Made by a program: the position numbers and the translations under genes. Under the pieces are notes generated by a model, which was not told where the DNA came from, ran no database searches, and was given only the letters and a program-made list of their open reading frames with translations. A DNA stretch of 64,000 nucleotides from a virus: positions 32,001-96,000 of the IMG/VR virus record IMGVR_UViG_3300021379_000006, one strand, 5' to 3'. Positions 1-64,000 of the stretch are shown in pieces. Each line of letters opens with the position of its first letter. The first letter of the stretch is position 1.

Positions 1-2
1 AT

Positions 3-1214
3 GATACAGTTGTTGATGTCTGCAAACAATCAGAAGCAAGACGTGGTGCTTGTGCTGCTTGGTTACCAGTAGAACATCCTGATATCATAGAGTTCTTAGA
101 TATTGGCAGTGAAGGAAATCCAATTCAAAATCTTCAATATGGTATTACAGTAACTGATGCCTGGTTGCAAGAAATGAAAGATGGAGACGCTGATAAACGT
201 AAGATATGGGCAAAGATCATTCAAAGACGTAATGAGTTTGGCTTCCCTTATATTATGTTTAAAGATAACTCTAATAACAACTCTCCTTACAAAGAGTTAG
301 GTCTAGAGATTACAGCATCAAACCTTTGTTCTGAAATACAACTTCCAACAGATAGTTATAACTCTTTTGTTTGTTGTCTTGGTTCTATGAACTTATTGCA
401 TTGGGATGAGATCAAAGAAACAGACGCAATTGAAACATACGTTCTGTTTCTTAACGCAGTAATGGATGAGTTTATTACTAAGTCTTCTACTTTACCCGGC
501 TTAAAAAGAGCTCATAGATTTGCAAGTCAACATAGAGCTATTGGCTTAGGTGTATTGGGATACCACTCATACTTTCAATCTAAGCTAATTGAGTTTGAAT
601 CTCTTGAAGCTAAGATGCTTAACAATCAGATTTTCAGTACACTAAAGAAAAGAAGTGAAGAAGCATCTCAATGGTTGCATCAATTCAAAGGATATCAATG
701 TTTAAGAGAAGGATTTGCTAATACAACATTGTTAGCCATTGCTCCTACAAAATCAAGTAGTTTTATTCATGGTCAAGTATCTATGGGTATTGAACCCATC
801 AAGTCTAATTACTTTATTAAAGATTTAGCTAAGAGTAAAACAGTATATAAGAATCCTTTCTTAGAAGCTGAACTTGAGAAGTATGATCTAAATACAGAAG
901 AAGTTTGGGAAGATATCTTAAAGAAAGATGGATCTGTTCAGCATTTAGATTTTCCAACCAAAGCTGTATTTAAATCTTTTATTGAGATTAGTCCAAAAGA
1001 ACTTGTTCTGCAGGCAGCTCAAAGACAAAAGTATATTGATCAGGCACAGTCATTAAATCTAATGATTCACCCTAGTGTATCTGCTAAAGATATAAATCAA
1101 TTATATCTGTACGCTCATGAAGAAGGTGTGAAGACTTTATACTATCAGTTTAGTCAAAGTTCTGCTCAAGCATTCTCTAGAAATATTCTTGAGTGTGCTA
1201 GTTGTGAAGGATAA
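3..1214 (+). CDS. nrdA: Ribonucleotide reductase class I large (alpha) subunit, 5' end outside window
   Basis: The frame is open from base 3 (DTVVDVCKQSEARRGACAAWL..HPDI.EFL). Motifs: SNLCSEI (thiyl-radical Cys), CCLGSMNL, RAIGLGVLG, LAIAPTKSSS, IDQAQSLNL, KTLYY, C-terminal CASC redox pair. Confidence 0.95.
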   Translation, partial: DTVVDVCKQSEARRGACAAWLPVEHPDIIEFLDIGSEGNPIQNLQYGITVTDAWLQEMKDGDADKRKIWAKIIQRRNEFGFPYIMFKDNSNNNSPYKELGLEITASNLCSEIQLPTDSYNSFVCCLGSMNLLHWDEIKETDAIETYVLFLNAVMDEFITKSSTLPGLKRAHRFASQHRAIGLGVLGYHSYFQSKLIEFESLEAKMLNNQIFSTLKKRSEEASQWLHQFKGYQCLREGFANTTLLAIAPTKSSSFIHGQVSMGIEPIKSNYFIKDLAKSKTVYKNPFLEAELEKYDLNTEEVWEDILKKDGSVQHLDFPTKAVFKSFIEISPKELVLQAAQRQKYIDQAQSLNLMIHPSVSAKDINQLYLYAHEEGVKTLYYQFSQSSAQAFSRNILECASCEG

Positions 1215-1250
1215 ATATATCATTAAATCTTAATGATGCACAAAACATCA

Positions 1251-1288
1251 AGGGGTCAGTCGCATAAGTGGCTGGCCCTTCTTGTTTT
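1251..1288 (+). terminator. Rho-independent terminator after nrdA
   Basis: AGGGGTCAGTCGC-ATAA-GTGGCTGGCCCTT forms a 13-bp stem with G-U pairs, followed by CTTGTTTT. Confidence 0.75.
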
Positions 1289-1300
1289 AGAGGTATAAAA

Positions 1301-1315
1301 TTTGTATATTATTAT
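1301..1315 (+). promoter_or_regulatory. Recurrent putative phage promoter motif TTGTATATTA
   Basis: TTTGTATATTATTAT lies directly upstream of the ATG at 1316. The same motif occurs upstream of several minus-strand genes. Confidence 0.55.
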
Positions 1316-1426
1316 ATGGATGCACACAAATTTTTTAAAACTGAAGAATTTAAATCTTTAAGTTGGCCTAAAAGAATATGGCTACGCTTACAGGTGGCAT
1401 TCTTTGAAACTATACAAATGTTATGA
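1316..1426 (+). CDS. Small 36-aa protein (not in ORF track)
   Basis: MDAHKFFKTEEFKSLSWPKRIWLRLQVAFFETIQML. It fills the gap after the promoter motif, and its TGA overlaps the next ATG (ATGA at 1423-1426). Confidence 0.65.
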   Translation: MDAHKFFKTEEFKSLSWPKRIWLRLQVAFFETIQML

Positions 1427-1611
1427 AAAAGATTACCTCTGTAAGAGCAGTATATTTATTAATGTCTCTTGTTTTATTAGCTGGTTTTTTATTTAAAAAC
1501 TGGTATGTAATATTATTTGTAGTTGTTATGCTACAAGTAGGTGTATGGACAAAATTCTGTCCTAGCAAATGGCTCTTTGAAAAACTAGGATTCCGTAAGA
1601 GTGATTTGTAA
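1423..1611 (+). CDS. Small two-TM membrane protein, YgaP/DUF2892-like
   Basis: Two hydrophobic helices followed by G-x-x-x-x-FCP, resembling the conserved CP motif of DUF2892/DUF4395 proteins. Confidence 0.6.
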   Translation: MKKITSVRAVYLLMSLVLLAGFLFKNWYVILFVVVMLQVGVWTKFCPSKWLFEKLGFRKSDL

Positions 1612-2516
1612 TGAGTGTATTGGATGGAATATCTATAAGAAGTAGAATATGTCTGCTCTGTGCTACACTGATTATGTTGACATTCTTTGTCTTCAAAACA
1701 TTAGTAGTATTTAGATATATACATCATAGCACATTCACTCATTACTTTGAGTGGTTATCTGTTATTGCTTTCATGCCTCCTTTCTTTGTTGTAGTTCGTG
1801 AGTTTCTGCAAAACAAAGAACAGATTAAAGATAGCCTATCTCAGAAGAACATATACCTAGAACATGCCGCAAAAATCATTAGACATGATATGCACAGTGG
1901 TATCAATACTTACTTACCGAGAGGGATCAAGTCCCTTAACCGCAGACTTACTGAAGAAAGTATTGAAGAACTCAGAATTAAAGCACCATTGCAGTTAATA
2001 AGAGATGGTCTACACCATGCTCAAAAAGTGTATGCTGGTGTATATGAGTTTACCAATCTGGTAAAAGAGAACGCTGTTTTAAACACAAAGCCTTGTAATC
2101 CTAAAGAGATTTTAGAAGATTATTTAAAGCTGACAGCATATAAAAATCAAGTAATAATTGATGACTCTGTACCAGAACGGCTGGAATTAAATGAAGCTTT
2201 GTTCTGTACAGCCATAGATAACTTAATCCGTAATGGATTAAAATATAATGATAGTCCTACTAAATGGGTTAAGATTTATCATGAAGGGTCGTACCACAAA
2301 GGATCTTTTATTGTAGTAGAAGATAATGGGCGTGGTATCACACAAGAAGAATTTATAGAATTAAGCAAGCCTTATTCCAGAAAAGAAGGTCAAAAAGAAC
2401 AAGGTACTGGATTAGGTCTAAACATATGTATTGAAATATTAAAAGAACACGGATTTAAAATATCCGCAGAAAAGAAAGAAAAAGAAACCGGAACCAAAAT
2501 AAAAATTGAATTATGA
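1611..2516 (+). CDS. Membrane sensor histidine kinase
   Basis: Two N-terminal TM helices; H-box IIRHDMHS (H92); N-box IDNLIRNGLKY; G1 VEDNGRGI; F-box SKPYSR; G2 GTGLGLNIC; terminal GTKIKIEL. Confidence 0.92.
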   Translation: MSVLDGISIRSRICLLCATLIMLTFFVFKTLVVFRYIHHSTFTHYFEWLSVIAFMPPFFVVVREFLQNKEQIKDSLSQKNIYLEHAAKIIRHDMHSGINTYLPRGIKSLNRRLTEESIEELRIKAPLQLIRDGLHHAQKVYAGVYEFTNLVKENAVLNTKPCNPKEILEDYLKLTAYKNQVIIDDSVPERLELNEALFCTAIDNLIRNGLKYNDSPTKWVKIYHEGSYHKGSFIVVEDNGRGITQEEFIELSKPYSRKEGQKEQGTGLGLNICIEILKEHGFKISAEKKEKETGTKIKIEL

Positions 2517-2950
2517 TTAATACACTTATGTTAATTGATGATGAGAACCTCTTCCACTTGGTGTTTGAAGATGCTTGCTCATTGTTGGATATGGCCCTAT
2601 CTATAGAAGCATTGGATAGCTCTGATGAAGCTGATGCTAAATTTAAAAAATGGTTTCCTGATGATCCAGATCATGAGAGACCAGAATGTGTATTTGTAGA
2701 CCTTAATATCATTGGATCTTCTTATGATGGCATTGAAATGATTCGTAAAGTAAATTATGAATATGGCAATGGATGTGTTATTGGTATTATATCAAGCTCA
2801 TCTGATACAGAAGAAATAGACAAAGCTAAAGCTGTTGGAGCGCAGTTTTGGATTATAAAGTCTGATGACATTGAACCACGTCTTGAAGAATTTATGAAAG
2901 ACTATGATGGTTATCTAAATAAGACCGCTCCGTTTAAAATATATAGGTGA
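2513..2950 (+). CDS. Single-domain response regulator (CheY/Rcp1-like receiver)
   Basis: Acidic pocket LIDDE (D9,D10), phospho-acceptor FVDLN (D63), DG, ISSS (S94), GAQFWIIK (K116). No output domain. Confidence 0.9.
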   Translation: MINTLMLIDDENLFHLVFEDACSLLDMALSIEALDSSDEADAKFKKWFPDDPDHERPECVFVDLNIIGSSYDGIEMIRKVNYEYGNGCVIGIISSSSDTEEIDKAKAVGAQFWIIKSDDIEPRLEEFMKDYDGYLNKTAPFKIYR

Positions 2951-3528
2951 TAGAGATTACAGAACATACAAGAAACATTTTATTAGAAGTTGCTAAGAAG
3001 AAAAAAATCTATGTAGAAGGCAGCTTTCTAAAACTATTACGTGCACCTAAAGATGATAAGGAGTTTGCAGAATATCTTGCTTTATGTAAAAAGAAAGATA
3101 CTGAAGCTCGTAAAAAAAGATTACAAGTAACCAAACAAGTTCAATCTCAAAATAAAGAATTAGAAGCAGCTGCTGCAGAGAATGAAAAGCTTATGGCTGA
3201 TCTCAAAGATGCATTAGAAGAATCTAATGAACTCAGAGCTCAAGCAGAACAAAGCATGGACAAAGCTTTACAAGATTTAGACTTGATGCAAAAACGTAGT
3301 CAGTTTGAACTTATAGGTACTATTGTAAGAGTAGCACTTGTTATAATTGTAGGTGTGGGTGTTCTTACTACTGTAATGTATGGCCTTGCTTTGGTGTCAG
3401 GCACTGATACTCAGATAATTGGAAGCACTTGGTCTAATATGTTTGGTATACTCTTAACTAATGCATTTTCTATTGTAGGTACTATAATGGGTGTAAAGTA
3501 TGCAACTGAAAAATCGGAGGAAAAATGA
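2947..3528 (+). CDS. Coiled-coil protein with two C-terminal TM helices (holin-like or membrane effector, unproven)
   Basis: GTG start overlaps the receiver stop. Charged N-terminus, long heptad coiled coil, two hydrophobic segments and a short charged tail. Confidence 0.6.
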   Translation: MIEITEHTRNILLEVAKKKKIYVEGSFLKLLRAPKDDKEFAEYLALCKKKDTEARKKRLQVTKQVQSQNKELEAAAAENEKLMADLKDALEESNELRAQAEQSMDKALQDLDLMQKRSQFELIGTIVRVALVIIVGVGVLTTVMYGLALVSGTDTQIIGSTWSNMFGILLTNAFSIVGTIMGVKYATEKSEEK

Positions 3529-4106
3529 AAAAGTATTTTAATAGTATACAATCTGTAGCAATAGCTGTATTGATTATTGTCATATTACTTATGAGATCTT
3601 GTGATAAGCAAGATCCTGTAGAGCCTATAATTATTACAAAGGTTGAAACCGTCTTTGATACAATCACTAAAGAAGTACCTGTTTACGTACCTAAATACGT
3701 ACAGAAAATAGAATACATTCATGACACTATTGTGGATAGCACGCCCATTGATACTGCATCTATACTAAAAGATTACTTTGCTACTTATGTATACCAAGAC
3801 AATCAGGAACTTGATAGTCTTACCTTAACTATAATTGATTCAGTATCACAAAATAAAATTTTTGCACGCACTATACAGTATGATCTTATCTATCCAACAA
3901 CTACAATCACAAAAGAAATCTATCTAAATCAAAGAGAGTTTTACTGGGGGATAGGAATGCAAGGTAGAACTGATCAACTTAACTATGTTGGTGGTGAATT
4001 ACTATATAGGAACAAAAAGAAACAAGCATATGGTCTTGGTGTAGGCATAAACCAAGATCTTCAGCCTGTAGTATCCGGAAAGCTTTACTGGAAAATAGGA
4101 AAGTAA
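3525..4106 (+). CDS. N-terminally anchored periplasmic/outer-membrane protein, possibly spanin-like
   Basis: N-terminal TM ending in LLMRSC (possible lipobox), DT-rich stalk, C-terminal amphipathic beta strands ending in LYWKIGK. Confidence 0.55.
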   Translation: MKKYFNSIQSVAIAVLIIVILLMRSCDKQDPVEPIIITKVETVFDTITKEVPVYVPKYVQKIEYIHDTIVDSTPIDTASILKDYFATYVYQDNQELDSLTLTIIDSVSQNKIFARTIQYDLIYPTTTITKEIYLNQREFYWGIGMQGRTDQLNYVGGELLYRNKKKQAYGLGVGINQDLQPVVSGKLYWKIGK

Positions 4107-4107
4107 C

Positions 4108-4171
4108 GGCTAGGTTGCTAGAGGTTGGGGCTTCAACCCACTTGGCTTATCACTCCCTCTACAACCCAGCT
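4108..4171. other. GC-rich structured intergenic element
   Basis: On the minus strand, GCTGGGTTG-TAGAGG pairs with CCTCTA-G-CAACCTAGC (15 bp, one bulge) and encloses an inner hairpin. Confidence 0.4.
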
Positions 4172-4172
4172 C

Positions 4173-4198
4173 AAACAAATCACCGTCTATAGGTGATT
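4173..4198 (-). terminator. Putative terminator of the leftward virion operon
   Basis: AATCACC-TATAGAC-GGTGATT hairpin followed by TGTTT on the minus strand, overlapping the stop codon. Confidence 0.5.
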
Positions 4199-7100
4199 AT
4201 TTAACATAAAACTCTCTTTCTTGATCAAAGTTCTGCCATCTCTGTATTGTGTACAAGAAAGGTAATACGTCATTCCATTCTTTAGACATTTTAAGATCGC
4301 CTTTTCTTTTACCTCTTTGATAGACAACCTCTTTATTTTTTCTAAACTCTTTATCATCTAAGAACAAACCATATATCGCAGTTTGTCCTGTTGAATATAC
4401 AGCTTCTGAGAACTGACCAAGAACGTTAGCTGATGCAATTGGATTCTTAATTAATTGATAAGCCTGTGGCCAACCAACAACTGGCCAGAAAGCATAAAGT
4501 TCTTTTGATGCTCTATCTGCATTGTACTTTAAAAGGTTTTTCAATCTCTTTTCAATTTCACCATCATCATCATCGGTTGCAAGTACACCACCTAAGAGCT
4601 CAGTTAATGCCCATATAGTTAATACTAAACCAATTTCTCCCATTGTAGTATAAGCACCTGTAATTTTATTTTTGATACGTTGCTCCACGTGACCATAGTT
4701 TATACCCTCTTCTCTTGCAAAATCTTCTGCAAGTTTTTCAGCATAAACCTTATTTAAGTTTTTGATATCTGATAGATTTTTAAACGCAAACGCAAAGAAA
4801 CTGGTAAAAGATCTATAACGTCCCTCTACCCAACCTAAGTTCTCATCGTATTGCTCTCTTCTCATTCTAGATTTGATTGAAGGAGCAACCCATTTTTTAA
4901 ACTGTACGGCAAGCTTACCAAGAAAATGTGATTGCATAACCATTCTATCTGCTCGTGCATAGCTACCATGAATTCTTTTATTAACCTCTCTAATTTGATT
5001 GCGTAGCTTATATCTATATTGATCATTCCACTCAACCTCATTACCATTCATATCATAGATTTTATATTTTGGATCTATGACAATTGTTTGATTTTTACTG
5101 TCCCATGTAGATGCTTCATAAAGGTTTACTTCATTTCCGTTTTCATCCACTGCTTTATGTGAGGCTACGATTGCCATACCAATTTTAGTTTGAACATTAT
5201 ATTCAAAACTATCATTAAGCAAATAGAACCAGCTACCAGCCTTTTGAAAGTAGCTATCTTGATCCGTTTCTCTGATCTCTGTTTTGCTATCCATCATACG
5301 GAGTACATCAACCCAACCCTCCCATTTAGTCATGGGTTTTTTAGGATCATAGTAACCTTTCTTACCATCAAGTATATACCCAGTTCTTCTAACTGATTTT
5401 GCTAGCACCTGCTCAACATTAAATTCTTTTTTCATCTGAAGGTATGCTCTCCTTTTAAAGAACCTACCACCCATGACTTCAATTGTGTTATTTAATAAAC
5501 CAATTGTAAGGTTATTAATGTTACCCAAAGGGTTTGTTGCTACATATGCAAAGGAAGAGTAACCCATTAATAGACCAGACATTTTTTCTAATGCAGTCTG
5601 AGTAAGATTTTCATTGTCATAGAAAACCATTCTAGCCCATTTTTTTATTCTCTTTTGAATATTGCTTTCAAGATCGTTTTCTCTATTACCAACAGGAACC
5701 ATCTTTCTAACCTTACTTGCACCAGAAACAATTGCATCTCCCACAACGCTAACAACATTATCTGATTTTGCTTCTGGAGCAAGAACTTCTCTTTTATCAG
5801 ACACCTTAATAAAAGAAGTAACAATATCTTCAATTGTAGACATGACTTCAAAGTTTTCAGCCATCGTATTAAACTTAAGAAGACTTGTTCCAAGATCAGT
5901 GTTTAGTGTTTCTCTTGTAGGTTTTTTTCTTAGTCTTTTTTCCTCTACATCTAAAATATCCATCTTATTTCTATATTCTGTTTTAGATATAGCTTTAGAA
6001 TCTAATCTGGTTTTTAGTAAAGTTCTCTTCTCTTCAATCTTTTCAAGATCTTTTTCTGTAGCTAAATTGCCTGTGTAATAAATAGGAAGAGTATTTACAA
6101 TTTCACCTTTCTCATTTACCACAACTCTTCTATAACTACCTGTTTCCTTAAAGAAGTCACCAACATTTCTCTTCATCTTAGCAAACATCTTAGCTACAAC
6201 AGGACCTTCTCTTTTGATTTTGTTTGCAAGAATTGTTGGTATTCTACCAGCCATTTGTTCCATTACATTAGGTGGAAGTTTTTTAGTTAGCTCCTCCATT
6301 GTCTCAACATAGAATTGATAGAACTCTCTTCTTGCAATAGATAACTCATCTTCTACTGCAGGATTCATTATAGCATCATACTTTTCATTAAGCATGCTGA
6401 CCTTTTTACCATTTACAGTAGCCTGAGCTTTTGCATATCTATATTTATTGTGGGGTACCCAAATTTGACCTGGTGATAAAGTTCCTGTAGGTTCACCATT
6501 TTTCTTATCCATAAAGAAAGTTTCTTTGTACTCACCATAGGTTTGTCTAAACTTTCTCCAAGATTTGGCATCTACAGATCGTTTCTTTTTCCAAATAACA
6601 AAACCACTTGCTGTTATTTCAGGTCTTTCATACTTTGCTCTTAAAGTTTTAAACTCTTCTGTGTATGCATGATAATTTCCATCTACAATATCACCTTCGC
6701 TAGTACCTCTCTCTGCTCTCCAGAATCTAGCATTTTCTTGTTTTAGCTCATAAAGCTTCTTATTATATGCTAACTCTTCTGGCGTAGCTTCATCCTCATT
6801 GAACTTTTCAATGTATTCCATTCTATTACCATCTTCATCAAACAGTAAGTCTCTAAGTTCTTTGATCTTATTATAGTATTGAGGACCCAATCTCTGAACA
6901 ATATATCCAGTTGGTAAACCAGCCTCATCAAACTCTAACATAAAGTTATAAAGATCTTCCGGTTTTGTACTTGGATCTAACTTAGCAAGCTTACCAGCAA
7001 CAGCTCTAATTTTATTTTCTCTTGCTTGTGCTTTATCTAAGTATTCTTGCTCTTTAGCTTTATATATCTTATCTAATACAGCAAGTAGGGTGTCTCTATT

Positions 7101-9845
7101 TGTAGCCATATCCCCACTTTGGTATTCAATAGCATTGATATCTCTAACAGATGTTAATATTTCATCCAGGTCTGCATCTGAAAATTCTGCTGATGACGCA
7201 ACTCTAACTGTTTCTTTAACAAAGTTGAAAATTGCCGTATCAACCAAGCCAGTTTCTGTTTGACTACCTCTTAGTTTTTGCAGTTTGGCTTGAAGTTGAA
7301 GAACTAAGTTGGCTTGTGTTTTAGATAAAGGTGTATTGTCTATAGTTGATAGTTCAATCAAACCATTAAAGGTTTGAGCATATCTGTCAAAATTTAATAC
7401 ATAATTGATGTATTCAGGCTTGCTTACATTCTCTGAATCTAGTATGTAATCCGTAAACTGTTGCAAGTCTTTGATACCCTGTCTAATTACACGGGTATAC
7501 TCTGCTCTAATTGCTTGTGGTCCTTGAGTAACTGCAACTTCTATACTAGCAATGGTATCATTGATTGCAGATATTGTACCTTCTTTAGTCATGTCAAGTA
7601 CAAGACCACCTTTTAGTTTTCTTAAAGCGTCTCTCCTTTTTACAAGACCAGCTGAGTATTCTTCTAAAGCACCAAGGTAATAATTGACCTCAGCATTAGA
7701 ATTATTATTATTTTCAGATTGAGCTTCATCTCCGCTTAGTTCTTCTTCTGCTATATTGTAGTCAGGAGAAGTTTTTCTAGCCTCATTAATTCTATCTTGT
7801 TGTTCTTGATCAAGGTTCTCTGGAATAATCTTGTCAACAACCTCTTCCATTTGAGAAACACTATGGCGGTAAATACCTTCTATCTGATAACCACCTTTCC
7901 AAACTTTCTTACCTTTTGCATCTTCCTCAATATTAACTTTAATATGGAAAGTGCTTATTGCATTAGGACCATCGGCTACAGTGTAACCCATGTTCTGTAA
8001 CATTCTTCTATAGATTGCTATCTGTAGATTGTGTTGTGCTTTTGTGCTAAGTGCTTTTTTATCTGTTTTTTGTTTTACCAAAGAATCATCTTGCAAAGGA
8101 TGAGGTTTCTCATATCTATCAGGATCTGTCTTTAGATAGTTTTGACTGGTCTTTAGGTCAAGAACTTTAATCTCACCGGCAGGTGTAATTAAAATCATAT
8201 CTGCAGTACCAGCTATACCACCATAAGTTTTACCATTAATTTCAATTGTTTGGTTATCAAACAAGACAACCTGCGGTATAGCAACAGAGCCATCAGAAGT
8301 AAGAGAATCTAAGTGAGATTGTAGATCAACATACACTTGTTCAACCTCCTCTTCAGAGAGTTTAGTTATGCCTTCTATATCCTCCACTAGAGTCTTTGAT
8401 ACAACAGCATTTAAGATTGCATCAAAGTCATTACCCACAGCAAGGTTAATTTCACGATCTTCTTTATTGAGCAGCTCTCCTTTGATTGCTCTGGTTGTAG
8501 AATAAAACTCTTCAGCTGTTTCTATGTCATAGTAGGTGTGATCTTCTTCATTCAGTACAACCAGGCTTGCAGAATCAAAAAGCTCAGGATTTTTGCCTAC
8601 ACTAAAACCGGTTATTTTTTTCTCAGTTTCTTTAGCTACATTAAGAAGTTTAGCAATAAGATCTTTTTGAACATCTGTTATTGCTTGATCCATTGCAACA
8701 TCCATTGCTACTTTGGTTTTGTCATCAAGAGAGTATCTTACTTGCCTATCTGCTTTAAACTCAAACTTAAATTTAATATCATCTGTGTTTAAAAGCTTTG
8801 CAACATCAGAAAGACTTGATGTCTCTTTGATATCACTTGTCTTAATTGCAAGATCTCTGTTTGTAATAAACTTATGTAAGTCTTTTAGAATATTAGAGAA
8901 CCATTGTAAAAACTCTTTAACCTTTTGCAAGAAACTCTTTGTTGGTTGAGTTTCGTATTCTTGTCTAAAGTGTCTTGTTAATGCTTGAGTAACTAATTCA
9001 AGGTCTCTGTGCATCTGATTAAAACCTCTATCATCACTATAAGCCTGATTAATTTGTTGTCTTAACTCACCAAAGGTTTCTTTGGCTTCCCTCAATAAAC
9101 CATCAAACAAAGGTTTATTCTCTTTATACAATGCATCTGTAAATGGGTGCAACACTTCTTCTATTGCTACATCACCATTAATTCTTTGACCAATGATATA
9201 TGCTTGACCATTTGCATAAAAAGATTTTACTTGAGAAAAAGGAATCTTAGCTTTTTGGTTTGCTGGTAAGCTATTATATATTTTCTGTGCCTCTGCTCTA
9301 GTTACATTGTTAATTGTAACTTGAGGAAACATTCTATTCAAATGATTTAGAATTGCTCTAACAGGACCTTTGACATCTTCACGTGCTTCAGGAATAACAT
9401 CTCTCATTGTAAACAAGTCTTCATTGATTACAATCTTATATGTATTATCTGTTTCTACAAATTCAACCATCTGCCTTGGACCATAAGAAATATTATTCTG
9501 ATCAAGGAAAGCTTGGATTCTCTGAATATTATTCTGAGCAATCTTTTTGTTTGATATTCTAGTACCCTTTGCTGTATTGTTTACATAGATAACATCATTG
9601 TATCTACTAGCTCGTCTTGTACCAATAATATTCTTTTCAAGAGCTTCTCTAAAATCTAATTTCTTTGCAGACAAAGCAGCCTTCTGATCTTTCAGATAGG
9701 TTTTAGCTTGAGCAACAGTCGGTATATCCTCTGTATTATTAATCTCCTGATAAACATTTATAATGTTATCTGTTTTAATATTTGTACCAAACTCTGCTTG
9801 TAGAGCTTTATATTCTGCTGTATTTCTATTTGGACACTTAGCCAT
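4197..9845 (-). CDS. Large RNAP-associated virion/ejection protein with PD-(D/E)xK nuclease-like domain
   Basis: About 1882 aa, likely start MAKCPNRNT at 9845, 2 nt after the RNAP stop. Contains a zincin-like EEVLHP, the nuclease motif IAGTADMILITPAGEIKVLDLKTS and QLxxY-like HNLQIAIYRRML. The C-terminal half is helical. Confidence 0.75.
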   Translation of the reverse strand: MAKCPNRNTAEYKALQAEFGTNIKTDNIINVYQEINNTEDIPTVAQAKTYLKDQKAALSAKKLDFREALEKNIIGTRRASRYNDVIYVNNTAKGTRISNKKIAQNNIQRIQAFLDQNNISYGPRQMVEFVETDNTYKIVINEDLFTMRDVIPEAREDVKGPVRAILNHLNRMFPQVTINNVTRAEAQKIYNSLPANQKAKIPFSQVKSFYANGQAYIIGQRINGDVAIEEVLHPFTDALYKENKPLFDGLLREAKETFGELRQQINQAYSDDRGFNQMHRDLELVTQALTRHFRQEYETQPTKSFLQKVKEFLQWFSNILKDLHKFITNRDLAIKTSDIKETSSLSDVAKLLNTDDIKFKFEFKADRQVRYSLDDKTKVAMDVAMDQAITDVQKDLIAKLLNVAKETEKKITGFSVGKNPELFDSASLVVLNEEDHTYYDIETAEEFYSTTRAIKGELLNKEDREINLAVGNDFDAILNAVVSKTLVEDIEGITKLSEEEVEQVYVDLQSHLDSLTSDGSVAIPQVVLFDNQTIEINGKTYGGIAGTADMILITPAGEIKVLDLKTSQNYLKTDPDRYEKPHPLQDDSLVKQKTDKKALSTKAQHNLQIAIYRRMLQNMGYTVADGPNAISTFHIKVNIEEDAKGKKVWKGGYQIEGIYRHSVSQMEEVVDKIIPENLDQEQQDRINEARKTSPDYNIAEEELSGDEAQSENNNNSNAEVNYYLGALEEYSAGLVKRRDALRKLKGGLVLDMTKEGTISAINDTIASIEVAVTQGPQAIRAEYTRVIRQGIKDLQQFTDYILDSENVSKPEYINYVLNFDRYAQTFNGLIELSTIDNTPLSKTQANLVLQLQAKLQKLRGSQTETGLVDTAIFNFVKETVRVASSAEFSDADLDEILTSVRDINAIEYQSGDMATNRDTLLAVLDKIYKAKEQEYLDKAQARENKIRAVAGKLAKLDPSTKPEDLYNFMLEFDEAGLPTGYIVQRLGPQYYNKIKELRDLLFDEDGNRMEYIEKFNEDEATPEELAYNKKLYELKQENARFWRAERGTSEGDIVDGNYHAYTEEFKTLRAKYERPEITASGFVIWKKKRSVDAKSWRKFRQTYGEYKETFFMDKKNGEPTGTLSPGQIWVPHNKYRYAKAQATVNGKKVSMLNEKYDAIMNPAVEDELSIARREFYQFYVETMEELTKKLPPNVMEQMAGRIPTILANKIKREGPVVAKMFAKMKRNVGDFFKETGSYRRVVVNEKGEIVNTLPIYYTGNLATEKDLEKIEEKRTLLKTRLDSKAISKTEYRNKMDILDVEEKRLRKKPTRETLNTDLGTSLLKFNTMAENFEVMSTIEDIVTSFIKVSDKREVLAPEAKSDNVVSVVGDAIVSGASKVRKMVPVGNRENDLESNIQKRIKKWARMVFYDNENLTQTALEKMSGLLMGYSSFAYVATNPLGNINNLTIGLLNNTIEVMGGRFFKRRAYLQMKKEFNVEQVLAKSVRRTGYILDGKKGYYDPKKPMTKWEGWVDVLRMMDSKTEIRETDQDSYFQKAGSWFYLLNDSFEYNVQTKIGMAIVASHKAVDENGNEVNLYEASTWDSKNQTIVIDPKYKIYDMNGNEVEWNDQYRYKLRNQIREVNKRIHGSYARADRMVMQSHFLGKLAVQFKKWVAPSIKSRMRREQYDENLGWVEGRYRSFTSFFAFAFKNLSDIKNLNKVYAEKLAEDFAREEGINYGHVEQRIKNKITGAYTTMGEIGLVLTIWALTELLGGVLATDDDDGEIEKRLKNLLKYNADRASKELYAFWPVVGWPQAYQLIKNPIASANVLGQFSEAVYSTGQTAIYGLFLDDKEFRKNKEVVYQRGKRKGDLKMSKEWNDVLPFLYTIQRWQNFDQEREFYVK

Positions 9846-9847
9846 AA

Positions 9848-12800
9848 TTACAATATACAAGATTTAATATTATCTAAGAAGTCTTCGTCACTATTATAGT
9901 TCAGATCTGGATCATTTCTTTGGGCAATAAAGTCTTCAAGGTCATTTATGTTTTGATCACGTAGTTTTTCTCTAGCTTCTGGATTTGTTTGTACATTCTC
10001 ATCCCAGAAATCAACAAGAGCTGGATACTCTTCTTCTAAGTTTGTTTCTTCAAGTTGATCAAACAAACTTAAACTTACTGCAGGTGCCTCAGAAGCATCA
10101 ACCTCTTGAGAAGTTACATCGGCTTCAACTCCACCTCCACCACCTGGAGCATATTCGTCAAAGTCTTCTGCAGTAAGACCTAAATCATTTTCCTCAAGCA
10201 TCTCCATTGTTAGATCAGATACCTTAACTAAGTTTTTTCCAACGCCTGCTGGAGCAAATGAATTAAGATCAACGTATACAGTATTGCCTATGTAATCAAT
10301 ATCATAACCCATAATTTTTGCTTGAGATAAAGCAGCTTGTTCTGATACAGGTAAGAACCCTTCTTCAAAACCACCTTCTTTTTCTAACTTTTCAACAAAG
10401 GTACGGATATCAGTATAAGCAGGACGTTCAAATCCACCACCATCAAACATAAAACCAATACCATTTTGGTAGTTAGAACCTTTCATCTTAATCTCTTCAT
10501 ATACACCAGCATTACCAATAGACACACCCTCTGAAGAGTTAATAATATTATCCTCTGTTACCGTAACAGGTGTATAGGTTTCTTTAAGTCTAAAATATCT
10601 AACCGTTTTATTTTTCTTGCCGGTAACAACTTTAAGAACTGCAGGTAATTCTACCACAAAGGTGCGCTTACCATTTATGATTATATCTTTTTTAATTACA
10701 AAGCCTTTTCTTTCTAGTTGGCTTATGTTTTTTGCAAGTTTCTTAAATTGATTTTCATTAAATCTGTCACCAAACTTTCTGGTGTTTTGAGTATTTCCAC
10801 TTCTCTTAAATGGTTTTACACCTTTATATATATCAACAATAAATACGTTTTCTTCATTTGTCAAGCTCATTGCAATAGGAGCTACGTTGATTGCTCTTTG
10901 TGTTGTACTACCCGTTTCGGTAAGCACCCCTTTTGTAAGAGAGTAACCAAACTCTTGACGTAATTTTTGCTCAATATAATTGTAAATATCTTTGCTTGCG
11001 GACTTTAGTTTCTTACGTTGCTTTTTGTCCAATAGTTGTTTAGGGAATACAATCGGTTTACCTGACTCTAAGATATCATTAACCTCTGTATCAAAACGCT
11101 CAACAAATGAATCAAGATCTTCACTATCAAACATTGTAGTAAGATCATACATTAAAGTTAATGGTAATGCATTTTCCATTCCTCTAACAGTAGAAGATCC
11201 AACTGTACCCAATTGTTTTGCGTTATCAACATAAACATATACCTTATCAGGATTTGCTTCTACAATCTTTTTATTAACCTGACCACGAAGAACTTCTGTT
11301 TCTTCAAATACTTGTTTGTAGAAAGGTATATTGCTTACTCTATTAAGAAGTATATTATTCTTGTTTGACTGCAAGTATCCAAGGACAAAGTCATTTAATA
11401 GTTCACGATAGCTCATACCAAACTTAGACTCAAACAAATCTAGTCTATCCTTTTTCATCATATCATGGATATCCTCAATACTTGTACTAAATGTATCAAG
11501 CAATGCTGGGGTAACAGCTTCAAGTAAAGAACCCGCACCAAACTGCAAACCATCTTTAACCATCATGTAATGGATAAGGTGTGTTGCCTCTAGTCTATTA
11601 TTAGAAAAGATTTCAATAAATGAATTCTGAATTCTAAGCTTATCAATATCACTTCTCTTACCAAACGTGTTTGATTCTGCCTTATGAATACCAGACTTAT
11701 TGTCAAGATCTCTAGCATTCTCATTAAAAATAAACTCATTTAAGAAGAAGTTATCAGGATAAATCTCTCTTAACTGATCTACCAATCCGTTTATATTTAA
11801 CGCAGCTCCAGATTGAGGATAAATAAACGCATTATTCAAAGAACCAAGAGACATTTGTGATCCCTTCTTATCTAAAGAATGCATATATGCTTTAATAGTT
11901 AAGTAAGAAAGCAAGTCTTTACCAATCTTATCTTTTTGTTCTGCGTCTAGTACATAATCATTGCTAGTTAAGTTACGTAGAGTAGCAGAAAGCAATCTAT
12001 CAAATGCAGGAGTCTTAGAAACAAATACATTAGGAAGAATAACATTACTAAAGTGATTTAGTACTTTAACCATGTTTGCTTGCCATGCATCTGATTTGAA
12101 TATAGGTCTAACATCTATAGGTACAGGTGCACCCTTAAACTCTAGATCTGCAAACTCTTTATCAGACAATCCAACACCTAGATTTTTTATCTCTGTAAGT
12201 TTTTGATTTACGTCTGCAAAAGTTCTACCTGGTCCCTTACTGATATTCATGACACTACTCATATTAGATAAGAAGCTCTTCACGTTATGAGCAGCCATAA
12301 ATTGTTTGAGTATAGAGTATATAGCAGAAGCTTCTTCAAAATCCATTTCTGGGTTAACTACTAAATCGTCTCCCTTTCTAATTTGTTCTTTTAGCAATTC
12401 ATCTGAAACCTGTACTGTATTTGTTCTAATTCCATTATCTGCAAAATCCAATTCTAAAGTTTTAATTATAGATTGAATTCTTGTAGCAATACCAGGATCT
12501 GTTGCTCTTCTTTTGTTATTAGCAGCAAAGTATTCTTCTCTAATTATAGGATGATTAACCAAAAGAATAGAAGTCTTAATTGGTACACCTAATTTAGTAA
12601 GAGTGGTAACTACAGCAAGAGCATCTCTATTCAAACCAAGCTTAGCTGCAAGACGTTCTTTAGCGTTATCCGTCATTGCTGTAATCAATGCTGAAATAAT
12701 AAACTGAGTTCTATTCCCTTGCGTTTCTTTACCATCTTTGGCTAGTCTTTCATATTGCTCATTAAACTTATTGTATCTAATACCATTAAATTCAATTTGA

Positions 12801-15800
12801 GGAATTGTTTGACCACCAACAACTTTACTACGGATTTCAATATCAAATTCTCCTAATAGGTTTAAGTATAAGTTTGGTAGTACGGCAGCACCAATTGCAC
12901 CGGCACCTTCTTTATTATTCTTAAATGCTCTTCCTTTACCAAATAGGTTGTCTACGTCTATGCCTTCTTCTTCAACCAATTGAGCTAGTTCTGGCAATTC
13001 TTTTTGAATATCCTCCCATACATCAGTTAATGGTGTAAGTACAGCAGGATCATAAGCAATAGGATTTTCTCCATCTTTTCTTGCAACCGTATTACCTTCA
13101 TTACCCCACAAAGCAAACTTATAATCTAATAATTGATTGTTTAATGCTGCTTCATATGGATAACCAAACTCATCTCTATAAGCAACAAACTCTTCTACTG
13201 TTGTTGGTAAGCCTAAAACTTTTAATGCAGTGGTAATTCCTTTGCCAATACGTTTTGCTTCTTCGTCTGTAAAACGCCCTTGCTCTCTTAATCTTCTTTT
13301 ACCTTTTTCAAGAGCTTTTGCATATACAGATGATGGAGAGTTTATTTCTTTTCCAACATAGTGTATGTAGTCATCAAACTGTTCTTGATCAGTTCTTGTG
13401 GTATCACCATACTCAATGAACTTACCATTTTTAATATACCACTCTTTCATTTGAGTGTATACCTTATCAATATCAAAGTCAGCTCCTGATATTTCAATAA
13501 GTTCTTTTGAGAATATTGCAGTGGAACCATAAGATGATGGTAAGAAGTCAACCACCTTTGTAGCCAATGCAGAGTGCTTATCCTGTGAAGGAATACGTAC
13601 AGCAAACATTTTAGCAAATACGTCTGGCATAGCCTTGGCTGTTTCCTCTATCATCTCCATAATTTCTTCAGAGAACGCAGGCATTATAGATTCCGTGTAT
13701 CTTACCCCAGTAAAGTTTCCATCTTGATCATACTCTTTAAGATTGTGTCTTAGTTCATCTCTAACAATAACACCTTTACCATTTGATCTTTCAATTGCAT
13801 CTGCTAATCCTACAAGATTACCCTCAGAGTCTATGTCAATTTCTATTGGTAATGGATTGCTGTTATAAACTTTATCTCTAATGACTTCAAACTTATCTGG
13901 AACACCGTTTTCATCTACAGAGAAAACACGTCTTACAACCTTCACACCACTATCAGACATAAGAGCTAAAGCATCTCCGGCTACTTTTTCTGACATTGTT
14001 TCTTTGGTAAAGTATGATAAGAATAGTTGCTCAAACTTATCAATCACCATAGGGTTATTCAAATCATATTGACCGCTTGGATCAAAGAACTCAATAACAT
14101 TACTAGACGCTTGACTTGCTTTAAGACCTTCTTGAGCAAATTGTAAAAAGTCTCTTAACTCTATTGTCAAAGACCCCAGCTTTTTACTATCACCTAATGA
14201 TCTCATTGCAGTTTCTAAACTGAAATCAGCAATAAGATTCACCTTATTATGATATTTAAGATTTAGTCTAGCAGCTGTTCCTCTATTATAGAATTCTCTT
14301 AGTTCACCTAAAGTTTTAGATACATAACCATCTAGAGTTTTAATCATCACCTCTACGTCATCTGCCTGTTCTGAAGTAATCAAACTTCTTAGCTGTGTTG
14401 GATCTGTAATCTTTTGCTTATTAGAAGGGTTCACCAATTGCAATCCCATAAATCTAGCATTAAGCATTGTGTGTGGCAATGCTTGAGCATTAGAATTAAA
14501 CTGACCAAATGCTGCTTCATTGCTAACAACATTTGGTTTCATCATTTTACTTGCACTAGCTGGTGCAGCCATTGCTATTGTTTGATCTCCATCAGCTTCA
14601 ATCTTTTCAAGCTTCAACCTTAAGTTATGTAGCTCTTCATATTGAACTTTGGCTGTTCCATCTTTTCTTGTCGTAAGTTCTGGAGTTAAAACAACCGCAG
14701 ACATTTTAAGGAATGTTTGACCATCACCATAAACAAGTTTTAGTGAGTTAAATACACTTCCTTGTTTGATATGACCACCAGCGGCATAGTATTCTTTTGC
14801 TGTTACCTTTTCACCTCTTTCTAATTTATCTAATAGTTCTGCTTTATCTTGTGTAAGCTCTGCAAAACCAAATAGCATATGACGCAATGCTTTGGTAGTA
14901 ATATAAACCTGAGCATCTGTTCTCTCACCTTGACCACCAGAATACTTTCTATCAAATAAAGTATCACTAAATGTAACAAGAGATATATTTTCAGTTGCAT
15001 GATAAACACCACGACTTTCATCAATAACAGGTGTGTAAGCACTCTTATATGATGCATTTTGCATCTTAGCTCTTTTAACCTTATCAACAGAATCTTTTAG
15101 AGATATAGCTTGATCACCAAGTAATAATTGATTAATTGCTTTTGTATTTAACCAATCATTAAAGAAGATCTGCATTAAGTTATAATCTTCATTATCTCTA
15201 ACAAGATTTAACTGTTCCATTGCGGCATCACCTTGTGCTACACCATTGTCATCAGTAATACCATTTAATATATCTGAAGAAATTAAATCTTTAACACGCA
15301 GGTTATCCAGTTCTTGAGCAAATCTTTCATACTCTGACATCAATCTAGTTTTAAGTAATTCTTTGAAACTAGTAAGTGTTATTGATGATTCATTAAGCAT
15401 ACCAACAGCTTGTTCTAAAGAAATGTCTGGATTATTTATTGCTATTTGTTCTAACTCTTCTTTAAAATCAAATTCTGTTTGAAGGGCAATTTCTTCCTTA
15501 AATTCATCAATAGGAACAAGTTCATAACCAAATCTGGTCTTTTTCCCTTCCAAGAAATCCTTCATTACTTTAGTCTCAACATATAGTGTAGTGTCACCAA
15601 CATTTACAGCAAAGTTAAATTGCTTAGACTTTTCTAGTTGAACTGCATCCCCCATTGATTTAACAATGTTAGATATATTGGTATTATCAACTTTTGTTTG
15701 ACCCAACGCTCTTAAAACAAAAACACCTTCTTGTTCTCCAGATCTAACTGTAACATTTGCTCTTGTATTTTTTAGCGTTAAACCTATTGTTTTAGATTGA

Positions 15801-18800
15801 GCATCACTTACATATACTGTCTTTTGTGTACCATCTAATACTCTATTTCCAATTTCTGAAGTAAACTTAGGATCTTTAGCATCAACTCTTGTTTCTTCTT
15901 CTCTGGTTGTTTTAAGCAAAGAAGCTGTGTCATTAAACTGGTAAGCTCTACCTTCATTATCAGTGAGAACACCATTCTTAGCATTGTATCCTTCTATTGG
16001 TACTTTATCTTCATCAGCTTTGCTTGATTCTCTTTGAATTCTTGAAAACTCTCTTCTAAGTTCTTCAAAGAATAAATCAACAGTAGGTTCTGTAATTGTA
16101 GGTTGACCACTTGCATCAAATTCAACAGTCTTAATAATAGGTAAACCAAGTAAATCACCAGTATTAGATGCTTCAATAACTCTAATAAGAACAGGAGCCA
16201 ACGCAGTTTCTACAATCTCACCTTCTTCATTTGTAAATACAACAGTTTTATTCTGTTGTTTAAATGCCTGGTAATTAGCTAAATAGGAATTCACTAAAGT
16301 TGCAGTAAACTCTGCACCAGTTAGACTACCATATGTTTTACCATCTTTATCTAGAGCTACCCCACCATTTTCATCTAATGCATTTTCATCAGTAGATCCT
16401 AATGCACTTTCTTTTGTACCAGCAATTCTAAGAACGCTTAACCTTTCTTCTTCTGACAACTGCATGAAAGCAGGACTGTTCAAAAGAATATTAGTTAGAT
16501 TATATCCTTCCTGACCTTGTCTTAAATCTTCAAGGAAGGTTGCATCATTTAATTGTTGTACCATTTTTAGATGATACGTTGGCATTTGGTGAGCATAAAC
16601 AAAATTACCCTCTGCATTTAAGAATACACTTTGTCCAATTGTCTCATCAAACAAGGCATTATTCTTTGCAAGCAACTGCAATCTAGATTTAATACCACCT
16701 TTTCTTGTAAACAAGTAAGCTGATTTTCTTCTTGATGTTTTATTTAGCTGTAGTTGTTTTGTGAACTCTATGATTGTATCTCTACTAATCCCCTCAGCTT
16801 GTTTGTTACTTTCAACTAAAGATTGTTGATACTGAGTTCTGTTTTGAATGTTCTCAGCAATAGTAAATTCAATGTAAGCGGGGGATAGTTTTATACCTAC
16901 AGTCTCATATATATCATTAGATATCTGAGCAGCAACAGATGAAAGCTTAGAGTCTTCCATTGCTTCCATGGTTTCCAAGTAAGGTAACAAGCTTTCAAGA
17001 GCATCTACTGCATTGAGCATGTCAACTTCACTTTCCTTGATAGCTTTAAATCTTTCATTATGTGACTGTTTCCATATATCAATCTGATTAGCCGCATCGT
17101 CTCTATTAGCTGCATTGTACAACAATAGTTTTCTACCTTGAACGCCTCTTTTTGTATTAACGTGAGCAAATAAATAATCTACTCTAAAGTTTTCAAGACC
17201 TTTATACAACTCATTAAAGAATACACGGTTTGTGATACTATCAAGTATTTCTTCTCTTGTTCCAGTTAATACAATCTCTTCTGATGTACCCAATGTTCTA
17301 AAGATCTTATCTACAACAGCTGCTGTTTGTCTGTTACCTTTAGAAAATGAAAGCATTGCTCTAAGAATACTAATCTCATCTGTTAGATTTTTCACAGACT
17401 TAAGAAGACCATTATAAGCACTCTGATAATCTACAGGAATAAATATTGCACCCTTGCCGTCTAGTAATTCTACATTACCAAACTCATCAGCTGCTTCTAT
17501 CTTGGTTGTGCCTATAAATGCTCTAAATGCAACAGGCAAGCTAGAGAAACCACCAATCATTGATTGATCAGTATTCCAATCACCAACACCTCTTAAACCT
17601 TGATCATATTCTATTTCCTCATTCGCGTACTCCTCATCTTTTATTTGTCTATCAAATAAAGAAATATATTGAGCAACTGCATCGTATGTATTTTTCTCAT
17701 ACTCTGCTTTCTTAATTGTCTTTTCTACAGTTTCTTCACCAATCACACCACCCAGTGCAGTGTAAATTTTGATCATCTTTTCAATTTGATCTCCAGACTT
17801 ATTGCTATTGTGATCTGCCATAGGATCATAGAGTTCTCTAAAATCCTTAATGACTCTCATAACAAGTTCTTGTCTAGTTTCTTGATCTTCTATTTCACCA
17901 CCCTGTAGTCTTGTCAAGTATGTACCAGTCATGGTTCTGATTAAAGTATCAGCTGTATCAGGATCAAGATATTTTTTAGCAACACCTTTCTCTAATTCTA
18001 TTTCATCATAAGCAAGAACCTTAAATGCTTCTAATGTAATACCAGGCTTGAGACCTTGTGTAAACATATTATTCTGTACACCGGCTGATTTATATTTACC
18101 AGCATCAATGTTTCTGAATAACTTTTGTAATTCACTAACGCTATATGTACCAAATACATTCTTAATCCACTCAATAAGTCTATTAAAGAATGACTTAATT
18201 ACAGAACTAGTTTGTGTTGACTTAGGATTAGCTTTAAACTTCTCAAACTCATCAGCCATGTATTCTTCATAGTACTCTTTCTTGAGTTGCTTTTCGGACA
18301 TGTTCTGATATTTCTCAGCAGAGTTTTTGAACTTCTGTAGTTCTTCTGCAAGGGTTTTGCCTTCTGCTTTAAGCTTAGCTCTTACTTCATCGGCCGCTAT
18401 AGCCAAGTATTTAGCTTGCTCTTCTTCGCTAAGTAATAATCTAAACACTGCATGAAAAGCTTCATGGTATCTAAAACCTTTTGAACCTACATATACAGTA
18501 CCACCTATTTCTAGTTGACCAGCAAGATTTCTAAGATGCATAGCAAACAAACCAACAGGTACACCATTAGTTTTTAGTCTTTCTGCTACTTCACTAATAT
18601 CTCTAATCTGTACAAACTCAGGTAGATTTTCTGCAGCCCAGGTAATAAATGTATCAATATCTTCAACATCTTCAGCTGAGAAGTCTTCATCTACAATCTT
18701 AGGAGCAAAGCTATTTAAGATTCTTTCTCTTTTCTTGAACTCTTCATTAAGTTCATTGTAAGCTTGATCTACACCCCCAACTAAAATGTTGGTTAAATCT

Positions 18801-21800
18801 TTATTTGTTAGTTTACCAGCATCAACTTTTGCTTTTAAATCAGCAACGTAAGCCTCTCTAGCAGCTTTAGCTTTATCATATTCATTCTTAGCTTGAACAT
18901 AATCATCATCTGCTTTAGTCTGACTCTTTAATTGAGACGCTTTAAACTCAATCATGTTGGTAAGTACATTATATACTACACCCTCTCTTTCAGAAAGAGC
19001 TTCACCAACGGCATACTTAGCAGCAATAGCATCTAAGAATTCAGAATCAATACCTTCAAAGTTGTTTGCTCTAAGTTCTTCAAACTCTTCTTCACTCAGT
19101 TCATCAACAGTAGCTGCAGACAATTGATTATTTAAGTTGTCTAATGTTTGTTGAGCATTTGAGTTATCTGCAACATCATCATCAGCTACACTATCTAGAG
19201 CTCTTTGAGCACCAATATATTCTTCTACAGAAGCGTCATCTACAGAGTAATCTAAGTATACATCATAAAATGCTTCAGGATTAATATTAGTGGTTGTAAT
19301 GTATCTAATTGCTTGTGCTGAAATCTCGGTAGGTATATTCTTTCTAAATGAATCAGAGGTTGCTTTTAACTTCAGACTTTTTACAGTTGCATCTGCATTC
19401 ATTGCAGCATTTAAAGCACTCATTAATTTATCAAAAGAATCAACTTGTGTTGTAGATGGGTCTATAAATGCGGAGAATAGCTTTTTATCATTTACTGTAT
19501 CAATAAGTACTAGCTCTAAGGCACCACGAGCACTTACCTTTAATTGAGCATCATAACCAGATCTCAATGAAATATAAAACTTATCATTGAACTCATCATT
19601 AAAGGTGTCGTTGTATCCTTTAGACTTAACTACTTTTTTACCTTCTACAATATCAACGTTTTCTTCAACTGTTTTAGCAGCCCGGTCAAGCATCTCTTGT
19701 AAAAGTCCATCCTTGCTTTCTTGATCAAGAGCTGTTGGTTTTAATGGAGCAAATATAATATTGCCGTTAGGCATTTTAATTACAGCATTATATCTATCAT
19801 TTTTACTCTTAAGAAAATCTAATAATGATGTACCATTCTGTAATGTCTTATTATTAAGTTCAGCTAAAACTTTATTTCTTAATTCCTTGTGTTCTTTAGA
19901 ACCTTTGGGATAATTTGTTTTAACATCTACAATTCTATTTCTTTTCTTAGTTTGAGGATCTAATCTATAACTATAATCAATTACAACAAATTCTCCATCA
20001 TAAGTACTGTATGGTAAAGATTCTACTGCGGTTTGAACATCACTATAAAGCTTGCCGAATCCTTGTCCAAACCTCAGCATTTCTACAAAATCAGATAAGA
20101 ACATGTTTTCAACGTCATCTGTTCTATCTAAAATTCTTTTTCTTATTATTTGCTGAGTTGCTAAGTCTCTAATACCTTTAACAGGATCTGAGAAATATTT
20201 TTTTGCCTCTTCTTTTGAAAGAGTAAATGGATTTACTTCTGAACCATCTTCTGCAAAAAACTTTAAATTACCAGAAGGCAATTGAATATCTATAGAGTCT
20301 AGGGAACCCTCCTGCCCAGCATCTCTTAATATCTTATTTATTTTATTTCTAAGCTCAGGATCAGCTATAACAAGTCTAAAGCTGTGAGATTCGTCAGTAT
20401 ACTTAATTAATGGATTTGTCTTACCATTGGTACCATTGGTACCATTAAAGTCAGATAGATTAGAAGATTTTTTATTTTCGCTAACAACTACTCTAATGTT
20501 TTGCAAATCTTCTTGAGAAAGATTTTGAAGTAATACAGATAGTATTGTCTCACCTTGTTCTCTATCAAGAGTATCTGACATTGGATATATACCCAAGATG
20601 CTTTTAGCACCAGCTCTTGGCATATCTTTAGTAACAAGGGTGTCAGCAAATGACTCTTCCAATACAGAGAATTTAGACTTAAATTCATCAGCAGTTACTC
20701 TGATAGCAGCTTTCTCTCTTTGCTTGGTTGTTTTGTATTTCTCTATATCTTCCTCTGGTACTATAAATAGGGTGCCGTTAGATTCTACTTTAGCTGGTGT
20801 ACCTAAAGAAACATATCTCTTACCTTTCTTATCTACTACAATATCACCATAGTGAAGGGTTTGTCCCGCAAACTCAAAAGGATCTGTTTCTGGTACTGTG
20901 CTTAATAATGATCTCCAAACTTTTTTAGCATCTGAGATCTTAGAGTATGATGCTCTAATTTTGCTTTTGTCTATACCAGCTGCTTCATAGAGTTCATCAG
21001 AAATCTCTGTACCGTTAGAAAGCTCAACAATATATTGATCTACAAGCTTACCCTCTACCTTAGCTTTAGTTTTTCTAATTCTAACTCCAGCACGCTCTTC
21101 AACAATTTTATCTTTGCTGTTTGCAGGAGTAGATTGTTTTTGATCAGAAAGAACTTCAAATGATAAACCAACGCTTTCACCAGCATCTATAACTAGTTCA
21201 CGCACTTGGTCATTATCTTTATTAGCCTGGATCCATTCTTTGAATCCTCTCTCTTCTTTAATTACATCACCTATATTTGGTTTACTCTGATCTAAAGAAG
21301 CAACCCATAATGCTTTTAAGTCCGTAAGAATAGAAGCAACCTTCTGTCCTTCTTTAGATGCACTATATTGTTCAAGAGATAATCTTTGCTTACCAGTTGC
21401 TGTTCTTGCAGCGTTTACACCTTTGTGTATTCTTCTAAGTATACCTTTTGCAAAAGCATTTACAGACTCGTCATTGTTGATGACCTTTGCCGCTTTATCA
21501 GAGTCAGGTGCATCCTCATCAAGTTCTTCTTCTAGATCTTCTGTATCTTGTACTTCTTCTGGCTGAGTTAATTTGATATAGTTATTTTTGATTCTCTCAA
21601 TCTCCATAACTTTATCTGCATCAACTGTTTTTTCAACAAGACCGTTTTCTGTGTAAAAAGTTTGAAGAAACTCTGGGTTACCGGTTTCTAAGAATAATTC
21701 TGCTTCAGCTGGATCAGGTACAATACCTAATTCATCTAAGTCTTTTAAAACTTGTGCTGCTTCTTCCTTATTTATTGCAGCATCAATTCTTTCTCTTACT

Positions 21801-24800
21801 GCTTTTCTGTCTTGCTCATACTGCTGTTTAAAGAAAGCAGCGCCTCTTTCTACAATTGATTCATAGTTACCAGGATTAGCCATAAACTCAACAGCTTTAT
21901 CATAAGCTCTTGTTCTATATTGTAGCTCACCATAGTCAACCATTTTCTTTAAGACCTCTTTTACTTTAGCTTTGTTTGCATAAGCTCCATTTTCTTCTGC
22001 TAAGAATTCAATGTAAGCAACAAATGCTTTTTCTAAAGTTGATGTTTCAGTTGACTTAAGAATCTTTTCTCCATTAACTTCTTCAAGCTCACTTGCAATG
22101 GTTGTAAGACTACCAATCTTTCTTTTATCAAATCTAGTTGCACCGTCTTTGCCTTTAGTTGATATTTGATTCTTGGGATCTGTTAATACCTTACGATAAT
22201 TATTAAGGAGCTTAAGTTTCTTTTCTTTTTTAGCCAACAACTCTGCATCAGCTTCAGATTCTTTTAATGCTATAATCTCCGCTTGTAGTAAAGAAATCTC
22301 TCTTTGTATAGTATCTGGATCCAGAAGAGTTGTTAGATCACTTGCGCCTAACTTAGATATATTAATACCACCCTCTGTTCCAGGAACATATACTAAATCA
22401 CTTGATGATAGTTCATTAGCAATTGTTTGCATCCTTTTTAAAGAATCTTCAAATGCTGTTCTAGTAAACATTGCTAGGTATCTTGCATGATTCCAAGCTA
22501 TTTGTTTGTATAACTCATTATTATACTCTCTAGATCCTTTCTTATAAGCATTTGCATCATATGGATTTGGGAACTTATCATTAAGATCATTGTAGTTATC
22601 TTCTATCTTATATGATTTATCTAAGAAATCTTGCAATCTCTTTCTAACCTTACCACTCTTTGCATCTTTAGCTGCATTAGGAAAAGCTTGAGCAAGTTCT
22701 TCATCTGATAGGTTCATTAAATCTTTTAGTTGTTTTCTAAAAGGTTCAATCATATCATTCTGCAGCAAAGATTCTAATTGAGCAAACTCTAAGTAATCTT
22801 GGTTATCTTTAAAACCAAGAGGATCTTGCTCATATGCAGATCTTTGTTGTTCTGCAGCAGCTTGTCTTACCTTAACAAAGTTTAAGTTTGCTGTATCAAA
22901 TAAAGAATTTAGTTCTGCTTGTTGATCCCATTTTTCATTTGCAGTCTTTACAAGAGTGTTTAAAAGATTTTCTCTATCCTGCTTGTTCTTCTGGAACTCC
23001 TCCTTATTAAAGATTCTATTATACGTATCTGGTACTGTATTATAGATAAGTTTAGATCCACCACCTAGGATACCCCCGGTAGCAAACCCAGACATAAAGA
23101 CCTCAAAACCTTGAGCTGAGTATTGACTATCAACAGCATTATTTAATGCAGCATTAAGTGCAACACGAGTGTCTGTTGCTGGATCCTTAAGCAGTTCGCT
23201 ATAGTAATCTACAACACCAACTTGTAAACCTTCTTGGTAAAGTTCCTGAACACCTTCTGCAATATTAGCTGCAAAGAATCTTAAAGCACCGTGGGCACCT
23301 TTCATCACATAATCCCCAAAACTATATGCATTTCTTCTTTGTTGTCTACCAGCTTTGGTCCAAATGCTTTTCTTTACTTCAAAAGGACTTCTTGCTATCT
23401 TACCATCAACACCAACTGTTTTCTTAGTTTGGAGTATTTTTTTACCGAGTTTGCCAGTACTATTGTCAAGTGCTCTAGCCAATCCTCTACTAAAAGGACT
23501 AACAACAGCGCCTAAACTAATTCTATTAGTCAAATAAATTACAGGAGCGTTTGCCCAAGTTGTAGTTGAACTGGCTTTAACCGCTTGTTCTTGAATTGAT
23601 GCAAGCTGAGCATCTGTTAGATTTTTTTGACCTGTTCTATCTCTTTCAATTTGAATACCATTAGACATCATGGTATTATAAACAAACCCAGACTCAAGAC
23701 GGCTTTCATCAAGAGCTAGATCAATCATTCTGATATCTCTGTAAAAACCACCAAAAGCAGCATACCCTTTACCAAGTTTATGTATTGCAGTACCTACATC
23801 TTTTGTTTTATCAAAGCTTCTTAGGGCTTGCATTGTTTCAGGTAAGAATATTCTTCCTGCTAGATTTTCTCCTGATTTAATTCCTGTCCAAAAATCACGG
23901 GCTTTATCAGTATTTCTTAAAGCACCAACAATAGATCTCCCACCTTTAAAAGCTCTACCAATAGCAAATGCATCGCCCATTCTGTTAAACATCCTTGTAA
24001 GTCTGGCCATATTATAAGCAGTTCTTGCAGTTGAAGCTGCTGCTGCTCCTGCAGCTGCTACACCAGATGCGCCACCTGTTACAGGTGTTGCAGCAGCTAG
24101 TGCTGCCGTTCCTGCCCACATTGCAATTTCTTCTGCTGCAATGCTTGACATAATACTAATACTATATGCGGAGTTCAATGCAAATCTGTTAAATGCTGCA
24201 CCAAATCCTTCACGAGTATCATTACCAATTCTCAGGGCTTCTTCCATTTTTACAGCAGATTCTGTGTCTGGATCTCCATCAAATAAATCAAATACACCTT
24301 GATTATTATTATCAAACAGTGCATCTGATAAACCAAAGAAACTAAAACCGGGTGAAAAGTTTTCACCAAATTGGCTCATTGCTCTACTAAAGTTATCATA
24401 CCATGTAGAGTTCTCATTGTAATAAGTCTCATTGTCTCTATATGGATTAAAGCCTAAGTCTGCAAATTTTGGATGAGCATAAAAATGATCAAAGTTTGTT
24501 TCTCTAATACTAAAAGATGTTCTTGGCTTAATATCTCTTTGACTAGTTGGTTCAGAAAATGTTTGTTTAACATCAAACCACGTGTTCGCAAAATCTACAG
24601 GCTTTTGTTGAGGAACTCCTTGAGCAGATCCAGGAACACCATTGATATAAGGACTTATGGTAGTAACCATATTAAGATACTCATCATCTACAGTTTGTAG
24701 ATAATCAGGATCATATCCTAAATCTAAAATATCAACTGGTTCATATTCTCTATTTGCTTGTGATGAATTTGAAAACCCCTGTTGATCTAGTGGTTTGTTT

Positions 24801-24814
24801 AAATTATTATCCAT
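9848..24814 (-). CDS. Giant virion-packaged DNA-dependent RNA polymerase (crAss-like, double-psi beta-barrel), fused to extra domains
   Basis: 4988 aa. Catalytic GADFDIDK (DFDID at 13466-13480) preceded by VRIPSQ. Also DKVKR, TDAQ, KMS and AMTDNAKE, typical of the phi14:2 gp66 family. Zincin HEAFH at about 18452-18466. Ala/Gly-rich hydrophobic N-terminal segments. Confidence 0.92.
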   Translation of the reverse strand: MDNNLNKPLDQQGFSNSSQANREYEPVDILDLGYDPDYLQTVDDEYLNMVTTISPYINGVPGSAQGVPQQKPVDFANTWFDVKQTFSEPTSQRDIKPRTSFSIRETNFDHFYAHPKFADLGFNPYRDNETYYNENSTWYDNFSRAMSQFGENFSPGFSFFGLSDALFDNNNQGVFDLFDGDPDTESAVKMEEALRIGNDTREGFGAAFNRFALNSAYSISIMSSIAAEEIAMWAGTAALAAATPVTGGASGVAAAGAAAASTARTAYNMARLTRMFNRMGDAFAIGRAFKGGRSIVGALRNTDKARDFWTGIKSGENLAGRIFLPETMQALRSFDKTKDVGTAIHKLGKGYAAFGGFYRDIRMIDLALDESRLESGFVYNTMMSNGIQIERDRTGQKNLTDAQLASIQEQAVKASSTTTWANAPVIYLTNRISLGAVVSPFSRGLARALDNSTGKLGKKILQTKKTVGVDGKIARSPFEVKKSIWTKAGRQQRRNAYSFGDYVMKGAHGALRFFAANIAEGVQELYQEGLQVGVVDYYSELLKDPATDTRVALNAALNNAVDSQYSAQGFEVFMSGFATGGILGGGSKLIYNTVPDTYNRIFNKEEFQKNKQDRENLLNTLVKTANEKWDQQAELNSLFDTANLNFVKVRQAAAEQQRSAYEQDPLGFKDNQDYLEFAQLESLLQNDMIEPFRKQLKDLMNLSDEELAQAFPNAAKDAKSGKVRKRLQDFLDKSYKIEDNYNDLNDKFPNPYDANAYKKGSREYNNELYKQIAWNHARYLAMFTRTAFEDSLKRMQTIANELSSSDLVYVPGTEGGINISKLGASDLTTLLDPDTIQREISLLQAEIIALKESEADAELLAKKEKKLKLLNNYRKVLTDPKNQISTKGKDGATRFDKRKIGSLTTIASELEEVNGEKILKSTETSTLEKAFVAYIEFLAEENGAYANKAKVKEVLKKMVDYGELQYRTRAYDKAVEFMANPGNYESIVERGAAFFKQQYEQDRKAVRERIDAAINKEEAAQVLKDLDELGIVPDPAEAELFLETGNPEFLQTFYTENGLVEKTVDADKVMEIERIKNNYIKLTQPEEVQDTEDLEEELDEDAPDSDKAAKVINNDESVNAFAKGILRRIHKGVNAARTATGKQRLSLEQYSASKEGQKVASILTDLKALWVASLDQSKPNIGDVIKEERGFKEWIQANKDNDQVRELVIDAGESVGLSFEVLSDQKQSTPANSKDKIVEERAGVRIRKTKAKVEGKLVDQYIVELSNGTEISDELYEAAGIDKSKIRASYSKISDAKKVWRSLLSTVPETDPFEFAGQTLHYGDIVVDKKGKRYVSLGTPAKVESNGTLFIVPEEDIEKYKTTKQREKAAIRVTADEFKSKFSVLEESFADTLVTKDMPRAGAKSILGIYPMSDTLDREQGETILSVLLQNLSQEDLQNIRVVVSENKKSSNLSDFNGTNGTNGKTNPLIKYTDESHSFRLVIADPELRNKINKILRDAGQEGSLDSIDIQLPSGNLKFFAEDGSEVNPFTLSKEEAKKYFSDPVKGIRDLATQQIIRKRILDRTDDVENMFLSDFVEMLRFGQGFGKLYSDVQTAVESLPYSTYDGEFVVIDYSYRLDPQTKKRNRIVDVKTNYPKGSKEHKELRNKVLAELNNKTLQNGTSLLDFLKSKNDRYNAVIKMPNGNIIFAPLKPTALDQESKDGLLQEMLDRAAKTVEENVDIVEGKKVVKSKGYNDTFNDEFNDKFYISLRSGYDAQLKVSARGALELVLIDTVNDKKLFSAFIDPSTTQVDSFDKLMSALNAAMNADATVKSLKLKATSDSFRKNIPTEISAQAIRYITTTNINPEAFYDVYLDYSVDDASVEEYIGAQRALDSVADDDVADNSNAQQTLDNLNNQLSAATVDELSEEEFEELRANNFEGIDSEFLDAIAAKYAVGEALSEREGVVYNVLTNMIEFKASQLKSQTKADDDYVQAKNEYDKAKAAREAYVADLKAKVDAGKLTNKDLTNILVGGVDQAYNELNEEFKKRERILNSFAPKIVDEDFSAEDVEDIDTFITWAAENLPEFVQIRDISEVAERLKTNGVPVGLFAMHLRNLAGQLEIGGTVYVGSKGFRYHEAFHAVFRLLLSEEEQAKYLAIAADEVRAKLKAEGKTLAEELQKFKNSAEKYQNMSEKQLKKEYYEEYMADEFEKFKANPKSTQTSSVIKSFFNRLIEWIKNVFGTYSVSELQKLFRNIDAGKYKSAGVQNNMFTQGLKPGITLEAFKVLAYDEIELEKGVAKKYLDPDTADTLIRTMTGTYLTRLQGGEIEDQETRQELVMRVIKDFRELYDPMADHNSNKSGDQIEKMIKIYTALGGVIGEETVEKTIKKAEYEKNTYDAVAQYISLFDRQIKDEEYANEEIEYDQGLRGVGDWNTDQSMIGGFSSLPVAFRAFIGTTKIEAADEFGNVELLDGKGAIFIPVDYQSAYNGLLKSVKNLTDEISILRAMLSFSKGNRQTAAVVDKIFRTLGTSEEIVLTGTREEILDSITNRVFFNELYKGLENFRVDYLFAHVNTKRGVQGRKLLLYNAANRDDAANQIDIWKQSHNERFKAIKESEVDMLNAVDALESLLPYLETMEAMEDSKLSSVAAQISNDIYETVGIKLSPAYIEFTIAENIQNRTQYQQSLVESNKQAEGISRDTIIEFTKQLQLNKTSRRKSAYLFTRKGGIKSRLQLLAKNNALFDETIGQSVFLNAEGNFVYAHQMPTYHLKMVQQLNDATFLEDLRQGQEGYNLTNILLNSPAFMQLSEEERLSVLRIAGTKESALGSTDENALDENGGVALDKDGKTYGSLTGAEFTATLVNSYLANYQAFKQQNKTVVFTNEEGEIVETALAPVLIRVIEASNTGDLLGLPIIKTVEFDASGQPTITEPTVDLFFEELRREFSRIQRESSKADEDKVPIEGYNAKNGVLTDNEGRAYQFNDTASLLKTTREEETRVDAKDPKFTSEIGNRVLDGTQKTVYVSDAQSKTIGLTLKNTRANVTVRSGEQEGVFVLRALGQTKVDNTNISNIVKSMGDAVQLEKSKQFNFAVNVGDTTLYVETKVMKDFLEGKKTRFGYELVPIDEFKEEIALQTEFDFKEELEQIAINNPDISLEQAVGMLNESSITLTSFKELLKTRLMSEYERFAQELDNLRVKDLISSDILNGITDDNGVAQGDAAMEQLNLVRDNEDYNLMQIFFNDWLNTKAINQLLLGDQAISLKDSVDKVKRAKMQNASYKSAYTPVIDESRGVYHATENISLVTFSDTLFDRKYSGGQGERTDAQVYITTKALRHMLFGFAELTQDKAELLDKLERGEKVTAKEYYAAGGHIKQGSVFNSLKLVYGDGQTFLKMSAVVLTPELTTRKDGTAKVQYEELHNLRLKLEKIEADGDQTIAMAAPASASKMMKPNVVSNEAAFGQFNSNAQALPHTMLNARFMGLQLVNPSNKQKITDPTQLRSLITSEQADDVEVMIKTLDGYVSKTLGELREFYNRGTAARLNLKYHNKVNLIADFSLETAMRSLGDSKKLGSLTIELRDFLQFAQEGLKASQASSNVIEFFDPSGQYDLNNPMVIDKFEQLFLSYFTKETMSEKVAGDALALMSDSGVKVVRRVFSVDENGVPDKFEVIRDKVYNSNPLPIEIDIDSEGNLVGLADAIERSNGKGVIVRDELRHNLKEYDQDGNFTGVRYTESIMPAFSEEIMEMIEETAKAMPDVFAKMFAVRIPSQDKHSALATKVVDFLPSSYGSTAIFSKELIEISGADFDIDKVYTQMKEWYIKNGKFIEYGDTTRTDQEQFDDYIHYVGKEINSPSSVYAKALEKGKRRLREQGRFTDEEAKRIGKGITTALKVLGLPTTVEEFVAYRDEFGYPYEAALNNQLLDYKFALWGNEGNTVARKDGENPIAYDPAVLTPLTDVWEDIQKELPELAQLVEEEGIDVDNLFGKGRAFKNNKEGAGAIGAAVLPNLYLNLLGEFDIEIRSKVVGGQTIPQIEFNGIRYNKFNEQYERLAKDGKETQGNRTQFIISALITAMTDNAKERLAAKLGLNRDALAVVTTLTKLGVPIKTSILLVNHPIIREEYFAANNKRRATDPGIATRIQSIIKTLELDFADNGIRTNTVQVSDELLKEQIRKGDDLVVNPEMDFEEASAIYSILKQFMAAHNVKSFLSNMSSVMNISKGPGRTFADVNQKLTEIKNLGVGLSDKEFADLEFKGAPVPIDVRPIFKSDAWQANMVKVLNHFSNVILPNVFVSKTPAFDRLLSATLRNLTSNDYVLDAEQKDKIGKDLLSYLTIKAYMHSLDKKGSQMSLGSLNNAFIYPQSGAALNINGLVDQLREIYPDNFFLNEFIFNENARDLDNKSGIHKAESNTFGKRSDIDKLRIQNSFIEIFSNNRLEATHLIHYMMVKDGLQFGAGSLLEAVTPALLDTFSTSIEDIHDMMKKDRLDLFESKFGMSYRELLNDFVLGYLQSNKNNILLNRVSNIPFYKQVFEETEVLRGQVNKKIVEANPDKVYVYVDNAKQLGTVGSSTVRGMENALPLTLMYDLTTMFDSEDLDSFVERFDTEVNDILESGKPIVFPKQLLDKKQRKKLKSASKDIYNYIEQKLRQEFGYSLTKGVLTETGSTTQRAINVAPIAMSLTNEENVFIVDIYKGVKPFKRSGNTQNTRKFGDRFNENQFKKLAKNISQLERKGFVIKKDIIINGKRTFVVELPAVLKVVTGKKNKTVRYFRLKETYTPVTVTEDNIINSSEGVSIGNAGVYEEIKMKGSNYQNGIGFMFDGGGFERPAYTDIRTFVEKLEKEGGFEEGFLPVSEQAALSQAKIMGYDIDYIGNTVYVDLNSFAPAGVGKNLVKVSDLTMEMLEENDLGLTAEDFDEYAPGGGGGVEADVTSQEVDASEAPAVSLSLFDQLEETNLEEEYPALVDFWDENVQTNPEAREKLRDQNINDLEDFIAQRNDPDLNYNSDEDFLDNIKSCIL

Positions 24815-24832
24815 GCCTAGATATTATATTCT

Positions 24833-27800
24833 TTATTTTTGTGTCTTGTTATATAAAGCTTCTGCAGCTTGATTTTTTTCTAAAATCTCCTGCATCTTTA
24901 TAAACTCAATATAGTCAGCAATTTGTTGTATTCCATTTGCTTTAACAGGTTGACCAGCTAATTCTCCGTATACAGATGGATCCATTGGATATCTTATCAT
25001 TTCCATTGGGCGTGTTATTTCAACGTAATGATTTTCTGTACCTGCAGTTGGATCAAATGATCTCTCTGTTAAAGTTGTATAATATACACCATTATTTCTC
25101 CAAATTTTAAATTCTCCTGCGCCAGGAATTTCTCTGTGGTATTTACCATCAAATTGAATTTCAGTATCTACCATAGAATAATTATAATTGCTTTGTGAGT
25201 AACCACTTATATCTTGATCTGGATTTACCATAAGTGTAATTGTAGAAAATTTATCTTTTTCTATTTTTTCAAGAATACCATAACCAGGATCATCTGTATC
25301 ACCCGTTGCTAATTTCTTTAAATAATCTTGATCAAATGTAATTACATATGCCCCATCTTTTGAAGGGGAGTCTATTGCTCCATATGCATCTATATAGCTG
25401 ACACTAAATAAAGCTTTATCTTTTATACTAGAACCTTGACTACCAGCATCAAGATCCATTAACGCTTGCCCAACAACACGTCTTGCTTTATCACCATCTT
25501 TTTCAACTTTTTTGGTAACGTCTGAACTTTCAAACTCTCTAACATCACCGGGGATATATTGAACACCACCTGTGCTAACTTGATTAATTAAATCAACAAG
25601 AACATTTTCTTGTTCTGTAGTTAAACCATTAATGTTACTAGGAACAATAACCCCTGAGTTATATGAGTTAGACATAAATGCAGAACCATCTGACATATTT
25701 TTTACAGAACCACCTCTTAGAACTTGATATACATCAAACACTTCATATGGTCTTTCTGCTCCAGCATCTGTATCTGCTTCAGTTGTAGCATAATAGTTAT
25801 AGTATCCATTTAAGGTTCTATTTAGCACGTTATATTGTTTTTCATAAGCTTTAGTAGCTTCTTCTGTAACCCAGTCTTCATCAAGGGTTTCCTCCATATT
25901 GCCGCTCCATCCATAGGTACCCATAGGTGTAACCACACGCTCCGTACCTTTTGTATAGAAATCTTCATCAAGCCGTACCCAATCTGTATATTCTCTTCTT
26001 CTTGCTTTTTCTATGGCTACATCAATAAATTCTTCTTTAGACAAAATCTTACCATCTTGAACAATGGATGGAGCACCATAACTCATATCATAAAGAACTT
26101 CTTCTACTCCAACCGCGTCTTTAAAGTTAAGTATCTGTCCCCAGTTAGCTACTGCTTTTGTTTCTAGTAACTCTCTACCACGCTCAGTTCGCATTGCTAA
26201 ACCTTGCATATCGCTCATCCTATTTTTAAACAAAGTAGCTTGAGCGTTTGTAATATTTGGTGCTTTCTCTGTCCTAGAGTCTTGAGTTGCAAGAGCTTCA
26301 TCAATTTTCTCATATTCTTTTGCAACCCACTCTTTATATTGAGGTTTTTGTAATTCTACTCTAGCTTCATCTAAAGTAAATACTTTATCACCACCTTGAG
26401 TTGGAAGAGTTATAGTTTCAGGAGTACCAGCTTGACCTCTACTTGCCTGGTCAATTTGATAGTAATCTAATACTACACCAACTGTTTCATTATAGATTTT
26501 GTCATCTGCATCTTTGAATTCTGTTTCTGCTAATTTTAGAGCATCAAAATCAGCTTGTGGTTCGCCATCTGCATTTGCAACATACGATACATCTTGTTGA
26601 CCTGTACTAAGCTTACCCAAAGCATTACCTAATCTACTTTCAGGTGATAATAAACCTGCTTTTATTCTTGCAGCTTCTAGCTCATTTGCTCTGTTTAATG
26701 CATTTTGTTCAGCTCTAAATTTTCTATCTGCTGCATCACGGATCATATCAAGCTTGTGCTTTTCTATGTCTCTTTGAAAATCATTAATTTCAATATCTCT
26801 ACTAGCACTTTGCATAGAATAACTTCTAGCTGCTGCTCTTAGATCATCATTAATATTCCAGTTCATTAACATAGCATAAGCTTTGTTAATCAATGCTTCT
26901 TCATCTGGGGTAGGTTGACTAACAGATCCCAATAAAGCTCTATTAGATTCTGTTTCTAACTCCATTTCTTCAAGAGCTAATACAACTTGCTCATAAGCAG
27001 ATCTTTGAGCTGGTGATAATCTATCTTCTCCAACATCAGTAATTTTTGCTTCATGCTTCTCTCTTAGTTCTTTTAACTCTTTTAATTTTCCTTGTTGAGT
27101 TAATTCTAATTCTGCTGCTTTAAAGTTAATATCTGCTATTAAACTTTGTGCCCATTGTACTCTACCTTCATTTATTGATTGATATTTACCAGCAGCTACA
27201 CCATCTTCAGCATGTCTTCTTGCTTTTACATATGCATCAGCAGAATAGGCTCTTTGAACATTTGCATTATTAGCCAATGCTCTTCTGACTCTTTCAAATG
27301 ATGCATCATATACAAGCTCACCATTCTTTTGTTTTATAATAAACTTGTTATCTTTTGTAAAATAAAAATCCTCAACTTCTAAACCCGATTCTTCCAAATA
27401 GTTTAATGCCATATCATATAGATTGACATTAGGTATATAAGTAGGTAGAGGTTTATTTGCAGCGTCTTCGGGAGATGCTTCTATAAAATCTTGCATTTGA
27501 TAGTTTAGGTAATCAATACCTGTCTGCCAATACTTATTACTAGCATCTGAGTTTGGAGCATTTAATAAGCTTTGAGCTCGTTGTAATTCTCCTTTATATC
27601 TTGCTGTTCTATAGATATCCTGTTGAACTAGTTTATTTTCTATAAATGGATTAAAGACACCACGTGCTTGATCTACGTTTGCACCAATAGATAAATCTAA
27701 TTCAGCTATTTGATTAATACGTGGAACCAATTGCTGAGCAAATTGATCTCTAATTTGTTGAGTATCTTGTCTTGATAAATCTGCATAGACAACACTACCA

Positions 27801-27940
27801 TACAAATCATTTATTGCTTTATAGTTTGTATCGTATCTATCCTGACGTGTAGAAAGTACCGCTTGAGCAAATTTAAAATCTGGTTCAAACGGTTCATACG
27901 TGGGGATGTAACTATCTATTCCTGGTATATAAGTTGCCAT
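24833..27940 (-). CDS. Large virion cargo/ejection protein
   Basis: 1035-aa helical protein between the cargo genes and the RNAP, as in crAss-like gene order. No catalytic motif recognised. Confidence 0.6.
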   Translation of the reverse strand: MATYIPGIDSYIPTYEPFEPDFKFAQAVLSTRQDRYDTNYKAINDLYGSVVYADLSRQDTQQIRDQFAQQLVPRINQIAELDLSIGANVDQARGVFNPFIENKLVQQDIYRTARYKGELQRAQSLLNAPNSDASNKYWQTGIDYLNYQMQDFIEASPEDAANKPLPTYIPNVNLYDMALNYLEESGLEVEDFYFTKDNKFIIKQKNGELVYDASFERVRRALANNANVQRAYSADAYVKARRHAEDGVAAGKYQSINEGRVQWAQSLIADINFKAAELELTQQGKLKELKELREKHEAKITDVGEDRLSPAQRSAYEQVVLALEEMELETESNRALLGSVSQPTPDEEALINKAYAMLMNWNINDDLRAAARSYSMQSASRDIEINDFQRDIEKHKLDMIRDAADRKFRAEQNALNRANELEAARIKAGLLSPESRLGNALGKLSTGQQDVSYVANADGEPQADFDALKLAETEFKDADDKIYNETVGVVLDYYQIDQASRGQAGTPETITLPTQGGDKVFTLDEARVELQKPQYKEWVAKEYEKIDEALATQDSRTEKAPNITNAQATLFKNRMSDMQGLAMRTERGRELLETKAVANWGQILNFKDAVGVEEVLYDMSYGAPSIVQDGKILSKEEFIDVAIEKARRREYTDWVRLDEDFYTKGTERVVTPMGTYGWSGNMEETLDEDWVTEEATKAYEKQYNVLNRTLNGYYNYYATTEADTDAGAERPYEVFDVYQVLRGGSVKNMSDGSAFMSNSYNSGVIVPSNINGLTTEQENVLVDLINQVSTGGVQYIPGDVREFESSDVTKKVEKDGDKARRVVGQALMDLDAGSQGSSIKDKALFSVSYIDAYGAIDSPSKDGAYVITFDQDYLKKLATGDTDDPGYGILEKIEKDKFSTITLMVNPDQDISGYSQSNYNYSMVDTEIQFDGKYHREIPGAGEFKIWRNNGVYYTTLTERSFDPTAGTENHYVEITRPMEMIRYPMDPSVYGELAGQPVKANGIQQIADYIEFIKMQEILEKNQAAEALYNKTQK

Positions 27941-27999
27941 AAATCTAAATTACTAAAATTTTCTAAGTTTTAAAAGCTTTATGCTTACACTCTTTAAGT

Positions 28000-30795
28000 T
28001 TATGAACCCATCTTTCCTGTGTAAAAAGGCACTGCAAACTTCTTAATTTCTTTTCCTTTTTTTCCTTGACCATTTGCTAAACTCATTGTCGCAAGTACTT
28101 CTGGTGTAAGACCATACATTTCTGCATAATTCCCACTAAGCATTGGATTCTCTGCTTGAGTTGTTCCTGAAGTATAGTAATCTATCATAGCTTTGTTGAC
28201 ACCATCTTCACCAAACATGTTATACAAATCTTGTAGATCTTGCATACGTTGTTGTTTAGCAACTCTAGGATCTCCTTGCTTACTTGGAATAGGTCTTCTA
28301 CCATTTACAAAATCAATGGTACCACCTGTTACAGGATTAATATTAAATTGATCATAAAGACTACTTAAATTGTAAGCGCCCACTGCATTTGTAAGAGCAT
28401 CTGCCTGCCAGTTCATGAAATCATTCATGTCAGCATTCTTTTCATTATCATACATTTGCAATGTAGCTTGTGTTGCATCATACAATTGATCAGTTCTTTC
28501 AGCATTTAATCTGTTAACCGCAAAGTCTAATTGAGCCTGACGTGTTAAACCAGAATTAACTGTATTAATATTTCTACCATGAACTCTTGCAAATGCGTTA
28601 GCGGCTTGCGTCATTGCATCACCAGACATTTTACTTAACCTAGCACTTGTGCTTTGAGGACCCGCAAAAGCACCTACTGCCTGCGCAGCTATATTATATT
28701 TCTCATTTACATCTGCAAGCTGTCTTGTAGGTTCTTCTAGTACATAATCTATTCTTGGTCTTTCAATAGGCTGTCTGAACGGCATGTACATATTTCTATC
28801 TCTAAGAGCAATTGCTGCTCCCTTATATAGATCTTGTGTGTAGAAGTCAAGATCAGGATCTCTATATGTTTGTATATCTCCTGGTTCATCACAGCATTCT
28901 AATGAATATGTACCATCGGGACAAAGACATCCTTCTTCTTCTTTTTCTTTTTCTGGTTCTGGCTCTGCTACTTGTAAGAATTGATTCAAAGTATTATTAC
29001 CGTAGAATCCATCTTTCTTAGAAATCTTCTTATTTACAGCCCAGTTAGTATTTTGATTTGGTCCAGTTGCTGTATATGATAAGTATGGCTCAGCATTATC
29101 CTTATCTGCTATAGTAACAGCTTGGAAGAATAATTGATTTAATTGTGTTGTTTTGTCATCAATGTTATAACCACCATAAAGATCTGGATAAAGTTCTGCT
29201 GCTCTATCAAATAAAGCTTGAGTGTTTTTATTTTTTCTATCTCCTCTACCTCTATCTAACTCTTTTGCATATCTCATGTCTTCAGGCATAAGATCTGCAA
29301 TCATATAGTTATTCTTTTGGTAGTCTAGGAATGTTTGAACCATCTCAGCCTTAGATGGGATATCAGATTCAGGAATACCTTGCGCCTTTGCGTTAGCAAC
29401 AAAAGCAACATAAGCTCTATCAATTGTAGTTTCCCACATAGGATCACCAGAAGTAAATAGTCTTTCTAGTTCTTGATATTGTGAATAGTTATCACCTAAC
29501 CCTCTACCACCTTCAATCTCTGAAACATCTAAGGTTGTTCTACCACCTCTTCTTGAAGCAGCAGGTGCCGCAGCAGGTGCCGCAGCAGGAGAAGGTGTAG
29601 GAGAAGGTGGTGCAGAAGCTCCAGCAGCTGAACCAGAAATAGTTGTAGCAGGAATAGTTGTAGCAGGAGGAGTAGGATCAAGAGGACCGGATGCTTTAAC
29701 ATATGCTTGTGCATCACCACTCCAAACCCAGCCTGCATTTTCCATTGTTGTATTATACTGAGTACCAGCATGTGGATTTCCTGTTGGAATAAGACTTCCT
29801 ACAGGATTACCCTCTGTATCTACCGCATGTTTTCCTATTTCTACATACTTGCCGTTTGTAAATTGATATGCTGTACCGTTTGCTGGATTAAAATAATAAA
29901 CACCTTCTTGAGCATCTGCTGTAAATGGTATACCATATCTACCATTAGACATTTTTTGATATTCAATACCATTTTGGGCTCTTGGTAATTCCATACCATA
30001 AGCAGCCATAGGTTGTGACATTTGACCAGCTTGTTCCATTATCTGTCTTAATGCCATTACCTGAGCTTGTTGCTCTGGAGATAATCCTTCAAACATTCTT
30101 TGTGCAGCTTGCTCTCTTGTGATATTCTCTACTTTCTGAGTAAACTCAATAGGATTAATACCTTGAGAAATCAAATAAGGATGAGCAGTTGCTGGAACAC
30201 CATCTGAAAATTGTTTCTTTGCTTCTTGTCCAAATGCTAATTTTGATAAACTCATTTGATTTTTATCTATCATTAATTCAGCACTTTTGGTTGTAATGTT
30301 ATCTGCAAAAGGATCTGCCATTGCTCCTATGTATTCATTGAGCTGGTATTTTTTAGAAACCTTAGCTGGAGTCATTTTCTTTCTTGATTCAATACCAAAC
30401 TCTGCAAGCTCTTGTCTATTAAACTTCATTTTAGCTGTATCAGAAAATACAAATGATTGCTCTGGCAAATACATTGGTACGCCACCACTACTGTGTCTAG
30501 GACCTTTAATGTCATACAAACCAAATCTACCATCATTATTAAGATCTGTCAATACAGTCTCACCACCTTCTGCTTCTATATTAGCAACTTCTCTAGGTAC
30601 GGATGATAAAGAGTATCTAACATCTACGTCATTGGTATTGTTAAATTGGTCATTACCAAAATTATAAGGAGATGTAACAAGACCATAACCAGATTGATCT
30701 CCGGTCATCATACCGCCATGTTTCATCTTTTTTGTAACCTTACCGTTTTTAATTTCAAAACCATCAGGTAATTTTTTTAATCTAATCTTTGCCAT
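28000..30795 (-). CDS. Virion cargo protein
   Basis: 931 aa. N-terminal ANIEAEGGETV..GPRHSSGGV..FVFSD motif typical of crAss-like internal proteins, a Pro/Ala linker and an LPRAQNG linker motif. Confidence 0.65.
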   Translation of the reverse strand: MAKIRLKKLPDGFEIKNGKVTKKMKHGGMMTGDQSGYGLVTSPYNFGNDQFNNTNDVDVRYSLSSVPREVANIEAEGGETVLTDLNNDGRFGLYDIKGPRHSSGGVPMYLPEQSFVFSDTAKMKFNRQELAEFGIESRKKMTPAKVSKKYQLNEYIGAMADPFADNITTKSAELMIDKNQMSLSKLAFGQEAKKQFSDGVPATAHPYLISQGINPIEFTQKVENITREQAAQRMFEGLSPEQQAQVMALRQIMEQAGQMSQPMAAYGMELPRAQNGIEYQKMSNGRYGIPFTADAQEGVYYFNPANGTAYQFTNGKYVEIGKHAVDTEGNPVGSLIPTGNPHAGTQYNTTMENAGWVWSGDAQAYVKASGPLDPTPPATTIPATTISGSAAGASAPPSPTPSPAAAPAAAPAASRRGGRTTLDVSEIEGGRGLGDNYSQYQELERLFTSGDPMWETTIDRAYVAFVANAKAQGIPESDIPSKAEMVQTFLDYQKNNYMIADLMPEDMRYAKELDRGRGDRKNKNTQALFDRAAELYPDLYGGYNIDDKTTQLNQLFFQAVTIADKDNAEPYLSYTATGPNQNTNWAVNKKISKKDGFYGNNTLNQFLQVAEPEPEKEKEEEGCLCPDGTYSLECCDEPGDIQTYRDPDLDFYTQDLYKGAAIALRDRNMYMPFRQPIERPRIDYVLEEPTRQLADVNEKYNIAAQAVGAFAGPQSTSARLSKMSGDAMTQAANAFARVHGRNINTVNSGLTRQAQLDFAVNRLNAERTDQLYDATQATLQMYDNEKNADMNDFMNWQADALTNAVGAYNLSSLYDQFNINPVTGGTIDFVNGRRPIPSKQGDPRVAKQQRMQDLQDLYNMFGEDGVNKAMIDYYTSGTTQAENPMLSGNYAEMYGLTPEVLATMSLANGQGKKGKEIKKFAVPFYTGKMGS
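29558..29668. repeat. Short coding tandem repeats (Pro/Ala/Thr linker)
   Basis: GCAGCAGGTGCC x2+, GGAGAAGGTG x2 and ATAGTTGTAGCAGGA x2 encode PATTIPATTI and PAAAPAAAPAA. Confidence 0.7.
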
Positions 30796-30797
30796 AA

Positions 30798-33700
30798 TTA
30801 TAACATTTCTATGTCTGCTCCAGCAGCTATTAATGCAGCAAGAGTATCATTATCTACTTCTAGTTCTCCACCATATTCACGTTCTATCTTTCCTGCAGAT
30901 GTATAACCTTGTCTAACAGCCTCAGTAACTAAGGCCGCAGCTTCTTCTGGAGTATTTGTAGTTGCACCAATTATAGAACCCAAAAAGTTATTATACATAT
31001 CCATTCCAGATTCCTTAGCCTTTGTCATAAAAGGTCTTTCATCCTTACCAAATGCGGAAGCTTCGTGACCGGCGCCCAAAATATTTGCACCAATAGCACC
31101 TATTATTTCATCATGAGGAAGATAATCTGAAAAAGGAATATAAGCTCCTGCTTTATCTGCTATTGTTTGAGCAGTAACAGCTGATGAATAACCATGTCTT
31201 AATGGATCTGAGTTTATATCTCTAAACTCCATCAAAGCTTCAAGACTCTTATAAGCATCAGAATTCTTTTTAGTTTCCCAAATTTCTGTTAAACGATTCA
31301 ACTCTGCTATTTCTTCATCAGTAAATTTGCTTTTATCATAGTCATGTATACGCATTAACCTGTCTTCATATCTATATAACTCGTCTTGAGCGCCATCAAT
31401 GTCATCTATTATCATTTGTTGTTCCTTCGTATATGGGAAGTCATAACGCATAGAACCAAGAGAATTATCTACTTGATCTTCTAAATATCCTAAAAGATTA
31501 CCTTTATTGTATGCATATTTAAGATCAGAATAATTTTCTTCTGGAGGATCTCCACCATTTTGCATTTCCTCTTTATGCAAATATCCCATCTTAGCCATTC
31601 TTTCATGATCAGCTGGTACTTTAGCTTTATAACCTTTACCGCTTTCAGGATCATACATCATGTGTGGTTCAAACTCACCGCCTTTTTTATACATTTCTTT
31701 ACCGTACATAGCAGGTGCATAATAATCAACAAGATTGTCTGGTTCAGCTAATCCAGTGTTCACGTCAAATGTTCCTCTCTTATTTGCAGGATTTTCTACA
31801 GCTCTATAAATTCTATCAGCCATAGTAGAGTTTCTCAATTCATTTTTGTAGTTAAAGTAATCTTGCTCTGCAAAAAACTCATTAGCAAAGTTTGCTCCCA
31901 TTACAGCAAAGTTTGAAACATCTCCATATGCTTGCATGTATGGGTTATCTTGTATAAATGTAGATATCTGTTTTGGTATGTTTTTTAACTGTCTTCTTCT
32001 TGTTACAGTAGGTTGTTCTGTTGTTTGATTTCCAGAGTATGCAGATAAATCTATATTTCTTAATTCTGGCATTGCTGCTTCAGAAGTTAATGATGAAAGA
32101 TCAACTTCTTTAGGATTTAAACCAACAACAGGCATTGCAAGTGGTCTATCAAATTCTTCTGCTACATCATCTAATGCTGTCTGATCAAAGTAAGCACCAC
32201 CCATACCAGATCCACCTGACCAATTGTATGGAGGACCAAATTGAGCTTTAGGTAATTCAGAGCCGTATTTTAATTCTGGAAAACTACCACCTTTATATAC
32301 GTAGTCACTTAATTTTGGTTGAATTACTTCATGAGCTTCACCTTCAAAAGCATTAGTATCATCATATGGATCATATTCTTGCGCTGGATCCCGCCATTCC
32401 CTAAAGGCTCCTTTTCCAAAACGCAGAAGAGAGTTTAATGTGCCATCTCTTCTTATTTGCAAATTATGAGCTAGCTCATCAATTATCTTTTCTCTTATTT
32501 GCTCGTCAGTCATTCCTGCACGTCCTAAATAAACTATATTGTCTCTATTTATTGGATTAACGTGAGCTCTGCGTCTATTAGATCCGGTTGCTGCATCTAA
32601 CCATCCTGCATCACCATAAAAAGGCACAGAAAACCTTTCATTATCTAAACCAAGCGTCAAAGGTGGTTGACCTGCCCTTTGCCAAACCTCTCTATATCTT
32701 TTTGCTTCTTCATCTGAAAGACCTTTTGTTGCACGCTTTAAAAGTTCTTCAGTCTCATTATCTGGTGCTTCATCTTTATAGTTTGTTGTGTATCTTGTAT
32801 CACCATAAAGAAAAGATTCACCTCTACCCAAATCATTTCTAGCTGCAGCAAATGCTTCATCTTTATCAGCGTATTGATTATAGTTGGGAAGAGATTCATA
32901 TCCATCATCATCTGTCCATACCCAATTCTTAGGTGATGTTAATAGTGCACCTGCAGTTTCTAATTGTCTTTTTGTAGGTTTATTAAAAGTCAATTCATCA
33001 GGAATCAAACCTTCTTTGCCATCAAGCCAACCATCATTCCAATAAGTGTCCGAGCCTCCTAAAGCTGAATTACCCCAATTTAATAAATCAACAAGACCAT
33101 ATTGAGCTTTGGGTAATGTAGAGCCTCCATATTTAAATTGAGATTCCTGTTCGTATATCTGTCTTAGCTGAGCTTCATTTAAACCCATTAGTCTAGGGCT
33201 TGTAGCATTGGCAACATACCAATCTTTAAATCCATCATTAGATCCCTCTTGCGTATCATCTACTGGTGGAATCTGAACAACACTTCTTTCAGGAGTATTA
33301 GAAGAAATCATTGCAGGGAGTGGTTGATCATTCTCAGTTTCACCTAGCATTGTGCGTCTATACATATCGCTCAATGCTTTGTCTCCTGCTATATTATAGC
33401 TGCTGTATTGATTCCCTGTGTTAATTAAGCCTGTACCGCTTGGGTAGTCTTTTGCGCCAAGCAACATTTGTTTTTCTTCTAGATCCATGTTATCAATATT
33501 CTCCATGAATCTTGCCAATGATATACCAGAAACTCTATTGTTTTTTCCAATCATCTTTCTTTCAAGATCATTGGATGCAATTGCAGATTTATAATCATTT
33601 GCTTCTGGATCAAAATCAACCCTGCTGTTTAGTAAAAGATCATTTGTGTACTGGTCTCTTGTTCTAATATTTCCTTCAGCAAAATCATTGAAATTAACAA

Positions 33701-34412
33701 CATAATTGCTTGGATCAAGATTACCATAATCAACATCAAATGTTTTATTTAAATTTTGCTTACCCTTATATCTAGCCTTCTTAGCAGACCAGTCTCTAAA
33801 GGTTCCATCCATTAGACCATCTTCATTAGCATCTTGTTTACTAAAAAGCTTACCATATGCATCATCAAGTAAATATGCAGCGCCAAGTAAATTACCTCTT
33901 CTCGGTGTAGGTGGTAAATACAAAGCATGCGGTATATTATTTTCTTGACCAAAAAGAGGACCCGTTCCTTTGTTTACCCCACCATAAGCCATAGACGGCA
34001 TTGCTTCAGATTGCATCAATTGTTGACCAGCTTGTTCTGCCATCATATCCAGTTCCTCTGGTGACATTTGTTGTTGACCCATTGGAGCTTGTGGCATCAT
34101 AGCTTGTTGTGGTTGCTGAGCTTGCGCTTGTTGCTGAGCAACCATATCCTTTTCTAAAAGCTCAACTTTTTGAAATAATTCTACAACAGCATCTGGTGTA
34201 AATCCTAGATGCTCAAGAGCACTACTCATATCATTAGGTTGAACACCACCTTGGGACATGATTCTGTAGATAACCTCCTCTATGGCAGCACCTTCTGAGG
34301 CCATTGCTTCAATCTGGTTAAAGATTTCTCTAACCTCTGGGCTCATGGCTCTATCTCCTGACACTGAAGTTTGAGTATTTAAACTTTTTTTATTTGAATT
34401 TGTTGCTTGCAT
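30798..34412 (-). CDS. Modular virion cargo protein with zincin-like and toxin-like modules
   Basis: 1204 aa. Q/M-rich N-terminus, repeated xYGG/LPKAQ linkers, AFAAAR module, DELAH..EGEAH zincin-like motif and C-terminal DPLRH..HE..MDMYNN domain. Confidence 0.65.
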   Translation of the reverse strand: MQATNSNKKSLNTQTSVSGDRAMSPEVREIFNQIEAMASEGAAIEEVIYRIMSQGGVQPNDMSSALEHLGFTPDAVVELFQKVELLEKDMVAQQQAQAQQPQQAMMPQAPMGQQQMSPEELDMMAEQAGQQLMQSEAMPSMAYGGVNKGTGPLFGQENNIPHALYLPPTPRRGNLLGAAYLLDDAYGKLFSKQDANEDGLMDGTFRDWSAKKARYKGKQNLNKTFDVDYGNLDPSNYVVNFNDFAEGNIRTRDQYTNDLLLNSRVDFDPEANDYKSAIASNDLERKMIGKNNRVSGISLARFMENIDNMDLEEKQMLLGAKDYPSGTGLINTGNQYSSYNIAGDKALSDMYRRTMLGETENDQPLPAMISSNTPERSVVQIPPVDDTQEGSNDGFKDWYVANATSPRLMGLNEAQLRQIYEQESQFKYGGSTLPKAQYGLVDLLNWGNSALGGSDTYWNDGWLDGKEGLIPDELTFNKPTKRQLETAGALLTSPKNWVWTDDDGYESLPNYNQYADKDEAFAAARNDLGRGESFLYGDTRYTTNYKDEAPDNETEELLKRATKGLSDEEAKRYREVWQRAGQPPLTLGLDNERFSVPFYGDAGWLDAATGSNRRRAHVNPINRDNIVYLGRAGMTDEQIREKIIDELAHNLQIRRDGTLNSLLRFGKGAFREWRDPAQEYDPYDDTNAFEGEAHEVIQPKLSDYVYKGGSFPELKYGSELPKAQFGPPYNWSGGSGMGGAYFDQTALDDVAEEFDRPLAMPVVGLNPKEVDLSSLTSEAAMPELRNIDLSAYSGNQTTEQPTVTRRRQLKNIPKQISTFIQDNPYMQAYGDVSNFAVMGANFANEFFAEQDYFNYKNELRNSTMADRIYRAVENPANKRGTFDVNTGLAEPDNLVDYYAPAMYGKEMYKKGGEFEPHMMYDPESGKGYKAKVPADHERMAKMGYLHKEEMQNGGDPPEENYSDLKYAYNKGNLLGYLEDQVDNSLGSMRYDFPYTKEQQMIIDDIDGAQDELYRYEDRLMRIHDYDKSKFTDEEIAELNRLTEIWETKKNSDAYKSLEALMEFRDINSDPLRHGYSSAVTAQTIADKAGAYIPFSDYLPHDEIIGAIGANILGAGHEASAFGKDERPFMTKAKESGMDMYNNFLGSIIGATTNTPEEAAALVTEAVRQGYTSAGKIEREYGGELEVDNDTLAALIAAGADIEML

Positions 34413-34449
34413 AATATATTATTAATATACAAATAATTCAGCAGAATGC

Positions 34450-37400
34450 CTAATTATCAGCGTCTTTCATCTTACTTAATACGTTGGTCATTATGTAATT
34501 AGGAATGCTCATTTTTGCATTCTTTGCTTCTCTATAATACTTTCTATTAATCTTATCATATAGCTTGCTTGCAGGTTTTTGCATGATAGTTCCATCATAA
34601 ACCCCATCAATATAATCTTTATAAATCTGCAAATTATTAGCCATCTCACCACCTTGTTCCATTCTATCAAATTGATCAAAGGTTAAGAAACGCGCATTAC
34701 TCTTTACTCTTGAAGCATAATTATCTCTCTTATTCCATTTTGTTGGAAGATAAGCCCACATGTCTTTCTTCTGAGAAGTTGTTAATTGTTCATTGTATCT
34801 AATACCAAGAACAGTTGCAGTTGCTATTGCAGCTTTTTCAGGATCTAAAAAATCCATATTAGATGTTATACCAAGCTCTGCTAATGCTTCTTTTTCTTTA
34901 TCGTTTAGATAACTCCAACGCATTTGAGTATAACCAACACTTCTAAAATCTTCACTAGCTCCATATGTGGTTGCTTTACTTACAACATCCGGAGAAGATG
35001 CATTTTTAGAGTCCATCGCTTTACCGGCTGCTCTCATAATATTACCTCCTGTAGAATGTGTATCACCAAAGTTGGATTCTGTTCCATATATACCGAATGC
35101 CATCCTTGCAATTTGATTATAAGTATCACTTGATATTTGGGCAACCTTCATTATTCGTTGTTTATTATCTACAAGAGCATTAATAAAAGGTTTGGTTGTA
35201 TTTGTAAGTTCTTCTTCATCTGTTGTATCTGAGGTAAGCAAATCACCTATTCCTGTTTCATTAAACACGTTCTCTCTAAATAATGACTCATCAAAATTTG
35301 CTTTGATTGGTTTATATGTTAATGTGTTAGTGCTGTAGTTAGCTCCTTGCCCTTTTTGTTCTCTACCTTTTTCATCTGTGTATTGTAAATAACTTTGTCT
35401 GTTATCTGCACTCACTCTTAAAACAGCTTTTCCATCTACAAGCTCAAAGTAATTCCCTTCATCTTCTGGTAAAATATATACAGGAGTTCCTATGGGAAGA
35501 TCCATATTATATAATGCTTGTATATCTGTACATTTACCATTAATACATCCGTTAGAACTTCTATTATCATCTAAAGTTTCATTATCAAAAAAAGGAATTC
35601 TGTAGTCAGGTGCTCCATGTAGTGCTGTACCAACAACTTCACCGCGCTCATTCATTAATGTAAATGATGGCGCACTATTATAATATGCATCACTTGTTGG
35701 ACTTGATGATGCTATTTTATATCTACCTGCACCTGTAGAAAGATTACCTTTGCTCCAATCTGTTTGCCAAGAACCGTTTACTTTGTCTGCATCTGTGATA
35801 ATACCATCATTGTTTTTATCAACGGCTTTTGTTGTAGTTTGTGCATCTCCAGGATTAACTCCCATTTGTACTTCAAAATCCATAACAGGAGTATCTCCTT
35901 GATATAATTTTAGCCGTTGTGTTTTCTTATCAATTACGACATACTGCTCATTAGGATTTTGCAATGCTTGAGCTTTGATGATTATATTCTCATCTGTTGT
36001 GCTGTTAATATCAGCTCTATTTGCTTCAAGCTTATCTATATCAATCCAAGATTCTTCTTTTAATGATTTTTCTTCAATGTAATTACTAGGCAATTGTAAT
36101 TTTTGATTTACAATAATTAAGTTGGGATTACTAATGTTATTTAACTTAGTAAGAACATCTACACTAGTACCATATTTTTTAGCAATCTTACCTAAAGTAT
36201 CACCAGACTTAACTCTATAAAAATCATTAGAAGATTCTTTTTGTGTTTCTTGAGCTGCAGCTTGTTGTTCTACAATCTTTGGAACCTGAAGCTTTTGATT
36301 AATCTTAATAAAATTAGGATTAGATATGCTATTCAAAGCAGCAATGTCATTTACAGTAGATCCATATCTTTTAGCTATCTTACCAAGTGTGTCTCCGGAT
36401 TTTACGGTGTAAGTATCATATTGTTCACCACCATCTTGAAGAGTTCTGTAGCCGTTAAAGATTCCTTCGCGTTTTAATTTATTAGTGCTTTCACGGAAAC
36501 TTTCTCTATCACCAGCCTTCTCAACATTCTTATGACCTTGTAACCAAAGATCTTCTAAAGACATTTTACCATCAGCAAAATCTTTAAGAACTGCTTTTGA
36601 TTGAATTAAATTTACTAAGAACGCTGTGTATTGTTGCTCTGGTGTTAATTGATCTGCAGAAGTTGCATTTAAAATACCAGGATCCACTTCAAGCCCCATA
36701 GAATCAGCTACAGTTTTATATCTATTTTTAAATGTCTTAAAAGCAGGACCTTCAAACTGGAACATTCCTCTAGCAGGACCATCTTGGGCCTGTTTCATTT
36801 TAGGATTCATTGTATGCCAAGATTCATGATAAGCAACAGTATCAGCAGCCTCACCCCACATGTCTCTTGTGCCACCACGAGTTTGTACTAGATAATCTAA
36901 TGTATTATTTAGATCTAATATATTACTCTTAGGTTTTTCTTTTTTAACTGGAGTAGGTGCAACTTCTGTAGTATATCTGTCTCCGTACCACATGAACTGA
37001 TCTTTACCATCTTTTCTTGCTGCTGCAAAAGCTTGATCAAATGTTCCGGCATCATCATATGTATATACACCCCAGTTCATTGGGTTTGCATAATCAAGCC
37101 AAGATGTCTCACCTCTATTTTGATATGAAGGTAATTTACCACCTTTTTGTTCTTGTAATGCAGAAGCTCCTAATCCAGCAGCACTTATAGCAGGACCTAT
37201 CATATTTTTAACTCCTTTAGTTAAACCTCTCAGAGCATTAAGACCACTAATTTTGTCAACACCTGCAAATTCAAAATTTGTATTAATAGGATCTATTTCA
37301 CCAGGAAAAGCTCTACGCATTTGAGGACCTTCATACCTAGGAGCAGTAACTGTAGTTTCAGCTAGCATACCATCATAGTATATAGGATCTTCTTTTGGAT

Positions 37401-40400
37401 ACATATCTCTTACAGCAAGTGGTAAATATTTACCACCTTGAGCTTTGGGTAGTGACCCGCCATATTTTTTATTTGCTCTTGCTTTTCTATAATTATCAAT
37501 AGCGAGCCTGTTCTCTTTAACAAAAGCCGCATCTTCAGGTCCTATTTTTTTTCTAAAGTTTCCTTCTGAAGTCTCATATATGTATTCTCCAGTTTGTTGA
37601 TTTAATATTCTACTATAAATATCCATAGTAGGTACTGGAGTAGCTTTTACAGTTTTAGTTACCTCTTCTTTTACTGGAGTATTTTCTACTACAGGTTTGG
37701 GTTGAGATGTAGGTTTAGTTGGTAAAGGAGCTACTGTTTTAGTTGCAGAAGGTTTAGTACCTGTAAATACAGGTTTTACAGTAGGACGTTCATATTGATA
37801 TACTGTTATAGGATTTCCAGCCTCCCAATTTGCTTCGGGATAATAGTCATAAGCATATACATTACCGTTCCCTCCTATATAATTACCTCTAGTACCTTGA
37901 GCTACTCCTTCACCTACATAATAATCATAATTAGAAAGTACACTCGGTGGAGGAAAAAATGTTACTGAAGATATAGGAGTATTATCTTTGTTAATCAAAA
38001 GATAATCATTAAGACTTAAGGGAATTCTATTTTTCTCTACTATATCAATATCAGAAACTTTATGAATAAATGAAGGAGTCTCCATAACATCTGATGCAAA
38101 TGTACCCGTCATAGGAACAATGTCCCCCCTTTTATAAGATTTCCCGAAGTTAGCATCTGGATTATTAAATACGCTATCGTGCCCTTTACCCCAATCAAGT
38201 ACAGTATTACCTTGACTCGGTAGACCATCAGAATATTCTGTTATATCTTTAGTATAAAGACTTGGATCATCTAATGCTTGAATTACGTCATAAAGATTTT
38301 GAGCACCCACCTGATGTGCCGCCAAACTATCATTAAACATAGCATTACGATATTGATATTCATCCCAATCATCAAAACCTTTTTCACCATGGCTGTACAA
38401 CATATTATTACCGGTCCAGGTACGAGTCCAGGTTGGACCTTTACCGCCGCTCTGAGCTTTAGGTAATTGACCGCCTGTTTTAAATAACTGTATGGTTTCC
38501 CAAATATTTTGTACTGGTATAGCACCATCTCCAGCAACACCTCTTTCATCGTATCCTTTAAAGTGTTTTCTTAAATTGCTGACATAACCATTTTGAATTT
38601 GCTTCAAAATATTTTTAGTTTTATTATCCAAACCTCTAAGCTGAGATATTTGCGCATCCGTAAATGTAGAAGCATTAGGTGGTGCTCCTAAAAGCGGAAG
38701 TTTATTTGCTAATTCATCATATTCAAAATATTCCTTATAAGTTAGATCAGGATATTTTTCTTTAAGTCTAAAGTAATTATCAAACCCAGCACTTACTTTC
38801 TCTGATTGTACTTCTGTAGGAGCTGCATACCATGTTTGATCGTCAAATCTTCCTGGGTTTTTAGATTTTATTGGTTCTTTTAGATTTTTAAAAGTTAGAT
38901 TTGCAGCTTTGTTTCTACGCAAGCCTTTCCAGTTATACGAATTTATTAAGCTTTGTATATCATCACTTTGAGAAAAATCAAAATTTTTATTTGCAAAATA
39001 TGGAGAATAAAAAGGATGCGTATTATAATTATAATCTAAATCAGGATCATATGTGATCATTCTATTCTTCCATCTTATTCCACCAGCAAGTCCTTTACCA
39101 TCATTAGACATTATAGTCTTTTGTGGACCACTATGACCAAATTCATGTGCAATAGTCTCTCCAATTGATTTAGGCTTTCTATAGTAAAAACCATAATTTC
39201 GCATAGTCATAGGACGCTCGCCATCTATAGCCACACCAGCATAAGTACCTCTATCAAAATTTAATGATTCTCGTTGTGCTGGTGTTAAATCAAAATTTCT
39301 TTTTCCAACTCTTGAGTCAGTTAATACAGGCTGTTCCCAAAATGCTTTTTTTGCATCTGGTGTTAATCTACGTTGTATTGGAAAATCAAACCACTTACTT
39401 GCATTATTTAAAAGACCTGGTCTTAAGTTAACACCATCAACGCTCATATAAGCTTTTGCAAAATCATCACCAATACGAGCCATTTCATCTTGTTTTGCTG
39501 CAATAGCTAATCTTTGACTTTTTGTAATAGGAAAAGTCTCAAAAAATGGACGTCCTGATCTAATATCTTTAATCCCTCTTTTTATTCCTGTTTTATAATC
39601 TAGAAGCCATGCATCTCCCAGAGCAGATTGCCTCTGCATCCATTCATCAAAACCCATTCTAGGTTGAGTTGGTCGTGGAACAAGTTGAGTGTTTATCCCA
39701 GATATAAATTGAGTTGGTGGTTTAATATATTTAAGACCAAGAATATCTAATAAACCCGTACCTGCATTAAATGCAGCATCCGCGTATTCTCCTCTTTGAA
39801 TCTGACCTGGTATCTCAGGAGCACGATTTAATGCAAAGTCTGTAGCAAAAGTGCCGCGCAATAAAGTATTTGCAGTTATACCAGGTACTGTTGTTGATCC
39901 TACAGTAAGTGGAGCGTTCAAAAGATTACTTGCTGTAGTGCCCGCTCTTACCATAGTTGGAGTAGCTGCTCTATAGCCAGCAGCAAGACCTCCACCTATA
40001 TTTCCAGCAACTCCTGCAACAGGTATAGTCATGACAGTAGCTAAAACAGGATCAACTATCCTGTGAACTTCATCAGCCATTGTAACTTTATCCTTACCTA
40101 TCCTAGCTTTTCTACGTGCAGCTCTAGTCATAATGGGAGCAGTCCAGCTATCCTTGCTAAAAAACTCACCGTAATTTGGTCCGGTTTGATTAAACCACTC
40201 TTTTTCTTGTTCAGTTAAATCGTTATAGTAAGGATATTTATTATAATCAACTCTACCATCAATTTCAACTGAGGGAAGAGTAATCCAAGGGTTGCCTGTT
40301 TGCGGATCAACATGAACTAAATTACCACTATACTTAGCGGCGTTATACTCACGAGATCCTGGTTCTACAAGTTCTATCTCACCATTACCTTCTTGAGCCA

Positions 40401-40623
40401 TTGGCACTTCAAATACAGCATTACCTGGGAATACATAATCATAACCCGGCATCATCAATTTGGTGTTGCCTAGGTTATCTGTCCCCATAACAGGAAAGTC
40501 TACGCCCTTCATTGTAATATTACCCGAAGGAATAATATTATATGGGTTGTTTACATCTGGAGAGTTTCTTTTGTAACCCTCTGTAGAAAACTTCTTACCT
40601 GTTTTTGTAATGTTCTTTTTCAT
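34450..40623 (-). CDS. Modular virion cargo protein with peptidoglycan-acting domains (2x LysM, L,D-transpeptidase-like, 2x lysozyme-like, zincin)
   Basis: 2057 aa. Lys[15 protein letters not shown] x2 (about 36090-36415); YkuD-like [18 protein letters not shown] (about 35460-35945); [14 protein letters not shown]; GTESNFG..VGYTQ; IAHEFGH. Confidence 0.8.
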
Positions 40624-43600
40624 TATCTAACTGACATATTTAATTTGGTTCCAATAAGCTTTAACAGCATCTTTCTATCTCCAGACTTATTTTTTCTCAA
40701 CAATACTTTATTATAAGCATGTCTAAATTTCTTATGTTGTATTTGTTGTTTATTGTAATTTAAGTTGGCAAGGTTTAAGTCTTTAATATAACCATTTATT
40801 TGTGTAATAAACTGACTTTGCTCTGCATTGCTAAACTCACCTCTATCTTTAGTAATGTCCCAGAATTGATTAAATCTATACTTCTGTTCTTCTTTAGAGT
40901 ATAGTATTCTAATATCATTTGGCCCTACAATAGGATATTGGATCATTGCATACGGATCTTCTTTTGGATTTAGCTCTAACTTAAGTAGACCAGATATTTG
41001 TTCTGAATTATATACGATAGCTTCATCAAAGTTAAAATCAAGATCATGCCATCTGTCATCAGCACAACCATTAATTAAATCTCCTTTGTATACATACGCC
41101 TCTAATTGATATTCTAAGTTTCTAAGAGTTGTTACACTTGCCCCTGTGTTTTCTATAATCTCAACTTCCCATGGATAATCTTTTCCATAGAAGTTGCTAT
41201 ACAAATCACATCTATAATTGTGTCTCCAAATACCTCCTTTATCTGCAGCATCTGCACTTGTCTTAGTAGTAAAGAAATGATTGATGCTACCCATAACTAA
41301 TTCTGGGTGCCAGTCATGGAATGAAATCCATCCTCCAATCTTAGGATCATACGAAACTGTCCAAGAGGCATTTTCAAAATACCGTGGATCACCAATGTCA
41401 ATTTGTACACCTCTGGCTTCTGGATTAGCTCTATACACAAATCCATCATTTTCAAATGATACTGTACCTCTTATTAAATCTTTAAGTTTAAAATCTTTCT
41501 TACTAAAGTATACTATATCAAAATTAGGATCATAAATTGCCTGACAACCAATGCCAATAACTGGATTATCTGAAAGTTTACTTCCTTCTAATTCTGGATA
41601 CTGACGTACTAAAACAGATGGTAAGTATTTATTAAACCATTGCTTCATTCCTTTATTTGCAATGTTTTCTAGCTTCCCTGTGTAGTGGAATATCTTACCC
41701 TGTGCTTGAGAAATATAGAATATACCAGATGGTGTATTTACTACAGCACGTGCACTTTCGGATGAACCATATTCATTAGATGAATCTGAGTTAACAATAT
41801 TTTGGAAAGGTTGACTAAATAGACCACCATCACCTATTGTAAGTTTAGTACCAAGATCAGTTTGAAGTTGATCCACCCCTTGGAACATTTGAGGTGATTG
41901 ATAAGGGAAGAAAACCAAAGCTCCATTCTTGCTAATTGGTTTAATCACATTAACCTTATTCTTGAAGTCTCTATAGTTATTCGGTAGGAATACTCTCCAA
42001 AAATCTTTCTTACCTTCTTCCTGAGCCTGTAAAGAGTATATCAAGCGTTTTGGATATTCTTGGTAACAGTTTTCTGCTATTGTAGGATCATAGTCTCTTG
42101 GTTGTACGCTACCAAATGAAGAAACCTGTGTCACAAATTTAGATATGCTTAGTGACAGATCATACTTGTAGAAGTTTCCTGCATTAATGATATCTGCATG
42201 GAACATATCATCCACATTTGTGTATTCGTATTTATCATAGTGACGCTTATCATTACTATCATCCCAATCTCTTTGAGCCAAGTTGTATTCTGATTCTACA
42301 AAGAAATCTTGAATACCATTGACATGAGTATACATATAGGCATACCTCATTGAAAATAAAGGATTTTTATCATCAATATTCATTGACTGAATACCAATTG
42401 CTGTAGGATAACAAGAACTATTACCTCTATCTAAATAGAATAAATCATTTGGTAATATAGAATTCTGAGGATTATTAAATAATATATTGCTAGCCCCAAG
42501 CGTAGTTATTTGAGTGGCTAACTCTGTCATATCAAATCTTCTAGTATCCATCCAATATCTAGGATATGGTATGTTTATATTTTGCAAATAATCAAAAACA
42601 TATTCATCTGGTTGACCATTTAAGAAACGGGTGAATATTGGCATCACAGTTTTCTCTGTATACCTATTAATATAAGTATCACCAGCAAATATTGAACTAG
42701 AAGTAAATGTTGTATTTGGTGTGGTTGGAGAAACAAACTCAACACAACCTCTCATCTGAACTTGCTTTATACCATCAAGTTGGCCATATTGATTTTCAAA
42801 CTCAAACTTAAGTGCACCATACAATGCAGAAATAGGTTTTACTTGCTGTTGTTCTGGTCTTAATAAATATTTATTACCAAAACTACCACCAGCATCACCA
42901 CCAATTGTATATCTAGATTTATCTATGACAGATGGATTGTCTAATTCTTCTTCTGTTCTTAATGCAACAGTCATTGGCCTAAACAAGTTATTAATCTTGT
43001 AGTCTTCAAACTGTTGAAAAGCGCTGCCTATATAGTTAGAATTTAAATTCTTTGTTCTGAATAATTGAGAAGATAATCTCTTTTTATAGTTCTGATAAAA
43101 ACCATGCGAGTTATGCTTAAATGCAAAGTTCTCCTCATCTACAAGATTATATATAAGGTCAACAATTTCATTACCACCTTGTATAATGTTGTATCTGGCT
43201 ATCATAAGACCAAAGATACCTTGTATAAACTTTGGTAAAGCTCCAGTAGGATCTTCAATACTATATCTTGTCATTAATTTACCAGAATCAATACCAGGAG
43301 AACTTTTTGCTATAATTCTATTTGCTCTTTGACCCGCCTCCATGTTTGCCCTAGTGCTAGCATTTCCAACAAGAAGATCACCTAAAGCAGCTGCATCATC
43401 AAGCAAAAAGTTTTGTATAAGATTCCAGATACTACCACCAGCAAATGCAGCACCTATGGTACCACCAAAACCAGCGATACCTGCCAGCGAACTATACAGC
43501 GTTGCCCATGTACCACCGGTAAGATGTGGAACGCTTGAACCAACACCTGTACCCAATGCACCACCTTCAGCATAATTTTCAGCAACAAGATTCATATTAA

Positions 43601-45719
43601 CACTTGTTCCTGTAAGTTCATTAGATTCATTACCTCTAATTCTAGATATAGCATATCCAACACCAATAATGCTAGAAATAAAAGCAGTAAAGTTTCTTAG
43701 TAGTTTATGCTTAGGATGATTTTCTGATTCAATAAAATGCCCTAAAGATTGACCATCAAGTTCACCATATATTCTAGTTTCATATGCATTTAAGAATGGT
43801 CTTCTAAACATTAATTCAGGAGAATGGAATGTAAAATAATCTTTTGTGTATCCTCTCAGTGGTTCAAAATCATTAAGTGATTGTGTAAAAGTATCACAAC
43901 CATCTGTTCTATGTGTATCTGGATCTGCTTCTCCGTCATGGAAGTATACATCCGCTCTAAGATCATTGTAAGGATAGTTTGGATATAAACCTTTATCATT
44001 ACCTAAAGTCTGACCACCATCTGGTATATCATAAACACGCATGTTTCTAAATATACCTTTAGCAAGAATAGACTTATGACCTTCCCTTGATCCTCTCAAT
44101 ATTTCGTATCCTACAATATTTTCAATAAGATTTCCATCATTGTCTACAGGTGGTTTAATATCATAAAATTCAACACCTAGTATTCTAATTTTAGAACCAT
44201 TATCTGCAGAAATTTCTAATTGAGATCCAACTTCTTCTGTTGGCATCTTATGATGTCTAATATATTTACCACAAAGATTACCCCATATTTCAGGTTCTGT
44301 TGCTGGATATTTTTCTGTTGATTGCCAATAAGCCATCTCACCTTTTGCAATAATTGTCCCTCCATCTCCAGTTGGTATATTTAAACCAAGCTGTGTAATA
44401 GATGCTGTATTATATACTTGGAAATTTTGCTCATCTGAGCTTAATGCATTATCACTAAGATTTGTTGCTGTTTCGTTTATGACATTACCCCATGGAGTTA
44501 TACCATTTGTTTTAGGTGGTCTACCCGGAATATGATATGAACTAGATCTTTCACCTGTATTATATATCCATCTAATAAAAAATGCATACTGTTCATCACG
44601 CATGAATCCTGTTTTATTACCACCTTTATAGTAGTATTCAGAATCGTACTCTGCAACAACCCATCTAGATCTTATTTGATTGGCTAGAGGTTGATAGTTA
44701 AAATCAAATTGTTCAACCGGTCCTTGTCTAATTAAGTAATCATTCACAACATACATTGCTTCAGACTTCTCATAAGCAGGAGATCTTAATGGTAAAACAT
44801 TTAGTGGCACACTGGTCAAAGATTGATCTATGTAATCAATTTCAATATCAGATTGCTCTGTACTGTATAAACCTATTTTTTTGGCTACTTGTTGTTCTTG
44901 ATTGTTACTTAAGATTACTAGCTCGTAGTATTCAAACTCTTTATCAAGATTACTAAGAGTTATTCTTAAAGAACCAGAAGTACCATTATGATCAAATAAT
45001 GACTGAACATTAGAAATACCAATATAGTCTGTGACTTTTTGCTCATTGACTGTATATGCAATAAAGGCTTGGTAAGAACCATTTCTCAATTGACCACCAC
45101 TTTCAGATTTTGCTAGCGTAACACAAGGTGTATCTAATAACGGAGCAAGTCTTAATTTCTCACAATCTAATTCGTTAGTGTCTTCATATATAATACAGTC
45201 ATCACCACGGTCAGATACAATAATTTGCTTCCACGGAACATTATCAATATTCATTGTTCTTGATGGGTTGTGACCATCATCCCAATATATTTGCCAAGTA
45301 CAATCAAAATTTTCTTTTGCTGCACCTGTAATAAGGTGTTTTCTGTTAAAGCCTAGACAAGGATCATTTACTAAAGTTGTATACTCACACTTACTATCAT
45401 CAAATAAACCAATCTCAGAATTAGTGTCATCTGTACTATAAATAACCCACTGGTCTCCATATCTATGTATTGCTCCTATAATTGTGTATGGAGCAGATGC
45501 ACACAATAGATTTCCTGGTTCATTTCCTATGGTTGCTAAATCACCATCAACTGAATTATTAATGGCATTGCGGGCGTGAAACCAATTTTCTTTTGTATGA
45601 AGAGAGGCATTAGTATCCTTTACCATCCCTTTAATAAACATTCTTACATCAGTTGATGAAGTGTTTTGAAAGCGTGGTTGTTTTGATTTTCGTGACGTAG
45701 CTCTTCTTTTCTTTGCCAT
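40623..45719 (-). CDS. Tail stabilization/muzzle protein (P22 gp10-like, crAss Tstab)
   Basis: 1698 aa, beta-rich. Motifs [46 protein letters not shown]. Lies immediately downstream of the tail tubular genes. Confidence 0.75.
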
Positions 45720-45723
45720 GGTC

Positions 45724-46605
45724 TTATCCTAATGTAGGTCTGCTTTTAAACATATTGTAATACTTGTGGTATTGCGCTTTTCTATTAACTTCCCACATTT
45801 TTCTCAATTCTTCAAAGTCTGGTGTATTGATAAAACTTAATGCATTGTTTCTCGCAGCTCTGAGTCTCTGTTCTATTAATCCCATTTGATTACCAACGGG
45901 CTCTCCAGCAAATAACATATTTTCTAGTATGCGTTGCTTAAGAGCATATTCATAATATTCATTGCAATATGGGTGATCCAATACTAAAAGATTACCTTCA
46001 GTATCTTCCATAGCGCCTTGGTAATTAATATATACTTTACCAGTCTTAAAATTGGTTTTTAGAAATCCATCTTTGATTTCAGCAATCATATCAGACCTAA
46101 CATTCAAGTTAGGACAATCACAAGTTTGATCATTAACGGTTGTAATACGTAATGGAGCAAACGCAGTGTAAGTTCTGTATTCAGAAGATCCTGTTTTTTG
46201 TACAAGCTTATACTCCACATTATCATCACAGTTAGTAAGAACACAAACATTATCACAATTTGGATCTGATTGCAAACCTTTCATACCAGGGTCTGGTACA
46301 TAGTCTACAGATACATCTTCAATGTGAGTGCCAGATGGCATCTTTTGTTCAATAGTATATTCACTGCAGATAAAAGCATAGTTTAAAGAAGCAAAGTCGT
46401 GCGGCAATCTTGCCTTGTTATGTTCTATATCAAGAACAACTTGTTTAGTTCTGTTAATTCTAAGACCTAAATCATAATTAACTCTTGTTGCTACTTTAAT
46501 TAGTTGTGCAGGATCTATCATACCCTCTAGAGCATAACTAGCAAAGTCAATGGAAACATCTTCCATCAAACTGTCAAACGTTCTATATTTATGTGATACT
46601 GCCAT
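45724..46605 (-). CDS. Tail tubular/ring protein (P22 gp4-like)
   Basis: IKDGFLKTNFKTGKVYINYQG..D.EGNLLVLD..EYYEYAL pattern typical of crAss ring proteins; genomic position. Confidence 0.65.
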   Translation of the reverse strand: MAVSHKYRTFDSLMEDVSIDFASYALEGMIDPAQLIKVATRVNYDLGLRINRTKQVVLDIEHNKARLPHDFASLNYAFICSEYTIEQKMPSGTHIEDVSVDYVPDPGMKGLQSDPNCDNVCVLTNCDDNVEYKLVQKTGSSEYRTYTAFAPLRITTVNDQTCDCPNLNVRSDMIAEIKDGFLKTNFKTGKVYINYQGAMEDTEGNLLVLDHPYCNEYYEYALKQRILENMLFAGEPVGNQMGLIEQRLRAARNNALSFINTPDFEELRKMWEVNRKAQYHKYYNMFKSRPTLG

Positions 46606-47276
46606 TATCTATGTATATTAATTTTATTATCAGAATCTTCAGGTGGTATTCTTAAAGCGGTGCCCATAGTAATAAGAACTTGCTGTTCTATTTCAGCAAA
46701 CAATGCTTCTGGAATATTTATCTCTTGTTCATGTCTTACAACACATTGATCTTTGGTTTCACACAACCAATCAGATATATCATCATCAAATACACCTTCT
46801 AGTTTTACAGCGTCCCATTCTAAATCAGGAAAGTATAAGTAACCATTCAAGTACCAGAAGTACTTTTGATTATTGTACCTAAATGACGTTGTTTTAGTAA
46901 GTGATGTGTAAGTACCCGGATGAGTTGCTTTAAGCTCTCTAGAGCCATCTATGGAGCTCACCGTTCTAATTAGAGGCCCCCAATAACCTTGCATCATATT
47001 TGGGAGCTTATGTTTTGTTCTTTTGATTGTACAGCCTGATTTAATTCCTGTACATTCTGCCTCTACTTTGTCTACTTCAATAAGCTCTATGAAAGGTAGA
47101 GTCTTCCATATAGCATTAAACTTCATTAGCTTGTTAGCATTATCTTGTCTTCTGATTAATAGCTGAGCAAACTTTTGAATTAAACTGTAAATATATCTAT
47201 CAGTAACAAAGGCATCTTGTACCTCTGCCTTTACCTGACCCCTGATTCTTGATATTACTGATCCTATGGTTGTCAT
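46605..47276 (-). CDS. Tail ring/tubular protein
   Basis: YFWYLNGYLYFP..V.LEGVF..P..LF..IE pattern; stop and start overlap with the next gene. Confidence 0.6.
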   Translation of the reverse strand: MTTIGSVISRIRGQVKAEVQDAFVTDRYIYSLIQKFAQLLIRRQDNANKLMKFNAIWKTLPFIELIEVDKVEAECTGIKSGCTIKRTKHKLPNMMQGYWGPLIRTVSSIDGSRELKATHPGTYTSLTKTTSFRYNNQKYFWYLNGYLYFPDLEWDAVKLEGVFDDDISDWLCETKDQCVVRHEQEINIPEALFAEIEQQVLITMGTALRIPPEDSDNKINIHR

Positions 47277-47281
47277 GATGT

Positions 47282-47848
47282 TTATGTTTCAAATTCATCA
47301 TAGTCCTTTAGTGTTTTGTTAGTATTATCAGCGTTGGGATCATATAGATGAGAGACTTTCATTTTGTTCTGCATCTTTATGTACTTTGTCCAGTTCTGAG
47401 GATATTCTTTAGCAACCGTTCTCTTAAAATCTCTACATGCTACAAATGACCAAAGCTCTCTGTTTTTGAATCTATACTTTGTAGACCAGTTTGTATAAAA
47501 TATCTTACCTATGTTGCCGTCCGTATCCCAGTTTTTATTTCTTAACACTTTCCCATATTCATTAGACTTTGAGTAATCAATGTTTACATTCTTTGCCGGA
47601 GGGCAGGTTCCTATAAACAAATAACCTAATGAGTCTGGTAACTCTACACCGTCTCTATGTTTTATGACTCCTTCCCACAGTGCCCTATTATATAGTTTTA
47701 TAATCTCTCTTAGCTTATTATTGTCTATATGAGAGTATAGTGGTCTCTTGTCTTTAAATTCCTTAAATGTTTCTTTATTCAGTAAGCCTAACGTTTTTCT
47801 CCTATATCTAGGAGCTTTTAGATCAGGCTTTTTGAAATTACTAATCAT
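47282..47848 (-). CDS. HU/IHF-like DNA-binding protein
   Basis: Basic protein with IIKLYNRALWEGVI..DGVELPDSLGYLFI resembling the HU fold. crAss-like phages carry IHF genes at this position. Confidence 0.55.
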   Translation of the reverse strand: MISNFKKPDLKAPRYRRKTLGLLNKETFKEFKDKRPLYSHIDNNKLREIIKLYNRALWEGVIKHRDGVELPDSLGYLFIGTCPPAKNVNIDYSKSNEYGKVLRNKNWDTDGNIGKIFYTNWSTKYRFKNRELWSFVACRDFKRTVAKEYPQNWTKYIKMQNKMKVSHLYDPNADNTNKTLKDYDEFET

Positions 47849-47907
47849 AGTTTACATTATTAATTTACAAAAAAAACAGCACTTATAAAAGTTTAAATTG
47901 CTGTTCT

Positions 47908-49134
47908 TTAGATTGCCTGATACGTTAGTTCACATACATTACCCATTTCAGAATCTTGTAATTCTATTTTACCTGATCTTCTATTACCAACATATTTATT
48001 GTGATAGTGGTAATAATCAGTTTTACAAAGACTCGGTAAGGTCTTATGAATAAACCCAGTATTCTCAGATGTAGTTATATATTCTACTTTTTTATTGCCA
48101 TGAAAATGGCCAGTAAATAGAGTTCTATTTTTAGTTGTACCCCATAACAAAGGATACTCAGTTGCGTAAACTAAAGGTGTATTTTTTGCAGGTACATCTC
48201 CATGTTCAAAAGCGTTAAAGTTTTTACCCCAAACATGTACTTTTCTTTCTGCATATTCAATATCCCACGTGATGTTTTCATCTTCAATGGACTTAGATAA
48301 TGCATGTGCTAAATGAAATGATGATAATCTATCATGATTACCTGGAATATAAACCACAACAAGTTTGTTACAGAATTGCTTGATATAGTTTATACCCCAA
48401 TGCATAGCATCAAATGCTTGCATATAGGCTTCAGTAGCTGTACTACAATTATCTAATACTGTACCGCTAGTTGTTGTTCCATTAAATGTGTCCATGTTAA
48501 TTAAATCACCACCAACAACAAAGTATAATGTTTCTATATAGTGAGCAGAACTTGCTCTAGGTAAAAGATTCTTTAGAGTATCTTCAAAGTCTTTATCTAT
48601 TGTTTCATTCCCTTCTTTACCAAAGTGAATATCTTGTAGTGACATTATACCACAAACTTCTTGCTTATCTTTCTTAAGAAGCTTTATATCAGTCTTTTGT
48701 ACTTTAAACTTCTTAGGCGTCCAGTTATCTATAAGATCTTTAAGATACTGTTCTTCAGAATTTTTAAGTCTGCTTACAAGTGCAGATACTCTCCAGTGGT
48801 CTCCCATCTGTTTATTCCAATACTGAGAAAGTTTCCAAACGGATGTGTCTATTTTTAATAGATCAATTATTTCTTCAGCTGATTTGGGCTCATGATCAAA
48901 TGTCCCTGAAATCTTTCCTTCTCCTTTGTCAAGGTCAATAGCTTCTGCTATTTCTGCATTCTTAGATGCAATGCCAAAAAATTTGCGTTTGTTTCTATCT
49001 ACCCTTCTTTCAGATAGTATTTGATTTTTTACTTTGATATATTCCTTTTCAGTAATACCAAGTTTTGCAGAACAATATGACGGGTTCTTTTTCCATTTTA
49101 AAGATTCCGCTACTCTTTGTTTAAGATTAGCCAT
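47908..49134 (-). CDS. Calcineurin-like metallophosphoesterase
   Basis: All five motifs present: QDIHFG, GGDLIN, PGNHD, EHGD, TGHFH. Confidence 0.85.
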   Translation of the reverse strand: MANLKQRVAESLKWKKNPSYCSAKLGITEKEYIKVKNQILSERRVDRNKRKFFGIASKNAEIAEAIDLDKGEGKISGTFDHEPKSAEEIIDLLKIDTSVWKLSQYWNKQMGDHWRVSALVSRLKNSEEQYLKDLIDNWTPKKFKVQKTDIKLLKKDKQEVCGIMSLQDIHFGKEGNETIDKDFEDTLKNLLPRASSAHYIETLYFVVGGDLINMDTFNGTTTSGTVLDNCSTATEAYMQAFDAMHWGINYIKQFCNKLVVVYIPGNHDRLSSFHLAHALSKSIEDENITWDIEYAERKVHVWGKNFNAFEHGDVPAKNTPLVYATEYPLLWGTTKNRTLFTGHFHGNKKVEYITTSENTGFIHKTLPSLCKTDYYHYHNKYVGNRRSGKIELQDSEMGNVCELTYQAI

Positions 49135-49155
49135 AATAAAAAATTAAAGGTTTAC

Positions 49156-49163
49156 CAAATCTA
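49156..49163 (-). promoter_or_regulatory. Bacteroidota -7 promoter box TAnnTTTG
   Basis: TAGATTTG 21 nt upstream of the phosphoesterase ATG and downstream of a terminator. Other copies lie at about 52140-52147 (TATATTTG) and 57084-57091 (TAGATTTG). Confidence 0.5.
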
Positions 49164-49180
49164 ATAAAAAAAAATTAAAT

Positions 49181-49210
49181 AAAAAAAGAAGGTCCCCGTA
49201 GGGACCCTCT
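49181..49210 (-). terminator. Rho-independent terminator
   Basis: The minus strand reads AGAGGGTCCC-TACG-GGGACCTTCT-TTTTTT. Confidence 0.85.
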
Positions 49211-49254
49211 CCAACGTCTGTGACAGAAAACCAACAAACTACCACTTCTTGTTG

Positions 49255-49818
49255 TTATGCTGATAAAGTAGTTACCAAAATCTCAACTGAATCACATGTA
49301 GCAGATCCAAAAGTTGATACTACTTTTATTTTATATTCTGTTGCTGGGCTAAGTTCACTAACGGTATAATTAGTAATTGCTGTAGCCAAAGCGTTTGTGT
49401 TTGCTTGAGTCCAACCAGATGGTGTATCTACAGTATCATAGAATACAGCAAAGCTTTCACTTAATGATGAAATGCCATCCCAAACAATATCAATAGTTGT
49501 ACTTGTAATTTTATCTGCGTATAGATTATAAGGCGCATGGTGTACATTATCTGCAGTACATACGTCAATTCCATTAGCAATCATCAAAGCAAATTTTTGT
49601 AAAATTTGATCCAACCTTTCTCCTGATTCAACCTTCAATATACCAGAAGGAGTTTCAATTCTAAATGTAGATCCACAATAAGAAACACACTCTGTACATT
49701 GAACATCATTACAACGCTCATTACCAACACCACACTCAGTATAAGCACATGGTGTTGTTAAACTAGTGTCCTTACATCCACAAGGATCTGAATTACATTT
49801 ACTACAATTACAAGCCAT
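49255..49818 (-). CDS. Cys-rich virion protein with C-terminal fibronectin type III domain
   Basis: N-terminal CNCSKC..CGC..C..C..C..C..C..C cluster; ITSTTIDIVW..YTVSELSPATEYKIKV FN3 signature. Confidence 0.65.
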   Translation of the reverse strand: MACNCSKCNSDPCGCKDTSLTTPCAYTECGVGNERCNDVQCTECVSYCGSTFRIETPSGILKVESGERLDQILQKFALMIANGIDVCTADNVHHAPYNLYADKITSTTIDIVWDGISSLSESFAVFYDTVDTPSGWTQANTNALATAITNYTVSELSPATEYKIKVVSTFGSATCDSVEILVTTLSA

Positions 49819-49831
49819 CTTATTTTATTTA

Positions 49832-51691
49832 TTAATTACATATACCAAGTTGAGTGATTGTTGCACTTCCCGAAACTGCAGTAAAGTATGGTTGAGTAGT
49901 TGAACAAATTGTAAATGTTGTTACGCCAACAACAGCTGTTGAAGCAGACAAACCAGTTGAACAATCTGTATATTCTACATCTCCATCATTATTCACATCA
50001 TTACTTGTTATTCTATATGATAGACACTGAGTACTACAATCTATACAGTCTGTATAAACAGTATTTATAGTTGTAGTAGATGGCGCAGTACTTGTTCCAA
50101 TTACTTCCCAACAGTCTGCACCACTATCATGAGATATCCTAACAGATTGAGCTGTAGTTAATGTACCACTTGAATAAGATCCAATAAGGACATCTCCTGG
50201 ATTATTACATGATTGCAATCGATAATTAGTTGCAGCTGCTTCACCTGTTGTTATAGATGAAGAAAAGTCACATGTTCTTGTTCTACCACCAATACCTACT
50301 TCAATAGAAACAAGATATGTTGTTCCTGCAGTTAAACCTGTTAATGTAGTTGATACAGAAACTCCAGGATTAGTAATAGTATTAGATGCAGTAAGAGATC
50401 CAGTAGATACATTAGTTGCTCTTACTACATATATAGCGGTAGATCCAATCCAGTTATTGAAAGAAACATCTATTGTGGTTGTTGTAGCTGTTTGAGTCAT
50501 GCTTCCAGGACATGGTATTTCTGAAGCAACTGTGGTTGACAATGTTTCACTACAAGTGTTTACGCCATCTGTTGTACAAAAATCTACGCTTACTGTAAAG
50601 TCATCATATAGATACAATCCTGTTAAAGCAAGGAACAATCCACTAGATGAGCTTTGTAAAGAAGCTATACTAAATACACTGCTAATAGATGCACCATTAC
50701 CGTCTGTAATAGTTACAGTACTTGACCCAGAACAATCATTATATGACGCAGGAACAGAAGAACCTGTAAATAAAGCGGTAATTCCAGTTGGAATATTATC
50801 TCCAGTTGTATTTAAACTAGCAGTAAATGCATATACAATAGAATCACAAGCACCAGGACAACAATCTGTTTGTATGGTTTGAATAGCAGCATACATATCA
50901 CAAAGAACAACCCATGCGTTTTGTACGGCATGGGATAATGTTGAAGGATTGTTTACCCAGTTTGTAAGTGAACCATATGTACCCGTTCCTGATAATACCG
51001 TTGTAGACCCTGTAATACAGCTTGAAGCATTAATAGCATTAGTAATCAATGCTGGTACACCTACTGCTGATTCTAAATCACAGAATCTAGTTTCTAAAGC
51101 AAGTGTTAATACAGAATGAGCTACCGTTTGATCTTGAAAAATACAAGAAGATAAAACATTTACTTCTTGAGCTGAGCTACTACATGGTAGTACACAGTTT
51201 TCTAGTATCACAATTCTTGATTCATGATCTAAGATTTGAGAATTAATTAATTCAATACTTGAAAGAATATCACAAATCTTATTTGCTAACATAGTAGCAA
51301 ATTGATCTAAAGGAAGTGTAGTAATAGGATTGCCTAAAGAATCTTCAAGATCAAAACAAGAAGGTACATTCATGTCAGGTAGTGTATAATCACCACCTAC
51401 ACTAAGATCACATACATAATCAATAATAAGTTGGATAGTATCTGTAATTGTATCTGGAGCAGTTTGTCCACTTGGGAGAACACACAATAAATCCAAACCT
51501 GATAAATCTGGTTCAGCTGTTGTTGTTTGGCTTACTATGTCACAAAGCTGTTCTGCAAGCTTTGCAACAACTTCACTAACTGTGTCTCCGCTACATAAGC
51601 TTATACATGGAATGTCTGGTCCTTGCCAAACAACACAGTTTGAAGATATATTAGAGCAGGGTGATGTTTCCCCATTATTGATTGGTAACAT
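49832..51691 (-). CDS. Cys/Ser/Thr-rich tail-associated protein with FN3 domain
   Basis: SSNCVVWQGPDIPC N-terminus, coiled-coil segment, LTGLTAGTTYLVSI FN3 motif, many Cys pairs. Confidence 0.6.
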   Translation of the reverse strand: MLPINNGETSPCSNISSNCVVWQGPDIPCISLCSGDTVSEVVAKLAEQLCDIVSQTTTAEPDLSGLDLLCVLPSGQTAPDTITDTIQLIIDYVCDLSVGGDYTLPDMNVPSCFDLEDSLGNPITTLPLDQFATMLANKICDILSSIELINSQILDHESRIVILENCVLPCSSSAQEVNVLSSCIFQDQTVAHSVLTLALETRFCDLESAVGVPALITNAINASSCITGSTTVLSGTGTYGSLTNWVNNPSTLSHAVQNAWVVLCDMYAAIQTIQTDCCPGACDSIVYAFTASLNTTGDNIPTGITALFTGSSVPASYNDCSGSSTVTITDGNGASISSVFSIASLQSSSSGLFLALTGLYLYDDFTVSVDFCTTDGVNTCSETLSTTVASEIPCPGSMTQTATTTTIDVSFNNWIGSTAIYVVRATNVSTGSLTASNTITNPGVSVSTTLTGLTAGTTYLVSIEVGIGGRTRTCDFSSSITTGEAAATNYRLQSCNNPGDVLIGSYSSGTLTTAQSVRISHDSGADCWEVIGTSTAPSTTTINTVYTDCIDCSTQCLSYRITSNDVNNDGDVEYTDCSTGLSASTAVVGVTTFTICSTTQPYFTAVSGSATITQLGICN

Positions 51692-51822
51692 AAAAAATCC
51701 TATTTTACAACTAATAAAACTTACTAGTATACACTATAATATACAAAAGTTTTTGTAATCAAACAAGAAGTTTAATTACTATTAAGTTGCAAAATAGGAT
51801 TATAAGAAACCTAAGTTGAAAT

Positions 51823-52116
51823 TTAATCAACTACAGCTTCTAGCTTGGGCTCTTCAGTTTTTTCAACTTCTGAAATTGTGCCGTCTGCAAGTGAAATATT
51901 AACTTCTCCATACTTTTCTTGGAGACTTAATGAAAACTCTTGCATTCTAGCTCTCATTGCTGCATGATCATTTAATAGTTCATACTTTGCAATCTCAATG
52001 TTTGCAAGATTATTGACCGCATTGCCAATAGCTTGCTGCAAACCTTGTAATTGTTCTAGCTCTTCAGCAGTGATCTTTTTTTCAGCTGCTGCTTTCTTTG
52101 TTGATTTTTTTGCCAT
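51823..52116 (-). CDS. Small coiled-coil protein, function unknown
   Basis: 97-aa ORF with helical heptads and an LQEKYGEVNISLADG motif; has its own TATATTTG box upstream. Confidence 0.65.
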   Translation of the reverse strand: MAKKSTKKAAAEKKITAEELEQLQGLQQAIGNAVNNLANIEIAKYELLNDHAAMRARMQEFSLSLQEKYGEVNISLADGTISEVEKTEEPKLEAVVD

Positions 52117-52214
52117 GACGTTTAATTAATTAATTAATACAAATATATATGTTTTGTCTTTGATATCAAATATATAAAAAAATATTATTTGCCGCAAGGT
52201 GCAGTTCAAAGTTA

Positions 52215-52445
52215 TCAGATTAAAAAAAGTTCTTCATCTGTCAACTCCCAATCACGAATATTTTCCTCTGAATACTTCCAATTCTTGACTTCTGCCTTGG
52301 TAGTAAATTCTATTTCGTAAGACTCAATATTAATGTTGTTATCGTTATGAGCAATACATTTGCTGCCATCTAAAGACCACGCTGGTAAATGACTCAATAA
52401 GTCAGATATTAAACTATGCTGTTCTTTTGTAAGTAAGTAATACAT
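52215..52445 (-). CDS. Hypothetical protein, possibly tail-fibre accessory
   Basis: 76 aa; its start overlaps the stop of the LamG gene. Confidence 0.55.
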   Translation of the reverse strand: MYYLLTKEQHSLISDLLSHLPAWSLDGSKCIAHNDNNINIESYEIEFTTKAEVKNWKYSEENIRDWELTDEELFLI

Positions 52446-53413
52446 TATGGACTAGTTATAAAGGTTGCACCGTTGTTAGTCATGCTACTAATGCTGTTTT
52501 CATCAGTAACATCATTCTCCATGCGCCATGCAGTCTCAAAATTGGTAGTAAATACATTTTCACTATCTCTACCATAGCCATAGATCGTACTTACATTGCT
52601 TGAGGAAAGCATAGCATCGTAGAGGTACACCTCATCTATAACCCCATCCCAGATGGTATTAGGCGCAGTATTCCCATAGTTACCACCTATCTCTAGGTAA
52701 TTGTGAGTTACCTCCGCAGTAGTAAAGTGTGAGTTATTACCCACACTATAAGTAAGCTCAGTGCCGTTCCAGTATGTTTTAATGCCATCGGTACTAAGGC
52801 TCTTGGTTTGATCAATACACACCATCAAATGCGTAAAGCCATCACTATCAGTGTTACCTCTTTGTGAGCTTACCCATCCAGTACCTGAGTTTGACACGCC
52901 ACTTGTTGTACTATTGGTACTATCATGCAGGGGGTATGCTCTTTGGTATGTTCTATTTACGCCATTAATGCGTTTCAAAAACTGCACTATCAAACGGTTA
53001 AAACTAGCATTGTAAAACCACAAAAACCTACCATTAATAGCATTGTTTTCTGTATGCACCGTACAGTACAAGGCCATATTTCGTTTTGAGCTTTCATCAT
53101 TCCTTACCCACATACTAATGCTAAACTTTTGAGATGGGTGAGAGCTTAGCGAGCCTCTAACGTAGTCATTAACACCATCGTAGTCTAAGGCATAGTCATT
53201 ATTCCATGAGCTTAATGTATGATTATAACTGTAAAATTCACTTATAGCATGAGGCGCACTTCCGTCTGGTCTATCAGCAGCTGCATTCGCTGTATTAATA
53301 GCCGCTATAGTTCCATCAGAAGCACTTTTAAGAGTAATTTCTCTTCCAGGCTGTAGTCCAAATTCTGTATTTAATTCGGACATTTTAATCTGTCCACTAC
53401 TTTGTAATGCCAT
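52445..53413 (-). CDS. Tail-fibre tip adhesin with LamG/concanavalin A-like domain
   Basis: N-terminal MALQSSGQIKMSELNTEFG (gp38-like attachment start); YALDYDGVNDYV, FSISMWV, WDGVIDEVYLYD LamG signature. Confidence 0.75.
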   Translation of the reverse strand: MALQSSGQIKMSELNTEFGLQPGREITLKSASDGTIAAINTANAAADRPDGSAPHAISEFYSYNHTLSSWNNDYALDYDGVNDYVRGSLSSHPSQKFSISMWVRNDESSKRNMALYCTVHTENNAINGRFLWFYNASFNRLIVQFLKRINGVNRTYQRAYPLHDSTNSTTSGVSNSGTGWVSSQRGNTDSDGFTHLMVCIDQTKSLSTDGIKTYWNGTELTYSVGNNSHFTTAEVTHNYLEIGGNYGNTAPNTIWDGVIDEVYLYDAMLSSSNVSTIYGYGRDSENVFTTNFETAWRMENDVTDENSISSMTNNGATFITSP

Positions 53414-53415
53414 AA

Positions 53416-53799
53416 TTAAGGATTAAATATGTTTGAGAATGCAATTACATCACCCTTCATATGTAAATCTCCATCTGCCTCAATTCGAGCAACCCATACA
53501 CCACTAATATAGAAGTCAATGCTGTTGTTGTTGTCAGCGTCAATAGCAATGTAGTTACTTGTATCTTTACCTATTTTAGTAATACCATCTCTTAAGTCTG
53601 ATTCAATACTAAATGTCGTTCCACTTAAGTCTAATCCGCTACCCGCTGAATACGTAGTATTGGTGTTTACTACAGTTTCAGTAGCAGTAGCAATACCCGT
53701 AACGTGTCCATTGGAATCAACAGTAATGTCTTGAATGTATGTACGACCAGAGTTATTAGAACTACTTGCAGCGGTAATGTTAGGGTGAGCTGTTAAGTA
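53416..53799 (-). CDS. Frameshifted C-terminal 127 aa of the long tail fibre (not in ORF track)
   Basis: The -1 frame reads YLTAHPNITAASSSNNSGRTYIQDITVDSNGHVT...ARIEADGDLHMKGDVIAFSNIFNP*. It has no start of its own and stops 2 nt before the next ATG. Confidence 0.8.
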   Translation of the reverse strand, partial: YLTAHPNITAASSSNNSGRTYIQDITVDSNGHVTGIATATETVVNTNTTYSAGSGLDLSGTTFSIESDLRDGITKIGKDTSNYIAIDADNNNSIDFYISGVWVARIEADGDLHMKGDVIAFSNIFNP

Positions 53800-54180
53800 C
53801 CAGCATCATTATTAAAACCACCTACTGGTATTTCAGATTGATCACCGCTAAGGTCAGCCCAACCCAATCCAGTGATATATCCAGCACCGTTAGTTAACTG
53901 ATTATTGTTTGTAGGTATTGTAGTGCTATTAAACGCATTAGATCCAAATGTGTAAGTCTGATTAGTAGCACCGCTTACGGCAAACGTAAGGGTATTACCA
54001 GACCTTGTAATACCATTAAGGTAATAGTTTGTGTCTGAGTTAGTAACCGTTTCTGTAGCGGAGGTTATTGCTGTTACATGGCCGTTAGAGTCAAGCGTAA
54101 TGTCTTGAATATAAGTACGTCCAGAATTGTTTACAGAACTAGCGGCTGTAATGCTTGGGTGAGCTGTAAGGTATCCAGCA
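53666..54180. repeat. Two diverged ~140-bp direct repeats in the fibre gene (about 54040-54180 and 53666-53805)
   Basis: Both encode AGYLTAHPxITAASSxNNSGRTYIQDITxDSNGHVTxIxxATETVxN. Confidence 0.8.
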
Positions 54181-57062
54181 CTTGAATGGTCACCCCAACC
54201 ATATGCAGTTTTAAAGTTTTGAATGTTAGTCTTGGTAAGTGTTTCACCATCTAATGTAAGTTGATCACCTCTTAAATATGCAGTTTTTCTTGCTGCCCAT
54301 CCACCAGACCAGTTACCTGTTTCAGAATTAATTTCAAGACCTTGTTCTGCATTTAAGTAAATATATTCTGCAGTCTGACCTGTAGCATAAGAATGACTTT
54401 CACCAGCACTAAGAATTAATTGTTGACCATTACCTTTAATGTATCCATTAATTGTAAGAGCGCCTGTAAAAGTATCATTAGCATTACTTCTTAAAAATGC
54501 AGTACTATCAAGACCATCAAGTAAATTTGAATCCGCAGCCTTGCCAGAAGTTGTAAGATATCCACTAAACGTAGGTAATACTTCATTGTCTATTCTGTCA
54601 TCTGTATGACTTATTGCATCAGCCAAAGCACTAGCTGCACTACCAGCTGGATCAAATGCAGAAGTATCCTGATATGCAGCTGAACCAAATATTTCAGCAA
54701 ATCTTTTTCTGCGTTCTGCACCATTGTCAAGAAGAATTAATTCATCCACTCCTGTATCAACTGCTGCAGTCATATCTGTAAACTCAGATAAATCAAGTGT
54801 AATGTTTGGTGTTGTAGTTCCGTTTGAAATATCAAGACCCGTACCCACTGTCACGGAAGTTACTGTACCACTTGTTGTTGTGTATCCAGCATCATTAGTC
54901 CACTGGGATATATTACCGGACTTATTAGTTAGTGTATCTGTAGAAGACGCAGTTATAAAACCATAAGTATTATTCCAACCAGTATTACCATCTGTAATAT
55001 AACCAGCACTTGCATGATCTCCCCAAGAATATGCTGTGTTCCAGTTTGTAGAGTTGCCACCTGTAGTTACAATTTCACCCGTTATTGTTATACCGGTAGA
55101 CGTTGTTGTAAGCTTCTGCCCGGCATTGTGGTATAATCTGACACCTGCATTTTCAGTCCATTGAATCAGCCAATCAGCATTTTGATCGTCATAAATACCT
55201 CCTGTTGTTCCATCGCCCATTAATGAGAATATGAACTCATTAGATGTATTGCCTATTTGAAGACCACCCCAACTAGAGGTGTTGCTATTGATATATAGCA
55301 AATCAGCCCTATCTGAAGATTCAGTTAGTGTAACTTTAGAACCAATGTTAATTGTATTTGTGCTAAATGAAGAAGGAACTCCAGTAATATACCCAGCACC
55401 ATTGGTTAGCTGGTTGTTATTTGTAGGAATAGCTGGCAACACTTCATTGTCAATACGTTGATCAACTGCATCAGCAGATCCCGCTGCATCAAATCTACTA
55501 TCTAAATCTCTAGTACCTACTGCAGTAACGTGACCATATCCATCTACAGTAATATCTTCTATAACAATTCCGTTATTACTACCTCCATAAGCACCAGATA
55601 AAGTAGATGTATCATCATGGCTAATACTAATAGTTACGTTACTAGAAGCATTAGCTGTAAATGTACCAGATCCTCCAAGAGCACCCGTACCTTGTACAGT
55701 AAGAGTTGCATTATTAACTGTAGGAATATTAGATGTAAGAGCTACAGTACCAGAAGCATTTGGTAAAGTATAAGTTCTATCAGCTGTTAAAGTGCTGGCT
55801 AATAATAATCCTTCATATGCATCTGCTGCACTACCTTCAAACAAAATACCGTTTGATGTAGAAACAACTTCAACTTGATCAGTAACCGTTGTACCTGTAA
55901 CAGTAAGATTACCATTAATGGTCATACCTGCAAATGATGGAGAGTCAGATGTTCTTAAATGTTGATTAAGTGCATCAGCATATCCGTTATCTGTAAATCT
56001 TCCATCTAGATCAACGGTAAGATCTCCAAGACCTTGCCTTGTTAATGTAAGTACACCGTTGCTTGTACTAAAACTAGCACCTGTTATATAGTTGTTCGTA
56101 TTGGTATCTGAAGATGAAATTTCTAGTGTATTTGTTCCAGCATCATAACTAACACCAGTAGCACCAGCACCTGTTACAATTAATGTATCACCAGATGCAA
56201 TAACCTCAGTCGCAGAACCATCACTAATTCTCCAACCACCATAATTATCAGCAGTTGCAGATCCTGTATATCCTAAGTTTGCAAGAGTAAGTGTTCTAGT
56301 GCTATGTGATGTAATAACACCATCGGTCATATAAATATTATCAACTACTGTTGCACCTGAAGTAATAATATCAGAATCAGTACCAATTACAGTATTACCG
56401 CTAGATGTTACATAACCTGCAGCAGCGTGATCGCCCCAACCATATGCAGTATTCCAATTTGAAATGTTAGTTGCTGTAATACCAGCTGCAGCAGAAGCAC
56501 TAAATATAGGATCTGTTTCTGTGTATGATGTTAGATATCTGCCATCAAGATCTACAGATGCTCCAGCATTACCAACACCAGTTAATGATAAAATACCATT
56601 ACCCGTATTAAATGAAGCACCATTAATATAATCTATATCATTAGTGTCTGTATTTGTGTCTGTGGAGGTAATTGTTACTGTACCTCCAGCACTGTAGCTG
56701 AGGGAAACATTTGAACCTGCCACCAGGTTTAAGTCTCCCCCAGACTGTACAGTTGTTCTTTGAGTCCCATTAGTTTTGAGATTCCAAGAACCATAGTTAT
56801 CGTAATTATGAACATGGCTAGATAAAGCATATCTACCATCAAGATCAACAGTCTGATCTGTAGCACCGGACACAGTTAAGGTTAAAACACCATTTCCTGT
56901 GTTAAAAGAGGCACCACTCAAATAATAATTAGAGGAAGCTGTAACACTTTGAAATGTTACATTTCCATTACCGTCAGTTGTCAATACTTGACCATTGGAG
57001 CCATCAACTGTTGGCAGCTGATATGCTCCGTGGTCTATAGCAGATAAAAATTTAATAGCCAT
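53793..57062 (-). CDS. Long tail fibre protein (interrupted by a frameshift near 53800)
   Basis: G/S/T/N-rich with fibre repeats: GASFxTxNGxLxLT..VDLDGR x3, TAYxWGDHxxAGY x3, IPTNNNQLTNGAGYIT x2, ADSNLLDGLDST. Confidence 0.85.
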   Translation of the reverse strand: MAIKFLSAIDHGAYQLPTVDGSNGQVLTTDGNGNVTFQSVTASSNYYLSGASFNTGNGVLTLTVSGATDQTVDLDGRYALSSHVHNYDNYGSWNLKTNGTQRTTVQSGGDLNLVAGSNVSLSYSAGGTVTITSTDTNTDTNDIDYINGASFNTGNGILSLTGVGNAGASVDLDGRYLTSYTETDPIFSASAAAGITATNISNWNTAYGWGDHAAAGYVTSSGNTVIGTDSDIITSGATVVDNIYMTDGVITSHSTRTLTLANLGYTGSATADNYGGWRISDGSATEVIASGDTLIVTGAGATGVSYDAGTNTLEISSSDTNTNNYITGASFSTSNGVLTLTRQGLGDLTVDLDGRFTDNGYADALNQHLRTSDSPSFAGMTINGNLTVTGTTVTDQVEVVSTSNGILFEGSAADAYEGLLLASTLTADRTYTLPNASGTVALTSNIPTVNNATLTVQGTGALGGSGTFTANASSNVTISISHDDTSTLSGAYGGSNNGIVIEDITVDGYGHVTAVGTRDLDSRFDAAGSADAVDQRIDNEVLPAIPTNNNQLTNGAGYITGVPSSFSTNTINIGSKVTLTESSDRADLLYINSNTSSWGGLQIGNTSNEFIFSLMGDGTTGGIYDDQNADWLIQWTENAGVRLYHNAGQKLTTTSTGITITGEIVTTGGNSTNWNTAYSWGDHASAGYITDGNTGWNNTYGFITASSTDTLTNKSGNISQWTNDAGYTTTSGTVTSVTVGTGLDISNGTTTPNITLDLSEFTDMTAAVDTGVDELILLDNGAERRKRFAEIFGSAAYQDTSAFDPAGSAASALADAISHTDDRIDNEVLPTFSGYLTTSGKAADSNLLDGLDSTAFLRSNANDTFTGALTINGYIKGNGQQLILSAGESHSYATGQTAEYIYLNAEQGLEINSETGNWSGGWAARKTAYLRGDQLTLDGETLTKTNIQNFKTAYGWGDHSSAGYLTAHPSITAASSVNNSGRTYIQDITLDSNGHVTAITSATETVTNSDTNYYLNGITRSGNTLTFAVSGATNQTYTFGSNAFNSTTIPTNNNQLTNGAGYITGLGWADLSGDQSEIPVGGFNNDAGT

Positions 57063-57106
57063 GTCTTAATATTCAGATTTATACAAATCTAATAATTATT
57101 CTAAAA

Positions 57107-59047
57107 TTATGCTCCCGCATACATTATAGAAACAAAAATGTCATTAGCATGTGGTCCAGCTAATCTTGCTTCTACATCATCAATTGATACTTGAACAGTG
57201 TCAATCATCAATTGCTCTCCAGTTACAGTATCAAAGTAACTTACAATAATAGGAGCAGCAGCACCTTGGCTTACACCAAATGCAGTACCAAAGCCATGAG
57301 CAATGGCCTGTACCGGAGTACCAGCAGGAATAACATCATTTACTCTTACTCTTGATTGTCTGTCAGCAACCATGTCGCTAGCAGCTTTAGGAGTAACAGC
57401 ACGTGAAGTATCAGTACCAGTAATTGCTTCAGCAGAAGTTGCTAATTCAACAACACCTTTTGCACTAGTAGTAGCATTATCACCAGAAATAGTAATAGCT
57501 GCAGTTTCAGAACCCGAACCAGTTACAGAAATACCATTAGAACCAGATGCAGTAGCAACGTAGTTACCAGTAGTATCAGTACCAAGAGCAACAGAGTTAG
57601 CTTGTACACCATCAACACTTACAGTAAGAGTTACGTTAGCAGAACCATCAATAGATACAGAACCAGAAGCATCACCACCAAGAGTAATAGTTCTAGCTGT
57701 TGCCCAGGCTGAGGCTGTATCAGCATTTCCTTCTAAATCACCAATAAATGCATTAGCACGTACATCATAACTAGCACCAAAATCCCATCTATCAATAGCT
57801 TCATCCCAAACTAAACTTACATTAGCAGATGTACCACGCTCAACTTCAAAACCTGCATTTTGAGAAGGAGCACCTGTCTCATCAGAATTTAAAGTAATAA
57901 TTGCATCACCAATATTAACTTGATTTGAGTTAACAGTAGTTGTAGTACCATTTACAGTCAAGTTACCAGGAATAATAACGGTAGATGTACCACCAGCAAG
58001 AGTCAAGCTATTTGCACCAATAGAAGCACCAATAGTTCTGTTACCGGCAGCAAAATCTAATTCAGTTAAACCAGCAATAGAAGTTGAAGTACCACCTAAA
58101 GCTACAGTTGTAGAACCAAATGTTACGTCATTGTTTGCAAGTGCACTATTAGGTACGTTTGATAAACCAAGAGTGATTGTTCCACTTGTAGTAATAGGAG
58201 ATCCTGAATCTACATCAATACCATCTGTACCAGCAATAGCTACAGAAGTAACAGTACCAGTAGTAGCAGTAAATGGTAAATCACTAATTGCAAAACGTTC
58301 TGCATTTCCTGAGTCATTATTAGAAACAAGGAAAGACCAATCTGGTTGTATAGCAATACCTCTTGAGTCTGTGGCAGCAACAACAACGTTATCTGTACCT
58401 AGGTAATCAACATTTAATGTTACACTACTACCCAATGCTACAGTACCGCCATCCTGCAAACCTTTACCAGCAATAATTTCAACTGAGTCATTAGCTAATG
58501 AACTGTTAGGAACGTTAGAAAGACCAATTGCAATAGTACCTGAAGTAGTAATAGGGCTACCAGAAATAGTAACACCGCCAGAACCAGAAGCAGCAACGCT
58601 TGTTACAGTACCAGAGTTGTTAGAGAATGGTAAGTCAGCAACAAGACCTTTCTTAACATTATTGTCTGTTGCATCGTGGTATACAATAGTATCTTCATAA
58701 CTAATATCTGTACCTTCAAGGTCTGTAGCAGAATCAATAAAGTTGTTTGTGCCAGCATAATCAAGAGAGATAGTACCAGATACTGCACCTGAAGTACCAG
58801 AAGCACTACCAGTAAGACCAGTACCACTTGATACAGATACAGAAGTAATATCACCTGACGCAGAAACCCATCCCGATCCATCAAATACTTCTAACGAACC
58901 CGTTGATGAGTTGTAAATAATCTGACCCGCTGTAGGACTTGCAGGTCTTGTTGCAGTGGTAAGAGTATGTATTACAGCATTCTGTAACTCGTACCCTTGC
59001 ATGTCAATGTTTAATGTCTCTAAATGAGACAAATACTTAAGAGCCAT
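57107..59047 (-). CDS. Tail fibre/spike protein
   Basis: 646 aa; PTAGQIIYNS, GTVTSV..SGSPITTSGTI.GLSNVPNS.LAN x2, GNLTVNGTTTTVNS, AGFEVERG, KGVVELAT. Confidence 0.8.
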   Translation of the reverse strand: MALKYLSHLETLNIDMQGYELQNAVIHTLTTATRPASPTAGQIIYNSSTGSLEVFDGSGWVSASGDITSVSVSSGTGLTGSASGTSGAVSGTISLDYAGTNNFIDSATDLEGTDISYEDTIVYHDATDNNVKKGLVADLPFSNNSGTVTSVAASGSGGVTISGSPITTSGTIAIGLSNVPNSSLANDSVEIIAGKGLQDGGTVALGSSVTLNVDYLGTDNVVVAATDSRGIAIQPDWSFLVSNNDSGNAERFAISDLPFTATTGTVTSVAIAGTDGIDVDSGSPITTSGTITLGLSNVPNSALANNDVTFGSTTVALGGTSTSIAGLTELDFAAGNRTIGASIGANSLTLAGGTSTVIIPGNLTVNGTTTTVNSNQVNIGDAIITLNSDETGAPSQNAGFEVERGTSANVSLVWDEAIDRWDFGASYDVRANAFIGDLEGNADTASAWATARTITLGGDASGSVSIDGSANVTLTVSVDGVQANSVALGTDTTGNYVATASGSNGISVTGSGSETAAITISGDNATTSAKGVVELATSAEAITGTDTSRAVTPKAASDMVADRQSRVRVNDVIPAGTPVQAIAHGFGTAFGVSQGAAAPIIVSYFDTVTGEQLMIDTVQVSIDDVEARLAGPHANDIFVSIMYAGA

Positions 59048-59086
59048 AATTGTTTTTTTTATTTATTACTTAATTTTTTGTTGCTA

Positions 59087-59608
59087 TTAATTCAAGTAAG
59101 CTGTCCCAGCAACAGGAATAGCAAACTGTATTCTTACCGTATTGTTATTTGTGTAATCAATCTCACCCATAATATCTGCCCCTGTAAGATCTTCTAGTCT
59201 TACTGAAGGTTTTTTATTTAGATTATGATTGATAATCCATGTTGTACTTGCTGTTGGTTGATCATGTACGTAACTAAGATCTTTTTCATCTTCTAATGCA
59301 GTAGTTTCAAGAATCTCAATTCTTTTAATTAATGCATCAATGTCAGCGCTTGTCCAAGAAGTTACACCATTCTCTGTAGGAGTTTGGCAAACAATTATAC
59401 TTTCTGTTGTTGTTTTCAATTCTTCACTAGCTGTTTTAACTACAAGTTTTAGATCATCCCAATCACACAATTCTTTATCTATAGTAGCAGACTCCATGTC
59501 AAGTAGACAACATGGGTCCATACCATATCTAAGAGATACAAAGTTTTTGTATACAGCATTAGCAAACTTTTTTTCTATCTCTATCTTTTTAATTAAAGCT
59601 GTGTCCAT
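59087..59608 (-). CDS. Putative tail/fibre-attachment protein
   Basis: C-terminal YVHDQ..STTWIINHNLNKKPSV..G.IDY.NNNTV.I.F..PVAGTAYLN, a beta module common in phage tail proteins. Confidence 0.55.
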   Translation of the reverse strand: MDTALIKKIEIEKKFANAVYKNFVSLRYGMDPCCLLDMESATIDKELCDWDDLKLVVKTASEELKTTTESIIVCQTPTENGVTSWTSADIDALIKRIEILETTALEDEKDLSYVHDQPTASTTWIINHNLNKKPSVRLEDLTGADIMGEIDYTNNNTVRIQFAIPVAGTAYLN

Positions 59609-59609
59609 T

Positions 59610-59741
59610 TTACTTTTTTGTTGCAGTCTGCAGAGTAGCTTCGTATTGACTCAAACATGTTTTATGAACAGTTGAACCATCTGATGCTTTAGTCTTTTGA
59701 CATCCGCAGCTAAACGCTTTGTTACATTTCTTACAAGTCAT
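59610..59741 (-). CDS. 43-aa Cys-rich, putative Zn-binding protein (not in ORF track)
   Basis: MTCKKCNKAFSCGCQKTKASDGSTVHKTCLSQYEATLQTATKK. It fills the gap exactly, with its stop 1 nt before the next ATG. Confidence 0.7.
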   Translation of the reverse strand: MTCKKCNKAFSCGCQKTKASDGSTVHKTCLSQYEATLQTATKK

Positions 59742-59761
59742 AATGTTGGTTTATTTATAGT

Positions 59762-60313
59762 TTAACATCCTACAGTCTTACATGAAATCTTTTGAAGTCT
59801 TTTCTTTGCATAACTATACAAAGCCATACCTTCATCTGGACTATTACAGTATTCTGTTTTTGCAACAGCTGCATCTATAACAGTTCTGATATATTTCATT
59901 TCATCAATAAGATCTTTTCTTTCACTATGAGGTTCGCACGCTTTAACATCAATGTCACATAATGTGTTGTAGTATAATGTTAGTAAGTTAGTGATTCTCA
60001 AATGGTTATATTCCACATATACTTTATCTCCAGGAGATACGCTATATTTTATGATATAAATACCATCTGCTAATGCTGTTCTCATTGTACCACAATTTTC
60101 TGTTTGTGTACCCAAAAGACAACCATTTAAATTTAGATCAAACTGAGGATCAACTTTAATAAGAACAGGAGCATTGTACCCCGGTGATGTAACCAATAGC
60201 TCACCACAATCTACATCTAACTTAGATGTGTATTGGCTAGTATCTTTAATGCTTAGAATCTCACAATTAGCTACTGTGGGAACTTCTAAACTTAATATAT
60301 GCTTATCGGCCAT
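59762..60313 (-). CDS. Putative structural protein (Ig-like, Cys-containing)
   Basis: LADGIYIIKYSVSP motif; lies in the structural module behind a promoter motif. Confidence 0.55.
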   Translation of the reverse strand: MADKHILSLEVPTVANCEILSIKDTSQYTSKLDVDCGELLVTSPGYNAPVLIKVDPQFDLNLNGCLLGTQTENCGTMRTALADGIYIIKYSVSPGDKVYVEYNHLRITNLLTLYYNTLCDIDVKACEPHSERKDLIDEMKYIRTVIDAAVAKTEYCNSPDEGMALYSYAKKRLQKISCKTVGC

Positions 60314-60381
60314 AATATTTCTAATTAAATAAATAATGTACTACATAGATAATATACTAAAAAAAGCTGACATTATAAAAT

Positions 60382-60412
60382 AAAAAGGGTGAGAGATTTC
60401 TCCCCCACCCTT
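60382..60412 (-). terminator. Rho-independent terminator
   Basis: The minus strand reads AAGGGTGGGGGA-GAAA-TCTCTCACCCTT-TTT. Confidence 0.8.
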
Positions 60413-60434
60413 CTATATCTATGGTCAGTGTTTC

Positions 60435-61661
60435 TTACTGATCAATTGAAGTTTCTCTAGCAATTGGATTACCAGAAGAATTTGCCGCGGTCACCAATGC
60501 ATCTAACAAGGCTTCAACTTGACCTTGTGTTTCTGCATCATCACATCTAACAAAAATCTCGTATACATACTGATCATTGTCAAATACGCTTGTTGCATTA
60601 TTCAAACGTGGAATGCTGTGTTGTACGTAGTAAGTTTTGTACAAAGCGCTACGGTCTACAGCAGAAATGATTTCCTCAGACCCTTCAATCTCACGCATAC
60701 GGAAAGCATCCATGTTTCCTTGGTGGAAAGGAGCTTGACCGTAAGACTCAGTCAATAAAAGTTGTCTCAATACACTTTCACCTTGAGTTTGTTTCATTGT
60801 ACCAGGAGTAGCTTCAGCAACACCACAGTCATTACAAGGATCACCAGTTTCATCAAGCAAAGAAGCTACCAATTGGATAGGCTCTTTACCGTAGTAATCA
60901 CGAGTATCAAAAGTACAATCACCAAACTTAGTGTCAACGTAAGCACCTTCAAACATAATCTTAGCAGAAACATCGTCACCTACTGGATCAGTTGAAGCAA
61001 CGTAAGTACCGTCTAATACGTCAGCAATGCTGTAAACAGTTACAACACCAGCAACAGATACAGAGATACCACCGCCAGTTTTTTCTTTAACAAAAGGAGC
61101 AATGATTGGGTCAGCCAAAAGCATTTTACCCATCTTAGCAAGTGCTACTGCAGGATCAAGGTATTCTTGACCATCTACACAACACAATCCAGGTACATCA
61201 CCGTCAGCAGCGTCACCAGCAGAATCACCAATAGCGTAAGCATTGTGGTTCAAGAAACGCAAAGCAGGAGCACCTTTAACGTCCAAACGGAGCATTAAAA
61301 CACTACCACATGGGTGACACTTAGGACCAACTTCAATAGAAGCAGTTGCAGCTGTAGCATCAACACAGCTAGACTCCCATACTCTTGTCAAGTATTTTGG
61401 GTTGATTCCTTTTGATTTTACAGATTCTCCATAACCACCATGGTGTTTGTTACCACCAATAGTGTCACTTGAATGAAGAGAACCTTGTACTAAATAAGCC
61501 ATTCCAGGTACAGGGAAAGCACCAGCTGCATGAGCAGTCCAGTCATCACCATCTACCAAGGCCAATTGACCTGCAGCTAAATCTGCAGTCTTAGTTCCAT
61601 CAGCAGCATCAGCTGATACCGCTAAAAAGCTTTTATAAAAAGCATGATTAAAATAAGCCAT
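60435..61661 (-). CDS. Abundant structural protein (crAss-like capsid-module/tail-hub gene)
   Basis: 408 aa with apparently biased codon use (many GCT/GGT/CGT codons). It has its own promoter motif and terminator and lies in the capsid-proximal module. Confidence 0.55.
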   Translation of the reverse strand: MAYFNHAFYKSFLAVSADAADGTKTADLAAGQLALVDGDDWTAHAAGAFPVPGMAYLVQGSLHSSDTIGGNKHHGGYGESVKSKGINPKYLTRVWESSCVDATAATASIEVGPKCHPCGSVLMLRLDVKGAPALRFLNHNAYAIGDSAGDAADGDVPGLCCVDGQEYLDPAVALAKMGKMLLADPIIAPFVKEKTGGGISVSVAGVVTVYSIADVLDGTYVASTDPVGDDVSAKIMFEGAYVDTKFGDCTFDTRDYYGKEPIQLVASLLDETGDPCNDCGVAEATPGTMKQTQGESVLRQLLLTESYGQAPFHQGNMDAFRMREIEGSEEIISAVDRSALYKTYYVQHSIPRLNNATSVFDNDQYVYEIFVRCDDAETQGQVEALLDALVTAANSSGNPIARETSIDQ

Positions 61662-61743
61662 TTTTAAAAAAATTTAGGTTTAACAAATAAATACTGTGCT
61701 TAGTGCACACATATAATATACAATATTTCTTTTATTATTCCAA

Positions 61744-62220
61744 TTAACTGAGAAATAATAGTTTATACTTAGCTGTATTTATCTGATCTTTTATTAGATC
61801 TAGATTATTTACAACTTCTGTATGAGGCATTACCTTCTGCAAATCTGCAATCTGCATTGACAATGTTCTCATATATTCTACTGCTCCATCTACACTCAAT
61901 AGTCTTACAGGAGCTTTATCTGGATAATTAAGCAGAACCTCACAAGCACCTTGATATCCTTCTGCAATTGTGTCTGCTAAACCAGGTAATGCATCATAGA
62001 TTTCATTCAGTGCAATATGCTGAGCGTAAGATCCATCTCCTGTAACTTGTAAATGTAGTTTATGAAAGCTGGTAGCAGCATTCATAATTTCAACAACTAA
62101 ATCAGCTGTCATTCCATCTACCTCTTTCATTTCAGCTGATCTTTCTTTCATAGCCATTTTAGTAGCCGGTCTAGATAAACCTTTAGAAGCTTCTTTTCTT
62201 AATGTTCTTTTATTTTCCAT
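61744..62220 (-). CDS. Dps/ferritin-like protein (DUF5856-like)
   Basis: FHKLHLQVTG..SYAQHIALNEIYD..LADTIAEGYQG matches the Dps-type H..H..D..E pattern; ends KYKLLFL. Confidence 0.7.
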   Translation of the reverse strand: MENKRTLRKEASKGLSRPATKMAMKERSAEMKEVDGMTADLVVEIMNAATSFHKLHLQVTGDGSYAQHIALNEIYDALPGLADTIAEGYQGACEVLLNYPDKAPVRLLSVDGAVEYMRTLSMQIADLQKVMPHTEVVNNLDLIKDQINTAKYKLLFLS

Positions 62221-62921
62221 TAGTTATTTCTTTCAGCAGATTGTTGATTAATTGAATACTGATTAAAGTTTTCAATATCACCAGCAATTAAGGAAGCAGT
62301 TTCATCTAATAATAATTCTACAATGTCATCTTTAAACTCACATTCTACATCCACAAGTGTTTGAGCACCGGTGTAGGGGTTTTGACAACCCGCTATTTCT
62401 ATATTAACGGGTTGTCTATAGTAAGTTAAAATAACATCTGTAATATCAAACTCTCTTCTATATACTCTTACATTATTACCCAACCATGTACAGAATGTCT
62501 CACCCCAATCATAATCAGGTCTTTTAAGAGGATCTCTCATTATTAAATCAACATTAGCTTCTTCAGACAAATAAACAGTCATTGATCTTGGATCAGGACA
62601 ACACTCACTTGTAGCATAGGCAGAAATTCTTTTGTATTCCATATAATTATCTGGAATACTGCTAGATTCAAAATACCTATCTTCTTGAGAACCAGGTAAG
62701 TTAGATTCTTCTAAAAGAATTTGTAAATCATCAATTCTTCTTTTAGACATCTCATCACCTTCACGGTATAAATTATTTCCGTGTAATTGACGCCTTACCC
62801 ATTCAATCTGAGCTTTGTTAAATGCCTCTACAATTTGCCAGCATTCTATATTATCATAGTCATTACTAGCAAGCTTGTTAAGCCTTTGTTTTAATTTAAT
62901 TTGTAGAGTTTGATTATTCAT
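62220..62921 (-). CDS. Head-tail connector/ring protein (crAss-like capsid module)
   Basis: LNKLASNDYD..FNKAQIEW..RRIDDLQIL..LTYYRQP..CEF..IVELL pattern. Confidence 0.55.
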   Translation of the reverse strand: MNNQTLQIKLKQRLNKLASNDYDNIECWQIVEAFNKAQIEWVRRQLHGNNLYREGDEMSKRRIDDLQILLEESNLPGSQEDRYFESSSIPDNYMEYKRISAYATSECCPDPRSMTVYLSEEANVDLIMRDPLKRPDYDWGETFCTWLGNNVRVYRREFDITDVILTYYRQPVNIEIAGCQNPYTGAQTLVDVECEFKDDIVELLLDETASLIAGDIENFNQYSINQQSAERNN

Positions 62922-62932
62922 TATCTAATGTG

Positions 62933-63949
62933 TTATGTATTCCAGTATGGTTCTACTTTGGACATTAAGCTCATTAGAGTATCTTCATTTGCAGGATCTT
63001 TTAGATATTCAATTGCTTCATTAGGTCTCTTACCTAACTTTTCTGAACTATCTACGGTTTCAATCCAACCTGAAGACTTTGGTACTAAGAATCTATAGAA
63101 CAGTGCATCTTTAACCAATGCTCTAATTTTTAGATTCTCCATTGAGTCTTTAGAAGCATCTAAGAAATTCTGAGCTGCTCTTTTTTTGTTAGACTCTGTA
63201 CCTTCACCATTAATGAACGCATCCATATTTTCATACATGATATCATTTGGAGTTGACTTTGTGTATTGAATGCTATCTACATCAACACTCTTAGCCACAT
63301 ACATCAACTTCGTTGTATCAGTATCATATAACTTTTGCAACTCAACCAAAGCTTTGTTCTTTAGTTTTGTGTACTGTGTTCTTTCACTGATGGTTTCTTC
63401 AATTTGATCTAAGTAAAACTTAGGTGGATTAACCGCTTTCTTTGCATCCTTTAATGACTTTGCTACTATAGAAAAGCCGCCTGCATTGATGGCATAAATC
63501 TTAATCAAATCATATGGATCCTTTGAAGGATCAAGATAAACTGGATCATTGCCACATCTTAAACTGATGCGTGACCAAAATTTATCATTATCTGGTTTTA
63601 ATAAACTTACTTTGTTCCAGAAGTCTTTGTCTTCAGGATCAATTACATTAGCTGCTAGTTCAGCTTCAAGCTGTGCTACCACCTGTCTAATTTCTTTTAC
63701 TTTCACCTCACGTTCTCCAGGTGATAGTCTTTTTACATCAGGTGCAAATTCATTAAGACCTGTAACATATCTTTTAACACCGTTTATTTCTAAACAGGCT
63801 AAAGATTCTTCATGCCACACTCCTTCGTGAAGTGCCATTCCATATTGCTCTAATCCCATGTTTTGTTTGCTAGGATCAAAGAAAGGACGTATAGCAATTG
63901 CTTGATTTTTGCTTTGCTGATACTTTTCTACAATAGTGTAATCACTCAT
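62933..63949 (-). CDS. Conserved capsid-module protein, function unknown
   Basis: 338-aa ORF at the position of the gene following the major capsid gene in crAss-like phages (position inferred; the capsid gene would lie outside the window). Confidence 0.5.
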   Translation of the reverse strand: MSDYTIVEKYQQSKNQAIAIRPFFDPSKQNMGLEQYGMALHEGVWHEESLACLEINGVKRYVTGLNEFAPDVKRLSPGEREVKVKEIRQVVAQLEAELAANVIDPEDKDFWNKVSLLKPDNDKFWSRISLRCGNDPVYLDPSKDPYDLIKIYAINAGGFSIVAKSLKDAKKAVNPPKFYLDQIEETISERTQYTKLKNKALVELQKLYDTDTTKLMYVAKSVDVDSIQYTKSTPNDIMYENMDAFINGEGTESNKKRAAQNFLDASKDSMENLKIRALVKDALFYRFLVPKSSGWIETVDSSEKLGKRPNEAIEYLKDPANEDTLMSLMSKVEPYWNT

Positions 63950-64000
63950 TCTAATTGGTTTTTAAAAATTAATAATATTTAGTTGTTTACTCAAAAATAG

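Follow-up and report, generated by a model that had tools for sequence, protein, structure and literature searches.

What does a phage regulate with a histidine kinase and a receiver of its own? The question is raised by six genes of an uncultured marine phage, at positions 1,301 to 4,106 of a 64,000-nucleotide stretch of its DNA, here called the window (positions 32,001 to 96,000 of IMG/VR record IMGVR_UViG_3300021379_000006). Lysis timing determines burst size and phage fitness. To our knowledge, it is controlled by holin-intrinsic clocks and a few antiholins, and a phage-owned phosphorelay would add a new decision level in lytic infection. We found no published description of such a system in the literature searched. 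The best reading of the six genes, to which we give a probability of about 0.5, is a phosphorelay that gates a membrane hairpin and thereby controls the timing of lysis.

The operon and the signals ahead of it lie on the plus strand. Its genes encode, in order, a 36-aa peptide (p36), a 62-aa membrane protein (p62), a histidine kinase, a receiver, a coiled-coil protein with a membrane hairpin (the hairpin protein), and a beta-rich protein. Five stop/start overlaps visible in the sequence join them (ATGA at 1423, TAATG at 1609, ATGA at 2513, GTGA at 2947, and ATGA at 3525). The initial annotation had described these overlapping ORFs and, upstream of them, a hairpin and a 12-nt motif; reading the sequence verified every position. 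The hairpin at 1251-1280 (13 pairs, 7 of them G-C, with a loop of 4) is followed by the T-run CTTGTTTTAG, and the whole element (1251..1290) is terminator-like and closes the upstream ribonucleotide reductase gene. Nucleotide-metabolism genes precede the operon in this phage, and the GC content of the operon (0.33-0.34) matches that of its flanks. The promoter-like motif TTTGTATATTAT (1301..1312) ends 3 nt ahead of the ATG of the 36-aa ORF. It has 7 matches with at most one mismatch in the window, against 2.25 expected, and this number was reached in 1 of 100 shuffles. Across the whole genome (117.8 kb), the motif occurs 3 times exactly and 11 times when up to one mismatch is allowed; of these 11 copies, 7 are intergenic and 6 sit 9-110 nt upstream of the start of a same-strand ORF. 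The other exact copies lie upstream of a 619-aa ORF and, at genome positions 30226-30237, upstream of a small membrane-protein operon. That nearby operon encodes a small protein with two transmembrane (TM) helices in a holin-like layout, which adds to the case for a role in lysis. Sharing of this motif was the sole basis on which the operon had been called late-expressed, a label that is weakened accordingly. The combination of hairpin and motif is retained in the two closest relatives only (L002 and L024).

The gene set is not peculiar to this phage. A search with the kinase found 49 viral loci at 49-85% identity, and the core of p36, p62, kinase, receiver, and hairpin protein recurs on these 49 viral contigs and on 80 metagenome contigs. 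By tblastn, the receiver and the hairpin protein are present in 47 of the 49 viral loci, the other two of which stop at a contig edge; p62 was found in 45 and p36, again by tblastn, in 39. The synteny search that had been proposed for this locus thus returned a recurring core, and one that is under purifying selection: against the closest relative, dS already reaches 0.5-1.4, and dN/dS for kinase, receiver, and hairpin protein is 0.03-0.24. The initial annotation had itself raised the case of a recent host fragment or an assembly chimera. In favour of a host fragment, one cellular homologue is known. A Bacteroidetes genome contig (L135, genome G001) carries a kinase, a receiver, and a kinase fused to the hairpin protein's N-terminal head, in the same order, with identities of 46% for the kinase, 66% for the receiver, and 44% over 98 residues for the head. 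However, such cellular homologues are rare: the profile of the head matched only 1 of 401 phylum-sampled and 1 of 301 order-sampled Bacteroidota genomes, in each case the query genome G001 itself. The common gene order across viral and metagenome loci, the near saturation of synonymous sites among relatives, and a composition equal to that of the flanks also contradict a host fragment or chimera. So do contigs from other sequencing runs, which bridge the gene junctions; the piece across the receiver/hairpin junction (X2) has 0 differences over 2642-3020. We consider either origin hardly conceivable, and there is little doubt that the operon is a real and conserved phage two-component set.

The kinase (301 aa; 1611..2516) comprises two TM helices, a putative DHp helix with H92, and an ATPase domain. 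Its HATPase_c domain scores 59 bits against a Pfam cut-off of 26.4 (E 7.5e-16), and no Pfam HisKA domain was reported in it at E up to 1. H92 lies within YLEHAAKIIRHDMHSGINTY (RHDMHSGIN), which is invariant in 15 of 15 sequences and which we take to fit the H-box pattern H-E/D-L-R/H-T/S-P/G. Residues of the N, G1, F, and G2 boxes (N204, N208, D238, G240, G242, F248, G265, G267, and G269) are likewise invariant in all 15. A profile of kinase relatives matched HK853 (3dge) at 1.8e-13 in an alignment that covers DHp helix 2 and the catalytic domain only. Hydropathy places the TM segments at residues 15-33 and 48-66, with a loop of about 14 residues between them. In relatives, PAS or GAF domains are inserted, or a large domain is present at the N-terminus.

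The receiver (145 aa; 2513..2950) stands alone and has no output domain. All 23 of 23 sequences carry D9, D10, the phospho-acceptor D63, S94, and K116, so that the catalytic residues earlier described as intact in kinase and receiver prove to be so across relatives. The match to PF00072 (27.3 bits) is below the gathering cut-off of 30.2, and those relatives that were listed have PF00072 assigned in the precomputed Pfam column. An AF2 model (pLDDT 72) has the (beta-alpha)5 fold and matches 355 solved chains at E<=1e-3; the matches listed are response regulators or receiver domains throughout. The best are the single-domain phytochrome-associated regulators 4zyl (E 3.9e-7) and 1k68, at 14-22% sequence identity. 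No other gene of the set is as conserved: the receiver has a mean column identity of 88% (23 sequences) and dN/dS of 0.03-0.08. Its family, for which public data hold 3842 clusters formed at 90% identity, is abundant in marine and freshwater data.

The best candidate output is the virus-only hairpin protein (193 aa, GTG start; 2947..3528). Its N-terminal head (about 75 aa) is followed by a coiled coil that runs into TM1; a short loop on the outer side connects TM1 to TM2, which is near-invariant, and the protein ends in a charged tail (KYATEKSEEK). A long cytoplasmic part thus lies ahead of the two TM helices. The AF2 model (pLDDT 81) contains helices at 38-151 and 156-192, and the invariant positions are W162, S163, N164, G167-N172, F174-I176, and G178-G182. 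Pfam gave no family for it at E<=0.01, solved structures gave no fold at E<=0.001, and neither Pfam nor PHROGs contained a holin family that it matches. A profile search yielded 249 representatives and revealed that the protein is modular, its head and its 2-TM tail occurring apart in other architectures. The tail is placed behind GAF (P0152) or PAS-PAS (P0167), and the head is placed ahead of HisKA plus HATPase kinases (P0246, P0261, P0266, and P0270). The head and the tail define two new domains, a receiver-associated head and a 2-TM tail, neither of which is covered by a Pfam model or a solved fold. The PAS-PAS-hairpin gene, a one-component twin of the operon, occurs in 253 viral stretches, and a homologue of kinase, receiver, p62, or p36 was present in 0 of the 80 one-component loci kept. 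A ribonucleotide reductase gene lies within 7 of these 80 loci; in L063 and L084, where it was mapped, it is immediately upstream of the PAS-hairpin gene, as it is upstream of the operon in the window. Among the 80 metagenome loci, 78 have the receiver as the gene directly upstream of the head, and the remaining 2 have no upstream DNA. The domain swaps and the strict co-occurrence of receiver and head make it probable, on sequence grounds, that the hairpin protein is the output. The earlier proposal that the receiver acts on the adjacent coiled-coil protein is thereby strengthened, but the proposed partner is far less conserved than the receiver (56% against 88% mean column identity), and the main partner could be another protein, for example one of the host.

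The remaining genes are less central. The peptide p36 (1316..1426) is amphipathic, with the conserved pattern EFK..L....R...R...A. It is the form starting at ATG 1316 of a 52-aa ORF whose GTG start is at 1268, and L002 and L024 begin at the ATG. All 5 of 5 comparisons with relatives give a pN smaller than pS, and dN/dS is 0.17-0.44 where dS is unsaturated. The 62-aa p62 (1423..1611) has two TM helices (6-24 and 28-46 by hydropathy) and a basic C-terminal tail with the motif CPS.W, in which C46, P47, S48, and W50 are invariant. It had been called DUF2892-like. The window protein scores 14 bits against DUF2892/YgaP-like_TM (PF11127), under the Pfam cut-off of 25.3. Among 16 relatives, 11 have a match to this family at E<=0.1 (best 2.3e-5), and p62 is at most a distant member of it. 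A complex of p62 with the kinase had also been suggested for modelling. Kinase residues 1-66 are 98% identical to L001 and 50% to L002, residues 67-301 are 78% and 91% identical, and p62 is 61% and 89% identical. The membrane part of the kinase has thus been exchanged independently of p62, and p62 is therefore not favoured as a co-evolving partner. The sixth gene (193 aa; 3525..4106) encodes a signal-anchored or lipoprotein-like, beta-rich protein with a single hydrophobic N-terminal segment (5-23), and in this phage it is co-transcribed with the module. Only L002 and L024, 2 of the 49 viral loci, have it next to the module, and hence it is not a conserved effector, although the initial annotation had placed it in an operon with putative effectors. 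It also turns up close to the PAS-hairpin gene, in 3 of 80 loci. Its family has 455 clusters; among the 120 listed there is no Pfam domain and no name beyond 'hypothetical protein'.

Gene neighbourhoods in related phages point to lysis. Counted over related, non-independent contigs, 24 of 43 two-component loci and 65 of 80 one-component loci have a peptidoglycan hydrolase or a PF05105 holin no more than 3 kb away. For a random gene in a 100-kb genome, about 7-10% would be expected near a lysis gene, a rough estimate rather than a computed control. The flanking enzymes in relatives are of the GH19, Amidase_2, Phage_lysozyme, Peptidase_M15_3, and PG_binding_1 types. All 20 of 20 members of the holin group match PF05105 (best 3.5e-8), and in 11 loci this holin is located between p36 and p62. 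In L013, L032, and L041, the ATG of p36 overlaps the stop of the preceding ORF; in L041 this ORF is an amidase endolysin, as it is in L014, whose sequence here is identical to that of L013. Because related phages hold the set within their lysis genes, lysis timing is a probable role, and we lean somewhat towards lysis control by the module. The lysis link suggested by the initial annotation gains from these neighbourhoods but not from this phage itself. Within about 6 kb on each side, this phage and its closest relatives (L001-L010, L002, and L024) have no Pfam-recognised hydrolase and no PF05105 holin; the genome has a single recognisable endolysin, 72 kb from the operon, and PF05105 is absent from the whole genome.

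In the reading that we prefer, the phosphorelay is owned by the phage and its output would be a membrane protein rather than DNA binding. The kinase, with two membrane helices and almost no outer loop, would read a membrane or cytoplasmic cue, autophosphorylate at H92, and pass the phosphate to D63 of the receiver. The phosphorylated receiver would dock onto the N-terminal head of the hairpin protein, and the signal would run along the long coiled coil to the two-helix membrane hairpin. The hairpin might then alter how or when the inner membrane is permeabilised, by restraining the holin, by triggering it, or by itself making a small depolarising pore. The inputs would be swappable: PAS, GAF, a large N-terminal domain, or a minimal membrane loop that has two allelic forms would feed one receiver and one membrane hairpin, both invariant. 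A kinase-receiver circuit acting on the membrane, as first proposed, survives in the conserved set and the output-less receiver, but is unsupported or weakened as regards the sixth gene, late expression, and a partnership with p62. A more specific form, which we put forward tentatively and hold to be doubtful, is that the hairpin is a phosphorylation-gated, pinholin-like trigger. Once the receiver (or the fused PAS/GAF sensor in sister phages) releases the coiled coil, the near-invariant TM2, with its small-residue face, would oligomerise into a small depolarising pore, and the membrane potential lost in this way would fire whichever holin the phage has. If this is true, the module is a portable lysis clock with swappable sensors, and the mosaicism of the kinase sensor between close relatives represents phages trading their lysis cue.

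The strong constraint on the receiver, well above that on kinase or hairpin protein, also suits a different role. Its partner would be a conserved host protein or kinase, for which it would serve as a phosphate sink or bind a host machine; the hairpin would be a scaffold or anchor, and the module would tune host physiology rather than lysis. The position of the operon after nucleotide-metabolism genes and distant from the endolysin agrees with this, as does the PhoH-like gene that follows the module in L001, L007, and L009, and one account describes PhoB-type regulators carried by phages as auxiliary genes (PMC8228385). Such a role leaves unexplained why the 2-TM tail persists with PAS/GAF sensors in phages that have no receiver gene (0 of 80), why a receiver always precedes the head (78 of 80), and why the set was repeatedly placed among five endolysin types and a holin. 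We regard it as unlikely, although worth keeping in mind.

Two further alternatives concern the hairpin protein. It might block DNA entry by later phages or alter transport, apart from the lysis machinery. A membrane location, a sensor input, and a conserved polar TM2 suit any regulated membrane effector, and T4 lysis inhibition is itself described as an answer to superinfection (PMC8385771, PMC11413866). However, PADLOC defence models gave zero families for 5 of the 6 operon proteins and only two weak matches in the coiled-coil region of the hairpin protein (E 2e-4 and 8e-3), and superinfection exclusion offers no reason for the linkage to endolysins and holins; we find it improbable. The hairpin protein might instead be an input, an accessory regulator of the kinase, with the receiver acting elsewhere. 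LiaF regulates LiaS in this manner, and the hairpin protein is membrane-embedded like the kinase and shares its operon. Yet in 80 of 80 one-component loci a kinase is absent and the tail has a PAS/GAF sensor of its own, the head also occurs in fusion with soluble, tail-less kinases, and the hairpin gene follows the receiver and never precedes the kinase. This makes an input role very improbable.

How does the proposed phosphorelay compare with known systems? T4 lysis inhibition, in published accounts, involves the holin T and the antiholins RI and RIII; as proposed here, a phage-encoded sensory input sets or delays holin lysis via small membrane-acting proteins, but T4 is described as using direct periplasmic protein binding and a superinfection cue with no phosphorelay (PMC8385771, PMC11413866). 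The T4 lysis-inhibition proteins have no sequence or fold likeness to any operon protein. In Staphylococcus and Bacillus, the two-component system LytSR is tied to membrane state and controls holin-like and antiholin-like proteins (LrgAB/CidAB). LytSR is cellular and transcriptional and has a DNA-binding LytTR regulator, whereas the phage receiver has no DNA-binding domain and its proposed control is from protein to protein. Single-domain receivers such as CheY act through protein contact. Like RPA3017, RcpA, Rcp1, AtBRR, and CheY, the phage receiver is a stand-alone protein (about 145 aa) with a C-terminal extension; unlike them, it would act on a new head domain carried by a membrane hairpin protein. 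BceS and LiaS are intramembrane-sensing kinases, and the phage kinase resembles them in its two TM helices, its outer loop of about 14 residues, and the small membrane proteins alongside, but neither an ABC transporter nor a homologue of LiaF is present. Two TM helices and a short charged C-terminal tail are features of class II holins and pinholins, S21 68 among them. The hairpin protein shares these features and a small-residue face on TM2 (G167, T171, S175, G178, and G182); it differs in the cytoplasmic part of about 120 aa, head plus coiled coil, that precedes the helices and in matching no holin family, and relatives carry separate holin candidates. On the cellular contig L135, a second histidine kinase takes the place of the 2-TM tail behind the head, and p36 and p62 are missing, but its genes are true homologues of the phage module and keep the order of kinase, receiver, and head.

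The operon at window 1316-4106 encodes a 36-aa peptide, a 62-aa protein, a histidine kinase, a receiver, a coiled-coil protein with two transmembrane helices (the hairpin protein) and a sixth, anchored beta protein. The initial annotation described six ORFs joined by five stop/start overlaps and preceded by a hairpin and a promoter-like 12-mer (window 1301-1312), and the ORF listing, the sequence itself, and hairpin and motif scans agree with it exactly. The gene for the ribonucleotide reductase large subunit ends upstream of the operon and a convergent gene of 1887 aa lies downstream on the opposite strand. The GC content of the operon is 0.33-0.34, the same as that of its flanks. The sixth gene and the 1887-aa gene are separated by 90 nt (window 4107-4196), in which an inverted repeat AATCACC...GGTGATT was seen by eye; it is absent from the hairpin-scan listing and is a possible two-way terminator. 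Contigs of RNA run X24, compared with window 1-6000, covered the operon only in short pieces of low depth that differed from it at many positions. The virus record is 117,829 bp long, with the window at its bases 32001-96000, and it encodes a major head protein, a portal, a large terminase and a DNA polymerase. Database relatives of the portal protein are crAss-like phages (23-35% identity), and no match to PF00589 (tyrosine integrase) was found in the phage's own genome. Three tRNA genes (Arg-TCT, Leu-TAA, Met-CAT) stand in a row at genome 115732-115977 (locus L054:10732-10977).

With the kinase as query, 49 viral loci were retrieved. By tblastn, the receiver and the hairpin protein are both present in 47 of these, the remaining two being cut by a contig end, while the 62-aa protein is found in 45/49, the 36-aa peptide in 39/49 and the sixth gene in only 2/49. 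The expected six-gene synteny is thus a conserved core of five genes, with the sixth outside it. The genes are tightly packed in the relatives as well, where overlap counts may be too high because the script took the start of the longest ORF. Purifying selection acts on each of the five core genes, most strongly on the receiver (dN/dS 0.03-0.08), and synonymous sites are near saturation even against close relatives. In public data the receiver family falls into 3842 clusters at 90% identity, and the gene junctions are covered by contigs from other sequencing runs. Together, the conservation of the module, the purifying selection, the size of the family and the junction coverage rule out a recent host fragment or an assembly chimera, the case that the initial annotation had named against itself; the set is a conserved phage module. 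The INPHARED phage collection yielded no relative when searched with the region's DNA, the receiver or the hairpin protein; in it the kinase was matched three times, weakly and by its ATPase domain, and a PAS-hairpin homologue (P0167) was matched by its PAS part only; hence no cultured phage with the module was found. PADLOC defence models returned nothing useful for the operon proteins.

The kinase has two membrane helices about 14 residues apart (hydropathy) and a clear ATPase domain (59 bits, Pfam). A profile built from 15 kinase relatives matches the solved kinase HK853 at 1.8e-13. Residue H92 and the nucleotide-binding boxes are invariant in the alignment of relatives. The Pfam HisKA model reports no DHp part, so the H-box is assigned from its pattern and invariance. 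The receiver scores slightly below the Pfam cut-off (27.3 vs 30.2). It is predicted to fold as a receiver, and a structure search gave 355 matches to solved chains (E<=1e-3), led by single-domain phytochrome-associated regulators. Its five catalytic residues are invariant in 23/23 sequences. The sole match of the receiver profile in a PDB sequence search, a designed TIM barrel, was taken as spurious. Judged by sequence and predicted fold, both kinase and receiver are intact.

The sensor part varies among relatives, which carry a minimal membrane part, a cytoplasmic PAS insert, a GAF domain or a large N-terminal domain. The minimal membrane part occurs in two allelic forms, a His-rich loop with CxxC, as in the window's kinase and in the related loci L001, L007 and L009, and a Cys/Pro/acidic loop. 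Residues 1-66 of the kinase are 98% identical to L001 and 50% to L002, whereas residues 67-301 are 78% identical to L001 and 91% to L002; on these identities the kinase is a mosaic. Its mosaicism and the variation of the sensor argue that the cue is exchangeable. The 62-aa protein tracks the catalytic part of the kinase and not its membrane part, which leaves co-evolution with the kinase helices, and the partnership suggested earlier, unsupported. In two freshwater relatives the kinase is 707 aa long (L144:2525-4563, L171:2728-4568), and its N-terminal stretch resembles, by eye, the GAF part of the homologue P0152. Two extra genes lie there between kinase and receiver; one encodes a protein of 195-198 aa that is signal-peptide or lipoprotein-like, the other a protein of 427-481 aa with a signal peptide. 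In its N-terminal part, the L144 protein is similar to the N-terminal domain of the kinase in L046.

The coiled-coil protein looks like the output of the two-component set. Its AF2 model (pLDDT 81) shows a small N-terminal head, a helix (38-151) that forms a coiled coil and extends to become the first membrane helix, and then a sharp turn leading to a second helix (156-192); TM2 is nearly invariant. Against solved structures, Foldseek found nothing at E<=0.001. In the Protein Atlas, the clusters given by a feature search were all virus-only and bore an uninformative automatic name, and every structure match above TM 0.5 was likewise virus-only. Among 1.84 billion representatives, a profile search picked out 249. 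In some of these the two-transmembrane tail comes after a GAF domain or a pair of PAS domains, and in others the head precedes a HisKA and ATPase kinase. There are 253 viral stretches with the PAS-PAS-hairpin form, and in none of the 80 loci kept was the kinase, the receiver, the 62-aa protein or the 36-aa peptide found nearby. The ribonucleotide reductase gene is also present in 7/80 of these one-component loci and, in the mapped loci L063 and L084, lies directly upstream of the hairpin gene, the slot that the operon takes in the window. The head also led to 80 metagenome loci of more distant relationship, of which 78 have a receiver gene directly upstream of the head, and the other two have no upstream DNA. 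A Bacteroidetes genome contig carries a kinase, a receiver (66% identical) and a head-kinase in the same order. The head profile matched only this query genome (G001) among Bacteroidota genomes sampled by phylum (1/401) and by order (1/301), and the head-kinase protein (P0246) was absent from viral contigs (0/123 candidate stretches). The simplest reading of these arrangements is that the head would take up the receiver's signal and that the tail would be an effector equally drivable by a fused sensor. Complex prediction of the receiver with hairpin protein residues 1-118 gave a score of 0.09 (mark 0.32). In a 348-aa metagenome protein (P0192), the head and coiled coil continue as a FecCD-type permease (7e-49), which reflects either a genuine fusion or an error of assembly or gene calling.

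ORFs from 129 related loci and the window's own region were clustered and scanned with Pfam and PHROGs, and lysis genes emerged as recurrent neighbours of the module. These include a PF05105 holin (20/20 members match), GH19, Amidase_2, Phage_lysozyme and Peptidase_M15_3 enzymes, PG_binding_1 enzymes, and small 2-TM proteins of holin-like layout that match no family. In 11 loci the PF05105 holin gene sits within the module, between the 36-aa peptide and the 62-aa protein. In three loci the ATG of the peptide shares bases with the stop codon of the ORF before it, and in the mapped loci L014 and L041 this ORF is an amidase. A hydrolase or holin lies less than 3 kb from the module in 24/43 two-component loci (30/43 counting DUF5675) and in 65/80 one-component loci, which are uncontrolled counts from mutually related contigs. 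Five types of enzyme and several arrangements of the genes all show the linkage, and this persistence argues for function rather than inherited synteny.

Other neighbours were also seen. Directly upstream of the module, L001 (4984-5451), L007 and L009 encode a small 2-TM protein and a DUF5675 protein (1.2e-26; weak Tlde1-like match), possibly the enzyme with which they degrade the wall; in the same three loci a PhoH-like ATPase gene (9.4e-65) comes after the hairpin gene (L001:8055-8738). A Cys-rich protein of 49-56 aa, with a signal or lipoprotein-like N-terminus and a conserved YETGY...GNPDN.YLD...CGD, is encoded between the receiver and hairpin genes or ahead of the module (L001:7344-7493, L003:7334-7495, L004:7334-7504; immediately ahead of the peptide gene in L011, L015 and L016), and may be an outer-membrane spanin-like piece. 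In 12 loci (L013:5097-6287 and 11 others) the hairpin gene is followed by a gene for a protein of about 397 aa with hydrophobic N-terminal stretches and weak EF-hand matches below Pfam cut-offs.

The initial annotation proposed a sensory circuit that acts on the adjacent membrane protein, for example to time lysis. A conserved phage two-component set with lysis-gene neighbours in relatives partly supports this, but the only recognisable endolysin of this phage, an amidase-type protein of 305 aa, lies 72 kb from the operon (genome 107246-108163; window 75246-76163, past the right end). Its own PHROG matches are to endolysin and amidase families, and its cluster representative carries PG_binding_1 and Amidase_2. 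No hydrophobic segment was found by hydropathy in the endolysin or its immediate neighbours, and no membrane protein adjoins it. A signal-peptide, beta-rich ORF of 160 aa lies 0.4 kb upstream of the endolysin. The sixth protein has no similarity to a signal-peptide beta protein of 159 aa encoded near the endolysin. The PF05105 holin is absent from the phage's own genome, and the flanks of its closest relatives likewise contain no recognisable endolysin or PF05105. Given the distant endolysin and the absent holin, this phage diverges from the lysis layout of its relatives, and the link to lysis timing is less direct here than in them.

Small membrane proteins are few in the genome. Most are encoded at 29-36 kb, where those of the signalling operon itself are joined by a small, charged-tailed 2-TM protein and a TM-plus-coiled-coil protein. 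The latter two belong to a minus-strand operon at genome 29286-30237 (window -2714 to -1763, left of the window), 4 kb from the signalling operon. Its products are the TM-plus-coiled-coil protein (102 aa), a basic protein of 82 aa and the small 2-TM protein, which is 81 aa long counted from the start of its L002 homologue and whose cluster is present in 23 related loci. This operon is a candidate holin or spanin-like set. It is preceded by an exact copy of the 12-mer TTTGTATATTAT, of which the genome has three, another being that of the signalling operon. The shared motif hints at co-regulation of the two operons and does not show their timing.

We conclude that two-component signalling here appears to have a new output family and that the set likely has a role in lysis timing. 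We take LytSR with LrgAB/CidAB to be the closest cellular concept. Full-text literature searches gave no description of a phage kinase-receiver pair within a lysis cassette, and the available excerpt of PMC12596118 uses 'two-component' only for an endolysin plus a holin. The closest functional analogue of the proposed mechanism is T4 lysis inhibition, as described in PMC8385771 and PMC11413866. Both T4 lysis inhibition and LytSR/LrgAB/CidAB differ from the mechanism proposed for this module, in which a stand-alone receiver would act on a membrane hairpin protein.
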